Virus record (IMG/VR): IMGVR_UViG_3300020055_000004
Direction: 5' to 3' (one strand)
DNA length: 64,000 nt
Origin: a virus
Part shown: positions 1 to 64,000 of the stretch, one piece after another
Layout: every line of letters starts with the position of its first letter
Position numbering within the stretch: position 1 is the first letter of the stretch
The notes under the pieces: generated by a model
Told to the model about the DNA's origin: nothing
What the model saw: the letters and a program-made list of their open reading frames with translations, nothing else
Databases searched by the model: none
Position numbers and translations under genes: made by a program

Positions 1-1
1 T

Positions 2-172
2 GGTGTTAAGACCGCAGTGACAACACCACCAAGTAAATTAGATCCTAATGGAAAAGCGGCCAAGCGACGTAAGTCATTCTGCGCTCGTATGAGCGGAATG
101 AAAGGACCAATGAAAGATGAAAAAGGCCGGCCGACTCGTAAGGCTATGTCTCTGAGAAGGTGGAATTGCTAA
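2..172 (+). CDS. Partial (5'-truncated) conserved T4-like phage basic protein (KRRKSFCARM...RRWNC; DUF6321-like)
   Basis: Open frame from window start: GVKTAVTTPP...KAAKRRKSFCARMSGMKGPMKDEKGRPTRKAMSLRRWNC*; its TAA overlaps the next ATG (TAATG). Confidence 0.75.
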   Translation, partial: GVKTAVTTPPSKLDPNGKAAKRRKSFCARMSGMKGPMKDEKGRPTRKAMSLRRWNC

Positions 173-999
173 TGAAAGGTTTTAAAGAATTCATAGAAAG
201 TACGGCTAGTCAAGACCAAGCTAAACAGCGTATTAGTCGAGAAAAAAAACAAGATAAAATTAAGCATGATCGCATGATGGATCGTGCACGCATACGTGAT
301 ACTAAAGCAATCAATCGTGCATCAAAACCTACTAATGAAGCAAAACAAGATCCGGATATCAAGGATCGCGAAGGTACACAGCCTGCCGCATACCATAAGG
401 GTTTGAAAAAATCGACTAAAGCAAAACGAGATGCACACTTTAAGAAGCACGGTAAAAAAGCAGACAATGATGCATCGGCATATAAAGATGCACCGGGCGA
501 TAAGTCAGCCCGTCAGAAAGAAATGCCAAAATCTAAATATACTAAATACGTAGATAAGATGATGGATGAAGAGGTTGAATTTCATGTACGTCTAGATCAT
601 CTTGATGGAGATAAGAGGCAAAAGAAAGCTGGTGATGTTATGCGAAAACATGAAAAAGCCGGTCATATTAAATATGGTGGTTCTACTGATAAGGGTGTAA
701 TATTTACTGCAAAAAGTCGACAACATGCTGACCGTTTACATCGCGAATTAAAGCCACATGCAACCGGTGTAGATATGAATGAAGAAATAGTTGCAGAAGA
801 AGGTGGATTTGCTAAAAAGGCCGAGAAGTCAGGTATTTCAGCTTCTACACTTCGTAAAGTTTACAATAGAGGCGTCGCTGCATGGAAAACTGGTCATAGG
901 CCAGGCACTACTCCACAACAATGGGGTCATGCGCGTGTTAATGCGTTTATTGCAAAGAAAAAGAAAGGTGGTTTAAACCACGATAAAGATTTAACATGA
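172..999 (+). CDS. Putative internal head protein; N-terminal capsid-targeting-like MKGFKEFIES, C-terminal DUF5824-like domain
   Basis: ATG at 172 coupled by TAATG; Lys-rich; motif KSGISASTLRKVYNRGVAAWKTGHRPGTTPQQWGHARVNAF. Confidence 0.6.
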   Translation: MKGFKEFIESTASQDQAKQRISREKKQDKIKHDRMMDRARIRDTKAINRASKPTNEAKQDPDIKDREGTQPAAYHKGLKKSTKAKRDAHFKKHGKKADNDASAYKDAPGDKSARQKEMPKSKYTKYVDKMMDEEVEFHVRLDHLDGDKRQKKAGDVMRKHEKAGHIKYGGSTDKGVIFTAKSRQHADRLHRELKPHATGVDMNEEIVAEEGGFAKKAEKSGISASTLRKVYNRGVAAWKTGHRPGTTPQQWGHARVNAFIAKKKKGGLNHDKDLT

Positions 1000-1009
1000 G
1001 GACTATATA

Positions 1010-1294
1010 ATGGCTAGTATCGAAGACACTAAAAAGATGGCAAATTTAAACAGCGCAGTGATGGATGTAATGAAGCAAAATCAAGATCTGTATCGACAAG
1101 ATCTTGAAGCTCAATTCGCAAAATATATGATTGCGCCCGAAGCCGAAGCAGAAACACCAGATCCTGCAGAGGTAGAAGCTGCGTTGGCAGATAGATCAGT
1201 CGAAGTACCTGATCCTCTGACCGGTGCAGAAGACGTAAATCCGGACGATATTATTCCGGGAGCTAGCGGAGTATCAGATGGCGAAGCCGAATGA
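1010..1294 (+). CDS. Acidic hypothetical protein (possible prohead core/internal protein)
   Basis: GAGGA RBS upstream; 94-aa ORF in operon. Confidence 0.6.
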   Translation: MASIEDTKKMANLNSAVMDVMKQNQDLYRQDLEAQFAKYMIAPEAEAETPDPAEVEAALADRSVEVPDPLTGAEDVNPDDIIPGASGVSDGEAE

Positions 1295-2831
1295 TCCAGA
1301 TGGTCCACTTCATAAGTGGGGCGAGCCTGAAGGCGTCGCTGACTATATGAAGAAGACACCGGGCCAAAAGAAAAATAAAACCATTAAAGTCGGCGAAGAT
1401 ACTGTGCATGCTGATGATACTCATTATGCTCTTGTTAAAAAGAGAAAAGTTATTGCAACTGGTACAAAAGAAGAGATGCTCAATATGCACCAAGAAAAAG
1501 GTGGAAGAGTATGGGTATCAACTAAGGGAGTTGGGGAGATTGTAGAAATGAAATCTTTTAAAGAAGCCAAATATTCTGTTGATGTGGATGGATTGCCACG
1601 TTTCTATATGGATGCTGATAGTCCTGCAGAAATTAAAAAGAAACTTCGATCTCTACTTCGTAAAGCCTCGTCTATCGATGCAGTAGAACGTTCTAACGAT
1701 GCAAAAATTAAAACGGATCTCCGTCAGCGCATAAAGGGTGCAGAAACAGATAAGCGACACGTTGATGAAAAACTTGATCCATCTAAGCATGACGCCGGCG
1801 ATTATATTAAAGATTTTAAAGATTCAGATGCACCTCAGTTTAAAGGTAAGTCTGATAAGAAAAAACAAAAAATGGCAATTGCTGCATATCTATCAGCCCG
1901 CCGGGAGAAAGGAATGGACGAAGAACGAGCATGGCATAAGAAAGATGATGAGCAGAAGTCAAAAAGCAAAGATCATCAGACTCTAAACTATACGACACGT
2001 GGCGGCCAAAAGATGAAGACTGCAGTACATAAAGATAAAGCATTTGGAGCAGTTGGTCACTTCCGAAAGATGGGTCATACTGATGTTCATTTAGAAGGAT
2101 ATGAAGGCATGTCAAAGGATAAAGAGAAACACGATACTGGTGGTTTCCGTATTTCTAATGCTGATGCCAAAGCAGCACGTGATCGTCTTGCCACAAAGCG
2201 AAAGCAGAAAGCACAAAAGTCTGCTTCTCAGAACAAATCCTTTGGTAACGTAAGATCGCGAATGGAAGAAGTCGAGCAGGTTGATGAAGGCGCTAAGCAT
2301 AAGAAAGTGGCGAAAGATTTGCAGACATATGCCAAGAAACACGGCGGTATCGATAAAGATGATTTCTTGATGGCTGCACAATTAATAGGCGATGGTAAAA
2401 TGCGAGATTTTAAAAAATTCTTGCGCTCTATGGATACAGATCCTCGCGATGGCGTTATTCAAATTCTACGACGAAACGGTTTAAAGGAGAGTTTTATGGA
2501 TGTCGATGAAGGTATAGTAAACGCAGTATCAACTGCACGTCGTATGGCTGGTAATATGACTGGTGCCGCAAAGAAAATTGATAAAATGCGACCAAAGAAG
2601 AAAGGCGGCGATTTTTCTGAGAATCCTCGTGTTAAAAAGAAGCTACAAAAATATAATGAGGGTATGGAATCTTGGAAGCAATTCCTTGAGTCATCTTGTG
2701 GTGGAGGCCATAAGAAGAGAGTAAAAGAAGGTGAACTATCGCCTGCTCAAAAGAAGCACATGGATACTGACAAAGATGGCGACATCGATGGAAAGGATCT
2801 GGTTTCATTGCGTAACAAAAAGAAATCATAA
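1278..2831 (+). CDS. Putative modular internal head polyprotein
   Basis: 517 aa; Lys-rich modules separated by V/L-x-E linkers; internal MKSFKE and MESWKQFLES motifs; C-terminal DTDKDGDIDGKD acidic loop. Confidence 0.55.
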   Translation: MAKPNDPDGPLHKWGEPEGVADYMKKTPGQKKNKTIKVGEDTVHADDTHYALVKKRKVIATGTKEEMLNMHQEKGGRVWVSTKGVGEIVEMKSFKEAKYSVDVDGLPRFYMDADSPAEIKKKLRSLLRKASSIDAVERSNDAKIKTDLRQRIKGAETDKRHVDEKLDPSKHDAGDYIKDFKDSDAPQFKGKSDKKKQKMAIAAYLSARREKGMDEERAWHKKDDEQKSKSKDHQTLNYTTRGGQKMKTAVHKDKAFGAVGHFRKMGHTDVHLEGYEGMSKDKEKHDTGGFRISNADAKAARDRLATKRKQKAQKSASQNKSFGNVRSRMEEVEQVDEGAKHKKVAKDLQTYAKKHGGIDKDDFLMAAQLIGDGKMRDFKKFLRSMDTDPRDGVIQILRRNGLKESFMDVDEGIVNAVSTARRMAGNMTGAAKKIDKMRPKKKGGDFSENPRVKKKLQKYNEGMESWKQFLESSCGGGHKKRVKEGELSPAQKKHMDTDKDGDIDGKDLVSLRNKKKS

Positions 2832-2866
2832 ATAACTAACAACCACCTAATTAAGAGGAAAAACAC

Positions 2867-3673
2867 ATGTTGTGGGGAAACAAAGACGATAAAACTTCAA
2901 CTGGCACGATTGCAATCGATGCTGCTGGAGCTGTCACCGGAACTACCACGGCCTTCACAACTGAGGCCCGTGTTGGCGATTACATCGTAGCTGATGCTAC
3001 CGGAGAGCATTATCTTATCACTGCTATTGCTGATAATACAAATGCCACTGTAGTCGCTGGTGTGCCCGGTGCCACTCTTACCGCAGTGACAGCAGGTGCT
3101 AACTATTCACTTAACGAAAAGCCTAAGTCAGTAACTACTGCTGAAACTGCAACATCAACTCATGGCGATCCTGAGTTGGTATTCGGTGTCGATACTGGTG
3201 AGCAAGCTGCTGCACGTGCTAACGGTACTCGTGGTGCTCACGCTGGTTGGGTACGCCGTGTCGAAGGTACAGGCGGTCGCGCCGGTCGAGTTCACGTAGA
3301 AACTTTGGTTGCTATGAGCTCTATTGCTGGTGATGCTACTGATGATACTGAAATCCCTGATTTCGTAATCAATGCACTATCAACTAGTCAAGATCCTGCC
3401 GGTGACATTACAGCACCTGCAGCTGTTGATTTCGTATTAGCCGCAGTAACTACTACGCCAACAGGTGGAACTACTTCAATTCAATGGGAAGAAGATCCAA
3501 ACACTGGAACATTCGCTCCGTTGGCGAACGCAGGTGTATATAGTGGCGTAACTACAAATACGCTATCGATTTCTGATTCAACTGGTTTGAATGCTTATAA
3601 GTATCGAGCTGTTGTATCGGTAACCGGTGGCGCCGATGTTACATCTGACGCACTGACACTGACTGTAGTCTAA
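2867..3673 (+). CDS. Virion structural/decoration protein with C-terminal Ig-like domain
   Basis: Thr/Ala/Gly-rich; AHAGWVRR...GRVHVETLVAM motif; C-terminal QW...GVTTNTLSI...YKYRAVVS Ig-like pattern; strong RBS; terminator downstream. Confidence 0.6.
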   Translation: MLWGNKDDKTSTGTIAIDAAGAVTGTTTAFTTEARVGDYIVADATGEHYLITAIADNTNATVVAGVPGATLTAVTAGANYSLNEKPKSVTTAETATSTHGDPELVFGVDTGEQAAARANGTRGAHAGWVRRVEGTGGRAGRVHVETLVAMSSIAGDATDDTEIPDFVINALSTSQDPAGDITAPAAVDFVLAAVTTTPTGGTTSIQWEEDPNTGTFAPLANAGVYSGVTTNTLSISDSTGLNAYKYRAVVSVTGGADVTSDALTLTVV

Positions 3674-3680
3674 TTTAATA

Positions 3681-3696
3681 GGGGGCTTCGGCCCCC
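3681..3696 (+). terminator. Intrinsic terminator-like hairpin with C(UUCG)G tetraloop
   Basis: GGGGGC-TTCG-GCCCCC immediately after the stop codon; typical T4-type hairpin, U-tract weak. Confidence 0.8.
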
Positions 3697-3708
3697 TTAA
3701 GTTGTATT

Positions 3709-4098
3709 ATGACACCATTGACTGAGCAGAACTTTTTAATATATGCAGCGGCAAACTATACGAATACTTGTTATGATACCGAGGAATTTTTTGACGATCT
3801 TAAAAGATTTAAATATCTAAAAAGACTGTTTTCTCGATATCAAGAGCGAGGTGAGTTAAAAGAGAGATTGATATTAAATCATATCATCACTCTTTATAAT
3901 GTATTTAAGCCAGATGCCGCAACAAGAATGTTGTTCTATCGTATTGATGAACGACACTGGAGAATACTAAAAACATTTCTTTTGTTTTTACAGTATATGC
4001 CAGATTTGGTGCAAGATTTAGAATATGAAGGTAATCACGTGAGATCAGAATTTATCTCTGTTGATTTGGATATAGCTGCAATTCTAAGGAAGATATAA
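3709..4098 (+). CDS. Conserved T4-like phage hypothetical protein
   Basis: EEFFDDLKRFKYLKRLF...LKERLILNHIITLYNVF motif, seen upstream of primase in aquatic T4-like phages. Confidence 0.7.
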   Translation: MTPLTEQNFLIYAAANYTNTCYDTEEFFDDLKRFKYLKRLFSRYQERGELKERLILNHIITLYNVFKPDAATRMLFYRIDERHWRILKTFLLFLQYMPDLVQDLEYEGNHVRSEFISVDLDIAAILRKI

Positions 4099-4613
4099 TG
4101 GCCAAAGGCGTCATTGACATAGCACTTATATACAGCTTCCTGAAGAGGCTCGTAACACCGTTTGAGAAATGGGATGCCTATAGATTAGGCATGATCAATA
4201 AAGATGGACAGGTAATTATACCAAAAGATCAAAGAACGCCTGAACAAGATAGATCATGGGGTTATTTTGATCGATTGGTTGCTAACCTTAAAAAATTACT
4301 TGCCAAAGTTCCGTTTGGCAAGTCGCGTATCGCTTCATTCGCTGCAGCTTTATTGTTGCTAAAAGAAGAAAATATAGATCCAGATGACATGGATTTATTG
4401 CAGGAAAGATTGGACTTCTATATGACTGAGGTAGATCTACTTATAGAAGAAGCTCCGACTATGTCTGCTGGTGGAGGTTCCATTGCAGGAATTGGCATTG
4501 GACCGGATGGTGAACCCGGTATTACAAGACGTAAACGTAAAACTAAAATGTTGACGCGTAACTATATTGAAGTAAACGGTCAACGTAAAAGACTTACAAA
4601 GGAGTATAAATGA
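4098..4613 (+). CDS. Conserved T4-like hypothetical protein (LVTPFEKWDAY.LG.I..DG family)
   Basis: TAATG coupling; motif and position before primase. Confidence 0.65.
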   Translation: MAKGVIDIALIYSFLKRLVTPFEKWDAYRLGMINKDGQVIIPKDQRTPEQDRSWGYFDRLVANLKKLLAKVPFGKSRIASFAAALLLLKEENIDPDDMDLLQERLDFYMTEVDLLIEEAPTMSAGGGSIAGIGIGPDGEPGITRRKRKTKMLTRNYIEVNGQRKRLTKEYK

Positions 4614-4903
4614 TGGCATCGCCTGAGCACGATGATCAGAATCGACGATTAGACAGAATCGAAACAAAAATTGATCAACTATCAGAAGCTATGATTTCCT
4701 TGGCCCGCGCGGAAGAGAAACTTATAGGCATGGAAAAGAACCAACATATTGCCTATGACAGACTCAACAGACACTCAGAAAAGATTGATGAATTAGATGG
4801 TACCATCAAACAAATGCACACTCGGCAGGAAGTAATGATGAAGTTTATGTGGCTCATTACTACTGCTGTAGCAGGCACGTTGGGGTCTTATTTCTTTCTT
4901 TAG
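4610..4903 (+). CDS. Coiled-coil protein with C-terminal transmembrane helix (XhlA/holin-like architecture)
   Basis: Heptad pattern RLDRIETKIDQLSEA...; hydrophobic C-terminus FMWLITTAVAGTLGSYFFL. Confidence 0.55.
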   Translation: MMASPEHDDQNRRLDRIETKIDQLSEAMISLARAEEKLIGMEKNQHIAYDRLNRHSEKIDELDGTIKQMHTRQEVMMKFMWLITTAVAGTLGSYFFL

Positions 4904-4905
4904 CA

Positions 4906-4935
4906 TTTACTTTTTGTAGCATTCGGCGGTATAAT
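4906..4935 (+). promoter_or_regulatory. Sigma70-like promoter for primase
   Basis: TTTACT (4906-4911), 18-bp spacer, TATAAT (4930-4935). Confidence 0.55.
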
Positions 4936-4967
4936 ACTATTGTGTCAACAATAGAGTTTATAATATT

Positions 4968-5969
4968 ATGTGGCTTGAACAAAAATATATTGGATTAGTT
5001 TCCAATAGACTCGAGCTCTTCAAAAGAACAAAGAAGAACGAGTATAACTTCCGTTGTCCTATCTGTGGTGACTCACGTAAATCAAAATACAAAGCTCGCG
5101 GTCATCTTTTTCCTAAAGATAAAGGTGGGTATTTGTTTCATTGTTTCAATTGTGGTGTAACACTCGGCCTTGAGAAATTTCTTGAACAAATCGATCCTAT
5201 TGTACATCAAGAATTTATTAAAGAAAAAATAATTGAAAAGATGGGTGATAGGCCAAAGACAGACGTCGAGATCTTCGCTGATAAAATGAAACCGCCTACT
5301 TTTATTAAATCAACACCATTAAAGAAGCTGAAGAAGATATCACAACTCAAGTGGAACCATCCTGCAAAACGATATATCGATCGTCGTAAAATTCCAACAC
5401 CATATCAGGCAAAACTATTTTATTGTCCACGATTTAAAGAATGGACGAATACAATACTTCCCGGTAAGTTTCCTGATACAGAATGGGATGAACCTCGATT
5501 GATTATTCCGTTTATCGATGCCGATGGCAATCTATTTGGTTATCAAGGTCGATCGTTTCGTAAAGAAGGTATACGATATATTACGATCATGATCGATGAG
5601 AAGCAACCAAAAATATTTGGTCTAGATACATGTGATCGATCAAAACCACATTATATTTTCGAAGGTCCAATCGACTCCATGTTTGTTCCTAATTCCATTG
5701 CAATGGCAGGTGGTAGTATTAAATATGAATGGACAAATGAACATTCTATCTTTGTATTTGATAATGAACCTCGTAGCCCAGAGACATGTGCCAAGATTGA
5801 GAAAATCATAAGTAAAGGATACGAAGTAGTAATTTTTCCTGAGACAGTAAAGGAAAAAGATATTAACGATATGTTCCTCAATGGGGTGTCAATAGAAGAC
5901 GTTTTGAGGTATAATATCTCTAGTGGTTTGGAAGCTAAATTACTATTCACAGCATGGAGAAAAACATGA
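4968..5969 (+). CDS. 61: DNA primase (T4 gp61)
   Basis: Zn ribbon NFRCPICGDS...HCFNCG; RLIIPF, YQGRS, EGPIDSMF, VFDNEPR, KDINDM motifs. Confidence 0.95.
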   Translation: MWLEQKYIGLVSNRLELFKRTKKNEYNFRCPICGDSRKSKYKARGHLFPKDKGGYLFHCFNCGVTLGLEKFLEQIDPIVHQEFIKEKIIEKMGDRPKTDVEIFADKMKPPTFIKSTPLKKLKKISQLKWNHPAKRYIDRRKIPTPYQAKLFYCPRFKEWTNTILPGKFPDTEWDEPRLIIPFIDADGNLFGYQGRSFRKEGIRYITIMIDEKQPKIFGLDTCDRSKPHYIFEGPIDSMFVPNSIAMAGGSIKYEWTNEHSIFVFDNEPRSPETCAKIEKIISKGYEVVIFPETVKEKDINDMFLNGVSIEDVLRYNISSGLEAKLLFTAWRKT

Positions 5970-6127
5970 GTGATCTAGAAAAAGATATGAAGGTAAATTT
6001 AATTATTGAAGAATATCGCGAAGGTAAATATTCTAAAGAATTAGTTGAGCGTGAACTAAGATTGATGGGTATGGATCGTTTCGAAATTCAAAAAGCAATA
6101 GGTGAAGTGGTGCAACTCAATGGCTGA
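5966..6127 (+). CDS. Small hypothetical protein (53 aa, not in ORF track)
   Basis: MSDLEKDMKVNLIIEEYREGK...QLNG*; GGAGA RBS; ATGA overlap with primase stop. Confidence 0.6.
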   Translation: MSDLEKDMKVNLIIEEYREGKYSKELVERELRLMGMDRFEIQKAIGEVVQLNG

Positions 6128-6350
6128 ATTACATTTAAGTGATTATTGGAATGAGACAAAAACACGACGCGCATCAATATCTCGCGACGAATATCATTAT
6201 ATTGTTCGCATGGAAGCCAGACATTATGGTATGATGAAACATTATCATACCGAACTTTTAGATAAAAATCTGCGATACGCCGAGGACTGTGCTGAAAATT
6301 TTGTACATGCAATTGGTAGTTTTCAGCATTTAGATTGGCCCGATCATTAA
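6120..6350 (+). CDS. Hypothetical protein
   Basis: MAELHLSDYW...YAEDCAENFV; tightly packed operon. Confidence 0.6.
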   Translation: MAELHLSDYWNETKTRRASISRDEYHYIVRMEARHYGMMKHYHTELLDKNLRYAEDCAENFVHAIGSFQHLDWPDH

Positions 6351-6358
6351 GGAAAAAA

Positions 6359-6568
6359 ATGGATAGCACAACACATACCCTAGTTTCGCTAGGGCTCTTA
6401 GGCATTGCCTATTACACAGGATACAGAATAGGTGGTGCAGAAGCATTTGGTGCTGGTTTTAGAGAAGGCGCGGAGAGTGCCATAGATAAGATCATGGCTT
6501 CACTCAAGACAGAGTTTGGTTTAAATATTTTTTATGATGTAAAAACAGGAGAAAAAGATGAGAATTGA
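6359..6568 (+). CDS. Small membrane-associated hypothetical protein
   Basis: AAGGA RBS before ATG 6359; N-terminal hydrophobic segment. Confidence 0.55.
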   Translation: MDSTTHTLVSLGLLGIAYYTGYRIGGAEAFGAGFREGAESAIDKIMASLKTEFGLNIFYDVKTGEKDEN

Positions 6569-6800
6569 TTTAGTCGACGCCCTTATTAGGCGTTATGAAG
6601 GTGAATTGTTAGCTGCACAAGCTAACGTTCGAACCTACGTAGAAAATCCCGTAGGCATTGGTGAACATCCGGATCTCGTCGATGCCATGCATGAACAAAT
6701 GCAAAAAATAGCTGAAGCTCATGAATTACTTAATGTGTCGCGCGCTGTACGAGCCAGCTTAGTTCCTACCGAAGAACCCGGCGCGCCGAGCGATGTATAG
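6558..6800 (+). CDS. Conserved phage hypothetical protein (NPVGIGEHPD motif)
   Basis: AGGAG RBS; motif recurrent in marine phages. Confidence 0.65.
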   Translation: MRIDLVDALIRRYEGELLAAQANVRTYVENPVGIGEHPDLVDAMHEQMQKIAEAHELLNVSRAVRASLVPTEEPGAPSDV

Positions 6801-7230
6801 GTATAAGTGCGTCGTAAAAAGAGTCGTAGACGGCGACACAGTAGATGTAGATATCGACCTTGGATTTGGCATTTGGCAACATGGTGAACGTGTAAGAATT
6901 CACGGTATCGATACACCAGAATCGCGCACACGCGATAAAGTAGAAAAGAAGTACGGTTTGCTAGCAAAGAAGTTTGTGCAATCATATCTAAAAGTCGGTA
7001 GTTCACAAACACTTGTAACAGAAAAACCCGGCGATGATGCGAAGGGTAAGTTCGGTCGTATTCTCGGTAAGTTTGAGGTTTACGATGAAGTCACTGACAG
7101 TTATATGTTCTTAGGACAAATCATGATTAGAGAAGGACATGCTGTTGAATATTTTGGCCAAAGTAAAGATGACATTCAAGAAGCACACTTGGCGAATCGA
7201 ATCAAGCTACAAGAATCTGGACAAATTTAA
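6793..7230 (+). CDS. Thermonuclease (SNase)-like nuclease
   Basis: RVVDGDTVDVDIDLGF, RVRIHGIDTPESRTRD and GKFGRILG motifs. Confidence 0.85.
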   Translation: MYRYKCVVKRVVDGDTVDVDIDLGFGIWQHGERVRIHGIDTPESRTRDKVEKKYGLLAKKFVQSYLKVGSSQTLVTEKPGDDAKGKFGRILGKFEVYDEVTDSYMFLGQIMIREGHAVEYFGQSKDDIQEAHLANRIKLQESGQI

Positions 7231-9522
7231 ATGGAAATTTTTGTAACCAAAAGGAACGGTGATAAAGAGCTATTAGATCTAGACAAGTTTCATAAAGTTG
7301 CATCGTTTGCGTGTGAAGGTTTAAACGGTGTATCCGCATCAGATCTAGAAATTAAAACTCATATTCAGTTCTACAATAATATAAAAACACTTGATGTCCA
7401 AGAGACATTGATTAAGGCTGCCGCTGATCTTATCACAGAAGATGCACCGAACTACCAATATGTCGCCGGTCGTTTGATCAACTATGGTCTACGAAAAGAA
7501 GTATATGGCGATTTTCAACCTATTTCTCTCGTACAACACGTTATTAATTGTGTAGGTGAAGGTGTATATGATGGTGTATTGATGGAGAAATATAGTCGCG
7601 AGGATATCGAGACACTCGATGGTTATATCAATCATGATCGTGATTTTCTTTTGACATATGCAGCAATGGAACAGATGCGAGGTAAGTATCTGGTCAAAAA
7701 CCGTGTCACTGGAAAAATCTATGAGACACCACAAATGGCGAATATGTGTATCGCCATGACTCTCTTCGCAAATTACGGTGAAGATAGACTTAAATGGGTA
7801 AAAGACCTATATGATGCACTGAGTAACTTCGATATTAGTCTACCTACCCCAATTATGGCGGGAGTACGGACGCCTCAACGACAGTTCTCATCATGCGTAC
7901 TTATTGAGACTGATGACTCACTGGACTCTATCAATGCAACAGCATCAGCAATCGTCAAATACGTATCTCAAAAAGCAGGAATCGGTATTGGGGCCGGTCG
8001 CATTCGGGCTCTGGGCAGTCCTATTCGCGACGGCGATACTAGTCATACTGGTGTTATCCCTTTCTATAAGTATTTTCAAAGCGCTGTCAAATCTTGTTCA
8101 CAAGGCGGTGTACGCGGTGGTGCCGCAACACTATATTATCCAATTTGGCATTATGAAATTGAAGATATGCTCGTTCTTAAAAATAACAAAGGAACAGAAG
8201 ACAACCGAGTAAGACACATGGATTATGGTGTGCAATTCAATCAGGTAATGTACGAGCGGCTGATTCGAAATGAGAACATCACACTCTTCTCACCTCATGA
8301 TTGTAAAGATCTATACGAGGCATTCTTTGTAGACGTAGATAAATTTCGTGAGCTCTACGAAAAGTACGAGCGTAAGACATCGATTAGGAAAAAAACAATT
8401 AGTGCCCGTGAGTTGTTTTCTGCATTTATGCAAGAACGAAAGGATACTGGACGTATCTATTTGATGAATGTTGATAACGCTAATGATCATGGCGCGTTCC
8501 AAAAAATTAAAGCACCTATTCGTCAATCTAATTTGTGTTGTGAAATTAACCTGCCGACAAAACCGTTAACAGACATCAACGATCCCATGGGTGAGATTTC
8601 ATTGTGTACTTTAGCTGCCATCAACTGGGGAAGTATTCGTAAACCTGCTGACTTTGAGAAGCCCTGTACCCTAGCCGTACGTGCACTTGATGCATTGCTA
8701 GATTATCAAGATTATCCAGTATTGGCGGCTCGTAAAGGCACAGAAAATCGACGGCCGTTAGGAATTGGCATTATTAACTTTGCACATTGGCTAGCGAAGA
8801 ATGATACTAACTATCAGGATCCTAATCTCGAACTCATTCATGAATATGCAGAAGCATGGTCATATTATTTGATTCAGGCATCAGCTGATCTCGCAGTTGA
8901 AAAACATGCATGTTTTCTCTCAAATCAAACAAACTATCATGAAGGTGTTCTTCCAATCGACACATATAAGAAAACAGTGGATGAGTTGGTTGCACCTGAA
9001 TATAAGATGGACTGGGATGGTCTACGCGCGCAACTCGAGAACTTTGGAATTCGAAACTCAACATTGATGGCACTTATGCCGGCTGAAACATCAGCACAAA
9101 TTAGTAACAGTACAAATGGTATTGAGCCACCGCGCTCTCTTATCTCTATTAAGCAATCGAAAGACGGCATATTGAAGCAGGTTGTTCCTAGCATTCAACG
9201 ATTAAAGAATAAGTACGACTTATTGTGGGATCAGAAATCACCTGAAGGTTATCTCAAGATTATGGCTGTATTACAAAAGTTTATTGATCAAGGTATTTCA
9301 GTCAATACTTCATATAATCCTTTACATTACGATGAAGAGAAGATACCATTATCTGTAATGATGCAACATATGTTGATGTTCTATAAGTATGGTGGAAAGC
9401 AATTGTATTATAACAACACATATGATGGTGCTGGAGAAATAGAAGAAGTACCACCTGTGCCTGAAGCAGAAGGCGCAGTATGTGATTTAAGTGATCCGGA
9501 CTGTGATGCATGCAAAATCTAA
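7231..9522 (+). CDS. nrdA: Ribonucleotide reductase class Ia alpha subunit
   Basis: ATP cone (VTKRNG); PTPIMAG, FSSCVL, SNLCCEI, LMPAETS motifs; C-terminal CDACKI. Confidence 0.98.
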   Translation: MEIFVTKRNGDKELLDLDKFHKVASFACEGLNGVSASDLEIKTHIQFYNNIKTLDVQETLIKAAADLITEDAPNYQYVAGRLINYGLRKEVYGDFQPISLVQHVINCVGEGVYDGVLMEKYSREDIETLDGYINHDRDFLLTYAAMEQMRGKYLVKNRVTGKIYETPQMANMCIAMTLFANYGEDRLKWVKDLYDALSNFDISLPTPIMAGVRTPQRQFSSCVLIETDDSLDSINATASAIVKYVSQKAGIGIGAGRIRALGSPIRDGDTSHTGVIPFYKYFQSAVKSCSQGGVRGGAATLYYPIWHYEIEDMLVLKNNKGTEDNRVRHMDYGVQFNQVMYERLIRNENITLFSPHDCKDLYEAFFVDVDKFRELYEKYERKTSIRKKTISARELFSAFMQERKDTGRIYLMNVDNANDHGAFQKIKAPIRQSNLCCEINLPTKPLTDINDPMGEISLCTLAAINWGSIRKPADFEKPCTLAVRALDALLDYQDYPVLAARKGTENRRPLGIGIINFAHWLAKNDTNYQDPNLELIHEYAEAWSYYLIQASADLAVEKHACFLSNQTNYHEGVLPIDTYKKTVDELVAPEYKMDWDGLRAQLENFGIRNSTLMALMPAETSAQISNSTNGIEPPRSLISIKQSKDGILKQVVPSIQRLKNKYDLLWDQKSPEGYLKIMAVLQKFIDQGISVNTSYNPLHYDEEKIPLSVMMQHMLMFYKYGGKQLYYNNTYDGAGEIEEVPPVPEAEGAVCDLSDPDCDACKI

Positions 9523-10178
9523 TACATTACAGAAAGTTTAGTGAAGTGCCTGATGAAAAAGACTGGACTGCCGATGAATATGAAGGTATTGATGGATTAT
9601 TTTGGCTAATAAATGATAGTGGTGCATGGACCGGTCCTCTTAAAAATTGGCGTGAAGACTCGAAAGATTTTATGAGTCAAGTGAAAAACTTTGATGTTGT
9701 GATATGTGCTGGAGGAAACTGCGGTATGTATCCTCGTTTCTATGCAAACTATTTTAAAAAGGTTTATTCATGGGAACCAGATCCGGATAATTATAAATGT
9801 TTACAAATGAATTGTGATAGTGAACAATTTGAATTATTTAATGGCGCTATCAGCAATACAACAGATAAAATCTATAAATTGTACAATAATAATAAGAAGA
9901 ATGTAGGTACACATAGATTACAGAAAGACGTCAAAAATGCCAATGTAGAAATGTATAGAATAGATGACTTAAATTTAGAAAAGATTGATCTTATACATTT
10001 AGATATTGAAGGACATGAACCAATGGCCATTGAAGGTGCAAAAGAAACAATCAAAAAACACCATCCAGTTATTATTACAGAAAAAGCTAAGGGTCATCAT
10101 CTTTTAATTGAACTTGGTTATAAAGAATTTAAAAAATTAACAATGGATACAATTTACATATACGAAGGTAATTCATGA
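9510..10178 (+). CDS. FkbM-family SAM-dependent methyltransferase
   Basis: VICAGGNCGMY, WEPDPDNY and IDLIHLDIEGHE motifs. Confidence 0.85.
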   Translation: MQNLIHYRKFSEVPDEKDWTADEYEGIDGLFWLINDSGAWTGPLKNWREDSKDFMSQVKNFDVVICAGGNCGMYPRFYANYFKKVYSWEPDPDNYKCLQMNCDSEQFELFNGAISNTTDKIYKLYNNNKKNVGTHRLQKDVKNANVEMYRIDDLNLEKIDLIHLDIEGHEPMAIEGAKETIKKHHPVIITEKAKGHHLLIELGYKEFKKLTMDTIYIYEGNS

Positions 10179-11266
10179 GTGTATTTCACACTAAAAATAT
10201 TGACACAACAGCACAGCCTGCATTTTTCGGAGCAGGCGTAAACATTGCTCGTTATGACAAACAACGTTATAGCATATTTGAGAAAATGACTGATAAGCAA
10301 CTTGGTTTCTTTTGGCGACCAGAAGAAGTTGATATCGCACGTGATAGTAAAGATTTTAAAGCTTTATCAGAACAAGAACAACATATCTTTACTAGTAATC
10401 TTAAACGACAAATTCTGCTTGACTCGGTACAAGGCCGCGGCCCTGTTGAAGCCTTTCTCCCGATTTGCTCTCTGCCTGAGCTAGAAAACTGGTTGGTCAC
10501 TTGGTCATTCTTTGAGACTATTCATTCTCGTTCGTATACACATATAATTCGTAATGTATATAATGATCCTAGTAAAGTGTTTGATGAGATGCTTGATATT
10601 AAAGAGATTGTGGACTGCGCTGGTTCTATTTCGAAATATTATGATGATCTAATTTCATATAATAATGATACAGAGAATCTAAAGAAGAGAATTAAATATG
10701 ATCAATATAAACATAAGAAGTTATTGTGGTTAGCGATCAATGCAGTTAATGCGCTTGAAGGGATTAGATTTTATGTTTCGTTTGCGTGCTCGTGGGCATT
10801 TGCTGAATTAAAGAAGATGGAAGGCAACGCGAAGATTATTAAGTTCATTGCACGTGATGAAAATGTGCATATGGCTTCAACTCAACAACTTATAAAGATT
10901 CTACCAAAAGAAGACGAAGATTTTAAAAAGATTGCTACAGAATGTGAAGACGAAGTTCGTCAAATTTTTAAAGATGTTATCGATCAAGAAAAAGCATGGG
11001 CTAAGTATCTGTTTAAAGATGCGTCGATGATTGGTTTGAATGACGAGCTTCTATGCAATTATATTGATTGGTTAGGCAATAAGAGATTGTATGCAATTGG
11101 CCTCTCAAATGAACGTGGTGGTTCTGATCCATTACCGTGGACACAGAAATGGATCTCAGGTGCTGAAGTGCAAGTTGCTCCACAAGAGACCGAAATTACA
11201 TCATATATAATTGGTGGTATAAAAAAAGATATCGACGATGATACCTTTAAAGATTTTAAATTATAG
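10175..11266 (+). CDS. nrdB: Ribonucleotide reductase class Ia beta subunit
   Basis: FFWRPEE, ETIHSRSY, LEGIRFYVSFAC, RDENVH and VAPQETEITSY motifs. Confidence 0.98.
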   Translation: MSVFHTKNIDTTAQPAFFGAGVNIARYDKQRYSIFEKMTDKQLGFFWRPEEVDIARDSKDFKALSEQEQHIFTSNLKRQILLDSVQGRGPVEAFLPICSLPELENWLVTWSFFETIHSRSYTHIIRNVYNDPSKVFDEMLDIKEIVDCAGSISKYYDDLISYNNDTENLKKRIKYDQYKHKKLLWLAINAVNALEGIRFYVSFACSWAFAELKKMEGNAKIIKFIARDENVHMASTQQLIKILPKEDEDFKKIATECEDEVRQIFKDVIDQEKAWAKYLFKDASMIGLNDELLCNYIDWLGNKRLYAIGLSNERGGSDPLPWTQKWISGAEVQVAPQETEITSYIIGGIKKDIDDDTFKDFKL

Positions 11267-11277
11267 GAATAAAAAAA

Positions 11278-11892
11278 ATGAATACTGTTGATATCATGCT
11301 ATTAAGAAAAATGTATATGTTTTCTGATAGCTTTAAAAACATTTTGATAATTGGTGACAATACAGAGATTGAAGATTGGGAAGCTGTAGAAAAATTATGC
11401 ACTGAGTTTAATATTAAAGGTCGTCCTAATTGTTTTGCAGATGTATTAGAAGCTTTTGATGTGGATTCCGGAATCTTTTGTCCGGGAGATAAATTTCTAA
11501 AAACTAAATTTGAAAAAGATACAGAATACGACATTATATGGAATCGAGGCGGTTCAATGAAAGTTTTCGATCAATATAATTTCTTTAAAAAGATACATGC
11601 GTTAACTCGAGTTAAGGGTTTGATTTGCAATACTAGTATATGGCATATGGGACTAGATAATAATTATTTTAATTATCAACCTAATTTTTGGCCTAAACTT
11701 CTCGGTCAAAATCAATATGGTCTTGTTCGTTGTTATAATTCTTGCGGGTCCGATTTTGATGATATAGAGCTAGATTACGAAGAAACTCGCTATCATTATT
11801 TAACTTCTGACATTGCAATATCTGATAGTAGACCATCATGGTTACACGTTATCAGCAGAACAACCGCAAAAGAGGAATTTGTAGGTGTTTAA
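11278..11892 (+). CDS. Hypothetical protein, possibly a degenerate methyltransferase-like fold
   Basis: 204-aa ORF; YDIIWNRGG...HALTRVKGLI...YFNYQPNFW pattern. Confidence 0.45.
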   Translation: MNTVDIMLLRKMYMFSDSFKNILIIGDNTEIEDWEAVEKLCTEFNIKGRPNCFADVLEAFDVDSGIFCPGDKFLKTKFEKDTEYDIIWNRGGSMKVFDQYNFFKKIHALTRVKGLICNTSIWHMGLDNNYFNYQPNFWPKLLGQNQYGLVRCYNSCGSDFDDIELDYEETRYHYLTSDIAISDSRPSWLHVISRTTAKEEFVGV

Positions 11893-12046
11893 AACTACTA
11901 TTAATTGCCGCGGGTGCGAAGTGAAATGCGACGTAATTATACGTCAAACTAATTATGAGCATGAAGAAATAGAAATTGCTTTTTGTCCTATTTGTAGTGC
12001 GAATATTGAAGATAATGAGGACTATATACCGGATTATGAAGAATAA
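11885..12046 (+). CDS. Small Zn-ribbon protein (53 aa, not in ORF track)
   Basis: GTG start after GAGGA; CRGC...FCPICS followed by an acidic tail. Confidence 0.65.
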   Translation: MFKTTINCRGCEVKCDVIIRQTNYEHEEIEIAFCPICSANIEDNEDYIPDYEE

Positions 12047-12617
12047 TGGTTATCCAGAAGATTGGAAAATAGATCCAGCAAATATTGATGTATCAAATTT
12101 ATTATTAGATAAAGTCGATAATAGAGTAGCTATACCTGATAAAAATACAATTTTTTCTGATATTCAAAATTCTGACTTTAAACTAGGTTGGAAAGATTCA
12201 GATTGGGATAAAGAAGTATTTTTATATTCCACTTGTACAGAATCTAGAATGTGTCAAATAATTGCTCATTATGCGATGTCTATTTGGCCTCAACATCTTG
12301 ATAATCATCGAATCGTTAGAACTGTTCTAAATGCAGGAGTGCCTGGTTCTGTATATCGAAGTCATGCTGATGATGTAGATATGTCTAAAAATACAAAAAC
12401 TGTTTTGTATATGGCCAATCCAACATGGGAACATGGTTGGGGTGGTGAGTTCAAATTTTATGATCCCTATGTACGAGATCTCGTAGGTATGTTAGAATAT
12501 AAACCTGGGCGAATGATTATATTCGATGGAAATATTCAACATACAGCTGCGTGCATTGCGTATCATGCTAGCATGTGGCGATTTACGGTAGCACAAAATT
12601 ATGTACCTATGGGATAA
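12036..12617 (+). CDS. 2OG-Fe(II) oxygenase
   Basis: HxD (HADD), WEHGWGGEFKF, YKPGRMIIFDGNIQH and distal R (WRFT); ATG at 12036 with GAGGA upstream. Confidence 0.85.
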   Translation: MKNNGYPEDWKIDPANIDVSNLLLDKVDNRVAIPDKNTIFSDIQNSDFKLGWKDSDWDKEVFLYSTCTESRMCQIIAHYAMSIWPQHLDNHRIVRTVLNAGVPGSVYRSHADDVDMSKNTKTVLYMANPTWEHGWGGEFKFYDPYVRDLVGMLEYKPGRMIIFDGNIQHTAACIAYHASMWRFTVAQNYVPMG

Positions 12618-13071
12618 AAGATTTTTAGAATTAGCTAAACACATTTCAACTTGGTCAAAAGATCCATCACGAAAAATTGGTGCCGTAGCAATAAGAGATA
12701 GACAAGTGTTGGCTACTGGATATAATGGCTTTCCAGTTGGTGTGATTGACGATGAAGATCGTTATAATGATCGCGACCAAAAATACGAGCTCGTGGTGCA
12801 CGCGGAGATGAACTGTATCTATAATGCAGGTCGCAATGGTATGTCGCTTAGGGACGCCACAATGTACGTATATGGTTTACCTGTGTGTCATGAGTGCGCT
12901 AAAGGAATCATACAAACAGGTATTAAACGTGTAGTTATACATGATACAAAATATACTGATGCAAGATGGATAAATAGTTTTGGAAAGACATTGAATCTAT
13001 TTAATGAAGCAGGTATAATTTGTGATGCAGTCGAGCTACCCGAATCCGTGGATATTACAGACTACAGGTAA
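12601..13071 (+). CDS. cd: dCMP deaminase
   Basis: WSKDPS, TGYNGFP, HAEMN and PVCHECAK Zn-deaminase motifs. Confidence 0.93.
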   Translation: MYLWDKRFLELAKHISTWSKDPSRKIGAVAIRDRQVLATGYNGFPVGVIDDEDRYNDRDQKYELVVHAEMNCIYNAGRNGMSLRDATMYVYGLPVCHECAKGIIQTGIKRVVIHDTKYTDARWINSFGKTLNLFNEAGIICDAVELPESVDITDYR

Positions 13072-13456
13072 ATCTTTAGAATCTGAAGATTGTGAAAATC
13101 ATGTTGGAATGGTCTATCTCATTGTTAATAAAAAGAACGATCGCAAATATGTTGGCAAAAAGTTCTTTTATTCTACTCGCAAACTCCCTCCTCTCAAAGG
13201 TAAAACTCGCAAACGCAAAAAAATCGTCGAATCAGATTGGCGCGATTATTGGGGATCGAGTAATGAACTTAAAGATGACATTGCTAAATATGGTCATGAT
13301 AATTTCGAACGATATGTACTACGTATATGTGACTCAAAGACAGAGTTATCTTACTACGAACTCAAAGAGCAAGTAGATCGCGGTGTACTTTTGACCGAAG
13401 AGTATTATAATGATTTTATTGGTGGTAAAATAAATGGAAAATTCCTCAGATCTTAG
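13025..13456 (+). CDS. GIY-YIG family endonuclease-like protein
   Basis: GMVYLIVNKKNDRKYVGKK...ESDWRDYWGSS...YYN motifs. Confidence 0.75.
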   Translation: MQSSYPNPWILQTTGKSLESEDCENHVGMVYLIVNKKNDRKYVGKKFFYSTRKLPPLKGKTRKRKKIVESDWRDYWGSSNELKDDIAKYGHDNFERYVLRICDSKTELSYYELKEQVDRGVLLTEEYYNDFIGGKINGKFLRS

Positions 13457-13679
13457 GATACTTGTTTTCACACTTGAAGGGTGTGAACCTTGCATGTTTT
13501 TAAAACAATATCTAGATCAAAAAGGATATGAATACACAAAAGTAGAAATTGGTGATGAAATACCAATTGAAACTTTTAATAAAATCTATCCTGACGCGAA
13601 TGGATTCCCACATACTATTGTAAACGGCGAACCTGTTTTTGATTTGATGATGTACTTAGAAAGTGGACTAGAACTATGA
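13434..13679 (+). CDS. Glutaredoxin (NrdC-like)
   Basis: CEPC active site; FPHTIVNG cis-Pro motif. Confidence 0.8.
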   Translation: MENSSDLRILVFTLEGCEPCMFLKQYLDQKGYEYTKVEIGDEIPIETFNKIYPDANGFPHTIVNGEPVFDLMMYLESGLEL

Positions 13680-13852
13680 TGGACGTAACACGTATTAAGA
13701 AAACAAAACAAATTGTATATCCTCTTGGAGCAAAAGATACTCAATATACTTGGGTACTTTTTCCTCTCGGTCATACAAGTAAAAAAGGCAATCGAGCTGA
13801 TTTGAGAATCGTGCGAAACGATAATTTAATAAAAGATAAGGAAGTACTATGA
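13676..13852 (+). CDS. Small hypothetical protein (58 aa, not in ORF track)
   Basis: MMDVTRIKKTKQIVYPLG...KEVL*; ATGA overlaps at both ends. Confidence 0.55.
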   Translation: MMDVTRIKKTKQIVYPLGAKDTQYTWVLFPLGHTSKKGNRADLRIVRNDNLIKDKEVL

Positions 13853-14877
13853 CAGCTATTATCGATGGCAAATATCACTATCTTTGGTCATCAAAAGAAG
13901 TACCAGATTCCAGAGGTGGCACCGAACGATTAACAGAACGATTGAGTCAAGAAATTGATCAAGAACTTTTGTCTAAGTTTATTATTATTTCTTCGCGTTT
14001 GCATCCGGATGAGAATGTATTTTTAAGAGACGATAAGATTCGAATCTTTTGGGCCCATGATTTGCCAGGAGATCCAGCAATGGATTTTCTTAAAACCAAT
14101 AAGAAAGATTGGTTTCACAAATATGTTTTTGTAAGCACGTGGCAAATGCAACGCGCTATTGAAATGTATAATCTACCTTGGGAAAAATGTATTGTTATAC
14201 AGAATGCAATTGATCCAATTAATATATCTCCTAAACCTAGTATTAGTGAAGGAATTAGATTTGTATATCATTCAGTGCCTCGTAAAGGTTTGAACATTGT
14301 TATTGCTGCTTTTGAACAGCTGGCAAAAAAATATCCAAACGTACATCTTGATGTGTATTCTTCATATAATTTGTATGGATGGCCTAACGCAGATGAAGAG
14401 TTAGGCTTTAATGATTTGTTTACAATGATTGATGAACATCCTCAGATGACCAATCATGGTGCAGTAGAAAATGATAGAGTACGAATAGCATTGAATGATG
14501 CCCATGTTTGGGTACATCCTGCATCATTTGCAGAAACATCATGTATGTGTTTAATGGAAGCTATGAGTGCAGGCGCGGTGTGTGTTCATTCAAATTATGG
14601 TGCGATGTATGAAACGGCAGCAAATTGGACACAAATGTATCAATTTTCACCTGATCAGCGCGCGCATGCTGGTATTCTATTGGCCAACTTGGAAGGTGTA
14701 GTACAAAATATTGAACCAATGCTAGCAAATACTGGATCTCAAAAAGCTTTTGCTGATGTGTTTTATTCATGGACGAATAGAAAATTGGAGTGGAATGCTC
14801 TACTTCAAGGTTTGGTAAATACTATTAAGGACACTAGTGTTCCTCAAGAAATGTTTACTATTAAGACAGGCACATGA
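13849..14877 (+). CDS. Glycosyltransferase (GT-B, GT4-like)
   Basis: GGTE, HSVPRKGL and ETSCMCLMEAMSAG (EX7E) motifs. Confidence 0.88.
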   Translation: MTAIIDGKYHYLWSSKEVPDSRGGTERLTERLSQEIDQELLSKFIIISSRLHPDENVFLRDDKIRIFWAHDLPGDPAMDFLKTNKKDWFHKYVFVSTWQMQRAIEMYNLPWEKCIVIQNAIDPINISPKPSISEGIRFVYHSVPRKGLNIVIAAFEQLAKKYPNVHLDVYSSYNLYGWPNADEELGFNDLFTMIDEHPQMTNHGAVENDRVRIALNDAHVWVHPASFAETSCMCLMEAMSAGAVCVHSNYGAMYETAANWTQMYQFSPDQRAHAGILLANLEGVVQNIEPMLANTGSQKAFADVFYSWTNRKLEWNALLQGLVNTIKDTSVPQEMFTIKTGT

Positions 14878-15206
14878 CAAATATAATTCAATTCCCGTTA
14901 GATCGAAGAATGGATGAAATGTTATGGCAGGAATTAGAAAAAGAATTAGTTGAAAATAATGACGAACAAATTATTGTTGAAGAATTACTATCTGATTTTA
15001 TTTCTTGCCTACACGACATGTCATTTCCAATAGATGATGAAAAATTTGTATATGATATTTCGTTTTTGTATGAAAGTATGAAATCTTTAATTTTAAAATT
15101 TCATGACAAAAATCATCCAATTCAGAATTTCGCACATAATTTATATAATGAACAGATAGAACATGCTAAAGCGGCTCAAAAACAACTGGAATTGAATTTC
15201 GATTAA
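14874..15206 (+). CDS. Conserved hypothetical protein upstream of rnh
   Basis: MTNIIQFP start; HPIQ motif; synteny. Confidence 0.6.
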   Translation: MTNIIQFPLDRRMDEMLWQELEKELVENNDEQIIVEELLSDFISCLHDMSFPIDDEKFVYDISFLYESMKSLILKFHDKNHPIQNFAHNLYNEQIEHAKAAQKQLELNFD

Positions 15207-15208
15207 CT

Positions 15209-15238
15209 GTTTACAATGATGTGAAAATACTGTAGAAT
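15209..15238 (+). promoter_or_regulatory. T4-type early promoter
   Basis: GTTTACA-N17-TAGAAT upstream of rnh. Confidence 0.75.
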
Positions 15239-15267
15239 ATAGTATTAGATTGTGATTGGAGATAACC

Positions 15268-16116
15268 GTGATTATCCTAGACTATAACCAAGTAGCTCTT
15301 GCTAACTTGATGGTGACAGGAACAAAGAACCTCGAAATAAACGAGAACTTACTGCGTCATATGATTCTAAACTCGATTCGTATGAATAAGGTCAAGTTCG
15401 AAAAAGAATTTGGTGAGCTAATCATCGCCTGCGACGCTACGTCTAACTGGCGAAAACAGTACTTTCCTTATTATAAAGCGAATCGTAAGAAGAGCCGCGA
15501 TGACTCTTCTCTTGATTGGAATGAGATCTTTCGTATTCTTAATCAAGTGCGCGATGAGCTCACTGAATATTTTCCGTACCCTACTATTCGTGTAGAAACT
15601 GCAGAAGCCGACGATGTTATTGCTACTCTTGTACATGAGCATGGACGTGAACTAGGTGGTGAGCCCATTCTAATCCTCTCTGGTGACAAAGACTTTCAGC
15701 AATTGCAAAAATATGCCAACGTACAGCAATACGATCCAACACGTAAGCGATGGATTCGCTGTCAAGATCCTGAAACGTTTTTGATTGAACATATCTTCAA
15801 AGGCGATGCGAGCGATGGCATTCCAAATGTCCTCAGTGAGGATGATACCTTTGCAGTCGGTGGACGACAAAAACCATTGCGCGCTACTAAGTTGTACGAA
15901 ATGAGAGATTCATCGCCTGATTCTTGGCCTAGAGAAATTCAGCGCAATTATAAACGCAATCGTATGATGATCGATCTGTCTAATGTGCCAGGTGATATTC
16001 GTAATCAGACAATGACTGATTATCGTAAACAACAATCAAAAGATAGATCAAAACTCTTTAACTACTTTATTAAGTATAAACTCAAAAATTTGACTGAAGC
16101 AATAGCGGAGTTCTAA
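15268..16116 (+). CDS. rnh: T4 RNase H (5'-3' exonuclease, FEN family)
   Basis: YYKANR, EADDVI, SGDKDFQQL and GDASDGIPN motifs; GTG start after GGAG. Confidence 0.93.
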   Translation: MIILDYNQVALANLMVTGTKNLEINENLLRHMILNSIRMNKVKFEKEFGELIIACDATSNWRKQYFPYYKANRKKSRDDSSLDWNEIFRILNQVRDELTEYFPYPTIRVETAEADDVIATLVHEHGRELGGEPILILSGDKDFQQLQKYANVQQYDPTRKRWIRCQDPETFLIEHIFKGDASDGIPNVLSEDDTFAVGGRQKPLRATKLYEMRDSSPDSWPREIQRNYKRNRMMIDLSNVPGDIRNQTMTDYRKQQSKDRSKLFNYFIKYKLKNLTEAIAEF

Positions 16117-16117
16117 A

Positions 16118-16549
16118 ATGCCACAACCAAAAATGATCAGTGCCATCCTTAAGGAAATCGAGGATACACCGGGTCGAAAAGAAAAAATTAAGAAACTACA
16201 GGATCAATCATCTAATGGTCCTTTAAAAGCTGTTCTACAGGCTGTTTTCGATGACCGTATTATATTTGAGCTTCCACCCGGTGATCCACCATATAATGAA
16301 CCGGAAGATATGCTGGACAATACTGGAGGTTTATATCAAGAGTTTAGAAAGTTTTATATCTTTACGAAAAATCAACGCAGTGCTCAAATGCGTCAGATGA
16401 AACGTGAACAAGCATTTATTCAGATGTTGGAAAGTGTTCATCCAGATGATGCTAAACTATTGTTGTCGATGAAAGATAAGAAGATGCCATATAAAGGTAT
16501 TACTAAAAAACTTGTATGTGATGCGTATGGAGAGGATTTTGTCAAATGA
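16118..16549 (+). CDS. Conserved T4-like hypothetical protein
   Basis: LPPGDPPY...KREQAFIQMLESVHPDDA...YKGITKKLV; syntenic after rnh. Confidence 0.7.
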   Translation: MPQPKMISAILKEIEDTPGRKEKIKKLQDQSSNGPLKAVLQAVFDDRIIFELPPGDPPYNEPEDMLDNTGGLYQEFRKFYIFTKNQRSAQMRQMKREQAFIQMLESVHPDDAKLLLSMKDKKMPYKGITKKLVCDAYGEDFVK

Positions 16550-16713
16550 GTAAGTCTAAGCGTGATCGTAATCATCGTCGAGAAGAAGCTCGTTATAGTG
16601 ACGGTAATAGGAAGAACGTAAAAGAAAATAATCAACGCGTCGAAAAAAGAGTAAAAAATCTTTTTAGAAGTGGTAATATTGAGCAGCTTGTAGAAGCCGA
16701 AATTTATAAATAA
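16546..16713 (+). CDS. Small basic hypothetical protein (55 aa, not in ORF track)
   Basis: MSKSKRDRNHRREE...EAEIYK*; GAGGA RBS; ATGA overlap. Confidence 0.55.
   Translation: MSKSKRDRNHRREEARYSDGNRKNVKENNQRVEKRVKNLFRSGNIEQLVEAEIYK
16705..16712 (+). promoter_or_regulatory. T4 late (gp55) promoter TATAAATA
   Basis: Exact consensus 5 nt before ATG 16718. Confidence 0.65.
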
Positions 16714-16717
16714 AATC

Positions 16718-16954
16718 ATGCCAACCTATGTCTATCGAAATACTGAGACTGGTGAGCTAGAGGAGCACATCCACAAGATCTCAGAAATGGATTCGTTTAC
16801 AGCAGCGAATCCTCATCTTACGCGGCAAATTCAATCATTTGGAACTATTCGTGGAACCGGCGTCGGGAAATCAAAACCTGACGACGGCTTTCGTGATGTC
16901 CTGAAATCTATTAAAAAGGCTTCAGGAAAAGGCTCAACTATAAACACATTTTAA
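16718..16954 (+). CDS. FmdB-like small protein
   Basis: MPTYVYRNTETGE...KPDDGFRDVLKSIKK; conserved before phoH in T4-like phages. Confidence 0.7.
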   Translation: MPTYVYRNTETGELEEHIHKISEMDSFTAANPHLTRQIQSFGTIRGTGVGKSKPDDGFRDVLKSIKKASGKGSTINTF

Positions 16955-17016
16955 GGAGGCTATACAACCCTTATATTATGATAACTTAAATTCACTAACA
17001 ACAAAAAGGGTTATCT

Positions 17017-17796
17017 ATGCAACTTTCAAAAAGACAAAGACGTCAGCTCAAGAAACAAGGAATCCTCGATTCCAATGACATGACTCGAGTACCTCAGAAA
17101 GGCATGAAACTAGCAACGATTCATCCTAAAACCGAAAATCAGCAAAAGACTTTCGAAGCATATGATGAAGGACAACATTTGATCCTACACGGTTCACCGG
17201 GAACTGGCAAAACGTTCCTCTCCCTTTACCTCGCACTCTACGATTTGTTTGAATATAAGGAGAATACATACGAAAAAATCGTAGTCATTCGTTCAGCTCA
17301 GCCATCTAAAGACATGGGGTTTCTGCCAGGATCAGAAGCACAGAAGATGGCAAACTATCAAGCACCTTATAAAGCAATTGCATCTGAAATTTTTGGCCGT
17401 GGTGACGCCTATGAAATACTTAAACAAAAGATGCTAATAGAATTTCAATCAACATCGTTTCTTCGAGGCACTACAATTGACAACGCGGTCATCATCCTCG
17501 ACGAAGCACAAAACCTCAGTTATATGGAGCTAAAAACAGTACTCACTCGCGTTGGAGAAAACAGCAGAATCATTATTTGTGGCGATGTTTTACAAGACGA
17601 CCTTACAAGCACAAGATATAATCAGCAATCTGGTCTAGTCCAAGCTATGAACGTATTTAAAGATGTACCATCGATGACATTAATCGAGTTTGACATAGAA
17701 GATATTGTACGTTCAGGATTTGTGAAAGAATTTATTATCGCTGAGAGTAATCTCTATGATCGATCTCATATCGTGGATATTCGGGCAGTAGCATAA
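17017..17796 (+). CDS. phoH: PhoH-like ATPase
   Basis: GSPGTGKT, GFLPG, FLRGTT, ILDEAQN, GDVLQDDL and DIVRSGFV motifs. Confidence 0.95.
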   Translation: MQLSKRQRRQLKKQGILDSNDMTRVPQKGMKLATIHPKTENQQKTFEAYDEGQHLILHGSPGTGKTFLSLYLALYDLFEYKENTYEKIVVIRSAQPSKDMGFLPGSEAQKMANYQAPYKAIASEIFGRGDAYEILKQKMLIEFQSTSFLRGTTIDNAVIILDEAQNLSYMELKTVLTRVGENSRIIICGDVLQDDLTSTRYNQQSGLVQAMNVFKDVPSMTLIEFDIEDIVRSGFVKEFIIAESNLYDRSHIVDIRAVA

Positions 17797-17801
17797 ATAT
17801 A

Positions 17802-17830
17802 TGTACAAATCGAATATGATGTGATAGAAT
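17802..17830 (+). promoter_or_regulatory. Early promoter
   Basis: TGTACA-N17-TAGAAT with extended TG. Confidence 0.7.
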
Positions 17831-17839
17831 CTTTATATT

Positions 17840-18511
17840 ATGAAAACATTTATACACAAACCATTTGAGCCTAAGACACTCAAACAAATCAACGAAAATG
17901 GCCAAAGGCTGTATGTAACCGAAAGTGGAGAAAAATACCCATCGGTTACTACGGCCCTTGGTGCTCTTAATCGTAAAAAAATCTATGAATGGCGCAAACG
18001 CGTCGGCGCTGACGTAGCCAATAAGATTTCAACACAGGCATCACGTGCTGGTACTGCAGTGCACCATGTTGCTGAGGATTATGTCCTTGGCCAAATGAAA
18101 GAAGATGTCAATCCTATTGCATTGAATACATTTAGAACCATTCAACCACAATTAGATCAGAACGTAGATGAAATCTATGGTGTTGAACTTCGTATGTATT
18201 CTGATGTACTTAAGACTGCTGGCACAGCCGATCTTATTTGTAGATATGCCGGTAAAAATACTGTGCTAGATTTTAAAACATCGAAGCGATGGAAAACAAA
18301 AGAAGAAATTACTACTTACTTTATGCAAGGCGCAGCCTATGCACAAATGGTCGAAGAACACTACGGCATGAAGATCGATCAGATTGTTGTTCTTATGGCA
18401 GTCGGTGGTGGTGAAGGTTCATTGGTATTCATTGAAGAACTTGATAATTGGAAATCAATGACTCATAAATTCTTTGATTTATATCATAAAGGTAAACTAA
18501 AGGATTTTTAA
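17840..18511 (+). CDS. PD-(D/E)XK exonuclease (Cas4/RecB-like)
   Basis: YPSVTT, GTAVH, AGTADLI, DFKTS and Q..AYA motifs. Confidence 0.88.
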   Translation: MKTFIHKPFEPKTLKQINENGQRLYVTESGEKYPSVTTALGALNRKKIYEWRKRVGADVANKISTQASRAGTAVHHVAEDYVLGQMKEDVNPIALNTFRTIQPQLDQNVDEIYGVELRMYSDVLKTAGTADLICRYAGKNTVLDFKTSKRWKTKEEITTYFMQGAAYAQMVEEHYGMKIDQIVVLMAVGGGEGSLVFIEELDNWKSMTHKFFDLYHKGKLKDF

Positions 18512-19149
18512 TGCATAAGAACGCTTACGCGGTATCACCTGCAGCAGTTGCAAATGATGTGTGCGACGAAATTGTTCGAATAGGTGAAATGCTTGATGAT
18601 ATGCAAGCTAAAGTCGGCCGCAAAGATGCTACAGCAGGAATTACTCGATTATCGACAGTAACATGGTTTTCTCCTGAACAAGCTGAGAAATATGATTTAA
18701 ATTTTGATGGAATTTATACTTCGTTAAATTCTGTAATGGGTCAAGCTGCTGAAGCTGCTGGATGGGGTGATTGGAAAATTAACACCGTACAACCTTATCA
18801 ATACACTCAATATGGGCCCGGTGGTCATTATGATTGGCATCCGGATTCTTTTGCAGATCCAATGCCTGAAGATGATGAGAATGCAGGTTTGATTCGAAAG
18901 CTGAGTTTTACACTTCTACTCAGTGATCCTACTGAATATGAAGGTGGAGAATTGCTTATTGAAGATCATCAGCGCTCCGGTCCAAATGAGATCTGGCATC
19001 GCATTACCAATATGTCTCTAGTCCCTGAGTATACTCAGAAAGGGACAATGGTTGTATTTCCAAGCCATCTATGGCATAGGGTAATGCCTGTCAAAAGAGG
19101 CGTCCGGCGCTCTCTGGTGGGCTGGTTTATGGGCCCGCCGTGGACTTAG
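18511..19149 (+). CDS. 2OG-Fe(II) oxygenase (prolyl-hydroxylase-like)
   Basis: YDWHPD, RKLSFTLLLSDP.EYEGGEL, FPSHLWHRVMPV and RRSLVGW motifs. Confidence 0.9.
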   Translation: MHKNAYAVSPAAVANDVCDEIVRIGEMLDDMQAKVGRKDATAGITRLSTVTWFSPEQAEKYDLNFDGIYTSLNSVMGQAAEAAGWGDWKINTVQPYQYTQYGPGGHYDWHPDSFADPMPEDDENAGLIRKLSFTLLLSDPTEYEGGELLIEDHQRSGPNEIWHRITNMSLVPEYTQKGTMVVFPSHLWHRVMPVKRGVRRSLVGWFMGPPWT

Positions 19150-19220
19150 ATCAAAAAGTTATATACTTAGACGAAAATAGTCTAAAAAAAGTGAAAAAAG
19201 TTCGAAAAAAATCGTAACAA

Positions 19221-19269
19221 AATCAATAAGTTACAACTCTCAAAAAACTCCTTTAAAATCAATAACTTA
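19221..19269 (+). promoter_or_regulatory. Two IHF-consensus boxes (WATCAANNNNTTR) in direct repeat
   Basis: AATCAATAAGTTA (19221-19233) and AATCAATAACTTA (19257-19269), each with upstream A-tracts. Confidence 0.65.
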
Positions 19270-19272
19270 GAG

Positions 19273-19302
19273 GTGTACATTTCCATGCCTGCTTGATAGA
19301 AT
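19273..19302 (+). promoter_or_regulatory. Strong early promoter
   Basis: GTGTACA-N17-TAGAAT with extended TG; heads the small-ORF cluster. Confidence 0.75.
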
Positions 19303-19326
19303 AGCACTTGTCAAATGGAGATAAAC

Positions 19327-19491
19327 ATGTCAGTTATGAAAGATTACGCTAAAAAAGACTACCGCACGGTAGCACAAACCCGAGGTGAAAAAGTGCTCAA
19401 AGATTTCATTCTTGGTATCCTTGCGTGTAGCGCAATGGGTGCGCTGCTTGGTTTACTACTCGGCTACGGCCTTCTCTACACAGGAGTTTAA
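19327..19491 (+). CDS. Small membrane protein (54 aa, not in ORF track)
   Basis: GGAG RBS; MSVMKDYAKKDY...FILGILACSAMGALLGLLLGYGLLYTGV*. Confidence 0.65.
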   Translation: MSVMKDYAKKDYRTVAQTRGEKVLKDFILGILACSAMGALLGLLLGYGLLYTGV

Positions 19492-19493
19492 TC

Positions 19494-19790
19494 ATGAACT
19501 TTATTCAAGATTCTACAATTTGTGGTACTTCACTTCAAGGTTATGTTGCGGCTACTATTCATCAGCTCGAAGCTGTATTCGGTCATCCTACGTATGACGA
19601 AACCTCAGGCGATGATAAAGTCGATGTTGAGTGGAACCTGCGATTCGACGATGGTACAGTAGCTACCATCTACAATTGGAAAGATTATGATGGTGGCCAA
19701 CGTGTTCGCAGTGGTGTTGAATACGAATGGCACATCGGCGGCAAAAATCGAATTGCTGTCGCTAACGTTTTAGAAGCATTAGGAGTTTAA
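19494..19790 (+). CDS. Conserved phage hypothetical protein (TSLQG...ATIYNWK...WHIGG)
   Basis: AGGAG RBS; recognisable phage motif. Confidence 0.75.
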   Translation: MNFIQDSTICGTSLQGYVAATIHQLEAVFGHPTYDETSGDDKVDVEWNLRFDDGTVATIYNWKDYDGGQRVRSGVEYEWHIGGKNRIAVANVLEALGV

Positions 19791-19791
19791 T

Positions 19792-20010
19792 ATGATTGCA
19801 CGTTTGAAAGAGTACGATGGTTACACCGAGCGAGGTATCCTCGGTAACCCTGATGTCACCTATGAGCAGGCCGTTGGCTATTTTGCTCGCGGTGCAACAG
19901 GCCGTGTTTGTCTCGTCTTGCTAGACGAGTTAAAGGAGGGTATGCAAATTTCTACCCTCGCTGAAATCAGCGATTGGGCTGAGCAAGGAGGTGGTTATCT
20001 TGACTACTGA
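19792..20010 (+). CDS. Hypothetical early protein
   Basis: AGGAG RBS; operon packing. Confidence 0.6.
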   Translation: MIARLKEYDGYTERGILGNPDVTYEQAVGYFARGATGRVCLVLLDELKEGMQISTLAEISDWAEQGGGYLDY

Positions 20011-20305
20011 AATGCCGAATCTCGAATCGAAGCTTCGAGCACATGATTGGTTTTACAACTATGCCGATGACCACCGAGCTTGGACACGCGGTAATATGCA
20101 ATCGCGAGAAATAAATAATCTCATGGAATTGGCTCGTATTGCCGGCGACGGCGCGGCCGCGGCTGAGTTGTATAATCAGTACAATCCACACGCACAAGAA
20201 ACTGCATTCAGTCATGCTGAGAGAATCAGTCGTATGTACCTCGATGAAGATGGTACTTATTCAGTAAAATGGTATACTAAGGAAGAATATGAAGCGAAGA
20301 ACTAA
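20000..20305 (+). CDS. Hypothetical early protein (HDWFYNYADDHRAW motif)
   Basis: TTG start 7 nt after AGGAGGT; motif recurrent in phages. Confidence 0.6.
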   Translation: MTTEMPNLESKLRAHDWFYNYADDHRAWTRGNMQSREINNLMELARIAGDGAAAAELYNQYNPHAQETAFSHAERISRMYLDEDGTYSVKWYTKEEYEAKN

Positions 20306-20654
20306 ATTGAAAATTGACGTCGATCATGACGAAATTTTGGCGCCTGATTTCAAGCAAGAAACTATGATCATGCAGCTACGTAAGATCGTCGATTCAATTG
20401 GCAATCCGAGTCCATTGCATTGGGTTCGAACTGATAATGGTCGTAACGTATGGATAGCTCATAAGCATGCCAAGACTATCGTCAATCTTTATGATCGCCT
20501 GACATCCCGCGAAGCCAAGTCTTCGTATGTCGACAATCGTATCGATCCTGCTATCAATGCTACAATGACTCGAGCTAAGCAACAGCTTGTCGAATCACTT
20601 CAAACGACTGATGGTCTCAACAACCTTATCAAAGAATTACGTAATGCTTCTTGA
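20289..20654 (+). CDS. Hypothetical early protein
   Basis: AAGGA RBS; 121-aa ORF. Confidence 0.6.
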   Translation: MKRRTKLKIDVDHDEILAPDFKQETMIMQLRKIVDSIGNPSPLHWVRTDNGRNVWIAHKHAKTIVNLYDRLTSREAKSSYVDNRIDPAINATMTRAKQQLVESLQTTDGLNNLIKELRNAS

Positions 20655-21384
20655 AGGTAAATTTAATTTAAATATCATCACCAAATGCAATTTACATTGT
20701 GTTGGCTGTAGTACTTTAGATTATCCTGATAGAGGAATCGCTATTAGTGACATGTCACTCGATGATGTGCAGCAATTCTGTAAAGTTTTAAGTGATAATG
20801 ATATTATTTTAGAAGAAATTTTATTGATGGGCGGCGAACCAACATTACATCCACAGTTCAGTGAAATTGTTGATTATTTAATGTTGAGCGATAGATGTCA
20901 TTATTTGTCTGTGGTTACTAACGGAACAAATCTAACTTCAAAAAATATGAAGATACTTGAAAAGTTAGATCGGGTGTTTATTACTGATTATTTACTGGCA
21001 GCACCTGAATCAAAAAAGATATCAGATTATGAATGGCCTGAAAATTTCGAAATTTGGACTAGAGATAGCTTTAATACGCATGGCATCCGAGAAGAATGGG
21101 CAGAACCAAGATTCAATTGGGATAATTGTTATATGAAAGATGATTGTCGTGTTGCTACAACTGAAGGCGTATATAGATGTGCAATTACACATGCAGAAAG
21201 AACTAACATGGCAGAATGGACTGATCATGCACAAATCGATTCTATATTTGGTGATGAACCTTTCGAACGATGTGGTACATGTAATATCGGTTATGCTCCA
21301 TATTATCAGTGGAAATCTCATAAGCCAGAAATTGATCGATCAAATTATATTAGAGGAATTAAATTAATAGATGAAAATTCTTAA
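20644..21384 (+). CDS. Radical SAM protein
   Basis: CNLHCVGC (CX3CX2C), MGGEPTLHP and VTNGT motifs; extra C-terminal cysteines (CY..DC...RC...CGTC). Confidence 0.88.
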   Translation: MLLEGKFNLNIITKCNLHCVGCSTLDYPDRGIAISDMSLDDVQQFCKVLSDNDIILEEILLMGGEPTLHPQFSEIVDYLMLSDRCHYLSVVTNGTNLTSKNMKILEKLDRVFITDYLLAAPESKKISDYEWPENFEIWTRDSFNTHGIREEWAEPRFNWDNCYMKDDCRVATTEGVYRCAITHAERTNMAEWTDHAQIDSIFGDEPFERCGTCNIGYAPYYQWKSHKPEIDRSNYIRGIKLIDENS

Positions 21385-21586
21385 AGAAATTACCGAGTGG
21401 AACGAGACTGAATACACGGTCCCTAATCATACATATGCTATCAACGACGCAGGCAAAATGGTTGCTTATCGTAAGACTGGCACAAAAGAATGGATTGTCT
21501 TTCCGAAAGCACGTATGTTTGATAGAGCTCGCCGTAAGTTTGTCACCCTAGCTAAAGATGTAAATAATTCATATTTTGCGAAATAA
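21371..21586 (+). CDS. Conserved phage hypothetical protein (EITEW...PNHTY...RRKF)
   Basis: GAGGA RBS; motif. Confidence 0.65.
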   Translation: MKILKEITEWNETEYTVPNHTYAINDAGKMVAYRKTGTKEWIVFPKARMFDRARRKFVTLAKDVNNSYFAK

Positions 21587-21588
21587 CT

Positions 21589-21618
21589 GTGTACATCTCT
21601 TCTAAAACGTAGTAGAAT
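21589..21618 (+). promoter_or_regulatory. Early promoter
   Basis: GTGTACA-N17-TAGAAT. Confidence 0.75.
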
Positions 21619-21663
21619 GGTACATGTAAATTGGAAAACACACACAACACAGGAAAATATATT

Positions 21664-22659
21664 ATGGCACATAATCTCGAAATCATCAATGGTCAAGCTC
21701 AAATGGCATACGCTGGTGAAACTCCTTGGCACGGCCTCGGTGTTCGCGTATCAGACGACCTGACTCCAAAAGAAATGCAAGTTGCAGCTGGTCTGGATTG
21801 GTCAGTATCGAAGGAAGACATGTACGTTGGTGACATGAAAGTTCCGGGTAAGCAGGCACTTGTACGTTCATCTGATAATAAGATCCTTGACGTCGTCGGC
21901 GATCAGTGGATTCCTGTTCAGAACGATGATGCCTTTAACTTCTTTGACGATTATGTCAAAGCCGGTGGTATGGAAATGCATACCGCTGGTTCACTTCAGG
22001 ATGGTAAGATTGTCTGGGCTTTGGCAAAAGTCAACGAGACGTTTACGTTATTCGGTGGCAAAGACGAAGTCGAATCTTACCTCCTGCTTTCTAATCCTCA
22101 TAACTATGGTCGCGGAGTCGATGTTCGATTCACTCCCACTCGTGTGGTGTGCAACAACACCCTGTCAATGGCCTTGGACGGCAAGGCTTCACTTGGTATC
22201 TCACTAAATCACCGTCAAGAGTTTGATGTTGAGAAAGTACAGATGGCCTTGGATCAAGCTTCGAAGCAAATGAATACCTATAAAGAAGCTGCTGAGTTCA
22301 TAGGTTCTAAGCGTTATACTGAAGAGAAGTTGTTCGAATACTTCAATCGTGTATTCCCAATGACAACTAAGAATAATAACGTTGTCTCTTTCGAAGAGTT
22401 AATGAACTCCTTTAAATCTGGAAAAAATGCAGGTGTTTCACGTAATGCGCGCGAAGCACTTGAAGTGGTCAACACCCAGCCCGGTGCTGAGTTTGGTCGC
22501 GGTACTTGGTGGTCAGCGTACAACGCTGTAACTTATATGACTAACCACACTCTTGGTGTCTCTAATGACTCACGTCTAAAGTCAACTTGGTATGGTTACA
22601 ACAAGAACCGCAACATCGAAGCACTGGGTCTGGCTGTTGAATATGCGGAGGCTGCTTGA
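21664..22659 (+). CDS. DUF932-family protein
   Basis: MAH...PWHGLG, AGLDW, ETAGSL-like, RVVCNNTL and GTWWSAYNAVT motifs. Confidence 0.85.
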   Translation: MAHNLEIINGQAQMAYAGETPWHGLGVRVSDDLTPKEMQVAAGLDWSVSKEDMYVGDMKVPGKQALVRSSDNKILDVVGDQWIPVQNDDAFNFFDDYVKAGGMEMHTAGSLQDGKIVWALAKVNETFTLFGGKDEVESYLLLSNPHNYGRGVDVRFTPTRVVCNNTLSMALDGKASLGISLNHRQEFDVEKVQMALDQASKQMNTYKEAAEFIGSKRYTEEKLFEYFNRVFPMTTKNNNVVSFEELMNSFKSGKNAGVSRNAREALEVVNTQPGAEFGRGTWWSAYNAVTYMTNHTLGVSNDSRLKSTWYGYNKNRNIEALGLAVEYAEAA

Positions 22660-23678
22660 ATAAAAGAATATTAGTAACGGGTGGTGCCGGTTTTATCGCG
22701 CACCACTTTATTTTTGAAGTATTGATACGAACAGATTGGGATGTAGTTACCATTGATCGATTAGATTATAGTGGTAACTATAATCGCTTGCAAGAAATTT
22801 TAGAAGGTTTAAATCCTGCTGAAAGAAAACGAGTAACAATACTATATCATGATTTAAAAGCTGAAATCAATCCTCATATTGCATCAAGGATTGGTAAGAT
22901 TGATTATGTTGCACATATTGCAGCAGCTAGTCATGTTGATCGTAGTATTGAAGATCCGATGAGTTTTGTAATGGATAATGTGGTTGGCACTACAAATATC
23001 CTGAACTATGCACGACAATTGGACAGTCTAGAAAAGTTTATCTATTTTAGTACGGACGAAGTGTTCGGTCCAGCACCAGAAGGTGTCTCATATAAAGAGA
23101 ATGATAGATATAATTCTACTAATCCATACAGTGCAAGTAAAGCTGCCGGTGAAGAGATGGCCGTTGCTTTCGAAAATACTTACGGTATGCCAATTATCAT
23201 CACTCATACGATGAATGTATTTGGTGAACGGCAACATCCAGAAAAGTACATTCCAATGTGCATTAGAAAGATTAGAGATGGTGAAACTATCACTGTACAT
23301 AGTAATGCAGAGAAAACAAAAGCTGGAAGTAGACATTATATTCATGCACACGATGTTGCTGACGCATGTTTGTTTTTACTTTTAAATGATTTTGAAGTAC
23401 AATATGACTATGGTCATGCTAAATGTCCAAAGTATAATATTGTAGGACCAACAGAACTTGATAATCTTGCGCTAGCACATCTAATTGCAGATTATCAAGG
23501 TAAACAACTTAGATATGAGATGGTCGACTTTCATAGTGCACGACCTGGTCATGATTTAAGATATGCTTTGTCAGGAGAAAAACTTGCGAAGCTTGGTTGG
23601 AAACCTAAACCTACACACGATCGTTTGATGCAAGTTGTAGATTGGACTCTTAAAAATCCTCATTGGATGGAAGTATAA
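22656..23678 (+). CDS. NAD-dependent epimerase/dehydratase (dTDP-glucose 4,6-dehydratase-like)
   Basis: TGGAGFI, AAASHVDRS, STDEVFG, YSASK and RPGHDLRY motifs. Confidence 0.9.
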   Translation: MNKRILVTGGAGFIAHHFIFEVLIRTDWDVVTIDRLDYSGNYNRLQEILEGLNPAERKRVTILYHDLKAEINPHIASRIGKIDYVAHIAAASHVDRSIEDPMSFVMDNVVGTTNILNYARQLDSLEKFIYFSTDEVFGPAPEGVSYKENDRYNSTNPYSASKAAGEEMAVAFENTYGMPIIITHTMNVFGERQHPEKYIPMCIRKIRDGETITVHSNAEKTKAGSRHYIHAHDVADACLFLLLNDFEVQYDYGHAKCPKYNIVGPTELDNLALAHLIADYQGKQLRYEMVDFHSARPGHDLRYALSGEKLAKLGWKPKPTHDRLMQVVDWTLKNPHWMEV

Positions 23679-23681
23679 ATA
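23674..23681 (+). promoter_or_regulatory. T4 late promoter TATAAATA
   Basis: Exact consensus upstream of the 23714 ORF. Confidence 0.6.
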
Positions 23682-23713
23682 TTATCACCCGCTAACACAC
23701 ACAGGAGAATATT

Positions 23714-23968
23714 ATGGAATTTGTGTTGCTACTTCTATTGGTTGCGTGCGTCGCTTATGTCGCCCTTCCAACACTCGTCGACTTTTGGACTGGTTCTGAA
23801 CCACCTGCAGAAGAAACACCAGAAGAATCTCAACTCGAAGTACCTAATCTAGGTAAGATGACAAAGGTACAGATTGAAGAATGGACTCGCGAAAATCTTG
23901 GTGTTGATCTCGATCGTCGTATGACGAAAGCGAATATGATCAAGGATATTCAGAGTCGAGTAAAATGA
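23714..23968 (+). CDS. Membrane-anchored protein with C-terminal helix-extension-helix-like motif
   Basis: N-terminal TM; KMTKVQIEEWTRENLGVDLDRRMTKANMI. Confidence 0.65.
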   Translation: MEFVLLLLLVACVAYVALPTLVDFWTGSEPPAEETPEESQLEVPNLGKMTKVQIEEWTRENLGVDLDRRMTKANMIKDIQSRVK

Positions 23969-24204
23969 TGGCCCAGACGATAGACGATTCGGCTGGCTTA
24001 AAAGATATATTACAAGAAATAGAAAAGATTAGAGAGGGTGGCGTCGATTATATGGATGCCATCATTCACTATTGCGATAAGCATGAGGTGGAGATCGAAT
24101 CTATTGCGAAATATATTAAGAAGAATGTGGTCCTCAAAGCCAAACTACAAGAAGAGGCTGAGGAATTAAATTATTTACAAAAAACTTCAAGGCTACCAAT
24201 TTGA
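23965..24204 (+). CDS. 33: Late-transcription co-activator gp33
   Basis: YMDAIIHYC...EIES...LKAKLQEEAEELNYL; synteny 33-59-32. Confidence 0.88.
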   Translation: MMAQTIDDSAGLKDILQEIEKIREGGVDYMDAIIHYCDKHEVEIESIAKYIKKNVVLKAKLQEEAEELNYLQKTSRLPI

Positions 24205-24209
24205 TTTAT

Positions 24210-24779
24210 ATGGACGCGTATGATGCTTATAAGAAGTTTCTTGCCATCAAGCTCCATTTCAAAAACGAGAAGTACGATTACTTTAAATATCGTGGCAGTG
24301 TCAAGGTCACGAGAACGTCTTTTGAAACGCGCAATGACAAGTACCACTTTCATAAGCTAAGTAAGAAACCTGATTTAGAATTATTCTTAGCGTGTAACAT
24401 TCGTGATGACAACGATGTCTGGGTCGGCAATCTATTTGATGACAAATGTCTACATAGATTCCGTGATACACAGAAAAAGCTTCAGTCACTCGAATACATG
24501 TTCAAGAATGACATGTCTCAGTTCGATTCGCTCGATGAGGCATTCGTGGTACAGAACGGTGACTATCCTAAGTTGTTGAATATGTTCAATCGTGGAGAGG
24601 TGATGACCGAAACAATGGTCATACTCAATGACACGTGTAGAATATTTGATTACTGGGATCAACATATTTCTGATACCATACTATGGCCGAAGATCAGACA
24701 ACGTATTGAAAAATACTCTGGCTTCATGAACTATGACAGAGTCAAGTATAATAATATACTCAAGACTCTTTACACATAA
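24210..24779 (+). CDS. 59: Helicase loader gp59
   Basis: LAIKLHF...YDYFKYRG...RNDKYHFHKL; synteny. Confidence 0.9.
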   Translation: MDAYDAYKKFLAIKLHFKNEKYDYFKYRGSVKVTRTSFETRNDKYHFHKLSKKPDLELFLACNIRDDNDVWVGNLFDDKCLHRFRDTQKKLQSLEYMFKNDMSQFDSLDEAFVVQNGDYPKLLNMFNRGEVMTETMVILNDTCRIFDYWDQHISDTILWPKIRQRIEKYSGFMNYDRVKYNNILKTLYT

Positions 24780-24789
24780 GGACACACAC

Positions 24790-25062
24790 ATGTCAAACTC
24801 AACACCTTACGAATTAAGATTTAAAGTTCTCGAAATGGCTCGCGATTTATGCATGGACGAGTATCATCAACAATCAAATGCATTCTGGCAGCTTCATTTA
24901 AAAATGGAAGAAATTCTGGAAAAAGTTTCAATGAATGAGGTAACTGTTTCTAAACTTAAAGAACTCTCAGATGAATTGAAAGTAGCTATTCCTGAAGCAC
25001 CTGATACAAATGCTATTAATAAAAGAGCAAAAGAACTTTATGAATTTGTATCCACAAAGTGA
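24790..25062 (+). CDS. Conserved T4-like hypothetical protein (PYELRFKVLEMA...AKELYEFV)
   Basis: AAGGA RBS; motif. Confidence 0.65.
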   Translation: MSNSTPYELRFKVLEMARDLCMDEYHQQSNAFWQLHLKMEEILEKVSMNEVTVSKLKELSDELKVAIPEAPDTNAINKRAKELYEFVSTK

Positions 25063-25113
25063 TATAAATAATACTCTGCAGCGGTGTACTTTCGAGTGCA
25101 CTTGCTGTAGAAT
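25063..25113 (+). promoter_or_regulatory. Tandem late (TATAAATA, 25063-25070) and early (GTGTACT-N17-TAGAAT, 25084-25113) promoters for gene 32
   Basis: Consensus matches in the intergenic region. Confidence 0.7.
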
Positions 25114-25178
25114 ATAAACTGTTACATTATGAACAACGTGAATAAACTGCTCATACACTGTTATACAAGGAAATACAT

Positions 25179-26093
25179 ATGAACGATTTCGCATCGCTAA
25201 AATCCTCTCGCAAGTCACAATTCGACAAACTCAGCGCAGCTGCTGAGAAAGTTAGTGGCAATCAATCTCAATCCAATGGACCAGACGAACGATTCTGGAA
25301 ACCAACAGTCGATCAGGCTAAAAATGGTTCCGCAATCATTCGCTTCCTACCTGCACCAGCTGGTGAAGACGTACCCTTTGTTCGTTATTGGGATCACGGC
25401 TTTCAAGGTCCTGGCGGTTGGTACATTGAAAAGTCTTTGACTTCGATTGGTCTCGACGATCCTGTCGGCGAGTATAACTCCAAACTGTGGAACTCTGGCC
25501 TTGAGTCTGATAAAGAGATTGCACGTAAGCAGAAGCGCCGCCTTCACTACGTTGCCAATATCTTGGTTGTCTCTGACCCTGCGGCACCACAAAATGAGGG
25601 CAAAGTGTTCCTCTATGAGTTTGGTAAGAAGATCTTTGACAAAATCAATGATCTTATGCATCCTGCCTTTGAAGACGAAGACGCAATAAATCCTTTCGAC
25701 TTCTGGGAAGGTGCTAACTTTCGATTACGTATTCGACAAGTTGAAGGATATCGCAACTATGATAAGTCTGCGTTCGACTCACCATCTGCAGTATCTGATG
25801 ATGATGCCGAGCTCGAGGCATTATGGAAGCGTCAATATCCTCTTGCAGAATTGATCGATCCCAAAAACTTCAAGTCATATGAAGAACTTCAACAGAAGTT
25901 GAATCGTGTACTTGGAGGCCAGCAGGTTAATGCAGTTGCTGAAGATGTACCTAGCGCAGCTCCTGTAGCCCCATCCGAGGCTCCTGCTTGGCAACCTCCT
26001 GTTGATGATGTTGTGCCTCAGGTAGAAGTTAGTACATCATTCGATGACGATGATGAATCACTTGACTTCTTCCGTAAGTTGGCTAATGAATAA
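25179..26093 (+). CDS. 32: Single-stranded DNA-binding protein gp32
   Basis: DERFWKP, IRFLPA, GKKIFDKI, GANFRL and NYDKS motifs; acidic tail. Confidence 0.96.
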   Translation: MNDFASLKSSRKSQFDKLSAAAEKVSGNQSQSNGPDERFWKPTVDQAKNGSAIIRFLPAPAGEDVPFVRYWDHGFQGPGGWYIEKSLTSIGLDDPVGEYNSKLWNSGLESDKEIARKQKRRLHYVANILVVSDPAAPQNEGKVFLYEFGKKIFDKINDLMHPAFEDEDAINPFDFWEGANFRLRIRQVEGYRNYDKSAFDSPSAVSDDDAELEALWKRQYPLAELIDPKNFKSYEELQQKLNRVLGGQQVNAVAEDVPSAAPVAPSEAPAWQPPVDDVVPQVEVSTSFDDDDESLDFFRKLANE

Positions 26094-26218
26094 GCTTGGG
26101 AAGCTGGTACTCTGGGGGCTTCGGCCCCCTTTTTTATGCAGGTACCACAACCGGTACCAATAAGATGATAACGATCTACTTCTGATTCTCTAACTGCATG
26201 ACATATACACAGATACAT
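26018..26218 (-). CDS. Minimal Bfd-like [2Fe-2S]-binding protein
   Basis: MYLCICH...GTGCGTC; TAATG coupling to the upstream gene; 3' part overlaps gene 32 in antisense. Confidence 0.6.
   Translation of the reverse strand: MYLCICHAVRESEVDRYHLIGTGCGTCIKKGAEAPRVPASQAYSLANLRKKSSDSSSSSNDVLTST
26114..26136 (+). terminator. Intrinsic terminator with C(UUCG)G loop
   Basis: GGGGGC-TTCG-GCCCCC followed by a T-run. Confidence 0.9.
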
Positions 26219-28905
26219 TATGAGTATAGACGACCAGCACCATCGAGGAAATGATCTGCTGTACTGATAGATGATACTGCGGTCCCTATTGCTTTCTTTG
26301 CAGTATTACCCGCGGCTTCACCAATTGTTTGAGTACCTTGCATTACAGGCATCATGATAGGAATAATTTTTTGAGCTGTTTCTCGTGTCTCACCTTCAAG
26401 TTCTGGCATTACTTCATTATTAAGTACGGCTTTGATCATACGAGTAGTGTCGCCACCACCACCAGCAAAATCTATGGATTCGCGAATTACACTTTGACTG
26501 ACACCGGTTTCATCAGAAATTTTACGTCTTACAACACCACCTTTAATAATACGATTTAATTCTGCTTTAGCGTCGCCACCACCTAGCAAAACATTAATAC
26601 CACCCATTACACCTTGGCGCATTAATGGATCTTCGAAACCAATATTTTGATTAGCAACCTTACGCGCAACTCGGACACTAGATCTTTCATCTTCAGCAAT
26701 AAAATCTGCTATAGCATCATCTTCTAGAAGATCTTGCATCAACATTTGTGCTGCTTTATTAGGTGTCTTCTTCGCTGATGTCACGGGAGTGCTAGCTGGT
26801 AGTTCTTCTAACTCAGCCTGCGTGACTCGGACACTAGATCTTTCATCTTCAGCAATAAAATCTGCTATAGGATCATCTTCTAGAAGATCTCGCATCAACA
26901 TTTGTGTTGCTTTATTAGGTGTCTTCTTCGCTGATATTTCTTCTTGTGGTTCGGGCTCAGCGAAGTCTACACTTTTAGTTAGCTCTTTTTCTTGAACAAC
27001 TTCTTCCTGAACTTCATCACTAGTACTAAGAGGTGGCTCAGGTATAACACCAGATCCTATTTTTGGCGTTTCTTCTTTTACGACTAATTCGACCGGCTCG
27101 TCTTTATTGGCTTCCACAGTTTGCAAGTGTTGCTGTACATCTTCTACACTGGCATTTTCAAAGTCTGAAACTTCATCTTCTGTTATATTTAGCATTGAGG
27201 CAGCTACCGTACGACTATCAGGTTTTCTTGCCCATGCAACCCAAGCATCTATTTCCGCTTGGCTTATTTCTTCGTCTTCATTGGTTTCCACAGGAGCAGT
27301 AGAAGGTATTTCAGCACCACGCAATGGTGCACCTCGTTCTACACTACCAATTTTCCATTCATCACCATATTGATCTACAAAAACACTTTCTTTTGGTGCT
27401 GGTGCACTATCTTTTGGTTCTCTATTTTCAATATATTGAGCAGTTAGCATATCCATAATGCTTGTCATACCGTCTGTACCTAATGCATCAGACAGCGCAT
27501 ATACGATAGGACGATCATATTCTGCTTTATATTCATCGTCTAATTTTAGAAAATCATCATATGTTTTTACTTTCTTAAAGAATGATACAATGTCTTCTGG
27601 ATCTTCGGCTGTATCAAAATAACCTTCGCCTAATAGATCTCCAAGTAATTCTGCTCCTTGTTTATTACCATATTTTTCACGCATGGCTGCATCATCAGTG
27701 CCATTCGCAACATCAATTTCTTCACCTCTAAAGTGAGCAGCAATTGCACCTTCGATTGCATCTCCAAGTCCAGTGTGCTCATACAAGACTGTACCGGCAG
27801 TATATCCACCAACAAAAGCACCGGTTACTGCTGCGACTGGAGCTGCTAGAGCACCGGCTACTGTAGCACCAGCTGCAACCGCACCACTTCCCAATGCACC
27901 AGTTGATGCTAAAAGACCTGCACCTTGAACGGCGGCGGCTCCTAATGCAACATCACCAATAATTCCTGTTTCTTCGTCAGCGCGAACTACAGTATCTAAT
28001 ATAGATTCTTCGCTTTCTTCTTCACTTAGACCAGTATCATCGAATTCTGGTGGATCATCTATTTCTTCCTCGCCATCATCAGAATCATCAAGTAAAAGTG
28101 ATCCGACTGCAATACCCATAACACCGAGTATTCCCATACCCAACGTTGTAGTTGCAACTGCAGTAAAAGCTTTAGACGCGTCTAATAATGCCGAACCGCC
28201 TATACCGTCTTTTCCTTCAGCTTCTTCTTCATCACGACGTCTTTCATTGTCTCTTTTAGTTTTTTGATTTTCTTTTAATACTAATCCAAGTTTTTTAGCA
28301 ATCATTGCTAAGTTTTCATTGGTAGTATCTAGATCTGCGGTAACGATTGTCAGTTGTTGACGAAGATTATCGATGAGGGCATGAATATTACCAAGTTCTA
28401 ATATTCTGCTTGAAATGAATGTACCTGCTTTGATACGAGGATTTAAATCTTCCTGCAGATCATCTAATTCAATTGAAACGTCTTTTCTAATAATAAGACT
28501 TGAAAGATTCGCATCTGATCGATTAGCAGTAGATTCCAAACCTTCTAGGCTTGGCATTGCTCTAGCAAAAGCTTCCTCTAATCCTTCGAGTGTAATTACA
28601 GGATCATCTTTAGGTATTGGTTGTCCGGCTGTTTTATTACCCTGTGATGCACCTAATTTACCAGCTTTTGCATCCGCGGCACTACCACCTGCTGACTTGC
28701 CACTAAATAATTTGCCCATGATTCCGCCGATCGTACCAAATGCACCGGCGCCAACCATTTTTTTGACTTTATTTTTTACGGATTTTTTTGCAGCTTTACC
28801 AGCTTTTTTAGCACCTTTACCTGCAGCTTTACCCATCCATTTAGCGGCTTTGCCTGTCCAGCTAGCAACTTTTGATCCAACGCTTAAAATTCCTCCGACT
28901 GCCAT
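26218..28905 (-). CDS. Probable baseplate hub/tail-length tape measure protein (gp29-like)
   Basis: 895 aa, helical/coiled-coil with Gly-Ala hydrophobic stretches; downstream of gp26/gp51 as in aquatic T4-like phages; call mostly from synteny. Confidence 0.6.
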   Translation of the reverse strand: MAVGGILSVGSKVASWTGKAAKWMGKAAGKGAKKAGKAAKKSVKNKVKKMVGAGAFGTIGGIMGKLFSGKSAGGSAADAKAGKLGASQGNKTAGQPIPKDDPVITLEGLEEAFARAMPSLEGLESTANRSDANLSSLIIRKDVSIELDDLQEDLNPRIKAGTFISSRILELGNIHALIDNLRQQLTIVTADLDTTNENLAMIAKKLGLVLKENQKTKRDNERRRDEEEAEGKDGIGGSALLDASKAFTAVATTTLGMGILGVMGIAVGSLLLDDSDDGEEEIDDPPEFDDTGLSEEESEESILDTVVRADEETGIIGDVALGAAAVQGAGLLASTGALGSGAVAAGATVAGALAAPVAAVTGAFVGGYTAGTVLYEHTGLGDAIEGAIAAHFRGEEIDVANGTDDAAMREKYGNKQGAELLGDLLGEGYFDTAEDPEDIVSFFKKVKTYDDFLKLDDEYKAEYDRPIVYALSDALGTDGMTSIMDMLTAQYIENREPKDSAPAPKESVFVDQYGDEWKIGSVERGAPLRGAEIPSTAPVETNEDEEISQAEIDAWVAWARKPDSRTVAASMLNITEDEVSDFENASVEDVQQHLQTVEANKDEPVELVVKEETPKIGSGVIPEPPLSTSDEVQEEVVQEKELTKSVDFAEPEPQEEISAKKTPNKATQMLMRDLLEDDPIADFIAEDERSSVRVTQAELEELPASTPVTSAKKTPNKAAQMLMQDLLEDDAIADFIAEDERSSVRVARKVANQNIGFEDPLMRQGVMGGINVLLGGGDAKAELNRIIKGGVVRRKISDETGVSQSVIRESIDFAGGGGDTTRMIKAVLNNEVMPELEGETRETAQKIIPIMMPVMQGTQTIGEAAGNTAKKAIGTAVSSISTADHFLDGAGRLYS
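26669..26935 (-). repeat. 111-bp near-identical direct repeat (156-bp period) within the gp29-like gene
   Basis: Copies at 26669-26779 and 26825-26935 encode SAKKTPNKA[TA]QMLM[RQ]DLLEDD[PA]IADFIAEDERSSVRV. Confidence 0.9.
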
Positions 28906-29102
28906 TATAGATCCGCCACGCTAGTTTGATTTTTTTCTTTTTGTTTTTTTACTTTTGCCACAAGCATTTCTAAATACAACTCCCTTTCGAAAGGTATCAT
29001 ACTCTCTACTTCTGTCAAGGAAAACTTGTGGTACTGAGTTATATCAAAGCTTAGCTTATAATATGTGTAGAGGTCTATGTAACTCAGCCCAGCGTAAAAA
29101 AA
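28905..29102 (-). CDS. 51: gp51-like baseplate hub assembly module; no upstream start codon, probably reached by -1 frameshift from gp26
   Basis: FFYAGLSYIDLYTYYKLSFDITQYHKFSLTEVESMIPFERELYLEML...DL*; its TAA overlaps the ATG of the gp29-like gene. Confidence 0.75.
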   Translation of the reverse strand, partial: FFYAGLSYIDLYTYYKLSFDITQYHKFSLTEVESMIPFERELYLEMLVAKVKKQKEKNQTSVADL

Positions 29103-29794
29103 TCAGTGATACTCCTAAACACAACTCTTTTCTCTTTTCCTTGACTATTTTCGTACGTAACAACATGTTCAATTTTAGGTGAAGTCTCAAAAAAAGCACT
29201 TATCTTTTGATATGATTCGACGGGCAATGTATCAAGAAACATTGCTTTTTCATCATCTGGATAATTGTGCCATTCATAAATTTCATCATTATCAAATACT
29301 AAATCGATGCAGTGTAAAATAGTTTCATACAAAATATCAGTAAAGTTTTTTAAATCTTTTAGTTTTTCAGATAGTGATGGTGTAGGTGATTTTAAAGTTA
29401 CACCGATTGTATCAGTAATCATGATTTTATTTGTATGACCTTCAGGAAAAATAACCTCAACATCATCCAAATTTGTTTCTAAATCATACACGATACCGTC
29501 ATCACTATCTTCTACAGAAAATTTTACGATATTACTTACCGAATACGCCCGAAGTTTAATAAACAAATATTCTAAATCATATACAGGAATATTTTCAACA
29601 TTAAACTCTTCACTAAGTACACAGTTTTGTACTACTTGTTTTACTGCTGCATAGATATCCTTATCTTCCTTTGACTCTTTTGAGATAAGTAGAATCTTTT
29701 CTTCTTTAACCAAAAAAGGTCTGATAAGTATTTCTTTTTGTGTCGACGGTTGTACGATTGCAAAAGTCGGCGACTGTATTAATGGTAAACCCAT
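29084..29794 (-). CDS. 26: Baseplate hub assembly protein gp26
   Basis: LPLIQSP, RPFLVKEEKILL, DLEYLFIKLRAYSV; C-terminal DFF. Confidence 0.88.
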   Translation of the reverse strand: MGLPLIQSPTFAIVQPSTQKEILIRPFLVKEEKILLISKESKEDKDIYAAVKQVVQNCVLSEEFNVENIPVYDLEYLFIKLRAYSVSNIVKFSVEDSDDGIVYDLETNLDDVEVIFPEGHTNKIMITDTIGVTLKSPTPSLSEKLKDLKNFTDILYETILHCIDLVFDNDEIYEWHNYPDDEKAMFLDTLPVESYQKISAFFETSPKIEHVVTYENSQGKEKRVVFRSITDFFTLG

Positions 29795-29807
29795 AATCTA
29801 ACTCCAA

Positions 29808-30326
29808 TTAACTAATTTCAAATCTCGTAAATCTATAACTAACATTCAGTTTAGCAATATCATCTGTTTGACCCCAATTTAATGCTATAGGTTCAACAAC
29901 TGTAGGAAATGCTTCAATGAATTTAATCGTTTTTGCTAAATCACCCTTTCTATTATATACGAACACATTCATATCAATAGCATATTTAGCTAAATATTTT
30001 GCACCAAATTTTTGAGCTCCATCTAAATCAACAATTTCATTTGCCCATGCTCTATAGATTGCATATAAATCTGCTTTCTCATCCAAGAAATGATTCATCG
30101 AAACTTCTTGTGGCATATACTTATATGGAATATTATAGATTTTACCATTGCCATATGGAGAAAAATTATCTACCGACATAAATGCAACACCTGGCAGATT
30201 TACGCCTTCTGTTCTCAATTGCAATTCTTCTGTGCCACCGATTGGCGGTGCAATATTTACAGTAAAGGAATGTGAAGGCAAGGTGTCTTGCAATCTAGAT
30301 TTCCATTGACTGAGATTAATGGCCAT
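29808..30326 (-). CDS. Tail tube initiator/tail-tube-like protein (gp54/gp19 fold)
   Basis: VNLPG...EAFPTVVEPIALNW...LNVSYRF; synteny. Confidence 0.7.
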   Translation of the reverse strand: MAINLSQWKSRLQDTLPSHSFTVNIAPPIGGTEELQLRTEGVNLPGVAFMSVDNFSPYGNGKIYNIPYKYMPQEVSMNHFLDEKADLYAIYRAWANEIVDLDGAQKFGAKYLAKYAIDMNVFVYNRKGDLAKTIKFIEAFPTVVEPIALNWGQTDDIAKLNVSYRFTRFEIS

Positions 30327-30931
30327 TATTGTTGCCCTAAAATAAGTTTCTTAGAATCACGATATACACGTGATTTCTTACCTTTTCTAAATCTCTCTGT
30401 TGGTAACATCAGAGCGATATCCCATTCTTCATACGGTATCCATAAAAAGCGTGATCTAATATGGTTATTTAGATACCGTTTGACAGTAGGTCTAAAGTAT
30501 TTATATCTAGCTACGGAATTTAATAAACCATAACTTAGACGTAGTTTTTTTGATTCGCGAACTTGATCCATTCGTTCTATGGCATATAATCTATCCATCA
30601 ACCGAGCTCGGTATATCGGTGGCAAATAATGTAGATTCATACCAAGAAAACCATCATTATATCTTTCGAGAACGAAGATAAGAGGAAAGATGTCATAGTA
30701 GGGCAATGTTTCTTTGCCCTTTGGATCGTATTGAAACATATACATACGACCAACATCAAGCTCGGTCATTTTTTGAAATAGCCGTTCTTTGTTTCTTAAT
30801 TCGCGGCGTGTATTAACTTGTTTGACTGCACCTGCTGTATCTCTGTACCAGTCCCGTGCTTCTTCGTCACCAGGAAGTTGACCTTCGGCTTTACCTTGTT
30901 GTGCTATCTGTTGAAAGATATATGTTGCCAT
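30326..30931 (-). CDS. 2: DNA end protector gp2
   Basis: GRMYMFQYDPK..TLPYYD.FPLI...GMNLHYLP...LPTERF. Confidence 0.9.
   Translation of the reverse strand: MATYIFQQIAQQGKAEGQLPGDEEARDWYRDTAGAVKQVNTRRELRNKERLFQKMTELDVGRMYMFQYDPKGKETLPYYDIFPLIFVLERYNDGFLGMNLHYLPPIYRARLMDRLYAIERMDQVRESKKLRLSYGLLNSVARYKYFRPTVKRYLNNHIRSRFLWIPYEEWDIALMLPTERFRKGKKSRVYRDSKKLILGQQ
30498..30505 (-). promoter_or_regulatory. T4 late promoter TATAAATA (within gene 2)
   Basis: Exact consensus on the minus strand upstream of the tail-tube-initiator gene. Confidence 0.45.
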
Positions 30932-31374
30932 TAGAATTTAAGTCCTAGTTCTTTTTCTGTAATAATCACAAAATCCCATCCTCTACCCTTACAATATTTT
31001 CGAGCTTCGGTCCATTTCGCACTATTTACACCCCACGTCTTCACTTCATATAAATACTTTTTAGTGAGAGTTTTTTGCGGAGTTGGCTCTATGGTTTCTT
31101 TGAAAGGTTTAATTTCAACTACGACCACATCAAGTTTGCCTTCTCTGTTAATCTTTTTCACCCAAAAATCCGGATAGTATCGATGCATACGACCATCAAT
31201 AGGAGATCGATAAGGAATAATTAGTTCTTCACTTGCCCACTCATGGACATCAGGGTGGTCATCTAAATATTTCATGAACACCAGTTCCCATCGACTTCTA
31301 TAAATAATGTTGTGAGCGTCTCCTTTATACTTTACCGGATTACGAGGCTTGAAGATGCCCTTATAAGTCTTCAT
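30931..31374 (-). CDS. 4: Head completion nuclease gp4
   Basis: YKGD...YRSRWE, WASEE, RYYPDF, EIKP and N.AKW motifs. Confidence 0.92.
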   Translation of the reverse strand: MKTYKGIFKPRNPVKYKGDAHNIIYRSRWELVFMKYLDDHPDVHEWASEELIIPYRSPIDGRMHRYYPDFWVKKINREGKLDVVVVEIKPFKETIEPTPQKTLTKKYLYEVKTWGVNSAKWTEARKYCKGRGWDFVIITEKELGLKF

Positions 31375-31387
31375 ACAACTATTTATA
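31299..31387. promoter_or_regulatory. Pair of oppositely oriented late promoters for the divergent structural operons
   Basis: TATAAATA on + at 31299-31306 (toward gp48) and on - at 31380-31387 (toward gp4). Confidence 0.7.
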
Positions 31388-31397
31388 GGACAAAATA

Positions 31398-32666
31398 ATG
31401 CCTACAAACGATAAGATAAAATCTGCGGCAACGAAAGCACTGAATACGAAAATAAAAAATGTTGGAGCCGGTGCTGCGCAATTATCGAGTAAACTATCTT
31501 TTAATGAAAAGACACAAATTAATGCCATTAAAGACTTAGGTAGTCCATCGACGACAGCCGGTAAGTTACAATCAGATTCTACTGCTGCATTAAATAAATT
31601 GTCCAGAACTCAAAACTCTGCCATGAATATCGGCGCCGACATTGCTGGTAAATTAGAATCTCAAGGCGTTTTCAACAAGAATACAAAAGCTTTATTGAAT
31701 GGATCATTACAAAGTAGTGTACAAAATAAGATACCTTTGACTCAAGAATTTCCAAAGTTACCTGTTGATTTGTCAAACTGGAACAATCGTATCCCCAGTA
31801 ATTTTAAAACACCTCAAGAAAAAATGAAAAACGCTAAAGAAGCGCTTACTGGTATCTCAGACTTTAGATATAACGGTGTCATTTATCCTGCAGATCTTGT
31901 ACAAGAAGCGGCTGCATATGTAAAATTACAATTCTTTACTTATACTCGCGGCGATCCGTTTGCAGCTGGCTCAGTCAATCCTGCGGAATTTATATCACTA
32001 CCTTTGCCTGACAATCTTAGTTTTGCATTTAATGTCAAATATCAAGAGCGTGATACTGGTATTATGGGAGATGTGATGAATTCTTCTGTTGCTCAAGCTG
32101 CTATTAATGAATCTGCCAATAAGAAAGGTGCGGAAAGAATGAAATCTGCAGGCAGTGCACTCATTAATAGTTTATCTGAATTGACAGGCGATGATGCAAC
32201 GTCGGCGGCTGGTCAAGTCGCGATGCGAGCAGGATTCGCTGCATTAGAAAGTGCAAATGATATAGCAGGAGGATTGGCTGGACAAATTGTTGGATCTATT
32301 CCTAATCCACATCCAACGGTATTTTTTAAAGGCATGGAACTTCGACAATTCCAATGGTCATGGAAGTTTGTACCAAGAAGCGAGCAAGAAGCTAACGATT
32401 TGACTCAGGCATTGACTATGATTAAGAGATTTATTTTGCCCGAGAAAGAAAATAATTTTCTTAAGTATCCAAAAATGGTTCAACCTATTATTGAGGGTGA
32501 CAACGTTGCAATGTATGGTACATTTAAAAAGGCTTTAGTGAGTGCTTTTAGCGTTAATTATACAGGCGAAGGTCAATCTGCTTTCTTTGTAGATGGTCAA
32601 CCAGTTTCAATTTTATGTAATATGACTTTCCAAGAAGTTGAAAATTACACATCAGGCGACGCATAA
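31398..32666 (+). CDS. 48: Baseplate tail-tube cap gp48-like with low-complexity N-terminal extension
   Basis: YPADL, ISLPLP, NPHPTVFFKG..LRQFQWSWKFVPRS..EA, VNYT and TFQEVE motifs. Confidence 0.8.
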   Translation: MPTNDKIKSAATKALNTKIKNVGAGAAQLSSKLSFNEKTQINAIKDLGSPSTTAGKLQSDSTAALNKLSRTQNSAMNIGADIAGKLESQGVFNKNTKALLNGSLQSSVQNKIPLTQEFPKLPVDLSNWNNRIPSNFKTPQEKMKNAKEALTGISDFRYNGVIYPADLVQEAAAYVKLQFFTYTRGDPFAAGSVNPAEFISLPLPDNLSFAFNVKYQERDTGIMGDVMNSSVAQAAINESANKKGAERMKSAGSALINSLSELTGDDATSAAGQVAMRAGFAALESANDIAGGLAGQIVGSIPNPHPTVFFKGMELRQFQWSWKFVPRSEQEANDLTQALTMIKRFILPEKENNFLKYPKMVQPIIEGDNVAMYGTFKKALVSAFSVNYTGEGQSAFFVDGQPVSILCNMTFQEVENYTSGDA

Positions 32667-33526
32667 TGAAACATAATCAATATTTCAGAAAGTTTCCTCT
32701 AATCAGCTATAATGGAATTCCATCAGTTGATATCTTAACACGCGTAGATTTTCAATCTACTGTTAGAAAATATTTTGATGCTTTTTTTCAATACACAATG
32801 CAAGATGGCGAGAAGATAGAAGACATCTCATTTAATATGTACGGGGATGTTGATTTAGATTGGTTGTTATTGCATGCTAACGATATCATTGATCCCTATT
32901 ACGACGTACCTCTTGATAATCAAACATTTGATAGTAATATTCGAAAAAAATATGGATCAATTGAAACAGCTTTAAGATCTGTATATGCGTATAGAAATAA
33001 TTGGAGAAGCGACGAAACAATATTATCTGTCGCAGCATATAATGCATTGCCAGGTGAAAGAAAAAAATACTGGCAACAGGCACAAGGTGCGTTAGGCATG
33101 ACTCTAGGTTATGAAAGAAGTAGAGAAGACTTTTTAACCTCTACAAATATAATCATTTCTCTTAGCTATGCTGATGGAGAAGAAGATGAATTCGAAGTAG
33201 GTTCATATGTATCTAGTGATACGGCTACCGCTCAGGTCGCAGGATCTTTAAATGGCATAGTAACGTTACAACATATCAATGGTGATTGGGACAGACAATC
33301 TGATTTTGTTGTTAATGCAGTGGATGGTTCAAAGTCAATAACTTTAAAAGCTAATTCATATAAAAAATTATATGACGTAATACCAGAAGTTGAGCAAATA
33401 TATTACTCACAATATAGTGTATATGATTATGAATTTGATATAAACGAAAGAAGAAGAGACATATATTTGGTGCAAGATGCATCAACGTCTATCCTTAATA
33501 AACAACTTACAGACTTATTGAAATAA
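32666..33526 (+). CDS. 53: Baseplate wedge subunit gp53
   Basis: YFRKFP, LysM-like DGEKIEDIS..MYGD, KKYGS, YDYE..INE.RR.I. Confidence 0.85.
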   Translation: MKHNQYFRKFPLISYNGIPSVDILTRVDFQSTVRKYFDAFFQYTMQDGEKIEDISFNMYGDVDLDWLLLHANDIIDPYYDVPLDNQTFDSNIRKKYGSIETALRSVYAYRNNWRSDETILSVAAYNALPGERKKYWQQAQGALGMTLGYERSREDFLTSTNIIISLSYADGEEDEFEVGSYVSSDTATAQVAGSLNGIVTLQHINGDWDRQSDFVVNAVDGSKSITLKANSYKKLYDVIPEVEQIYYSQYSVYDYEFDINERRRDIYLVQDASTSILNKQLTDLLK

Positions 33527-33529
33527 ATC

Positions 33530-34813
33530 ATGGCTGATCCTTCTGAATTTGATGTATCTGATGTAATTATTCCGAATAAAGAGGTTATGCTTTATTCGTT
33601 TAATAAATCAAAAAAACTAAACATCTATCCACAGGTCACTGGGATCGATATTTTCGAATCCCTTGACAATTATACTATCACAGCAGAAATTTATATTGCT
33701 GATGGTATAGAACTAATGAATGAATTTCCACTAGGTGGAGAAGAAATAGTCGAAATTACTTTGCAAACACCTAATCGCGATTCACTTACGTATGAATTTT
33801 TTGTCGAAAGTATTCAGGGTTTGACTGTTAACACACAACAGAATTTACGTTCATACAGATTACGTTGTGTTACAAAAGATTTTCTTAAAAACTCGTTTAA
33901 AGTATTTACACGTAGATATAAAGATTTAAAATACGATGAAGCATTACAAGAACTATTAAATACGGATTTAGGTTCTGAAGTATCTCTTATGACAACAGAA
34001 AGTACAAAAGGAAAATTTGATTATGTTGTCAATAAAGTCAGACCCTTTCAAGTGATAGATATAATAAAAGAAAGAGCTGTATCAGCTGAAGGTAATAAGT
34101 CTTCGGCATTTGTTTTCTATCAAGACTCTAAAGGATATCATTTTCAAACAATTGAAAAACTAATAAAAGATAGAAAAGGTGGTGCTAGCCAAAAAGAATT
34201 CTTTTATGATACATCAAATAGAGCAGCAGAATATGATAAAGTAATTAATGCTAGAAATATGTTGGCTTATGAAATTATGAAACAAGGTTCTTCTATTACG
34301 AAAGTAAAAGATGGCGCAATGAGATGTCAATTTCGTGAATTTGATATTTTACGAGGAACATATTGGCCAGTACAAGAATATAATAATCCATCGGATCAAG
34401 CTTTGTTTGAAAAAACTGATGATTCGAATGATTTTAATAGCGCAGATTATAATTCATTTACTACTGAATTGCCAGCTGTTACAAGAATGATGGTAAAAGA
34501 TGGATTGCGTCCTGAAATGGAACATAATAAAAATGTACATTATCAGAGACCGTTTATACAACGTATGCAACAATATGGTGTAAGAGTAAAAGTATATGGT
34601 GATACTGGAATAAGGGTTGGTGATGTTATTAAATTAAATATACCAGATATATCAGGCACAACTACGACACCGAAACAAGCTCAAATTTTTAGTGAAAACT
34701 ATATCGTAGTAAATTTAAAACATCAACTTGAAAAAAGATCTAATTCTGATTTCGAGCATTTTTTAATAATGGAAGTGACGAAGCCAAATCAATACAGCAA
34801 GTCATTGGGGTAA
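33530..34813 (+). CDS. Baseplate hub protein (gp27-like)
   Basis: IFESL...P.GGEE...FVFYQD..GYHF...GDTGIRVGDVI; position between gp53 and gp5. Confidence 0.7.
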   Translation: MADPSEFDVSDVIIPNKEVMLYSFNKSKKLNIYPQVTGIDIFESLDNYTITAEIYIADGIELMNEFPLGGEEIVEITLQTPNRDSLTYEFFVESIQGLTVNTQQNLRSYRLRCVTKDFLKNSFKVFTRRYKDLKYDEALQELLNTDLGSEVSLMTTESTKGKFDYVVNKVRPFQVIDIIKERAVSAEGNKSSAFVFYQDSKGYHFQTIEKLIKDRKGGASQKEFFYDTSNRAAEYDKVINARNMLAYEIMKQGSSITKVKDGAMRCQFREFDILRGTYWPVQEYNNPSDQALFEKTDDSNDFNSADYNSFTTELPAVTRMMVKDGLRPEMEHNKNVHYQRPFIQRMQQYGVRVKVYGDTGIRVGDVIKLNIPDISGTTTTPKQAQIFSENYIVVNLKHQLEKRSNSDFEHFLIMEVTKPNQYSKSLG

Positions 34814-34816
34814 ATT

Positions 34817-36508
34817 ATGTCATATTATTCTATGGGAGATTCTTTTAAATGGTTCATGGCTCGGGTCATCGATATTAAAGATCCCGAATCATTGGGCCGT
34901 GTAAAGATTCGAGTGATTCATGATCAAACTGGTGAACTAGGTAAAAAGACAAAAACATTTGGCATTTTAGATGACGATTTATTGTGGGCATATCCAATAT
35001 CTGCTATTCAATCTGCCAGTTTATCATGGAAAAAAGTAGTAGAGCTTGAAGAATATCCAGTGCCCGATTGGATTGATGCTGTTGGTTTATCTCCTACCGG
35101 TATAGCAGTTGGCTCGTATGCATTTGGTTTTTATTTAGATGGTCATGAAGGAAACATTCCACTCATCTTTGGTACGTATCATAAAATCTCTGCATATCCT
35201 GAACCACCTACAGATCCACAAACTGGTGAGATGCTGCAAATCAAACCACCGGAAGAAGATAAACCATATTATGATGTTGCTGCTTTAGCTAAAGGATTCT
35301 TATTCGATCCTGAAGCTGAGGAAACGCGGCCTGGTCAAACATTACCAAAAGAACCATATTCTATAAGCTCGTTATGGAAAGAGAACGAGACCGATCTGGC
35401 ACCGGTTGATGAGTTTGTAACAGCATATAATGCAGAATATCCATATAATTTGACTTATACAACAAAAGCCGGACATGCCATTGAATTGGATGATACCATT
35501 GGTGCAGAAAGAATTCATATCTGGCATAAATCAGGTAGCTATGAAGAAATATCATCGGGTACTAATCCAACAATCGATGATGATGATTCTAAGGAATGGC
35601 CACTCGATGGCCCAGTAGGATATAGCTATAAAACGGCAGGCGGTGTAGATGAGAATGAATATGATGGTCGACGTAATCGAAAGACAATGGATTCATTTTT
35701 TGATACAGTAATTAAAGATAAGAACGAACTTACTTTACGTGATCATAATACCGAGGTTGCTAATACCGAATCAATAAAAATTGGCAACACACAATTTGTA
35801 ACTATAGGTCATAAAGTATGGCCAGGCAATCGTATTAATGATAATGGCGAGACTGATTATGAGGGCGGTGGTCTTGCTGAATTAAATTCATATTTTGATG
35901 TAGCTAATAATACATCAGTCACAACTGGTAATAATTATCTTTTGCAAGTAGGATATGTTCCTGATGCAGAACGTAGATTCAGAGATACAGGTGATCCTAT
36001 CGATGAATTTAATTATCTGGTTGATGTGGCAAATAATGTTGAATGGACATCGGGTAATAATTTTAATCTCGCTATAGGATATGGACATAAAGGTGAAAGA
36101 GACTTATTAAAAGAAGATGAATTTAATCTGATTATTGATACTGCTAATAATTCAGTATATACATCTGCAAACAATTCTCAAAGATGGGTTGGATATGGTA
36201 AAAGCTCGCGAGTACAATTAGGAGAATTTGAAGATAGAACAGATGTTGCAAATAATCAGTATTTAAACGTAGGTAATAATCAAATAATTACAATTGCCAA
36301 TAATCAGAATGTTTCTGTTGGTGCAAATTGTGTGGTAGCTATAGCTGATAACTGTACAGTGACTATTGGTCAAAATTGTAGTATTACTGTTGGAGGCAAT
36401 GCTACGATTTCAGTGTCTGGTACTATGGATATGAATTCAGGTGGTGCTATGAATATTAGTAGTGGAGCATCTATAACGATGTCCGCACCAACGATTGATA
36501 TCAACTAA
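34817..36508 (+). CDS. 5: Baseplate central spike gp5 (OB-fold and beta-helix; no lysozyme domain seen)
   Basis: DPESLGRVKIR, YPYN..TT.AGH.IELDDT.GAERIH..HKSG; C-terminal beta-helix repeats ending IDIN. Confidence 0.88.
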   Translation: MSYYSMGDSFKWFMARVIDIKDPESLGRVKIRVIHDQTGELGKKTKTFGILDDDLLWAYPISAIQSASLSWKKVVELEEYPVPDWIDAVGLSPTGIAVGSYAFGFYLDGHEGNIPLIFGTYHKISAYPEPPTDPQTGEMLQIKPPEEDKPYYDVAALAKGFLFDPEAEETRPGQTLPKEPYSISSLWKENETDLAPVDEFVTAYNAEYPYNLTYTTKAGHAIELDDTIGAERIHIWHKSGSYEEISSGTNPTIDDDDSKEWPLDGPVGYSYKTAGGVDENEYDGRRNRKTMDSFFDTVIKDKNELTLRDHNTEVANTESIKIGNTQFVTIGHKVWPGNRINDNGETDYEGGGLAELNSYFDVANNTSVTTGNNYLLQVGYVPDAERRFRDTGDPIDEFNYLVDVANNVEWTSGNNFNLAIGYGHKGERDLLKEDEFNLIIDTANNSVYTSANNSQRWVGYGKSSRVQLGEFEDRTDVANNQYLNVGNNQIITIANNQNVSVGANCVVAIADNCTVTIGQNCSITVGGNATISVSGTMDMNSGGAMNISSGASITMSAPTIDIN

Positions 36509-36795
36509 TGCCAGCTGCAGCAAGAAAAGATGATGCGATCGCATGTGGTTCTAAGATCAATGCGGGTTCTGGTAACGTTAATATAAATGGTAAAGCTGCA
36601 GCCAGAAAAGGTGATGCATGTGTTGAACCGGGTTTTTCTGACCATGTTATAGATGAGGGATCAGGCACAGTAAACATTAATGGTAAAAAAGCAGCGCGTG
36701 TCGGTGATAAGGTTACGACTCATACGAAGTCTCCACCTGAACACGTTACACCAGCAATTAGTGCTGGTTCTGGTAATGTAAATATAGGCGGATAA
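36508..36795 (+). CDS. PAAR spike-tip protein (gp5.4-like)
   Basis: PAAARKDD, KAAARKGD and KKAARVGD repeats; GSGNVNIG. Confidence 0.92.
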   Translation: MPAAARKDDAIACGSKINAGSGNVNINGKAAARKGDACVEPGFSDHVIDEGSGTVNINGKKAARVGDKVTTHTKSPPEHVTPAISAGSGNVNIGG

Positions 36796-36821
36796 ATAAG
36801 AAAAATAAGTAGGACACTTAT

Positions 36822-37256
36822 ATGGGCGTCAGAGTAGCAAAACAAAATGAAGAGTATAAATTATCAGGTCGGGTAGATGATATCTATTCCGATTTTAATC
36901 ATACTTTTCGAGCACACCCAAACACTGGTCAAATCGTAAGAAAAACGAATGTTGATGCAGTGAAATTGGCTTTGCGCAATTTGATTTTGACTAATAAATA
37001 TGAGAGACTACGCAATCCTCGTTATGGTGGAAATATACGACGATATCTGTTTGAAACAATTGAACCGCGTATTGAATCAGAGATTGCGCAAGAAATTGAA
37101 TATATGGTTCGAAATTATGAACCACGAGTTCAGTTAGTAGAGACAAAAGTAAAAGCATCGGAAGAAGATCAAGCTGTTTACGTAAGATTAATATTTTATA
37201 CAGTAAGCGCTAAAGATCAACAAGAAATTGATTTAGTATTGTATAAGGTAAGATAA
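36822..37256 (+). CDS. 25: Baseplate wedge subunit gp25
   Basis: YSDF, NLILTNKYER..P.YG, YEPRV motifs. Confidence 0.92.
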   Translation: MGVRVAKQNEEYKLSGRVDDIYSDFNHTFRAHPNTGQIVRKTNVDAVKLALRNLILTNKYERLRNPRYGGNIRRYLFETIEPRIESEIAQEIEYMVRNYEPRVQLVETKVKASEEDQAVYVRLIFYTVSAKDQQEIDLVLYKVR

Positions 37257-37399
37257 TGGCAAAAACAAAAGCGGGCTTCGGTGTAGCCGTACATGAAAGA
37301 ACACCAAAAAGCACTTCTATTGGTAGAGGTAAAATCAAAATGTCGTCCATGAATAAAAAGAAGAAAGCGTCTTATAAAAAATATAGAGGACAAGGCTAA
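37256..37399 (+). CDS. Small basic conserved protein (47 aa, ...KKYRGQG; not in ORF track)
   Basis: TAATG couplings at both ends; MAKTKAGFG...SSMNKKKKASYKKYRGQG*. Confidence 0.75.
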   Translation: MAKTKAGFGVAVHERTPKSTSIGRGKIKMSSMNKKKKASYKKYRGQG

Positions 37400-39198
37400 T
37401 GGCCACTAGTAACGATCTAACATCATTAGATTTCGATTCGATCAAGGAAAACTTGAAGACTTATATGAAGTCTCAAGATATTTTTCAAGATTATGATTTC
37501 GATGGATCTAATCTTAATGTGCTGCTCGATGTGTTATCATATAATACGTATTTAAACGCTTTCTATTTAAATATGATTAGTAACGAAATGTTTCTCGATA
37601 CAGCATTATTGAAAGACTCTATTATTTCGCATGTAAAAGAATTGAATTATATCCCTCGATCATTTCGATCTGCCGTTGCCGAAGTTAATATTACATTAGT
37701 CGATTCATCTGATGATGCTACTATTCTTTTACCTCGAGGTACTACATTTACCGGCACATCAGGTAATCGAAATTTTACTTTTACTTTAGCAGAAAATGTA
37801 CAAGCTATTAGTACTAATGTAAATAATGAATTCGTCGCTTCTAATGTAATTATTCATGAAGGAGATTATGTAAGTGATTCATATGTTTCGAATGACTTAA
37901 GTCCAGTCAGATATGTAATTAAAAATAAAACCGTTGATACTAATAGTATTCGCGTAACTGTAATTGAAGATAATGGTGCTGTTGTAATTAATTATACTAT
38001 TAGAGATAGTCTTTTTGGTATTGATTCGACAGATACGGTATTTTTCTTACAAGCTATGGAAAACGATACTTATGAAATTTTATTTGGGGATGGTGTAATT
38101 GGCCGGCCGCCTAAAAACAATTCAATTGTTTTAATTGAATATCGAACATCTAATGGTGAATTGCCAAATGGTATTGCAACATTTGTAGCAGATGACGATA
38201 TTGGAACGGCTACAGTTACTAAAATCGAAACATTATCAAAGGCATCAGGTGGTTCAATTCCGGAATCACTGTCATCAATTAAATTTAATGCGCCGCGCGC
38301 CTTTACAACTCAAGAACGTGTAGTAACGGCGGGTGATTATTCAACATTATTAAAAGCAAATTTTTCAGAAATAAATGATGTACTCGCCTATGGTGGAGAA
38401 GAATTTACACCACCACAGTTTGGTAAAGTTATTGTAGCAGTAGATTTAAATAATACAGATGAATTACCACAAACTTTTAAAGATAAGTATTATGATTTCA
38501 TTAAACCTAGAAGTCCTCTATCTATCGATCCAATATTTGTAAAACCTGAATACACATATGTGAGTGTAAAAACAAACGTTAAATATGATATTGGTCAAAC
38601 ATCTTTGAATGTTGACGATATTCGCAGTCTTACTATTTCTGCTGTACAACAGTATAATGATGAATTTTTAAATGGCTTTGGTAAAACATTACGTTTTAGT
38701 AAATTAACTGCTGCTATCGATGATGTACAACCTGCCATTATTAGTAATGATACAACAGTTGTTGCTACTAAGTTTATTCCATATGATGAGAATAGACAAA
38801 ACTATACGTTAGATTTTTCTATGCAAATTGAAGATAATCGTGGACAGAAACGAGGTAGGCATGCTTCAAAACAATTGTCAGCTGTTTATAGTTCAGCATT
38901 CCAATTCCAAGGCGATGAGTCTTTCATAGAAGATGATGGTGAAGGCAATTTGTGGGTTGTAAGAAACGTAACAGATAATGATGATATTATTGAACATGAA
39001 CAAGTCGCTAAAATTGGTTCTGTAGATTATACTCAAGGTTTAATTATTATTGAAAACTTTGCTTCATCACAAGTATATGGTGGTAATTTAAAGATTTCAG
39101 TTATACCAAAAGATAGCGATATCGAAGCACAGAAGAGATCTATTCTTCGTGTTCTCGACGAAGATATTGTAGTTAACGTGCAACAGGTTCGAATCTAA
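37399..39198 (+). CDS. 6: Baseplate wedge subunit gp6
   Basis: LDFDSIKENLK..DYDFDGS, E.FLDTA, FGDGVIG and IKFNAP...QERVVT.DY motifs. Confidence 0.93.
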   Translation: MATSNDLTSLDFDSIKENLKTYMKSQDIFQDYDFDGSNLNVLLDVLSYNTYLNAFYLNMISNEMFLDTALLKDSIISHVKELNYIPRSFRSAVAEVNITLVDSSDDATILLPRGTTFTGTSGNRNFTFTLAENVQAISTNVNNEFVASNVIIHEGDYVSDSYVSNDLSPVRYVIKNKTVDTNSIRVTVIEDNGAVVINYTIRDSLFGIDSTDTVFFLQAMENDTYEILFGDGVIGRPPKNNSIVLIEYRTSNGELPNGIATFVADDDIGTATVTKIETLSKASGGSIPESLSSIKFNAPRAFTTQERVVTAGDYSTLLKANFSEINDVLAYGGEEFTPPQFGKVIVAVDLNNTDELPQTFKDKYYDFIKPRSPLSIDPIFVKPEYTYVSVKTNVKYDIGQTSLNVDDIRSLTISAVQQYNDEFLNGFGKTLRFSKLTAAIDDVQPAIISNDTTVVATKFIPYDENRQNYTLDFSMQIEDNRGQKRGRHASKQLSAVYSSAFQFQGDESFIEDDGEGNLWVVRNVTDNDDIIEHEQVAKIGSVDYTQGLIIIENFASSQVYGGNLKISVIPKDSDIEAQKRSILRVLDEDIVVNVQQVRI

Positions 39199-42100
39199 TG
39201 GCTATAGATTTTACAAAAAATATAAGCAATCTTGTCGCTGATCAATTTCCTGCGTTTTATCAGGAAGAAGGCGAAATGTTTATTGCTTTTGTAAAAGCAT
39301 ATTATGAATGGATGGAAACTGAAGGTCAGGTTCTGTATGGTGCACGAAGATTATCAGAATTTAGAGACATCGATAAAACTGTCGATGATTTTATTCTACG
39401 ATTTAAAAACAAATATCTAGCAAACATTCAATTTAACGTTGCAACTAACAAGCAGTTATTCATCAAAAATGCTTTGGAATTTTATCGAGCCAAGGGTTCT
39501 GAGCGCGCCGTTGATTTATTCTTCAAACTCGTATATGGATTAGAAGCACGAGTTTATTATCCCGGTGATGATCTATTTAAATTATCTGATAACACTTGGC
39601 AGAATGAACGCTATCTTGAAGTCATTCCAAATAGAGATAACTTAAATTTTGTAGGACAGCAAGTATTTGGAGCAATCTCCGGTGCGACGGCTTTTGTAGA
39701 AAGATTAGTGCGAGTAAAAAAAGGCTCGCAAATGATAGAAGTTTTATATCTATCTGGTTTAAATGGAGATTTTCAAACAGCAGAAAATGTTATCACTCGA
39801 AATTTAGGTGATAATAATGTAACAGCTCGAATAAATGGCTCACTTACAAGCTTTGAGATTTTAACTTCTAGTGGCGGATTTGATGTAGGTGAACAGGTAT
39901 ATGTTGTAGATGGTCGAGGAAAGAAAGCAAGAGCCTTCGTAAAACAAACCACTGACTATGTAGGTATCGTAGAATTTAAACTTATCGACGGTGGTTGGGG
40001 ATATTCTAACGAAGCACAAATTATTGGTTCAGAAAGATCATTCAGATTTGATAATATAACATTTGAAGACACAGATTATTTTTATCATACAGATTTAGAA
40101 AGACAATTTCAATTAGTTACACAAGACTTGGCTCTTATCGACTTAGATCCAAATTCTGTTAATACTGAAACAGCATTCCAATTGAGTATTGGTACAAAAA
40201 TATATGCATATGAGAATAATGATCCATCAACCTATCCAACACCTTTATTTGAAGCAAAAATTGTAGAAAAAAACTCTACTTCTAATACAATGGTAATTAA
40301 TTATATTGAAGCAGATTATATCGATGCGAATGGTGATATTATTTTAGATTCGAATAATAATATTGAATTATTCGGTAATACTGTCACAGAATTCTATACA
40401 TCGACAGATTCAGCTGGTACAGGCGGTGCAAACACAGATCTGACAATAAACATTGATAGTAATGCGGCTGCTATCACAGATGTAAAAGCACAAGCAAATA
40501 TTATTGCATGGGGTGATACTTTTACAATTGAATATACTGGCGGAAATTTAAATGCTGGTGATGTATTATATCAACACGAAGATATAGCAGAACAAAGATA
40601 TAGTTATTATAGTGTAGCAAATACATACGCAATTGTTGATGACGGAAGTCAAAAACAATATGCTAATGTAAAACGCAGTGTAGGTTTTCCGCGAACTAAT
40701 AGAATATCATATCGCGAAACTGATGGGCTTGAAATTAGTATTGTTGATATTTCAAATGTAGAAGCCGGTGCTATTAGTTTTGGTAATGACTTAGTTAATC
40801 AGACTCCATTTAAAGATTTTGCAAATACATACAGTTCGAACACTGGTTTTCATTCTGCAAAAAACGATAGCTTTACATATACTCAGGCGGCCATATTTCA
40901 AATAGATGAAAGATCTGAATTGCAAGGTTTAACACAATGGGCATCTGGCGAAGTCATTAATACCGAAGCAAATCAAATTATTCATGGTGGTTCAGCATCG
41001 GCTAATTTGACAGTCGCAATCGATTATGTCAATGAAAATGGACTAGGCAGTGTTGACTTTGCTAATACTACACTTGCAGATGCTTTGTCGATTGATACCA
41101 ATTTACAAAAAGAATACGGTTCAATACAGGCGATTGTAACCACGGCACAAGGTCGAGAATACTCACGTGACCCATTCTTTATTGTATATGAACCTGATTT
41201 TTATCATTGGGACCGATATGATTTTTATATCAAATATAAGTTAGAACCACAAGTAAAAGCTTTTCGAATCGGTGAAAATATTGTTACACTAAACGGAAAT
41301 CCAGAAGCAAAAGCTCGTATATACGAACATAACCCAACAACCGGTGAAATTAAAGCCCGTCGAATTAAAGTATCTGATTATGATGATGTTAGAAATATTA
41401 GTTTGATTACCGGTAATAGTGGTAGTGGTACTGTTACAGTAACTGTTACTGCTAAACATACTATAGAAGATGGTGATGTAGTTTCGATTACAAATACAAC
41501 CAATTTTAATGTTGCTGATGTGGTAGCTACGAAGATAGATGAGTTTACATTCGAATATGCAGCAACCATTGTAGCTGCAGATGAAACAACTGGTAACATA
41601 ACTGGTAATATTGAAGATCACGTTTGGTTAAGTGATGACTTTAGAATTGGTGATACAATTACTGGTGAACAATCAGACGTCTCAGCTGATATTGAAGTTG
41701 TAGATGAAATGCGAATGCAACCTCGCACGGGTTTAAATGCAGACGTCGACGCTAGAGCATTTAGTGGTAGTGGTTTTGCGACTGAGATCGAAGTATTAGA
41801 TTCTGGTTTTGGTTACTTTGGTAAAAGATATGCTGCAGGCGTATTAACAGAACAAGCTAATAGACCTGCGATTCCTGGCGAAACTTTAAATTTAAAATCG
41901 GCTGTTGACGAAGATAGAACTATTCAAGCTTATGGTTTCCTTGGTAAACAAGGTGTAGCTCCGGGTGTACATCCAAATCGAAAATCATTTTTAAGTGAAG
42001 ACAAATATCTAGCTGATAATGATTTCTATCAAGAATATTCTTATCAGGTATTAACAGCCTTGCCGTTCGATAAATATAAACAAACGTTGATCGATGTGTT

Positions 42101-42254
42101 ACATGTTGCCGGCACAAAACCATTTGGTGGTTATGTAGGAACATCTATATCAAATTTAAATATTCAGACGTCGACTTCGATGGCTCAATATACAATTAAG
42201 CAATTCCCGATGTTTGTTAATGATCAGTCCTTCTTTACACATACGGCGACATAA
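39198..42254 (+). CDS. 7: Baseplate wedge initiator gp7-like
   Basis: QFPAF...FVKAYYEWME, FYRAKGS, DNDFYQEYSY...LHVAGTK motifs. Confidence 0.82.
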   Translation: MAIDFTKNISNLVADQFPAFYQEEGEMFIAFVKAYYEWMETEGQVLYGARRLSEFRDIDKTVDDFILRFKNKYLANIQFNVATNKQLFIKNALEFYRAKGSERAVDLFFKLVYGLEARVYYPGDDLFKLSDNTWQNERYLEVIPNRDNLNFVGQQVFGAISGATAFVERLVRVKKGSQMIEVLYLSGLNGDFQTAENVITRNLGDNNVTARINGSLTSFEILTSSGGFDVGEQVYVVDGRGKKARAFVKQTTDYVGIVEFKLIDGGWGYSNEAQIIGSERSFRFDNITFEDTDYFYHTDLERQFQLVTQDLALIDLDPNSVNTETAFQLSIGTKIYAYENNDPSTYPTPLFEAKIVEKNSTSNTMVINYIEADYIDANGDIILDSNNNIELFGNTVTEFYTSTDSAGTGGANTDLTINIDSNAAAITDVKAQANIIAWGDTFTIEYTGGNLNAGDVLYQHEDIAEQRYSYYSVANTYAIVDDGSQKQYANVKRSVGFPRTNRISYRETDGLEISIVDISNVEAGAISFGNDLVNQTPFKDFANTYSSNTGFHSAKNDSFTYTQAAIFQIDERSELQGLTQWASGEVINTEANQIIHGGSASANLTVAIDYVNENGLGSVDFANTTLADALSIDTNLQKEYGSIQAIVTTAQGREYSRDPFFIVYEPDFYHWDRYDFYIKYKLEPQVKAFRIGENIVTLNGNPEAKARIYEHNPTTGEIKARRIKVSDYDDVRNISLITGNSGSGTVTVTVTAKHTIEDGDVVSITNTTNFNVADVVATKIDEFTFEYAATIVAADETTGNITGNIEDHVWLSDDFRIGDTITGEQSDVSADIEVVDEMRMQPRTGLNADVDARAFSGSGFATEIEVLDSGFGYFGKRYAAGVLTEQANRPAIPGETLNLKSAVDEDRTIQAYGFLGKQGVAPGVHPNRKSFLSEDKYLADNDFYQEYSYQVLTALPFDKYKQTLIDVLHVAGTKPFGGYVGTSISNLNIQTSTSMAQYTIKQFPMFVNDQSFFTHTAT

Positions 42255-42280
42255 ATATAAATTTAGGATTAAAATAAGTC

Positions 42281-44488
42281 ATGGCAAAGACACTCATACC
42301 ATCAGAATTTAAGACTCATATAATTGATCAGCTGATCGAGTCTGTTACTGAATCTGCAAATACAGTTTATTATGCATTTATCGGTGATCATATCGCTGCA
42401 GGTGCAACTGAGGAAGAAGTTGATCAGCCTGTTCAAAACTATAATTCAATTCAAATACAAACATATCGAAATATGTTAATTGGTAAAAGAATGAGTTTTG
42501 ATGATATTAAATTTATGATTCCTCGTTATGACTGGGAAACAGGTACAGTATATGAAATGTATGATGATACTGTAACTAATCTACTCGACAAAAATTTCTT
42601 TGTATGTGTTGATGAGAATGCATATAAGCATGTTTACAAATGTCTCTATAATGCCAATGGCGCACAAAGTACATCCAAGCCATTATTTAAAGATGCACAG
42701 TACGATGCAGAATTATATGAAGAAGGCGATGCATATTATGAAACAACAGATGGTTATCAATGGAAATATATGTATTCTATTGATTCGCGTACTTTTTCTA
42801 AGTTTGCTACTCAAAAATATATTCCAGTAACAGCTAATACTACTATTGAAGCCAATGCAAGTGAGGGATCGATCGACGTAATTAGAGTTATATCTACTGG
42901 AAAAAACTATAGAAATTCAAAATCGGGTCAATTCATTGCTGAAGATTTTAATCGTATTACAACCACGATTGCCGATGGAGCAGGCATTGCTGATCCGACT
43001 CTATGGTATCGTATTCGCGAAGCTTCGCAGGTAGAAAATTTCTATGCCAACACTGTGATGTATCTTACGAGTGGCACTGGCTCCGGAGAATATAGATCAG
43101 TTGTACAATCTAAATATGTTACAGGCGTTGGAGTTGTTGTAAAAATCGAACAGCAATGGACACTAGCACCTGATGATACTACTACATATGAACTATCACC
43201 AGAAGTTAGAATTACCGGAAATGGTGATGAATCAGTAAAAGCCATTGCACGTGCCGTGATTAATACTGCAGCTGCAGATAGTATTGATCGAATCGAAATG
43301 TTAGAAAATGGAAGAGGATATACATACGCAGTAGCCGATGTCTTAATTGGTGCACCTGCAGATGAAGATCTCGAACAATCGGGTGTGTTAATTGAAACTA
43401 CACCTGCACAACTTAGACCAATTATTTCTCCTCAAGGTGGCCACGGCGCAAATACTGCAGTTGAATTGGGTGCTAAACATCTAGCGATGTACATGAAATT
43501 TAATAGAGACGAAACTGGTTTGATTGCAACAGAAAATACGTTTGGTCAATTTGGAATCGTAAGAGATCCAATGTATGCAAACGTTGAAATATATTATACA
43601 TCTCCCACTGGTATTTTTATTGAAGATGAAGCCGTCGAACAATTTATACCATTAAAATTAAATGGAACGTTTAATGCAAACACTACATTGCAAGATGGAA
43701 AATTTGTGCAAAGAACAGACGGATTAGAAGATAATTACGCTGAATTTTTTGACACAGGCGATAAGATCTATATAAAGAATGCAGATAATACTGATCAAGT
43801 TTTTATGACAGAAGTTGCAGTGGGTTCAAATACTACCGCGATTTCATTGAAAGATGAAATCGCTTTTCTTGTTGATGGATTTGATTTTAATGTTGAAGTC
43901 TTTAGGTCTAAAACAGTTGCAACTGCAAAAATTACAAACACAAATCCACCTGTAGCATCACCGGGTGCTACTGCGTTCTTATGTGATAAGGTAGAACCTA
44001 ATTTTGTGGTCGGCGAATTAGTATATGGTAGAACATCGCGAGTCGTAGCAGAAGTCACTGGTATTGATATAAATAATAGGATTAATAGTAGTACTGCAAC
44101 ATTTAACTTTGCTGATTACAATCAAATGTTAAAAATTCAAGGTACTACTACTGATACACTAGAATATAATGAAAAAGTAAGACAAGTACCTTTTAATACT
44201 GCTGAAATTCAAGGTGCTTCTCCCATCGATGCAACTGGATTTATACATTCGTGGACAAGCGATCAAATAAATCTAACAAGAGTCGAAGGTGATTTTCAAT
44301 CCGGAGGAAATGAAATTACTGGAGACAACAGTGGTGCAGTTTTTGAACGAGTGCCAGGTGATAACTTCGATATCACATACGGAGATCTAGATCCAAATGA
44401 AGGATCGATCATATATATACAAAATGATATACCTGTTTCCAGAGAACAGAATCAATCAGAAGAAATTCGAGTAATCTTGGAGTTTTAA
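42281..44488 (+). CDS. 8: Baseplate wedge subunit gp8-like
   Basis: PRYDW.TG, VYKCLYN, DGYQWKYMY, SPQGGHG; C-terminal Q.EEIRVILEF. Confidence 0.88.
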   Translation: MAKTLIPSEFKTHIIDQLIESVTESANTVYYAFIGDHIAAGATEEEVDQPVQNYNSIQIQTYRNMLIGKRMSFDDIKFMIPRYDWETGTVYEMYDDTVTNLLDKNFFVCVDENAYKHVYKCLYNANGAQSTSKPLFKDAQYDAELYEEGDAYYETTDGYQWKYMYSIDSRTFSKFATQKYIPVTANTTIEANASEGSIDVIRVISTGKNYRNSKSGQFIAEDFNRITTTIADGAGIADPTLWYRIREASQVENFYANTVMYLTSGTGSGEYRSVVQSKYVTGVGVVVKIEQQWTLAPDDTTTYELSPEVRITGNGDESVKAIARAVINTAAADSIDRIEMLENGRGYTYAVADVLIGAPADEDLEQSGVLIETTPAQLRPIISPQGGHGANTAVELGAKHLAMYMKFNRDETGLIATENTFGQFGIVRDPMYANVEIYYTSPTGIFIEDEAVEQFIPLKLNGTFNANTTLQDGKFVQRTDGLEDNYAEFFDTGDKIYIKNADNTDQVFMTEVAVGSNTTAISLKDEIAFLVDGFDFNVEVFRSKTVATAKITNTNPPVASPGATAFLCDKVEPNFVVGELVYGRTSRVVAEVTGIDINNRINSSTATFNFADYNQMLKIQGTTTDTLEYNEKVRQVPFNTAEIQGASPIDATGFIHSWTSDQINLTRVEGDFQSGGNEITGDNSGAVFERVPGDNFDITYGDLDPNEGSIIYIQNDIPVSREQNQSEEIRVILEF

Positions 44489-44491
44489 TCA

Positions 44492-47400
44492 ATGCCCCTT
44501 ACTACAAATTTATCGGTTTCTCCTTACTTCGACGATTACGATACAAATAGCGAATACTATCGTATCTTATTTAAGCCAGCAACGGCAGTCCAAGTACGTG
44601 AGATGAATCAATTGCAGGCTATGCTGCAACACCAGATTGAAGAATTTGGTGATCATATATTGAGATCCGGAACGATTTTATCAGGATGCCAATTCTCATT
44701 TAAATACTCAATGCCATACGTTAAGATTCTCGATAATGCAGAATCTGGTGCAGCGGTTGATGTAGCTCGATATACTGGTTACTTTGTTGAGGGGCAAACA
44801 AACAAAGTAAACGCACGAATTACTCATACAATTGCAGGTTTTGAAGGATCTGATCCTGATCTTAACACCCTATATGTTGAATATACTGATTCCGGTACTA
44901 ATTTCGATATTGATGGTTTTGTAGAAGACGAAGTATTAAAAATTTATTCTGCGGATAAAAGACTACACGATATTATTATTACCGACCCGTCATCAGGCTT
45001 TGCTAACTCAGATACTGTAGTTATTTTGTCTGCAATTGAAGTATCAAACGTAACATCTGGTACATCTGAAGGTATATCATTAGGATCATCTGAAGTATTA
45101 TTGGATGACAGTGGCACACCGACGGTTCGTGTTGAAACATACGCTGCACAAGAAGTATTAGAAGAAGAAAATACTGTATTACTTCGTATTAAACCAGTTG
45201 ATTCTGATTTGGCGCCAACGCCAGATGCTACATTCTGGGAAAATTTGGAAGAAGGTACAACTCTTATTGGTCAAACAACCGGTCAAGAAGTAAAAGTTGT
45301 TAAGATTCGAGGAACTGGTGCAACAGGCAAAATTACTACAACTCGTACTGGTTCTATTGCATCAGCAGAAATTTCTACTGGTGGTAAAGATTATGATATA
45401 TTACCATATGTAACTCTTTATTCTACAACTGCAACTACACTTCAGGTTGGCCAATTAACTCTTACTGCACAGGATTATGTAACTAGAGTTAAAGTTGCAT
45501 CATCTGCACAGTTTACTGATCCGATTGGTTATGGTTTTGGCGTTAATGTAACTGAAGGTAAAATTTATCAGAAAGGTCATTTTCTAAAAGTTGATACTCA
45601 ATTTGCAATTGTCAGCAAATATTCTAATACTCCATCAGATTTGTCGGTTGGTTTCGATACAACTGAATCGATTGTAAACGTTTTTACAGATTCTACGTTG
45701 TATGATAATGCACAAGGTTTTTCAAACGAAGGTGCACCGGGTGCTAACAGACTTAAATTAATACCAAGATTGGTTGCTAAAACATCAGCTGAAGAAGAAT
45801 CTGATGCTGCATATTTTCCAATTATTAAATTTAATAATGGTCGACCTTTTGCTATTAATGAACTGACACAATACGGTAAGTTAGGTGATATGATTGCCCG
45901 ACGTACCTATGAAGAATCGGGTAACTATACTCTCGATCCCTTCCGATTGGCCACTAAATCATCAGAAAATATTGCAAATACAGATACACATTTTACATAT
46001 GTAATTGATCCCGGTCATGCATATATTAATGGTTATCGAGTAAAAACAATTGCTAACTTCATTAAAGAAGTACCTAAGGGATTGGAGGTTTTATCAGAAA
46101 CCGCCCTTGGTCGAGATATGGAATATGCTAACTACATCATTGTTAATAATTTAACTGGTGTATTTGATTTTAAAAATGCAGATGATATTGAATTATATAG
46201 TACTGCTGCATCGAAGTTAGATGATGCAAATGGTCCTGCCAGTGGAACTGCCGGCATGGGTACACAGGTTGGTTCTGCTAAAATTAGAAGTATTGTATTA
46301 GAAAATGGAACACCGGGCACACCATCGGCAACATATAGACTTCACTTATTTGATATTACAATGCAATCCGGTAAAAACTTCCAGCGCGATGTACGAAGTG
46401 TATATTCATCTGCTGGATCATTATTTGGTGCTGCAGATGTTGTTTTGACATCTGGTAGTGAATATACCTTACGTGAACTAAAGAGCACAGGAACTGGTGA
46501 TGCTAACGGCGAGTTTATACCAGCATCATATCGACAAAAAGCAGATATCTATGGATCAACAAATCAAAGTCTAATCGTAGATACTGGTCGAGCCACAACT
46601 CTTGATGGTGATGCAGCTAATAATGTTACATACACATATCGTACTAGTACAGATGATTTGACTGTAGGTTCTGCTGGTACAATTTCTATCAGTGCTGCAG
46701 CTTCTACGATATTTCCATATATTGGAAATCTTACAGATGCTGAAAGAAAAGAACTTATACTTGTACCTAATCAAGATTTAGTTGCAGGTTCGACTTTTGC
46801 ATCTGGTTTGACGTTTACTACTGATACTTCAGGTACTTATACTCTTCTAACTGCAACAGCAGGTACACCTAATTTCTCTTCGAATGTTCAAGCAGGAGAT
46901 TGGATTACAGATGGTGTAAATACTTCGCTCATCATTGAAGTAGTAGGACAAGATGCAATTAGAGTAATTAAAAATGGATCTTATCCTACAGCTGGCACAC
47001 TAAAGCGCGTATTCCCCGCGTATGTTCCTATTAATAGATTTACTGCATCATCTACGGCACCTTATTCTTCGTTGATTGTAGATCTCGGTATTACATTTAG
47101 TTCAGATATTACTAATGCACTAACTGCAACATATAATTTAAAGAGTGAAAATACTTCACCAATAGCGTTTACTGTACGAAGAAAAAGATATGTCAAATTA
47201 ACGACTGCAGCTGGTTTTACAAAAGAAGCAAATAGATCATTAGGTATACCGGGTATCTTTAGATTGCGCGCCGTATATAATGGTACGACAACAGCGGCAA
47301 CAGATATTACAAATGAATTCTTTGTTGATATGGGTCAGACTGCTAATTATTGGGGTTTAGGATCACTTCGAAAAAATGATACATCATCTGTGTCATTAGC

Positions 47401-50251
47401 AGCAACGATTTTGGTCGAAGTAGATTATTTGGAACCAGCTGCCCGCGGCGGCTTAAAAACTGTTGACTCATATCCTATTGATGATGAAAAAGATTTAGAT
47501 GCATTGACCACAGCTGGCACGAATATTCATAATCTTGAAATTCCTGTTATTACAGTACAAGGCATTACGTATGATTTACGAGAAGCATTTGACTTTAGAC
47601 CATTTGTAGATCAAACTGCTGCTGATGCTACCACAGATGCAACAGCATCAACCGATCCGAGTGGAACAATTGCATTTACTGGTCTCAGTGGTCTAAAATT
47701 CCCACGGCCGCAGGGCGATATTATATACGATATAAGATCATATAAGGGAAGAACAGATGAGATCATGATCGATATTGATGGTGATTTTCATATTGCTCAA
47801 GATACCAACAAATTAGATAAATCAGATCCAAACGCGATTGTCTTATATAAGGTAGATGTTGCTCCCTATCCTAGTTTACCACAAGTATTGTCGACAGACA
47901 TAACTACAATTCTATACACAAATGTCATCAGCGAACGCGATACTTCAGGATATCGTGGTGATCGATATTCTATCAAAGCTACCAGAATTGACGATCAAAA
48001 TGAAGGTTATACAATGTCAGACATCGCAAAATTAGAGCGACGTCTAGAAGCATTAGAATATAATCAAAATATATCAGAACTTGAAGACTCAGTTAAGAAT
48101 AGAAAAATCCCAAGTTCGGTAGATTCTACACTTGAAAGATTTAAGTTTGGTTTCTTTGTTGATAATTTTGAAAACTATGATCTGGCAAATATTCAAAATC
48201 CTGAATATAATGCATCAATTTATGAATATGTATTGCAACCAGCTCGTGGTACATCTACAATTGATTATAAGCTCGATGCACAGTCAGGACCATATAGAAC
48301 AGGAAATAAAGTTACTTTTCCATTTTCACGCAAAAGATTATTATCACAAAAATTTGCTACTTATGGACCATATATTCCTGAGCCACAGCCACCTGCCATT
48401 ACTGATGCATGTCAATTTGTATCGAATAGAAATACAAAGAATATAGGAGATTCAACGGGTAGTTGGTCTAAACTACAAAATGTTTGGGAAGAAGCTAGTT
48501 TCTTAGCACCCGATTTTACTGATAATTCAACTAGAAATATCGATCTTACTTTTTATATTCCGAGGGGCAAGGTTGCATTTGAAATTATTCAATCATCTAC
48601 TAAGCCTACGCGTGGATTGGAAAATGCAAATATAGTTTGGTCAAGTGCATCACAAACACCAGTCGCCGTAACACCGCCTGATGCAATTGCTCTTTATAAA
48701 AAATTATATCCTGTTAAAAATAGTAGAAATTCAGCTATTTCATATGCCGATAATCCGTGGTTTGTAGCATTGTCTGCAGCCGGAACTATAACCTTGACCG
48801 GTTCACCATCGGGCACTATTAATTACAATTGTTTTAAAGGTGCTGGAAAAATTTCCATTCCTTATGATTATACAAAAGGAAAATGGATCACAGTACGTGC
48901 TATTAAGGGTGGTGAAATATTTAACTATGAAATCTGTTATCCTACAATTACAGTTGCTGATCCAATCTTTGACACAGGTGCGACCGAAAGAAATACACGA
49001 CCACCTTCATCAGCTAAAGGCACATTCCTCTATACTAAATGTATTGGTACAACATTAGTAACATATGTTTCTGATGGCAATTATGGTACTCAAGTTGGTA
49101 ATAGGGCTCCTAATTCAACTAAATGTGGTTATGTAATACCTGTTCCTAATCCGGTACCAGTGCCTGAACCTGTTATTCCTGCTCCACCTGCGTGTCCTCC
49201 ATCTGGCACAGTAGCAAAAACATTTTGTACGGCTACTATTGATAAAACATTAAATACATTTGTTTTTACTGGTAAAAGAGGAACAAATGGTAAGTGTGCC
49301 ATTAAATTGTCGACATCAGATCCAAATAATGTTCCAGTATGTAAATATGTGGCACCAAAACCACCACCGCCTGTTTGTACGAGTCCTGTACGACCAGCAC
49401 CAAAACAAGACGATGGCTGTGATAATCCAACACCAACAAATCCGGATTGTTCAATTGCAGTAGCGCCACCGGTGAAACCAGCTGTACCTCCGGTAGTTGT
49501 TAGGCCACCAATCATTCGGGGAAGTCCTCCGCCCGTAGTACCTCCGGTGAAGGCACCACCAAAAGTTCCGCCGCCTATGCCGGATCCTTTGCCTGTGCCG
49601 CCTAAAGTGATTAAGCAGCCGCCAAGACAGCCAGCACCTAATCCAATACCGGATAAGGTACCTACTAGAAGGCCGCCGTATAGATCACCTTCGGTGCCGC
49701 CTAGCATTCCTCCGATTGCAACTAATCCGGTGACGCCGGCTACACCAGATCCAGCACCAAAAACAACACATGGTGGTCATGGATGCTTTGTAGCAAATAC
49801 GAAAATATTAATGAGTGATTTCTCTTATAAGAATATTCAAGATATTGTCGTAGGCGATGAAGTTGTAGGTCAACATGGCGAGTTTAATGATGTTGTAGAA
49901 TTGTTCCCAATTCCAGTTGAATTGAGACCGATGGCTACTATCAATGATAAACTAACATTGACAGCATATCATCCTATTTTAACCTCAGAAGGATGGCGAG
50001 CAGTTGATGCAGTTAAAGCAGCACAAATGCATCCTGATATGGAAATATCACAACTAGAAATTGGTGATACAATTATAACGTTAACTGATGCTGGTATGAC
50101 ATCTTCTGAAGTTGTAATAAATATTCATAAGTTTGATGATAGTATTGAAGTGTTTAACTTCCACGTTGATGGTGATAATACTTACACAGCCGACAACGTC
50201 GTTGTACATAATAAACTAACCAGACATATTAGAACTACTAGACTACATTAA
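44492..50251 (+). CDS. Large virion protein (DUF4815/VrlC-like) with Cys/Pro-rich tether and C-terminal Hint domain
   Basis: NLSVSPYFDDY...ILFKP..VQ.RE.NQLQ, APGANRLK, ARRTYEESGNY, RFKFGFFVDNF; Hint at the C-terminus. Confidence 0.85.
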   Translation: MPLTTNLSVSPYFDDYDTNSEYYRILFKPATAVQVREMNQLQAMLQHQIEEFGDHILRSGTILSGCQFSFKYSMPYVKILDNAESGAAVDVARYTGYFVEGQTNKVNARITHTIAGFEGSDPDLNTLYVEYTDSGTNFDIDGFVEDEVLKIYSADKRLHDIIITDPSSGFANSDTVVILSAIEVSNVTSGTSEGISLGSSEVLLDDSGTPTVRVETYAAQEVLEEENTVLLRIKPVDSDLAPTPDATFWENLEEGTTLIGQTTGQEVKVVKIRGTGATGKITTTRTGSIASAEISTGGKDYDILPYVTLYSTTATTLQVGQLTLTAQDYVTRVKVASSAQFTDPIGYGFGVNVTEGKIYQKGHFLKVDTQFAIVSKYSNTPSDLSVGFDTTESIVNVFTDSTLYDNAQGFSNEGAPGANRLKLIPRLVAKTSAEEESDAAYFPIIKFNNGRPFAINELTQYGKLGDMIARRTYEESGNYTLDPFRLATKSSENIANTDTHFTYVIDPGHAYINGYRVKTIANFIKEVPKGLEVLSETALGRDMEYANYIIVNNLTGVFDFKNADDIELYSTAASKLDDANGPASGTAGMGTQVGSAKIRSIVLENGTPGTPSATYRLHLFDITMQSGKNFQRDVRSVYSSAGSLFGAADVVLTSGSEYTLRELKSTGTGDANGEFIPASYRQKADIYGSTNQSLIVDTGRATTLDGDAANNVTYTYRTSTDDLTVGSAGTISISAAASTIFPYIGNLTDAERKELILVPNQDLVAGSTFASGLTFTTDTSGTYTLLTATAGTPNFSSNVQAGDWITDGVNTSLIIEVVGQDAIRVIKNGSYPTAGTLKRVFPAYVPINRFTASSTAPYSSLIVDLGITFSSDITNALTATYNLKSENTSPIAFTVRRKRYVKLTTAAGFTKEANRSLGIPGIFRLRAVYNGTTTAATDITNEFFVDMGQTANYWGLGSLRKNDTSSVSLAATILVEVDYLEPAARGGLKTVDSYPIDDEKDLDALTTAGTNIHNLEIPVITVQGITYDLREAFDFRPFVDQTAADATTDATASTDPSGTIAFTGLSGLKFPRPQGDIIYDIRSYKGRTDEIMIDIDGDFHIAQDTNKLDKSDPNAIVLYKVDVAPYPSLPQVLSTDITTILYTNVISERDTSGYRGDRYSIKATRIDDQNEGYTMSDIAKLERRLEALEYNQNISELEDSVKNRKIPSSVDSTLERFKFGFFVDNFENYDLANIQNPEYNASIYEYVLQPARGTSTIDYKLDAQSGPYRTGNKVTFPFSRKRLLSQKFATYGPYIPEPQPPAITDACQFVSNRNTKNIGDSTGSWSKLQNVWEEASFLAPDFTDNSTRNIDLTFYIPRGKVAFEIIQSSTKPTRGLENANIVWSSASQTPVAVTPPDAIALYKKLYPVKNSRNSAISYADNPWFVALSAAGTITLTGSPSGTINYNCFKGAGKISIPYDYTKGKWITVRAIKGGEIFNYEICYPTITVADPIFDTGATERNTRPPSSAKGTFLYTKCIGTTLVTYVSDGNYGTQVGNRAPNSTKCGYVIPVPNPVPVPEPVIPAPPACPPSGTVAKTFCTATIDKTLNTFVFTGKRGTNGKCAIKLSTSDPNNVPVCKYVAPKPPPPVCTSPVRPAPKQDDGCDNPTPTNPDCSIAVAPPVKPAVPPVVVRPPIIRGSPPPVVPPVKAPPKVPPPMPDPLPVPPKVIKQPPRQPAPNPIPDKVPTRRPPYRSPSVPPSIPPIATNPVTPATPDPAPKTTHGGHGCFVANTKILMSDFSYKNIQDIVVGDEVVGQHGEFNDVVELFPIPVELRPMATINDKLTLTAYHPILTSEGWRAVDAVKAAQMHPDMEISQLEIGDTIITLTDAGMTSSEVVINIHKFDDSIEVFNFHVDGDNTYTADNVVVHNKLTRHIRTTRLH
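49784..50212 (+). other. Hint (intein-like/BIL) domain, 143 aa
   Basis: Block A CFVANTKI, block B TAYHPI, block F VFNFHV.G.NTY, block G VVHN followed by K. Confidence 0.9.
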
Positions 50252-50263
50252 TAAGGTACAATA

Positions 50264-53029
50264 ATGGCTCGTAAAAGATTAATAGGAAATTTAGCAGCTT
50301 TAAAGCAAAAAGATGATAATTTCTTTTCATTGCCTGAAAAATATGAGTTGAATCATGTGCCAGGTGGTTTAACTAAAATCAAAGCGGCTGGGTTAAAACC
50401 TAATACTCGTTATAAGGTAATGTTAGATAATAAACCCGGTCAACAATTTGAAGATGTGACTGATTTCTCTTTACCTATCGGTGAATCTATAAAAAATAAT
50501 TTACACCGGGCTGGCAATAGAGGCATACTGACATATTTAAAAACTGATGATGCTGGTAAATTAGATTTAACGGTAATGAACTTTGGCGGCGATGCTATTA
50601 GTACTGTCGGTACTCCTACGGCTGGTCAACGTAGTGCAGTCGAACTGTGGAAACAATATCGGCAGCGTAGTAAGAGTCATGATAAAGGTCGGGAAAAAAT
50701 TAAACTTATCGAGTATTCACAAGTTAATAATCCTGATTCTGATTCAAGAATTAAAACTGTAAAGTTTCAATATAATAGTAGTACAATTGATGACGAAGCT
50801 AATATTGGTGATGACGCGTTACCTCCGGGTATTATTGCAGATGCAACACTGCCAAAAACAGGTAAACATCGACCAAGACGACAAACCGAAACAACTGGTG
50901 CATTTTATCAAACGTTTTTCATTAATTCTAGACTTGTCGGTGGATCAAAAACTGTCGATATTACAGATGTAGTTTTATATTTACGAAGAAAGCCTGGCCA
51001 AACAGGTAATAGAAGCGGCCGAAAAAATCCGGGCATTAACGTTATTTTGTTGGAATGTAATGCAGATGGAAGTCCAAATATCAGTGGTCGATTTGAAGAC
51101 GGTGTCGCTCGAGCAGAATGGCACGAAACTAAAGCTTCACCACTCGCTGCATCAGGTACTAGATTTGAATTCGATTCTCCAGTAACTGTTGACACCAATA
51201 AATCATATGCTCTTTGTATACAACCAGAAGATGAAGAATATATTTTTTGGTACAGTCAAAAAGGTGATTTATTATTGGTAAATGGTAATAGATCCGAACA
51301 GCGTTCAGGTGGATCATCAAAAGAACATCAAGGTGATTATTATCCTGCACGTACTTCTGCTAGTCGCGGTGCAGTCTTAAGTGCTAAGAGAGAACGACCT
51401 TGGCAACCTGATACAAATCTAGATTTAAAATTCGATGTAAATATTGCTGAATATAATATCGGTGATGTATCAGTAAACTTTATACACAAAGACTATGAAT
51501 TTATACAATTAGTTTATGGCACAGACGATAATTGGATGCCCGGCGAATGGGTTTATAAAGATAAAACAGCAGATTCTACTGGTATTTCAATTACAGCAGG
51601 TCAAAAAGTTATTACCGGAACAGGAATGGCATCTGTTAACGACGGCGATAAGTTAGTTGTAATAGATGGTACAGATAGTACAATTGTACAAATATTTACA
51701 GTAGATACGAGTATCGCTGCACCGTCATCAACTAAAATATATGTAGAAGAATATTGTGAAAGAACAATTACTAATGGTAGTTTTAAAAACACAGTAATTG
51801 GAAGAATCGAAGTATATGATTTCGATTTTAAATTTATGAGATTGAATGATTCGTCAGTAAATGTTACACAATATGATGTGGATAATACTAAACGTTTTTG
51901 GGCAGCCGATACTATTATAGGTCATCAATCAGGATCTACAGGTACAATTGATTATATGGATACTCTTGATGTATCTATTTTTAGAACAGCTTGGAATGGT
52001 GATTTGCCTACTGAATTCGATGCTACATCTTATTACAAATTTGCAGAATCGGTTGGCGGTGGTGTATATGAATTAGATGATACTACTCCAAATATGTATT
52101 TGAACGCAGTAAATAATGTTGACTATACTGCTGAAATTCTATCAAAATCAATAGAAGTTGATCAATCTACTAATATGCATAATGCATCAAGCGATTCAAA
52201 ATCATCTATACTTAATCTATCATTTGTTTATAATGGACAAAAAACAAAAGTCTATAATGTACCAGCTTTTGAAATTGATGAATTACAGGTTGTTGCTCAT
52301 AGATTTGCTATTAACAATGATTCGACTAACGAACATACGAATGATGGTAATGCGATTACTAAACATATTTCTAAGAAATTAGAGTTTGATGGCCAAAGAG
52401 CCGAGGACATACGTGTTATTATTAATGCATACAGACCACGACAAACAGAAATTGAAATTTATGCTAAAATTCTAAACTCAGATGATCCAGCATCGTTCGA
52501 TGATAAGTATTGGACCAAATTGACAAATTTATCTTCTATTGATGATTATTCATCATCTTTGAATAGAACGGATTATAGAGAATATGAATACGGATTTCCA
52601 TTCTATCCACCTTCTGCAACAACATTGAGTGGAGAATATACGGCTACATTAGATAGTGCAGTTTTAACGACAACATCTGGAACTGGTACAGATGTATCAG
52701 CAGGCGACGTAATTAAAATTTATAGTCCTATTTTCTCAGATAATTATGGAGTATTTTCAGTTGAAACTTCAGATGCTGGATCAATTACATTGAATGAACC
52801 TGTATCAAATACCAGTATAGCACAAGATGGTTTAAAAATTGATACACTAACGACACCATATACTGCATTTAAGAATATCGAAAATGACGATATCGTTAGA
52901 TACTTTGGTGTATCAGGTGAATCATATGATAACTATGATACTGTTGCAATAAAGATTGTGTTACTGGCGGAAGATCGTAAATTAACACCTAAAGTTGATG
53001 ATTACAGAGTTATAGGAGTTTCTGCATAA
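50264..53029 (+). CDS. Virion structural protein (C-terminal part of the VrlC-like family)
   Basis: GLKPNTRY, YQTFF, F.FDSPV, DLKFDV, KHISKK, EYEY and IKIVL...PKV.DYRVI motifs. Confidence 0.75.
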   Translation: MARKRLIGNLAALKQKDDNFFSLPEKYELNHVPGGLTKIKAAGLKPNTRYKVMLDNKPGQQFEDVTDFSLPIGESIKNNLHRAGNRGILTYLKTDDAGKLDLTVMNFGGDAISTVGTPTAGQRSAVELWKQYRQRSKSHDKGREKIKLIEYSQVNNPDSDSRIKTVKFQYNSSTIDDEANIGDDALPPGIIADATLPKTGKHRPRRQTETTGAFYQTFFINSRLVGGSKTVDITDVVLYLRRKPGQTGNRSGRKNPGINVILLECNADGSPNISGRFEDGVARAEWHETKASPLAASGTRFEFDSPVTVDTNKSYALCIQPEDEEYIFWYSQKGDLLLVNGNRSEQRSGGSSKEHQGDYYPARTSASRGAVLSAKRERPWQPDTNLDLKFDVNIAEYNIGDVSVNFIHKDYEFIQLVYGTDDNWMPGEWVYKDKTADSTGISITAGQKVITGTGMASVNDGDKLVVIDGTDSTIVQIFTVDTSIAAPSSTKIYVEEYCERTITNGSFKNTVIGRIEVYDFDFKFMRLNDSSVNVTQYDVDNTKRFWAADTIIGHQSGSTGTIDYMDTLDVSIFRTAWNGDLPTEFDATSYYKFAESVGGGVYELDDTTPNMYLNAVNNVDYTAEILSKSIEVDQSTNMHNASSDSKSSILNLSFVYNGQKTKVYNVPAFEIDELQVVAHRFAINNDSTNEHTNDGNAITKHISKKLEFDGQRAEDIRVIINAYRPRQTEIEIYAKILNSDDPASFDDKYWTKLTNLSSIDDYSSSLNRTDYREYEYGFPFYPPSATTLSGEYTATLDSAVLTTTSGTGTDVSAGDVIKIYSPIFSDNYGVFSVETSDAGSITLNEPVSNTSIAQDGLKIDTLTTPYTAFKNIENDDIVRYFGVSGESYDNYDTVAIKIVLLAEDRKLTPKVDDYRVIGVSA

Positions 53030-53214
53030 TGTCAGAAAGTTTAGTGAAGATTGATGAAGGTGTGTTTATAAATAATAATATCGATGAATTCGAACAATAT
53101 AAATTAGCAAGACGCCGGGCAAAAAGAGAAGTAGATTTGTCAGCTCGTATTTCACGGTTAGAAAACGAAATCGCAGATTTAAAAAAAATAATCAAAGATT
53201 TAACAGTAGGATAA
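53029..53214 (+). CDS. Small coiled-coil protein
   Basis: TAATG coupling; RISRLENEIADLKKII. Confidence 0.7.
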   Translation: MSESLVKIDEGVFINNNIDEFEQYKLARRRAKREVDLSARISRLENEIADLKKIIKDLTVG

Positions 53215-53218
53215 AGTA

Positions 53219-56200
53219 ATGGCATTACTTTCAGGTTTTGATCAGATAGATCCAGCTAACGACTCATTTAGCGATTGGTTACAAAAAACCAATGAGATGT
53301 TGTTGATCATCCGAGGTAACACAGTTCCCGGTACTACACAGGCAATGACTGCAAATAGTTTGCCCGGTGGTTCTATGACTTGGGGTAATGCGACACTCTT
53401 CGGTCAATTTACTGCCAACACAATGGTTGTACTCAATGATGGTGGAAACGACGGATCAGATGATAATGTTTTCGCTAACGGAAGCTTTGGTGGTTTAAGG
53501 GGCGGCAACTGGGATCCAGCAACTAATAATATTAGCGCCGATACACTTTACGTAGTTTCAAATACTACATTTACAGATGAAGGTAACGTTGTATATGTCG
53601 ATACAATGTACGGTCTTCAAGTAGAAGCCAATACAGAACTACGACATGATGTTTTGTTCGTAGGCAATGGCGGCACAGCCGTTAATCCAAAGTTGAAGTG
53701 GGAAGATGCTGATAATATCCTCAGCTTTAATGATAATGTCCGTGCAGTCTTTGGTAAAGATTCGGGTTCAGAAGTTGTAGGCGGTACAGGTCAAGCAGAA
53801 TTCTTATTTGTTGACGCAGATAGTCGAATGTATGTCAACACAGAGAACATGAACATTCGTGCAAATACTGACGTCAACTTTATTACAGATAACTTCGAGC
53901 TGAAGTCAGATATAGGTTCAGAACTTTATATCTCAGCTGATGTTGCAGATAACAGCACAGTCAAGCTATATTACGAAGGAAATCTTAGACTCTCCACGAA
54001 TACTCATGGTGTTGTAGTCGATGGTGATACTATTATCAAAGATGACATCGTAATGTTTGATACCGGTCGAATCATGATGGGTGGAACATACCCATATGAT
54101 GGCACACAAGATATTGCAACATATAACTTCCAGATTTATACTGATGGCACAGACGGTATTATTGTATCAGGTGATAAGGATCTAAATATTTTCGTGCACG
54201 AAGGATTCAATCTTACGAATGAGCCCGGTACGATAAACTTTATTACTGCAAATAACGATGGCTCGAGCGAAGTTGTTCTTTATAACAATGGTGATGCTCG
54301 TCTCGAAACAACAGGAACACAATTAGGTGAAGTACCGGGTGTAGAAGTATTTGGCGAAGCTAATACAACAACACTTCGAGTCAGAGAAGATGCAAACTTT
54401 GATGGATTTGGTGGACTTAATTCAAACAACGTACATTGGGATGCATCAGCAAATACGTGGAACTATCGTGACGCAACTAAGATTACTCTTGGTGACAGTG
54501 ATGACTGGGAAATGTTTTATACTGCTGCCGGTCGAGCCTATTCGAATACGGACAATCAAGACATTCGAGCTCGCGTCGATCTTAATATCATTTCAGATAT
54601 TGTAGAAATTAAATCAGAACTCGGTAGCGAATTGTATATGTCGGCCGATGTTGCTGACAATAGCACAGTTAAACTTTACTACGAAGGCAATGTAAGACTG
54701 TCGACAAATACACACGGTATAGTTGTTGATGGTGATACGATTGTAAAAGACAATGTCGTAGTCTTCGATAATAATAAGATTTTGATGGGTGGCACATATC
54801 CATACACAGGCGCCGAAGACATCGCTGATTATAATTTCCAAATTTACACCGATGGAACTGATGGTATTATTGTTTCTGGTGATAAAGATCTAAATATTTT
54901 TGTACACGAAGGATTTAATCTTACTAACGAGCCTGGCACTATTAGCTTTATTACTGCTAATAATGACGGATCGAGTGAAGTTGTTCTTTATAATGGTGGT
55001 GTTGCTAGACTTGAAACAACAGGAACACAATTAGGTGAAGTACCCGGCGTTGAAATACACGGTGAAGCAAATACAGATACGTTAAGAGTCACAGAAGATG
55101 CTAACTTCGATGGATCTGGTGGATTAGATTCTAATAATGTTCATTGGGATGCATCGGCTAATACATGGAACTACCGTGATGCAACTAAGATTACTCTTGG
55201 TGATAGCGATGATTGGGAGATGTTCTATCTAGCAGCTGGCCGTGCATACTCTAACACCGATAATATGGATATTCGTGCTCGCACAGACATGAATATGATT
55301 ACCGACACGTTTGAGTTGAAGTCTGAATCCGGTGCAGAATTATACATGTCAGCTAATGTAGCTGATAATAGCACAGTTAGATTATACTACGAAGGTTCTG
55401 AACGTCTACAAACAAATACACACGGTGTTGAAGTTACAGGTGAATTGGTAGCCAACGGTGGTATTGTTACATACAACGACCAACCAATCGAAATGGGTGG
55501 CGCGAACTACGCTGCAGCTCATAACTTTACGATTGTTACCGACGGTACTGATACAACAATTACAGAAACAGCTAATGATCTATTTGTTCGTGTACAAGAT
55601 AATTTCCGTGTCACTGATGATACCGGTGTTACTTCTCTTATCGTAGCAAACACATCAGGCGAAGTAACTCTCTATCATAATAACAATCAAAAGTTACAAA
55701 CAAATAATTATGGTATCGAAGTTACTGGCGAAGCTAATACTGGAACATTGCGGGTTCGTACTGACGCAAACTTCGACGGTACCGATGCTAATGGAGATAT
55801 TTTATTAGATTCTAATAATATGTCATGGGATGGTAGTGCTAATACATTATATTTAAAAGACAGTTCACCAATTGTAATTGGTGATGGCGGAGATCTAAGC
55901 ATTTATCATGACGGCACTAATAGTTATATTGAAGAAGCTAATACCGGTAGCCTTATTATCGAAGGTACAAATTTAGTACTAAGAGCGACTGACGATTCTC
56001 GCTATCTAGAAGGTATCGATGGAACTGGTACTCGACTTTATTCACCTGATGATACTATAGCATTAGTTGCAAACAATAATCAGATTCATATTACTGACCT
56101 CGCTAATACTTCAACTTTACGCGTCCGTAGTACTTCATTGTTTGAAGGTAGTATTGATATCGAAGGTTCTACAAGTGTTAATACTCTTACTTGGACTAAA

Positions 56201-58483
56201 TCGTCCAATACACTAAACTTCGATGATGATAACTTCGCTACATTTGGTACAGGTGGAGATTTAAGCGTTTATCATGATGCAAATAATTCATACATTGAGA
56301 ATATTACTGGTGAATTATATATTCAAGGCGATGGTATTACAATTAGAAGTCATACTGGCACTGAAGAATTTATAACTGCAGACGTAGGCGGCGCTGTCAC
56401 TTTATATTGGGATGATGCAATAAAGCTTCAAACAAATACAAATGGTATTGAAGTTACAGGTCAAGTCATTGCATCAACAGGTTTTGTTACATATAATGAT
56501 CAAAAGATTGAGATGGGTGGTACTAATTATGCAGATGCCCATATTTTCGAAATTTATACAGATGGTTCTAATAGCTATATTACAGAAACCGGTGGCGGCG
56601 ACTTAAATGTTCAGGCCAATAATCTTATTTTAGAAGCTACAGATGGAACAGATTATTTTGTAGCTACGAGTGGTGCAAATACTACTATTCATCATGGCGA
56701 CGGTACACAAATTCTAGAAATAAGAACTGACGGCGTCGACATTGAAGGCGAAGCTAATACTGATACGTTGCGTGTTCAAGGTAATGCTAAATTTGAAGGT
56801 ACAGACGATACAATTTACCTTGAGTGGTTGGCAGGCACTAAAGTACTTGATTTTAACGATGATGTAAAAGCTAGATTTGGCGATAATCATGACCTAGAAA
56901 TCTATAGCGACGGTTCGATTTCACATATCTTAGAAAGTGGTAGTGGTAATTTAGTTATTGAAGGTACAAATTTAACACTAAGAGCCACAGATGATACTAA
57001 TTATATGGCTGCTACAGACGGTGGCAGTGTACAATTGTACTACGCAGGCGAAGGTGCGAATAACATAGTACGAGTTTCTACGACTAATCTTGGTGTAGAT
57101 ATTGAAGGTGAAGCCAATACTGATACATTAAAAGTTCAAGGCGATGCAGCATTCCAAAATGGTGGAAATGATGAAATAAATTGGGAAGCTACTAATAATA
57201 TTCTAAATTTCAATGATGGTGTAAAAGCTACATTTGGTACTGATGATGATTTAGAAATTTACTTTGACGCTACAGGCAACAATTCAATAATTCGCGAAAC
57301 TGGCGGCGGCGATTTATATCTTCAAGCTAATGGTATGATACTTGAAGATACATCCGGTAATAATTATGTTGATATGGTAGCTGGTGGTGCGGTTTCTTTA
57401 TATCACAATGGTGCTACAAAATTAGCCACAAAGTCGACAGGTGTAGGAGTAACTGGACAATTAGATGTATCTACAAATATTGTAGCTGATGGTAATCTTA
57501 CTGTAAAAGGTAATACAACACTTGGTGATGCTAATACTGATACTATTGATGCAGTGGCCGAATTTGTAAGTAATTTAATACCTGAAGCAAATACCACATA
57601 TAATATTGGTAGCAGTGATAATAAATGGAATGATTTGCATCTAGATGGAGCCATGAATTCAGGCTCAATTCAAACTGGAATAATTGCCGGTGGCAATACT
57701 ACAATTACCGGCGACGTTGATGCAACTACATTTACTGGTAATGGCGCTGCGATTACCAATTTAAATGCATCCAATATTGATGCTGGTACAATTGGTGATG
57801 ATTATTTGCCTGATGAAATTTCATCCGATATTACCGGTACTGCAGCTCAAGCAAATACAGTTGAAATTCATACTTCTACAGACGATCAAGAATTTAGAGT
57901 AGCATTTACTGCCAATACTGCTGATTATCATGATATATATGCAGATTCTGGTTTATTATATAATCCAGTAGATAAGATACTATATGCTGACAATCTGACG
58001 GTCAATACAAATATTACTTTACCATCAGAAGTAACTTTAGCATTAGCAAATGTTACTGATCTTGAAGTGTCGAATACAGCAACAATTCTCAATCTAGAAG
58101 TAACATCGCTTGAAGCCAATGGCGTAGCATTTACCGGTACAGGTGGAGATGTAACTAGTAATGTAGCAACGCTTATCGATACTTTCCCAATCGAGCAAAC
58201 TCGTGGATTTAAATACTTTGTTCATGGTGAAGTTACCAACGATGATACTAAAGGATATGCAGTTGAGATCAATGTTATAACAACTGATACTGGTGCTGAT
58301 ACAAAGATTTTCTACACTCGATATGGTGAAGTAGAGAGTGGTATGGCAGATGTTAATTTAGTACCACAACTCGCTGCAAATAATACTCATATCGATTTAA
58401 TGGCCACGTGCGACTCTGCAACGGCTACTGATATTCATAGATTTAATGTACTTAAAATTGAAACAAGGGATAATGGTGTATAA
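53219..58483 (+). CDS. Long tail fibre-like protein with tandem internal repeats
   Basis: N-terminal DSFSDWLQKTN attachment motif; repeated D..K..FG...DL.IY.DG.NSYI.E modules. Confidence 0.75.
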   Translation: MALLSGFDQIDPANDSFSDWLQKTNEMLLIIRGNTVPGTTQAMTANSLPGGSMTWGNATLFGQFTANTMVVLNDGGNDGSDDNVFANGSFGGLRGGNWDPATNNISADTLYVVSNTTFTDEGNVVYVDTMYGLQVEANTELRHDVLFVGNGGTAVNPKLKWEDADNILSFNDNVRAVFGKDSGSEVVGGTGQAEFLFVDADSRMYVNTENMNIRANTDVNFITDNFELKSDIGSELYISADVADNSTVKLYYEGNLRLSTNTHGVVVDGDTIIKDDIVMFDTGRIMMGGTYPYDGTQDIATYNFQIYTDGTDGIIVSGDKDLNIFVHEGFNLTNEPGTINFITANNDGSSEVVLYNNGDARLETTGTQLGEVPGVEVFGEANTTTLRVREDANFDGFGGLNSNNVHWDASANTWNYRDATKITLGDSDDWEMFYTAAGRAYSNTDNQDIRARVDLNIISDIVEIKSELGSELYMSADVADNSTVKLYYEGNVRLSTNTHGIVVDGDTIVKDNVVVFDNNKILMGGTYPYTGAEDIADYNFQIYTDGTDGIIVSGDKDLNIFVHEGFNLTNEPGTISFITANNDGSSEVVLYNGGVARLETTGTQLGEVPGVEIHGEANTDTLRVTEDANFDGSGGLDSNNVHWDASANTWNYRDATKITLGDSDDWEMFYLAAGRAYSNTDNMDIRARTDMNMITDTFELKSESGAELYMSANVADNSTVRLYYEGSERLQTNTHGVEVTGELVANGGIVTYNDQPIEMGGANYAAAHNFTIVTDGTDTTITETANDLFVRVQDNFRVTDDTGVTSLIVANTSGEVTLYHNNNQKLQTNNYGIEVTGEANTGTLRVRTDANFDGTDANGDILLDSNNMSWDGSANTLYLKDSSPIVIGDGGDLSIYHDGTNSYIEEANTGSLIIEGTNLVLRATDDSRYLEGIDGTGTRLYSPDDTIALVANNNQIHITDLANTSTLRVRSTSLFEGSIDIEGSTSVNTLTWTKSSNTLNFDDDNFATFGTGGDLSVYHDANNSYIENITGELYIQGDGITIRSHTGTEEFITADVGGAVTLYWDDAIKLQTNTNGIEVTGQVIASTGFVTYNDQKIEMGGTNYADAHIFEIYTDGSNSYITETGGGDLNVQANNLILEATDGTDYFVATSGANTTIHHGDGTQILEIRTDGVDIEGEANTDTLRVQGNAKFEGTDDTIYLEWLAGTKVLDFNDDVKARFGDNHDLEIYSDGSISHILESGSGNLVIEGTNLTLRATDDTNYMAATDGGSVQLYYAGEGANNIVRVSTTNLGVDIEGEANTDTLKVQGDAAFQNGGNDEINWEATNNILNFNDGVKATFGTDDDLEIYFDATGNNSIIRETGGGDLYLQANGMILEDTSGNNYVDMVAGGAVSLYHNGATKLATKSTGVGVTGQLDVSTNIVADGNLTVKGNTTLGDANTDTIDAVAEFVSNLIPEANTTYNIGSSDNKWNDLHLDGAMNSGSIQTGIIAGGNTTITGDVDATTFTGNGAAITNLNASNIDAGTIGDDYLPDEISSDITGTAAQANTVEIHTSTDDQEFRVAFTANTADYHDIYADSGLLYNPVDKILYADNLTVNTNITLPSEVTLALANVTDLEVSNTATILNLEVTSLEANGVAFTGTGGDVTSNVATLIDTFPIEQTRGFKYFVHGEVTNDDTKGYAVEINVITTDTGADTKIFYTRYGEVESGMADVNLVPQLAANNTHIDLMATCDSATATDIHRFNVLKIETRDNGV
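53830..55500 (+). repeat. 708-bp (236-aa) tandem repeat in the fibre gene, about 2.3 copies (boundaries approximate)
   Basis: [DN]VADNSTV anchors at 53939, 54647 and 55355 (708-bp period). Confidence 0.85.
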
Positions 58484-58896
58484 TGGCAAATGTAATCTAT
58501 GATAAATACAAAGAAGCATTGATTAGTGCTAGTAATGATGTTGCTCTCAATGCAGGTAATTTAAAAGTATCACTTATAGATTCTGATGTAACTATGTTTG
58601 GATCTACAGATGAATTTTATGCTGATCTTAATTCGTCAGCTGGAGTGGCAGCTACAGTGACATTAACAAATGTTACAGTAACTAATGGTGTACTAGATGC
58701 AGATGACGTTGTTTTCGAAAGTGTGGCAAATACAACACCCGAGTCAGAAGCACTTTTATTTTGGATTGATACTACTAACACTGCTACTTCACGATTAGTA
58801 GCGTGGCTTGATACAAATATAGACGGGTTTCCGATTACGCCAGATGGTTCTAACGTAGATATTACGTGGAGTACTTCAGGCATTTTCAAATTATAG
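58483..58896 (+). CDS. Tail-associated structural protein
   Basis: LKVSLID...GVLDADDVVF...PITPDGSNVDITW..GIFKL; within the tail module. Confidence 0.6.
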   Translation: MANVIYDKYKEALISASNDVALNAGNLKVSLIDSDVTMFGSTDEFYADLNSSAGVAATVTLTNVTVTNGVLDADDVVFESVANTTPESEALLFWIDTTNTATSRLVAWLDTNIDGFPITPDGSNVDITWSTSGIFKL

Positions 58897-58906
58897 AGAG
58901 AAGTAA

Positions 58907-60085
58907 ATGACTGCTACCTCACAAAAATTTGACACATTAGACGGGTTAGTTGTTACTGGCTCAATGGAGGTTGGTGCCAATTTAGCAGTTGACACCAATG
59001 TCTTATTCGTTGATACCGTAAACAATCGGGTCGGCATAAACGATTCATCACCATCATATCCGCTTGATGTAGTTGGCACTGCACAAATTACAGGTGGCTT
59101 ATATATTGGCACCAATATTACTCACGTCGGCGACACTGATACCACGATCGGATTCTCGAACAATCAAATTGATATTACAGCTGGCAATGCAAATATAGCA
59201 AGTGCTAATACTACTATGCTATCAATTAATGCTGGTGATGGTATACAAGTAAGAGGTGTTAGTCCTACTAGTACATTTGCTACAAATACAGAAAAAGCTG
59301 ATGGCGGCATTGGTGTTAATTCTATAAACACATCAATGATACTATCACAAGATGATACTGCCACTGGTATTATTTTTGGTGCTTTGACGAACGATGATGT
59401 ACCAGATCCTAATTTTGGTGGTACTTGGTCAAGCACATCAGCTGATGAAATATCGATAATTATTGGTGATCGAAGACGGGCATATTTTGATAACGACGGT
59501 CTTCATTTTTCTAACCTCTCGGCATCTGATAACACAATTGATGGTGTTGATAATGTAGAGATTCTTAGTAGTATTACTCATAGCGGCGATGTTGCAACAA
59601 AATTAGAATTTGATGCTACTGCATCTATAAGATTGGTATCAAATGGATCTGAAAGATTAAAAGTTAATGCTACACAAACATATATTAGTGGTGATTTAGA
59701 TGTAACAACTGACATCATGGCGCGCCGTATTCAAGTAGAAGATTATTTTAAGGAAACTGTAGTAGCTGCATCAACAGGAAATTCAGTAAACATAAACGTA
59801 AATTCTGGTTCGGTATATACATTTACGCCAAATGCTAACTATTCGGTTGATTTTACAAATTTCCCAACGGCAGCTGGTGAAGCTGCAGCGTTTACTTTAG
59901 TCATAGATAACAATGGCACCGCAAGAGAAGCTACGTGGCCAGGGGAACTAGAAGGAGATGCTATATATTGGGCAGAATCAGTAGAACCTCCATCGTCATC
60001 TGGAATTGACATATATAATTTTGTAGTAATTGCTGGTAAAATATATGGTTCATTATCAATTCGAAATGCTGGTTGGGCACAGTAA
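58907..60085 (+). CDS. Tail fibre-like protein
   Basis: LAVDTNVLFVDTVNNRVGI...P.YPLDV.G; C-terminal FTNFP...FTLVI...W...GIDIYNF domain. Confidence 0.7.
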   Translation: MTATSQKFDTLDGLVVTGSMEVGANLAVDTNVLFVDTVNNRVGINDSSPSYPLDVVGTAQITGGLYIGTNITHVGDTDTTIGFSNNQIDITAGNANIASANTTMLSINAGDGIQVRGVSPTSTFATNTEKADGGIGVNSINTSMILSQDDTATGIIFGALTNDDVPDPNFGGTWSSTSADEISIIIGDRRRAYFDNDGLHFSNLSASDNTIDGVDNVEILSSITHSGDVATKLEFDATASIRLVSNGSERLKVNATQTYISGDLDVTTDIMARRIQVEDYFKETVVAASTGNSVNINVNSGSVYTFTPNANYSVDFTNFPTAAGEAAAFTLVIDNNGTAREATWPGELEGDAIYWAESVEPPSSSGIDIYNFVVIAGKIYGSLSIRNAGWAQ

Positions 60086-60100
60086 TAAAGAGGATGTAAT

Positions 60101-62449
60101 ATGCCAATAGGAGGCGGAAAAAGTTTTCTAGATAGAACGTGGGCTGCCACTTTTTCTGAAACTAGATATAAAGAAGCAACGTCAGGTACAACTGATGCTA
60201 CTCCTATCTCTATTCCTTATGGTCGTCAAATCATTGAGATTGAGGCTAGAGGTGGTGGTGCTAGTGCTCCAACATTAAAAGCAGCATATAGTACAACTAA
60301 AGCAGTTTATCAAACTAATGCAATTACTAATTATCCATCACGATTGCAGAAGGCTGCCTATCAGAATCAAACAAACTATCCTTCTAGATTACAGAAAGCT
60401 GCTTATCAGATTCAAACCAATTTTCCTTCTCGGTTGCAAAAATCTGCTTACCAAAATCAAACTAATTATCCTTCTCGGTTGCAAAAAGCTGCCTATCAGA
60501 ATCAAACCAATTATCCTTCTCGGTTGCAAAAATCTGCTTACCAAAATCAAACTAATTATCCTAGTAGACAGCAGAAGGCCGCCTATAGTGTTATCACTAA
60601 TTACCCTAGTAGAGAACAAAAAGCTGCTTACCAAAATCAAACCGATTATCCTAGCAGACAGGTGAAAGCTGCCTATAGTGTTATCACTAATTATCCTAGT
60701 AGAGAACAAAAAGCTGCTTACCAAAATCAAACGGATTACCCTAGTAGACAGCAGAAGGCCGCTTACCAAAATCAAACCGATTATCCTAGTAGACAACAAA
60801 AGGCCGCCTATAGTGTTATCACTAATTACCCTAGCAGACAGCAAAAAGCTGCTTACCAAAATCAAACGGATTATCCTAGTAGACAGGTGAAAGCTGCCTA
60901 TAGTGTTATCACTAATTACCCTAGCAGACAGGCGAAGGCTGCCTATAGTGTTATCACTAATTATCCTGGCAGACTGCAAAAATCTGCCTATAGTGTTATC
61001 ACTAATTATCCTAGTAGACAGCAGAAGGCTGCCTATCAAAATCAAACCGATTATCCTAGTAGACAGGTGAAAGCTGCCTATCAAGATCAAACAGATTATC
61101 CTAGTAGACAGGTGAAAGGTGCCTATAGTGTTATCACTAATTACCCTAGCAGACAGCAAAAGGGTGCTTATTCTAATGTTGCTAACTTCCCAGCAAGGAC
61201 CACTTCTTTTACTCAAGCAGCTTATTCTTCAGGTTATACTTTCGGGCAGGTATTTTTTCCGACCTATCAAACATTTACTGCTACAGCGTATTACCCGTCG
61301 CGAGTTGTATATTCGGGAAAAGCTGCTTATTCACAAACAACAAACTATCCTGCTAGAAATAATCCAGCATACCAAAATCAAACTGATTATCCTGCTAGAA
61401 ATCAAGCAGCATATTCAGTTGTAACAACCTATCCTGCTAGAAACAAAGCAGCATATTCGGTTATAACAAACTATCCTGCTAGAAACAATCCGGCATACCA
61501 AAATCAAACTGATTATCCTGCTAGAAATAATCCAGCATACCAAAATCAAACTGATTATCCTGCTAGAAATAATCCAGCATACCAAAATCAAACAGATTAT
61601 CCTGCTAGAAATCAAGCAGCATATTCTGTTGTAACAAATTATCCTGCTAGAAATAATCCAGCATACCAAAATCAAACTGATTATCCTGTTAGAAATAATC
61701 CAGCATATTCGGTTGTAACAAACTATCCGTTGCGTAATAATCCAGCATATTCAGTTGTAACAAACTATCCTGTTAGAAACAATCCGGCATATCAAAATCA
61801 AACAGATTATCCTGCTAGAAATCAAGCAGCATATTCTGTTGTAACAAATTATCCATTGCGTAATAATCCAGCTTATTCGGTTGTAACAAACTATCCTGTT
61901 AGAAACAATCCGGCTTATTCTGTTGTAACAAACTATCCATCACGTAATCAGCCGGCTTATTCAGTTGTAACAAATTATCCATTGCGTAATAATCCAGCAT
62001 ATGCGGTTGCAACATATTATCCATTGCGTAATAATCCAGCATATTCTGTTGTAACAAACTATCCTGCTAGAAATAATCCAGCATACCAAGTTGTAACAAA
62101 TTATCCATCACGCAATCAGCCGGCATATTCGGTAACTAATGTTACTAATTATCCTTCTCGTGTAACTAATTATCCAGCAAGAACTACACTCGGGCTTGCT
62201 GGTGATGACACAACAGTTCAATGGACAACTCCTGATGGTACTCCTGTTAGTGTAACTGCGCCGGGTGCTGCACCTAATGTTACAAATTATGTTACGGCTG
62301 CAGCAACAGCAACATATGTACAAATTACTAATCCAAATGAAGTCGATGGTATAGATGGTACAGACTTATCGGTAAGTGTTGGTAATTCCCCAGCTGGTAA
62401 TAATAATGCTACTAATAGAGGATATATAAATATAAAATACAGTGGTTAA
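60101..62449 (+). CDS. Putative virion fibre/appendage: glycine-rich-domain halves enclosing a mirror-ordered repeat hairpin
   Basis: N-terminal IPYG..IIEIEARGGG and C-terminal GYINIKY halves flank about 40 Tyr/Pro-rich repeats. Confidence 0.7.
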   Translation: MPIGGGKSFLDRTWAATFSETRYKEATSGTTDATPISIPYGRQIIEIEARGGGASAPTLKAAYSTTKAVYQTNAITNYPSRLQKAAYQNQTNYPSRLQKAAYQIQTNFPSRLQKSAYQNQTNYPSRLQKAAYQNQTNYPSRLQKSAYQNQTNYPSRQQKAAYSVITNYPSREQKAAYQNQTDYPSRQVKAAYSVITNYPSREQKAAYQNQTDYPSRQQKAAYQNQTDYPSRQQKAAYSVITNYPSRQQKAAYQNQTDYPSRQVKAAYSVITNYPSRQAKAAYSVITNYPGRLQKSAYSVITNYPSRQQKAAYQNQTDYPSRQVKAAYQDQTDYPSRQVKGAYSVITNYPSRQQKGAYSNVANFPARTTSFTQAAYSSGYTFGQVFFPTYQTFTATAYYPSRVVYSGKAAYSQTTNYPARNNPAYQNQTDYPARNQAAYSVVTTYPARNKAAYSVITNYPARNNPAYQNQTDYPARNNPAYQNQTDYPARNNPAYQNQTDYPARNQAAYSVVTNYPARNNPAYQNQTDYPVRNNPAYSVVTNYPLRNNPAYSVVTNYPVRNNPAYQNQTDYPARNQAAYSVVTNYPLRNNPAYSVVTNYPVRNNPAYSVVTNYPSRNQPAYSVVTNYPLRNNPAYAVATYYPLRNNPAYSVVTNYPARNNPAYQVVTNYPSRNQPAYSVTNVTNYPSRVTNYPARTTLGLAGDDTTVQWTTPDGTPVSVTAPGAAPNVTNYVTAAATATYVQITNPNEVDGIDGTDLSVSVGNSPAGNNNATNRGYINIKYSG
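60350..61159 (+). repeat. Arm 1: 18 tandem 45-bp (15-aa) repeats K[AGS]AY(QNQT[ND]|SVITN)YPSRxx
   Basis: Units counted directly; unit 1 at 60350, unit 18 at 61115. Confidence 0.95.
61319..62116 (+). repeat. Arm 2: 19 tandem 42-bp (14-aa) repeats [NQK][PA]AY(QNQTD|SVVTN)YPxRN
   Basis: Units counted directly; first at 61319, last regular unit at 62075. Confidence 0.95.
62425..62432 (+). promoter_or_regulatory. T4 late promoter TATAAATA
   Basis: Exact consensus about 30 nt upstream of the 2OG oxygenase start. Confidence 0.55.
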
Positions 62450-62464
62450 CAAGGTAATTATATT

Positions 62465-63079
62465 ATGCATGAAATTGAGAAGTTGACTCCCGGTCATAAT
62501 CTCCAGCGATTTGGTGTTTATGAAAATGTATTTGATGAAGATGAAATTAATAAAATTAGATTTTTTAAAAAAATTATTAATTTCGAATCTGGTGAAACAT
62601 ATTCTGAACGATCTGAAGGTAAAAAAGTACCTGATTCTACAGATAAAGTTCGGGATTGCAAAGTAGCAAGCCTTCATAGAGAACAAAATACAAATATAGT
62701 CTATGAAAAAATTGGTCATTTAGTTGGCAGAGCTAACTATGATCATTTTCTTTATCCAATTATAGGTATGGAAGATATTCAATATGTTATCTACGACGGG
62801 CCAGGCACTAAATATGATCCACATACAGACGTTCTATTACAAGGCTATAGACCAAAAGATAGAAGAATTTCTGGTATTGTTATGCTATCTGATCCTGAAG
62901 ACTATGAAGGTGGTGAATTAACTATAGATTTAGATGGAAATGGCCATTTATATCCAATTGAATTGAAGAAAGGTGCTGTCGTGTTTTTTGACAGTCATAT
63001 GTTACACCAAGTTACTCCACTTATATCTGGCAATAGAGAAACGCTAGTGTTTTGGGTTTGGGGAGATAGTCAAATATAA
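62465..63079 (+). CDS. 2OG-Fe(II) oxygenase (prolyl-hydroxylase-like)
   Basis: YDPHTD, RRISGIVMLSDPEDYEGGEL, FDSHMLHQVTP and RETLVFW motifs. Confidence 0.9.
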   Translation: MHEIEKLTPGHNLQRFGVYENVFDEDEINKIRFFKKIINFESGETYSERSEGKKVPDSTDKVRDCKVASLHREQNTNIVYEKIGHLVGRANYDHFLYPIIGMEDIQYVIYDGPGTKYDPHTDVLLQGYRPKDRRISGIVMLSDPEDYEGGELTIDLDGNGHLYPIELKKGAVVFFDSHMLHQVTPLISGNRETLVFWVWGDSQI

Positions 63080-63783
63080 TGTTTTTTAATAACGATAAAA
63101 TTGAATTTATTATTGAACCAGAATTGCATGAAGTTTTACCTGAGCCAGTACCTGCAAATAAACACATTCCGGAATGGTTTAGAAAGATTCCTTTAAAAAC
63201 TGAGCAAAGAACGAATACTATGCCGGGTGCCACGGCAAAAAAATGTTTGCCTATGTTGGATGCTATGACGCTTGGTTATATTGTGCCTCTTCAAGGCGAT
63301 GTTCATGTTATTACTAATGACGATTGTAGTGTATTATCTGCAGAACATATGCAAGATAGTACTTTACCATTTGTTGAAAGACATTCGTTTAGTCAACTTA
63401 AATCAACTGGTTGGAAAACTGGAAAACAAGATCCTTTAAAGTTTATAAATTATTATGGAATTAAAACTCCGCCTGGATGGTCGTGTTTATTTCAACCACT
63501 ACCTAGTGTCTGGAATTTACCATATACAGTTTTAAGTGGTGTTGTTGATACTGATCAATATCATAGTCCAGTTAATTTTCCAGTAATTTGGCATCAACCA
63601 AATTTTGATGATACACTACTCGCAGGTATGCCATTAGTACATGTCGTGCCATTTAAAAGACAAAAGCATAAACACATTATTAGACCTATGAATGAAAAAG
63701 AATGCAAACAGCGAGATAAACTTAATGTTGCAAATCGAACACGATTAGGAACTTATACAAAAGAATTGCGTGAAATAAGATGA
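63079..63783 (+). CDS. Conserved phage protein (KKCLP..D....GY...TPPGWS...SGVVDTD; possible dUTPase-like fold)
   Basis: Motif family often found beside 2OG oxygenases in aquatic phages; TAATG coupling. Confidence 0.65.
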   Translation: MFFNNDKIEFIIEPELHEVLPEPVPANKHIPEWFRKIPLKTEQRTNTMPGATAKKCLPMLDAMTLGYIVPLQGDVHVITNDDCSVLSAEHMQDSTLPFVERHSFSQLKSTGWKTGKQDPLKFINYYGIKTPPGWSCLFQPLPSVWNLPYTVLSGVVDTDQYHSPVNFPVIWHQPNFDDTLLAGMPLVHVVPFKRQKHKHIIRPMNEKECKQRDKLNVANRTRLGTYTKELREIR

Positions 63784-64000
63784 TTGAAAATAATGTAGAA
63801 TTTTATGATATGGATGGCACATATTATAAATTGCATCCAATTCAAAAAGCGCGAACCTTTAATGCCTGTCCTCATAAAGCCGTGCAAAAAGAAAAATTTG
63901 GGAAAGAAAAATTTAATGATTGCCCCGGTATTGTAGATTATAAAAATCTAGGATGGATTTTGACAGCGTGGGATGAGATTCAGGTATTTAATGATGGTCC
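63780..64000 (+). CDS. Partial paralog of the preceding protein (3'-truncated)
   Basis: MIENNVEFY...DCPGIVDYKNLGWILTAWDE; ATGA overlap. Confidence 0.65.
   Translation, partial: MIENNVEFYDMDGTYYKLHPIQKARTFNACPHKAVQKEKFGKEKFNDCPGIVDYKNLGWILTAWDEIQVFNDG

Follow-up and report, generated by a model that had tools for sequence, protein, structure and literature searches.

A probable programmed -1 frameshift in the gp26-type tail assembly chaperone gene of a T4-like phage

An uncultured T4-like phage very probably makes two products from its tail assembly chaperone gene by a programmed -1 ribosomal frameshift, a slip that we infer from the sequence. The gene lies on a stretch of 64,000 nucleotides (IMG/VR record IMGVR_UViG_3300020055_000004), here called the window. 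It belongs to the gp26 family and, on the minus strand, ends with GAT (29104-02) TTT TTT (29101-29096) ACG CTG GGC TGA (29086-84), in RNA letters GAU UUU UUU ACG CUG GGC UGA, exactly as an earlier note on this DNA had described. As also described there, the -1 frame is closed by a TGA at 29105-29103 and then stays open for 65 codons (29102..28908). Its TAA (28907-28905) overlaps the next ATG (28905-03), which starts a gene for 895 amino acids. The locus has the following features.

29794..29084, minus strand: gp26-family gene, putative short chaperone form (TAC-N), 236 aa and TGA
29112..29116, minus strand: Shine-Dalgarno-like (SD-like) AGGAG, 9 nt upstream of the heptamer
29103..29105, minus strand: TGA closing the -1 frame ahead of the slip site
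29102-29096, minus strand: candidate slippery heptamer U_UUU_UUU in the X_XXY_YYZ register (GA-U UUU UUU), 3 codons before the gp26 stop
29102..28908, with TAA at 28907-28905, minus strand: -1 extension of 65 codons, gp51-type C-terminal module (FFYAGLSY...SVADL)
29080..29087, minus strand: 5' arm of the stem, CUGAGUUA, containing the gp26 stop, after an 8-nt spacer following the heptamer
29034..29041, minus strand: 3' arm of the stem, UAACUCAG, after a 38-nt loop
26218..28905, minus strand: 895-aa gene, tape-measure-like by position only, with an ATG overlapping the TAA of the -1 ORF

In the proposed mechanism, the majority of ribosomes would read gp26 through to the UGA and produce the 236-aa short form. 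A minority would pause with two tRNA-Phe on the UUU UUU of GA-U_UUU_UUU (29102-29096), slip back by one base, and continue with UAC GCU GGG in the -1 frame. The long form would then have 296 aa, gp26 residues 1-233 followed by 63 module residues, encoded by join(29794..29096, 29096..28908), with ...SITDFFYAGLSY... / SITDFFYAGLSYIDLYTYYK as the expected junction peptide. The likely pause signal in the window is the 8-bp stem 8 nt downstream of the heptamer, and the AGGAG 9 nt upstream may contribute to pausing. The two forms would be the counterparts of lambda gpG and gpGT, and of the separately encoded gp26 and gp51 of T4. The N-terminal chaperone domain that they have in common would coat either the tape measure or the hub, and the C-terminal module of the rare long form would recruit a further tail component, both partners being putative. 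As the record is approximately 54% complete, a second, T4-style long gene may exist in this phage.

The family assignment of the short form is based on profile matches. The protein matched the PF12322 T4_baseplate profile over residues 13-233 (E 3.7e-50, 171 bits, with a curated cut-off of 24.5 bits), as well as phrog_150 (E 2e-53). The short form and the -1 module were modelled separately, and the AlphaFold2 model of the gp26-family protein reached a pLDDT of 89. In VIA-align, residues 1-95 of this model matched the HK97 tail assembly chaperone 2OB9 (Z 7.5, 85 aligned residues, rmsd 4.3). Other chaperone matches of the N-terminal domain were 3fgx (Z 8.0) and YqbN 3klu (Z 7.2), and the rows below the tail chaperones started with 5ir0, a protein of unknown function (Z 5.3), followed by a Z of 4.8. 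Foldseek retrieved no match for the gp26 model in the PDB at E <= 0.001. With its moderate Z values, the likeness of the predicted N-terminal fold to tail assembly chaperones is supportive, not decisive.

Upstream, the gp26-family gene is flanked by a tail-tube-like gene (PF06841, phrog_45). Downstream, the earlier note had placed it directly before a tape-measure-like gene. The adjacency to the 895-aa gene holds, but its identity as a tape measure is positional only: the 895-aa protein showed no tape-measure signature in Pfam, PHROG or NCBIfam and did not resemble T4 gp29, tblastn against phage records gave no match, and the ESM Atlas yielded nothing usable. In HTVC008M and phiM12, the gene annotated as tape-measure-like sits one small ORF further downstream. 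At the nucleotide level, the window locus matched none of the phage records searched.

The -1 ORF encodes a recognizable protein module. It matched phrog_634 (E 1.9e-18) and aligned to residues 208-244 of T4 gp51 (E 5e-5), and its predicted structure consists of three helices (pLDDT 78). In relatives, the peptide is conserved from residue 1, with F1, F2, F19, P37 and E39 invariant, and its open frame always spans 58-77 codons. The first half of the module had been described as lacking a start codon, and indeed no TTG occurs before codon 29 and no ATG before codon 35. The earliest possible start codon in the modules of relatives lies anywhere from codon 4 to codon 46. Upstream of the slip site, relatives have 0-34 open codons in the -1 frame, with no start codon among them in 81 of the 85 loci. 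The TGA that closes this frame in the window is incidental and is not shared consistently by relatives. As judged from these alignments, the module is conserved at the protein level, without a conserved start of its own.

Comparison of the gp26 3' ends, which the earlier note had suggested as a check, revealed the same arrangement throughout the relatives. Each of the 85 scored loci had U_UUU_UUY in the slip register, 0-8 codons ahead of the gp26 stop, and the module lay in the overlapping -1 frame in all 82 relatives holding both parts (33-57% identity). The earlier note had let its reading depend on this frame relation, and no departure from the -1 offset was seen. The same slip site and frame were found in four further lineages, namely Vibrio D484 and EniLVp02, Agrobacterium Atu_ph04 and Pseudomonas Astolliot. 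At the synonymous positions that re-pairing requires, no variation was seen: in the 82 non-identical relatives, the wobble base preceding the run was always T and the first Phe codon always TTT, for which the synonymous backgrounds are 0.51-0.75 (P ~1e-27, if the loci are taken as independent). Of the remaining Phe-Phe pairs within the gp26 bodies, just 8 out of 85 were slippery. On these counts, the slip-site pattern is far beyond chance expectation.

The stem reported downstream of the run was recovered as well. Its arms, CTGAGTTA (29087-80) and TAACTCAG (29041-34), are perfectly complementary, and it begins 8 nt past the run. An unbiased complementarity scan returned it as the top non-trivial match, and the minimum-free-energy fold predicted for 29095..29020 includes it (-15.3 kcal/mol, with a z against shuffles of only -1.76). 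In the clade of the window, which carries the U7 run, the stem is conserved with covariation. Among 44 U7-clade sequences, 91.2% of cells were paired, compared with 14-36% in slid controls. Five of the eight stem pairs had changes on both sides, and the observed value was reached by none of 500 shuffles, though these sequences are related, so that the changes counted as covariation did not arise independently of each other. Taken alone, an 8-bp stem with a 38-nt loop is a weak structure. The complementarity falls largely in conserved codons (Leu-Ser-His/Tyr and x-Ala/Thr-Gln).

The idea that all clades share one hairpin at a fixed position was rejected. RNAalifold gave no consensus structure on gapless alignments, and a fixed-position test performed no better than slid controls. 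Local hairpins were found only in sublineages of the UUUUUUC clade.

For the SD-like element, the evidence differs between clades. As had been claimed, an AGGAG (29116-29112) precedes the U7 run by 9 nt, with -6.8 kcal/mol for its predicted anti-SD duplex, located at -16/-15. However, it is not conserved among the closest relatives of the window: in the U7 clade, such an element occurs in 22% of the loci, which is inside the background range. In the UUUUUUC clade it reaches 88%, with a bias at synonymous sites, where GAG was found in 15/18 versus a background of 27% (p 1e-6). The AGGAG of the window has the same position as the selected GGAGG of that clade. The window carries both types of candidate stimulators, the 8-bp stem and the SD-like element. 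It is possible, though we consider it rather doubtful, that the stimulators are interchangeable by lineage, with a long-range stem in the U7 clade versus an SD-like GGAGG, with or without a compact hairpin, in the UUUUUUC clade. If true, such a clade-wise swap would bear on whether the shift is ribosomal.

The same fusion could arise during transcription, if RNA polymerase added one U on the T run and some of the mRNAs carried the fusion in frame. Transcriptional slippage sites are covered in the review of Atkins et al. 2016 (PMC5009743), and the title of Vladimirov et al. 2022 counts in favor of this explanation. What is conserved is a run of 6-8 T, and a one-base insertion would yield the identical -1 frame product. 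Besides, a few metagenome proteins, such as P0003 and P0073, hold the exact fusion in frame, and may represent slipped transcripts, indel errors or genuine variants. Yet, the run has merely 6 T in 32 of the 82 loci and 7 T in 46 (8 T in the other 4), and 6-7 T is short for efficient slippage of bacterial RNA polymerase, which usually takes place on runs of 8-9 or more. The last base of the heptamer is C at the background rate (TTT:TTC of 50:32 in 82 loci, p 0.2), and therefore a longer run is not under selection. Moreover, the run is always in the X_XXY_YYZ register, and slipping of ribosomes is classically stimulated by a downstream stem at 8-nt spacing and by an SD-like element some 10 nt upstream. 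Overall, we regard a transcriptional origin as improbable.

It is even less likely that the module is translated as a separate small protein, for instance from CUG 29087, the UUG at codon 29 or the AUG at codon 35. Many database records annotate a separate 'gp51' of 45-57 aa, and gene callers emit many such small ORFs, but the annotated starts vary between phages, and in some records the module has no annotated gene. At least 20 conserved residues lie ahead of any start codon, both in the window and in many relatives, and in 81 of 85 loci the -1 frame upstream is closed without offering one. In addition, the module in T4 occurs solely as an extension of a gp26-type domain, and independent initiation leaves the invariant heptamer unexplained. 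Hardly credible is an artefact or decay, in which the U7 run would be a homopolymer sequencing error in a truly fused gene, or the module a dead remnant. Sequencing errors are common in homopolymers, and the window is an IMG/VR contig derived from a metagenome. The earlier note had itself raised the possibility of such an error. The comparative data contradict it, because the frame offset is identical in 82/82 independent contigs and in isolate genomes. Decay is opposed by the conservation of the module as a protein and by its frame, which is open for 58-77 codons in every case. A programmed ribosomal frameshift is the explanation that we retain.

T4 itself offers a direct comparison. T4 gp26 (208 aa) and gp51 (249 aa) share with the window the common PF12322 domain and the long-form module. 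Residues 1-201 of T4 gp51 correspond to PF12322 (E 4e-52), and the remaining tail is homologous to the -1 ORF of the window, so that T4 gp51 is the fusion of the window written in frame. T4 encodes its short and long forms in two divergently transcribed genes, whereas in the window one gene with a slip site would give both. T4 gp26 ends with the non-slippery GAG TTC TTT. Both T4 proteins are listed as hub assembly chaperones (Leiman et al. 2010, PMC3004832), and gp51 proteins without the first ~200 residues were noted in cyanophages and marine vibriophages (Sullivan et al. 2010, PMC3037559). The claim that such a frameshift had not been described for T4-type gp26/gp51 is outdated. According to PMC10885494 and PMC12846349, gp26 and gp51 of T4-like phages were presented as short and long tail chaperones by Vladimirov, Gautam and Davidson (Virology 2022;566:9-15, PMID 34826709), to whom PMC12846349 also attributes the poly-T -1 slip signals in T4-like TAC-N genes. 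As far as these citations convey it, the short/long chaperone principle of T4-like phages is already published, and the window adds another member. In the open literature on gp26/gp51, frameshifting, the baseplate hub and cyanophages, we found no paper reporting the slip itself.

Tail assembly chaperone genes, among them lambda gpG/gpGT, have a conserved -1 frameshift, which is summarized in a review (PMC5009743, citing Levin et al. 1993 and Xu et al. 2004, 2013, 2014). The window resembles lambda in that its start-less -1 extension ends at the next tail gene, and in the order of genes, after tail-tube-type genes and before a long gene that is tape-measure-like by position only. The proteins show no detectable sequence similarity to those of lambda, and the common domain is larger in the window, with 236 aa and extra beta-rich domains past residue 95. 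The slippery heptamer of lambda is G_GGA_AAG, in contrast to U_UUU_UUY in the window and its relatives. Furthermore, the function described for T4 is hub assembly, unlike that of lambda G/GT. The slip heptamer of phage P2 is TTTTTTG. P2 is also a myovirus with a chaperone pair from a -1 shift on a T-rich heptamer, the E/E+E' tail chaperone frameshift that Christie et al. reportedly described in 2002; its protein is not known to be related in sequence and is much smaller. With dnaX and IS911, the window shares an upstream SD, a heptamer and a downstream stem at matching spacings (9 nt and 8 nt). It differs in that the stem is conserved in its clade and the SD is not, and in that the stem closes a 38-nt loop rather than forming a compact hairpin.

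The frame relation, the heptamer, the in-frame fusion in T4 gp51, the predicted chaperone fold and the gene position together support the proposal of the earlier note that gp26 and a gp26-51 fusion form a G/GT-type pair. This would explain a puzzle raised in 2010 (PMC3037559), the start-less 'gp51' fragment of ~20% of the T4 length in cyanophages, pelagiphages and marine vibriophages. In public records, the gp26/gp51 locus is annotated wrongly or not at all: a joined CDS is absent from all 13 annotated phage loci examined, and at the module gene callers yield hundreds of small ORFs with arbitrary starts. For the window, the practical outcome is a corrected annotation, with 236-aa and 296-aa products of one gene. 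The stimulator swap would be new if the 2022 paper omits stimulators or favors a non-ribosomal mechanism. More broadly, T4-like phages would follow the pattern, general among long-tailed phages, of producing both a short and a long tail chaperone.

The gp26 ORF and the gp51-type C-terminal extension that follows it in the -1 frame (the module) are very probably joined by a ribosomal -1 shift, the best reading of this locus from its sequence. The earlier note had laid out the elements on the minus strand, and we found each of them in its place:

29794..29084, minus strand, gp26 ORF of 236 aa with the 3' end GAT TTT TTT ACG CTG GGC TGA
29116-29112, minus strand, AGGAG, 9 nt 5' of the U7 run
29105-29103, minus strand, TGA closing the -1 frame, as read from the sequence
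29102..28908, minus strand, -1 open frame of 65 codons
29087-80, minus strand, stem 5' arm CTGAGTTA
29041-34, minus strand, stem 3' arm TAACTCAG, pairing perfectly with the 5' arm
28907-28905, minus strand, TAA of the -1 frame, overlapping the ATG of an 895-aa gene

The first half of the -1 ORF is indeed start-less, with the earliest TTG at codon 29 and the earliest ATG at codon 35. The stem begins 8 nt 3' of the U7 run and contains the gp26 stop. It is included in the minimum-free-energy fold, although the fold z against shuffles is only -1.76.

The product of the gp26 ORF is a full-length member of PF12322, "T4_baseplate" (E 3.7e-50); it also matches phrog_150, "baseplate hub". The source IMG/VR record (94 kb, ~54% complete) holds one PF12322 match. 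For the -1 ORF, the match to phrog_634, "baseplate hub assembly catalyst", is confined to the second half of the profile (positions 59-114 of 121), and a weak match covers the C-terminus of the PHROG profile for gp26 (positions 243-278 of 282). On its own, the module is predicted to form three helices. In T4 gp51 (249 aa), a complete PF12322 domain takes up residues 1-201 (E 3.9e-52); of the tail behind it, residues 208-244 align with residues 10-47 of the -1 ORF. T4 gp26 (208 aa) consists of the domain only and ends in GAG TTC TTT GAG TTA CTA TAA, retaining Phe-Phe in non-slippery codons. The short and long forms are thus two genes in T4, whereas the lineage of the window carries a single gene with a slip site.

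The arrangement is widespread. With tblastn, the 65-aa module matched 535 phage records, including cyanophages, pelagiphages, and Methylophilales, Sinorhizobium, Vibrio, Agrobacterium, Caulobacter and Pseudomonas phages, and the matches usually began a few bases inside the annotated gp26 end. The comparison covered 80 IMG/VR loci and five phage loci, with gp26 identities of 33-57% to the window's own. The -1 overlap and the U-rich heptamer, whose conservation the earlier note had proposed to check, recurred throughout: the module lay in the -1 frame at 82 of the 82 loci holding both parts, and T_TTT_TTY was found in the X_XXY_YYZ register at all 85 loci scored, zero to eight codons before the gp26 stop. 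From Phe-Phe on, the -1 ORF was open for 58-77 codons at every locus. Four further lineages (Vibrio D484 and EniLVp02, Agrobacterium Atu_ph04, Pseudomonas Astolliot) share this organization.

In all 82 non-identical loci, the codon before Phe-Phe ends in T (GAT, AGT, AAT or TCT), and TTT is used for the first Phe. Thus, the synonymous positions needed for re-pairing are invariant, against a background of 0.51-0.75 (P about 1e-27 if the loci were independent). The last base of the heptamer, with a T:C ratio of 50:32, equals the background ratio (p 0.2). Together, this is as predicted by tandem slippage of two tRNA-Phe, and the background-like last base argues against selection on run length.

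Transcriptional slippage at the T run would yield a product identical to that of a ribosomal shift, but the T runs are short, the last heptamer base is neutral and the stimulators are of the ribosomal type, all of which disfavours it. Independent initiation of the module is likewise disfavoured, as no start codon is conserved and the module is fused in T4. The first possible start in the -1 ORF varies widely between loci, from codon 4 to codon 46, conservation of the -1 peptide begins at residue 1, and at 81 of 85 loci the -1 frame 5' of the slip site is closed with no start codon intervening. A sequencing error at the U7 run is contradicted by the comparative data and is excluded.

In a few predicted metagenome proteins (representatives P0003, P0020 and P0073), the gp26 end and the module occur in a single frame, with junctions in P0003 and P0073 exactly as expected from the slip (...FF RISMAH..., ...FF LLILSH...). 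Indel errors could account for such forms, as could naturally fused variants or slipped transcripts.

The loci fall into two groups, a UUUUUUC clade and the U7 clade of the window; no structure common to both was found. Within the U7 clade the proposed stem is conserved in place, pairing in 91.2% of cells versus 14-36% in controls with a slid 3' arm. Both sides change at five of the eight pairs, and double-change cells number 14 versus 4.8 +/- 1.8 in shuffles (0 of 500 reach the observed value), counts that come from related sequences and hence not from independent events. When every 6-bp complementarity across 190 nt was scanned without bias, the stem gave the top signal, trivial T-run/A-run pairs aside. 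RNAalifold reported no consensus structure; the stem has a 38-nt loop, which makes it weak by itself, and both arms are conserved codons.

The internal Shine-Dalgarno (SD) element is present in the window but is not conserved in the U7 clade: a comparable element occurs in 22% of loci, within the background range. Of the UUUUUUC-clade loci, 88% show strong anti-SD complementarity at positions -18 to -13 relative to the heptamer. This SD-like GGAGG is spelled in Leu-Glu-Gly codons (L053-L085 and other loci of the clade) with a strong bias to GAG and to Leu codons with a final G; 15 of 18 loci use GAG for Glu at this site, versus 27% in the background (p 1e-6). Such codon bias points to RNA-level selection. 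Some sublineages of this clade also have a compact hairpin 5-6 nt 3' of the heptamer.

AlphaFold2 modelled gp26 with confidence (pLDDT 89), and Foldseek found no match for the model in the PDB. With VIA-align, residues 1-95 matched three (pro)phage proteins of the tail-assembly-chaperone type, namely 3fgx (Z 8.0), the HK97 tail assembly chaperone 2ob9 (Z 7.5) and YqbN, 3klu (Z 7.2), followed by 5ir0, a protein of unknown function (Z 5.3), and then 4.8. These moderate but consistent matches suggest that the modelled N-terminal domain is of this type.

Genes for a gp2-type DNA end protector, gp48 and gp32 lie nearby, as do the following:

29808..30326, tail-tube-like gene neighbouring the gp26 ORF
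30931-31374, minus strand, TnsA-like endonuclease gene (PF08722, E 1.8e-22) between the gp2-type and gp48 genes
26624-26934, minus strand, two copies of a ~37-aa segment in the 895-aa tape-measure-like protein

It is possible that the endonuclease gene represents a mobile nuclease inserted among the tail genes. Family-profile, T4 gp29 and phage-record searches gave no support for the tape-measure identity of the 895-aa gene. The segment copies in its product (SAKKTPNKA.QMLM.DLLEDD.IADFIAEDERSSVRV), starting at residues 658 and 710, were not reported by Tandem Repeats Finder. Its Gly/Ala/Lys-rich N-terminus contains a 21-nt tandem repeat (2.2 copies, 28786-28831). A 66-aa Cys-rich ORF (MYLCICHAV...GCGTC; 26018-26218, minus strand) overlaps its neighbours at both ends, its start lying over the stop of the 895-aa gene and its 3' end over gp32 on the opposite strand. 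This ORF resembles a Bfd-like [2Fe-2S] motif by eye only and had no Pfam match at E <= 0.01.

Public annotation is inconsistent: in phage records L001-L005 and L086-L090, "gp51" has differing arbitrary starts (45-57 aa) or is absent, and none joins the two frames into one frameshift CDS. That the first ~200 residues are missing from gp51 of cyanophages and marine vibriophages had been noted, unexplained, by Sullivan et al. 2010 (PMC3037559). According to Leiman et al. 2010 (PMC3004832), gp26 and gp51 are both hub assembly chaperones, gp51 being essential and of unknown function. The earlier note knew of no description of frameshifting for T4-type gp26/gp51, yet Vladimirov, Gautam and Davidson 2022 is cited for it. 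In the citing passages, the PRFect paper (PMC10885494) describes some T4-like phages as having a short chaperone gene and a separate, longer fusion gene in place of a frameshift, and a 2025 paper (PMC12846349) mentions poly-T -1 slip signals in T4-like genes for the short chaperone form (TAC-N). Going by these citations, the locus belongs to an already published kind. The window is therefore a well-supported further example of the published chaperone arrangement, and the clade-specific pattern of stimulators may go beyond that work.

Follow-up and report, generated by a model that had tools for sequence, protein, structure and literature searches.

We report a 782-aa protein, encoded by an uncultured T4-like myovirus, in which two long arrays of short tandem repeats are complementary to each other in mirror order. 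We think it highly likely that this is a virion fiber-type protein of a T4-like phage and that its polypeptide folds back upon itself. Antiparallel pairing of one arm with the other is a well-supported prediction, because the mirror complementarity in this protein is joined by independent relatives with the same logic; since these relatives keep that logic while using other repeat alphabets, the chain very probably pairs with itself rung by rung. The gene lies within the baseplate and tail-fiber block carried by the window, the whole stretch of DNA that was analyzed (64,000 nucleotides of IMG/VR virus record IMGVR_UViG_3300020055_000004).

Layout of the gene and its protein

Unit boundaries were set by cutting the protein after every [YF]PxR. 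The entire repeat insert of 635 residues occupies 60278-62182 (residues 60-694), and the cutting returns exactly the counts of the original prediction, 18 regular 15-aa units in arm 1 (residues 82-351) and 18 regular 14-aa units in arm 2 (residues 420-671), the latter followed by one 16-aa and one 7-aa unit. Two types of core occur, Q (QNQT[DN], polar) and S (SV[IV]TN, beta-branched). The gene, its parts and its neighbors are as follows.

58483..58896, + strand: 137-aa protein (phrog_644), first gene of a conserved four-gene cassette (synteny)
58907..60085, + strand: tail-fiber-like protein, 392 aa, directly upstream (PHROG tail-fiber matches; synteny)
60101..62449, + strand: gene of the probable fold-back fiber protein (P0001), 782 aa; homologs share both terminal domains
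60101..60277, + strand: base domain, N-terminal half (residues 1-59), with conserved GGKxF.D+TWA.TF ... PYG+Q ... RGG (alignments)
60278..60343, + strand: outermost irregular rungs of arm 1, a 7-aa stub and a core 2 aa longer, mirrored by 62114-62182
60344..61153, + strand: arm 1, 18 regular 15-aa units, Q or S, each a linker of 4 and a core AY-x5-YPSR
61154..61198, + strand: innermost arm-1 unit, with an odd core (residues 352-366)
61199..61303, + strand: apex, 35 aa, aromatic-rich, the least self-similar segment (residues 367-401), at 0.52 of the insert
61304..61357, + strand: innermost arm-2 unit, with an odd core (residues 402-419)
61358..62113, + strand: arm 2, 18 regular 14-aa units, Q or S, each a linker of 3 and a core AY-x5-YPxR
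62114..62182, + strand: outermost irregular rungs of arm 2, a core 2 aa longer and a 7-aa stub
62183..62446, + strand: base domain, C-terminal half (residues 695-782, ending ...GYINIKY..; alignments)
62465..63079, + strand: 2OG-Fe(II) oxygenase (PF13640, P4H-type), directly downstream (profile match; synteny)

Mirror complementarity of the two arms

When the arms are read in mirror order, their cores are complementary at 17 of 18 rungs and at all 12 of the aperiodic inner zone, as had been claimed (Q:S 11, S:Q 6, S:S 1, Q:Q 0); in any other register, or with the arms read in parallel, the score is 4-11, and no more than 10 when complements alone are counted. The permutation test proposed with that claim, in which arm 2 is shuffled, yields p=4e-4 with the register held fixed, and p=1e-3 when any register, orientation or mode is allowed. 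Same-type units within one arm are 90-100% identical in DNA, so that the rungs do not count as 18 independent observations. The linkers repeat the pattern: arm-1 ‘QV’ follows rungs 7, 12, 16, and 17, and arm-2 N[QK]A precedes the same four, a coincidence with a chance of 1/C(18,4) = 1/3060 = 3.3e-4, or 2e-3 conditional on S-type partners. The irregular units also mirror each other, comprising two cores longer by 2 aa, two 7-aa stubs, and two odd innermost cores. Parallel pairing of the arms was considered and rejected, the parallel order scoring at chance both in this protein and in its relative L028.

Relatives with other repeat alphabets

We define here a new family whose members have a base domain to which both termini contribute, mirrored arms, a central unique apex, and a place in the four-gene cassette. 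Its proteins range from 179 to 973 aa and their repeat inserts from ~40 to ~830 aa. The closest relative (L028/L029, 973 aa, same gene cassette) has 23+23 cores of four types, of which 22/23 rungs follow V:Q, S:T or odd:odd, compared with 2-11 in other registers; its mutual information is 1.97 bits in mirror order versus 0.92 in parallel order, matched by 0/200,000 shuffles. In L003, from a divergent subfamily with 18-19-aa units, A faces B in 10/10 rungs, and 24-aa long units mirror each other at rungs 1 and 10. Comparison of L003 with L013 finds units flipped in both arms at rungs 6, 7, 8, and 10; the pattern of L013 is itself periodic and self-complementary, and therefore adds little support. 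In L005, where most units are of one type, tokens combining linker length and core are equal in mirror order at 23/24 places (0/20,000 unit shuffles). The difference between L001 and L009 is exactly two 17-aa units, placed correspondingly on both arms.

The arms of homologs therefore gain and lose units jointly and keep their pairing logic (L001/L009, L003/L013, L005, L028), the outcome looked for under the original prediction. L014 is asymmetric, with 13 units on one arm versus 6 on the other and 222 nt missing between 40-nt direct repeats; it is either a genuine unmatched variant or an assembly artifact. The least self-similar segment, or apex, falls at 0.48-0.53 of the insert in 17/20 proteins (inserts of 323-638 aa), and for subfamily iii (L023/P0025) this central apex is the one mirror feature that we claim. 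The binary Q:S code holds for the window phage, but as a general rule it gives way to S:S in L005 and L001, A:B in L003, and the four-type, two-pair scheme of L028. Rungs of the S:S kind are the norm among relatives, and pairing therefore need not be heterotypic. Two further scans of viral contigs added only L028/L029; a scan of viral contigs with the Q-core DNA pattern and a protein search with the L028 N-domain gave no match.

Absence of a DNA-level cause

The symmetry has no counterpart in the DNA, in agreement with the earlier reading of this gene: only two 16-nt inverted matches, both attributable to chance, occur in it, and each arm has its own codon choices, the Ser of S cores being AGT in 7/7 arm-1 units and TCN in arm 2. 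S-core identity is 63% between arms versus 96% and 80% within arms. Growth by tandem duplication centered on the apex would, by our own reasoning, keep complementarity automatically, and the periodic pattern of L013 could come from direct duplication; the mirror pattern might then be a by-product of this or of an inverted DNA duplication, with no pairing of the protein. We judge such an origin very improbable. Apex-centered duplication predicts arm-2-type units in arm 1, yet the arms are pure in both unit length and Ser codons (15 aa with AGT throughout arm 1, 14 aa with TCN throughout arm 2), and we rejected it on these grounds; an inverted DNA repeat was likewise rejected as the origin, none being found in the window gene or in L028, and parallel order stays at chance.

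The unit order of the array comes from one short-read metagenome assembly. Exact repeats within it reach 62 nt at most, so that 150-nt reads are able to order it. Logan contigs from four other salt-marsh runs match every piece exactly and break inside the array, and hence neither confirm nor contradict the order. Such breaks and the short-read source are what might be said for misassembly of a repetitive array, which, like mere chance, we consider extremely unlikely as an explanation: errors would break up a mirror pattern instead of making one, permutation gives p values of 4e-4 (cores) and 3e-4 (linkers), and independent proteins from other samples share the mirror logic.

Structure prediction and the proposed fold

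Using a 20-row alignment of the full protein, AF2 leaves the arms devoid of secondary structure (pLDDT ~30), and builds from both termini a beta-sandwich base at pLDDT 70-90, with strands at residues 17-23, 41-50, and 58-60 of its N-terminal half (pLDDT up to 84) and at 694-781 of its C-terminal half (pLDDT 70-87). The base is assembled from both termini in the models of the full protein and of the 179-aa minimal member alike, which bears out the proposal that the repeats are inserted within one small domain. For the minimal member AF2 predicts a tight turn at YPxR and a small beta-hairpin in each unit. Hairpins within units would mean a much shorter, two-layer ribbon, and their confinement to one arm suggests that cross-arm contact may be sheet-on-sheet, not strand-to-strand. 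The antiparallel hairpin of the original prediction thus finds support in the mirror relation of the arms, but its single two-stranded, fully extended form of 90-100 nm is not established, the minimal-member model being different. A three-copy complex prediction of the minimal member scored 0.00 and counts neither for nor against a trimer.

Sequence covariation cannot separate contacts within a chain from those between chains, and phage fibers are mostly trimers with intertwined chains, the gp37 needle being an example (PMC7291167). Arm 1 could accordingly lie on arm 2 of another subunit, in an antiparallel dimer or a trimer swap. We find this unlikely, since AF2 gives one compact domain from both termini and the apex is central, for which an intramolecular return is the simplest solution, and since an antiparallel dimer would set two bases at opposite ends. 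Covariation moreover proves only a joint constraint on each rung, and the fiber-like gene is invariably adjacent; both arms might sit at equal height on a third body without touching, for example wrapped on the shaft of the upstream fiber protein. That arrangement seems distinctly improbable to us, because the complementarity is heterotypic (Q-S, V-Q, S-T, A-B), as direct packing predicts, and because the insert varies in length far more than the upstream protein does.

We favor direct physical contact between the two arms of one chain, as the pattern of the units suggests. The N-terminal ~59 and C-terminal ~88 residues would then form one small beta-sandwich base, through which the protein is probably attached to the virion, and the 635 residues in between would run out to the aromatic apex (residues 367-401), then back. 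Outgoing and returning arrays would lie side by side and antiparallel, paired unit to unit in 21 rungs that are presumably of beta structure, each rung consisting of one 11-residue core (AY-x5-YPxR) per arm, with the apex-side linkers also opposed. Pairing would be type-specific, a Q core needing an S core opposite, with S:S tolerated and Q:Q absent. Because Q:S and S:Q follow one another aperiodically in the inner 12 rungs, a single register satisfies this rule, and the pattern may therefore set the register of an otherwise monotonous zipper. The apex would be the distal tip and probably contacts a receptor. Two geometries can be envisaged: an axial two-stranded ribbon (six-stranded if trimeric), which by our own calculation could reach ~100 nm with its strands fully extended, or a pair of beta-meander sheets lying face to face, ~20 nm long if every unit supplies two strands. 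Evolution would proceed by unit duplications and conversions in each arm, with selection maintaining compensation in the opposite arm, as happens in an RNA stem.

The balance of evidence leaves us evenly divided on whether this constitutes a new fibrous architecture, a protein ‘stem-loop’ with repeat arms zipped by a small complementary alphabet, compensatory evolution, and P4H-type modification. The alphabet would have two letters in the window phage and, in the closest relative, four that make up two pairs; by zipping the arms it would encode register and length, making the fold readable from sequence alone. If the arms do zip, a discrete heterotypic alphabet of unit pairs places a very long beta structure in register, a principle so far known to us from nucleic acids and, loosely, coiled coils. 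It would also be a rare case of long-range contacts in a fibrous protein inferred from covariation inside single sequences, a natural system for the co-expansion of two repeat arrays, and a new hypervariable fiber/adhesin module in uncultured T4-like phages from estuarine and marine waters, with a reach that varies about twenty-fold among relatives. The modular rungs may be of interest to protein designers.

Comparison with known proteins

Pfam search of the window protein yielded no family at E<=0.01, including the gp37/Stf tip and CW_binding-type repeats, and its only two PHROGs matches are unannotated and repeat-driven. Sequence search of the PDB found no match at E<=1 for P0001 and none for the L003 protein. 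For the minimal-member model, Foldseek gave no match at E<=0.001 in PDB or BFVD, and the best VIA-align Z, 7.0, does not stand clear of background; C1q, TNF-family, PRD1 P5 (5.5), and Bdellovibrio fiber heads are weak matches at Z 5.3-6.1. An ESM Atlas look-up gave no useful match, megablast of the gene neighborhood gave none, and tblastn searches of cultured phages with P0001 and P0021 as queries found no true relative, one weak match, to a repeat protein of a Ruminococcus phage (34%, E 1e-5), being confined to the repeats. The window translation has no Gly-X-Y periodicity of the kind seen in collagen-like phage fibers, and its arms contain no His, so no His-x-His motifs.

Our literature search found nothing pertinent on an equivalent architecture, and to that extent the original statement that none has been described stands; folding back as such, however, is known from the gp37 needle, and the same topology is known in helices from SMC/Rad50 arms. 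In the T4 gp37 needle the chains run out to a tip domain and return, as an intertwined trimer (PMC7291167). Needle and window protein share a T4-type tail-fiber block and antiparallel outgoing and returning segments, the fold-back being read from sequence in the present case. Unlike the window protein, the needle is short, is held by His-x-His iron sites, and is without dozens of tandem units or complementarity of unit types; the two have no sequence, Pfam or fold match.

In SMC, Rad50, and MukB a head formed by the N and C termini carries a very long antiparallel arm, made within one molecule and ending in an apex domain, with matched irregularities on both strands, so that they have the overall topology proposed here. 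Their arms are alpha-helical coiled coils with heptad logic, whereas the window protein is Tyr/Pro/Thr-rich with predicted beta units, and the rungs of its family are discrete (14-19 aa); the two kinds of protein are unrelated in sequence and function. The triple beta-spiral shafts of adenovirus fiber, reovirus sigma1, and PRD1 P5, which have ~15-residue beta repeats with a Pro/Gly turn and a jelly-roll knob, are viral fibers with a similar unit length (15 and 14 aa here), but consist of three parallel chains running in one direction, with no return arm, no mirrored pattern, and another consensus. Choline-/cell-wall-binding repeats and the OspA single-layer sheet form ribbons of beta-hairpin repeats with local contacts only; their short, aromatic-rich stacked hairpins resemble those of the AF2 minimal member, but they are one-directional, and the window protein has no Pfam match to them. 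Complementary partners that set register and are kept by compensatory double changes are familiar from RNA stem covariation and the HET-s two-layer amyloid, a nucleic acid and a prion respectively, not a long tandem-repeat protein with a two- or four-letter alphabet.

Gene neighborhood and a candidate modifying enzyme

The host-recognition cluster of marine T4-like phages lies downstream of VrlC (PMC7029224), and the block in the window corresponds to it. Cassette order is p137, fiber-like gene, gene of the repeat protein, 2OG oxygenase; the fiber-like gene is directly upstream of the family gene in all loci with flanking sequence, and the oxygenase is always directly downstream. This context suggests a role as distal fiber or adhesin. 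The oxygenase is a candidate modifier of the repeats, in which hydroxylation of the one Pro (or of an Asn) of each unit may stabilize the zipper. We found nothing pertinent in the literature on hydroxylated phage fibers; with the two genes so consistently linked, it becomes directly testable whether a virion protein is modified after translation.

Mirror code of a probable fold-back fibre protein

When the window's probable fold-back fibre protein is cut behind every [YF]PxR, it divides into the parts listed below, and irregular units mirror each other across the two arms (7-aa stubs, 2-aa-longer cores, and odd innermost units on both), as the original prediction had claimed:

60101-62449, + strand, fold-back fibre gene, ORF of 782 aa, containing the finding
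N-terminal segment, 59 aa
Outer arm-1 irregular pair, a 7-aa stub, then a core with 2 extra aa
Arm 1, 18 units of exactly 15 aa each, then one odd innermost unit
Apex, 35 aa, aromatic, between the two odd innermost units
Arm 2, odd innermost return unit, then 18 units of exactly 14 aa each
Outer arm-2 irregular pair, a core with 2 extra aa, then a 7-aa stub
C-terminal segment, 88 aa

The insert between the terminal segments is ~635 aa, and each core is classed as Q (polar) or S (beta-branched). When unit k is paired with unit 40-k, so that each arm-1 core faces one arm-2 core as a rung, 11 rungs are Q:S, six are S:Q, one is S:S, and none is Q:Q, which bears out the predicted 17 of 18 complementary mirror rungs; the 25 other registers or orientations give 4-11, whether complement or identity is counted. 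In the permutation test that had been proposed, 17 complementary rungs were reached by 4e-4 of arm-2 shuffles (1e-3 with any register, orientation, or rule allowed). The linkers provide a second mirror signal, partly independent of the core code: the four Val-bearing arm-1 linkers come after rungs 7, 12, 16, and 17, and the four Ala-for-Pro arm-2 linkers come before exactly these rungs, a coincidence with probability 1/3060 (1/495 if S-type partners alone are permitted). The mirrored linker variants had likewise been predicted, and hold at 4/4 positions.

A search for an inverted repeat in the window's fold-back gene found none, S-core serine codons differ by arm (AGT versus TCN families), and S-core identity is 63% between arms as compared to 96% and 80% within arms. 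The mirror pattern is therefore not a DNA effect, and the symmetry exists, as predicted, at the protein level only. Mis-assembly was rejected as a source of the pattern, since it would destroy rather than create it. The longest exact internal repeat in the gene is 62 nt, so the array can be ordered with ordinary paired 150-nt reads. Contigs of four other salt-marsh runs match exactly, yet break within the array and thus provide no test of unit order.

Mirror logic in relatives

With profile and pattern searches, ~30 relatives were found in metagenomes and viromes of estuarine, salt-marsh, and marine origin; a search of cultured phages found no relative. The two terminal segments are common to all, the stretch between them measures from ~40 to ~830 aa, for protein lengths of 179-973 aa, and the inserts are built of several divergent repeat types.

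The closest relative (L028/L029, 973 aa, whose upstream fibre protein is 57% identical to the window's) has 23 + 23 cores of 13 aa each, in four types. At mirror register 0, 22/23 rungs obey its rule (12 V:Q or Q:V, seven S:T or T:S, three odd:odd), as compared to 2-11 at other registers, and mutual information is 1.97 bits in mirror order, reached by 0/200,000 shuffles, versus 0.92 in parallel order. Rung 3 has an identical short 11-aa unit on both arms. The two-letter code of the window is thus paralleled by a four-letter, two-pair code in this relative. A 91-nt exact direct repeat of S-type units lies in both of its arms (L028:3001-5922), indicating that units have been exchanged between them, whereas the window arms hold separate codon sets.

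In the relative L003, units are 18-19 aa and either polar/aromatic (type A) or hydrophobic/basic (type B); A stands opposite B in 10/10 rungs, and both arms have long units, of 24 aa, at rungs 1 and 10. L013 also scores 10/10, with a periodic and self-complementary pattern that adds little weight; between L003 and L013, both arms are flipped at rungs 6, 7, 8, and 10. L005 is nearly all S type, and when its linkers and cores are classed as tokens by length and variant, 23/24 are equal in mirror order (0/20,000 unit shuffles); the mirrored features include 5- versus 6-residue linkers, aromatic linkers, ‘SN’ cores (rungs 2 and 6), and 13-aa cores (rung 9). The same test gives 12/13 in L009, 11/12 in L007, 15/17 in the 625-aa L001, and 9/10 in P0006, with p of 0.03-0.05 each in these four mutually related members.

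The original prediction had proposed checking whether homologues gain and lose units jointly on both arms, and this is supported by L001 and L009, which differ by exactly two 17-aa units per arm, at matching position. We also located the apex without assumptions, by asking where each insert is least similar to itself. This segment falls at 0.48-0.53 of insert length in 17/20 proteins with inserts of 323-638 aa, so that the arms stay equal while total length doubles. The mirror-code observation is confirmed, and independent homologues lend it further strength.

Some members are exceptions. The L014 gene (L014:1953-3740) is ~95-99% identical to that of L013 (L013:54-2063) apart from four arm-2 units, 222 nt absent between 40-nt direct repeats, leaving 13 units opposite 6; this may be natural variation that leaves the arms unmatched, or else an error or collapse of the assembly. 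The short P0021/L022, P0024, and P0006 are long forms (of L018, L013, and L009 type) minus the whole middle, which is absent from one arm-1 unit as far as a similar unit of arm 2, and may be phage alleles with deletions or collapsed contigs. What remains of each is a mini-hairpin with its symmetry intact.

Proposed architecture

Side-by-side antiparallel arms are the only explanation that fits all the mirror evidence from the window and its relatives, and we consider this pairing highly probable; arms 1 and 2 would adjoin in antiparallel order, each rung being a packing unit under selection. The linker after arm-1 core k co-varies with the linker before its arm-2 partner, as antiparallel geometry predicts. 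Polar types always face beta-branched or hydrophobic types, with no polar:polar rung, which suggests complementary side-chain packing between the arms, and the aperiodic unit order makes one register unique and would prevent slipped pairing. In both AlphaFold2 models (the full window protein and a 179-aa family member) the termini form one beta-sandwich, so the simplest topology would be an intramolecular fold-back rod projecting from this base domain, apex distal. The modelled base domain appears to be a jelly-roll-like sandwich of generic type, not assignable to a family (the best fold match has Z 7.0).

The apex differs by subfamily, being aromatic without Cys in the window and Cys-containing in L003 and L013. 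In the latter two (L003:6001-7944, L013:54-2063) it is a unique 40-60-aa segment with two to four Cys, suggestive of a small disulfide-bonded tip domain.

Two arm geometries are proposed for this putative fibre. The arms could not be modelled in the full protein; for the 179-aa member AlphaFold2 predicts (pLDDT 86-91) a meander in which a core strand passes through a tight turn at Pro-x into a linker strand and, after a further turn, into the core that follows. If this holds in long forms, each arm would be a ribbon of small hairpins, the two ribbons face to face, and with two strands per unit 20 rungs would, by our own arithmetic, measure roughly 20 nm. A ribbon of two extended strands (six if trimeric) would instead reach up to ~100 nm. 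Inter-arm unit length differs by a constant one residue (15 versus 14 aa in the window, 17 versus 16 in L016), which favours modular rungs over one uninterrupted strand pair. Of the predicted two-stranded hairpin of up to 90-100 nm, the antiparallel arms are supported by the mirror code and homologues, while the extended strand pair is one of two candidate geometries.

Relation to known systems

SMC and Rad50 arms share the fold-back topology in alpha-helical form, and triple beta-spirals have a similar unit length, yet are one-directional. The nearest phage precedent is the T4 gp37 needle, in which the fibre chain doubles back (PMC7291167). Unlike the window protein with its repeat arms, this needle is short, stapled by iron, and built without repeats; we found no sequence or fold similarity between the two. 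A literature search for this family, or for a unit-level pairing code in a protein, found no paper. In kind the protein is probably a phage fibre that folds back, for which the claimed lack of a described equivalent stands for the rung alphabet and compensatory evolution, and not for the fold-back itself.

Genome setting

The parent IMG/VR record is 94 kb, about half of a genome, and carries a ribonucleotide reductase gene. Its baseplate and tail genes are of T4 type and encode a tube cap, a hub, and gp6-, gp7-, and gp8-like wedge proteins; the gp6-like protein is nearest, at only 38%, to those of Caulobacter phage Cr30 and Sinorhizobium phiM12-type phages. The fold-back gene follows immediately on the gene of a 392-aa tail-fibre-like protein, and genes of very large structural proteins precede it. 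This region is the counterpart of the ‘host recognition cluster’ reported from marine T4-like phages (PMC7029224). The cassette order does not change among loci with sufficient flanking sequence: 137-aa protein, fibre-like protein, fold-back gene, and oxygenase, the last in the window being:

62465-63079, P4H-type 2OG-Fe(II) oxygenase (PF13640)

Wherever flanking sequence is available, the oxygenase gene starts 15-65 nt after the fold-back gene, and its HxD...H residues can be recognised by eye in the proteins of the window, L001, and L003. All repeat types of the family retain one Pro or more in each unit, so the adjacent oxygenase may hydroxylate the fibre. A DUF6065-like gene often follows (63079-63783 in the window).

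The upstream fibre-like protein (58907-60085) has a C-terminal segment, ...IYGSL.IRNA..., conserved in all loci, and a middle that varies among them (31-57% identity); the base domain may dock on this protein. In the 1754-aa neighbour (53219-58483), several internal repeats are long, each roughly 250-290 aa, and recurring ‘...ADNSTVKLYYEGN...’ blocks are visible in its translation; it resembles a modular fibre protein or one attached to the baseplate.
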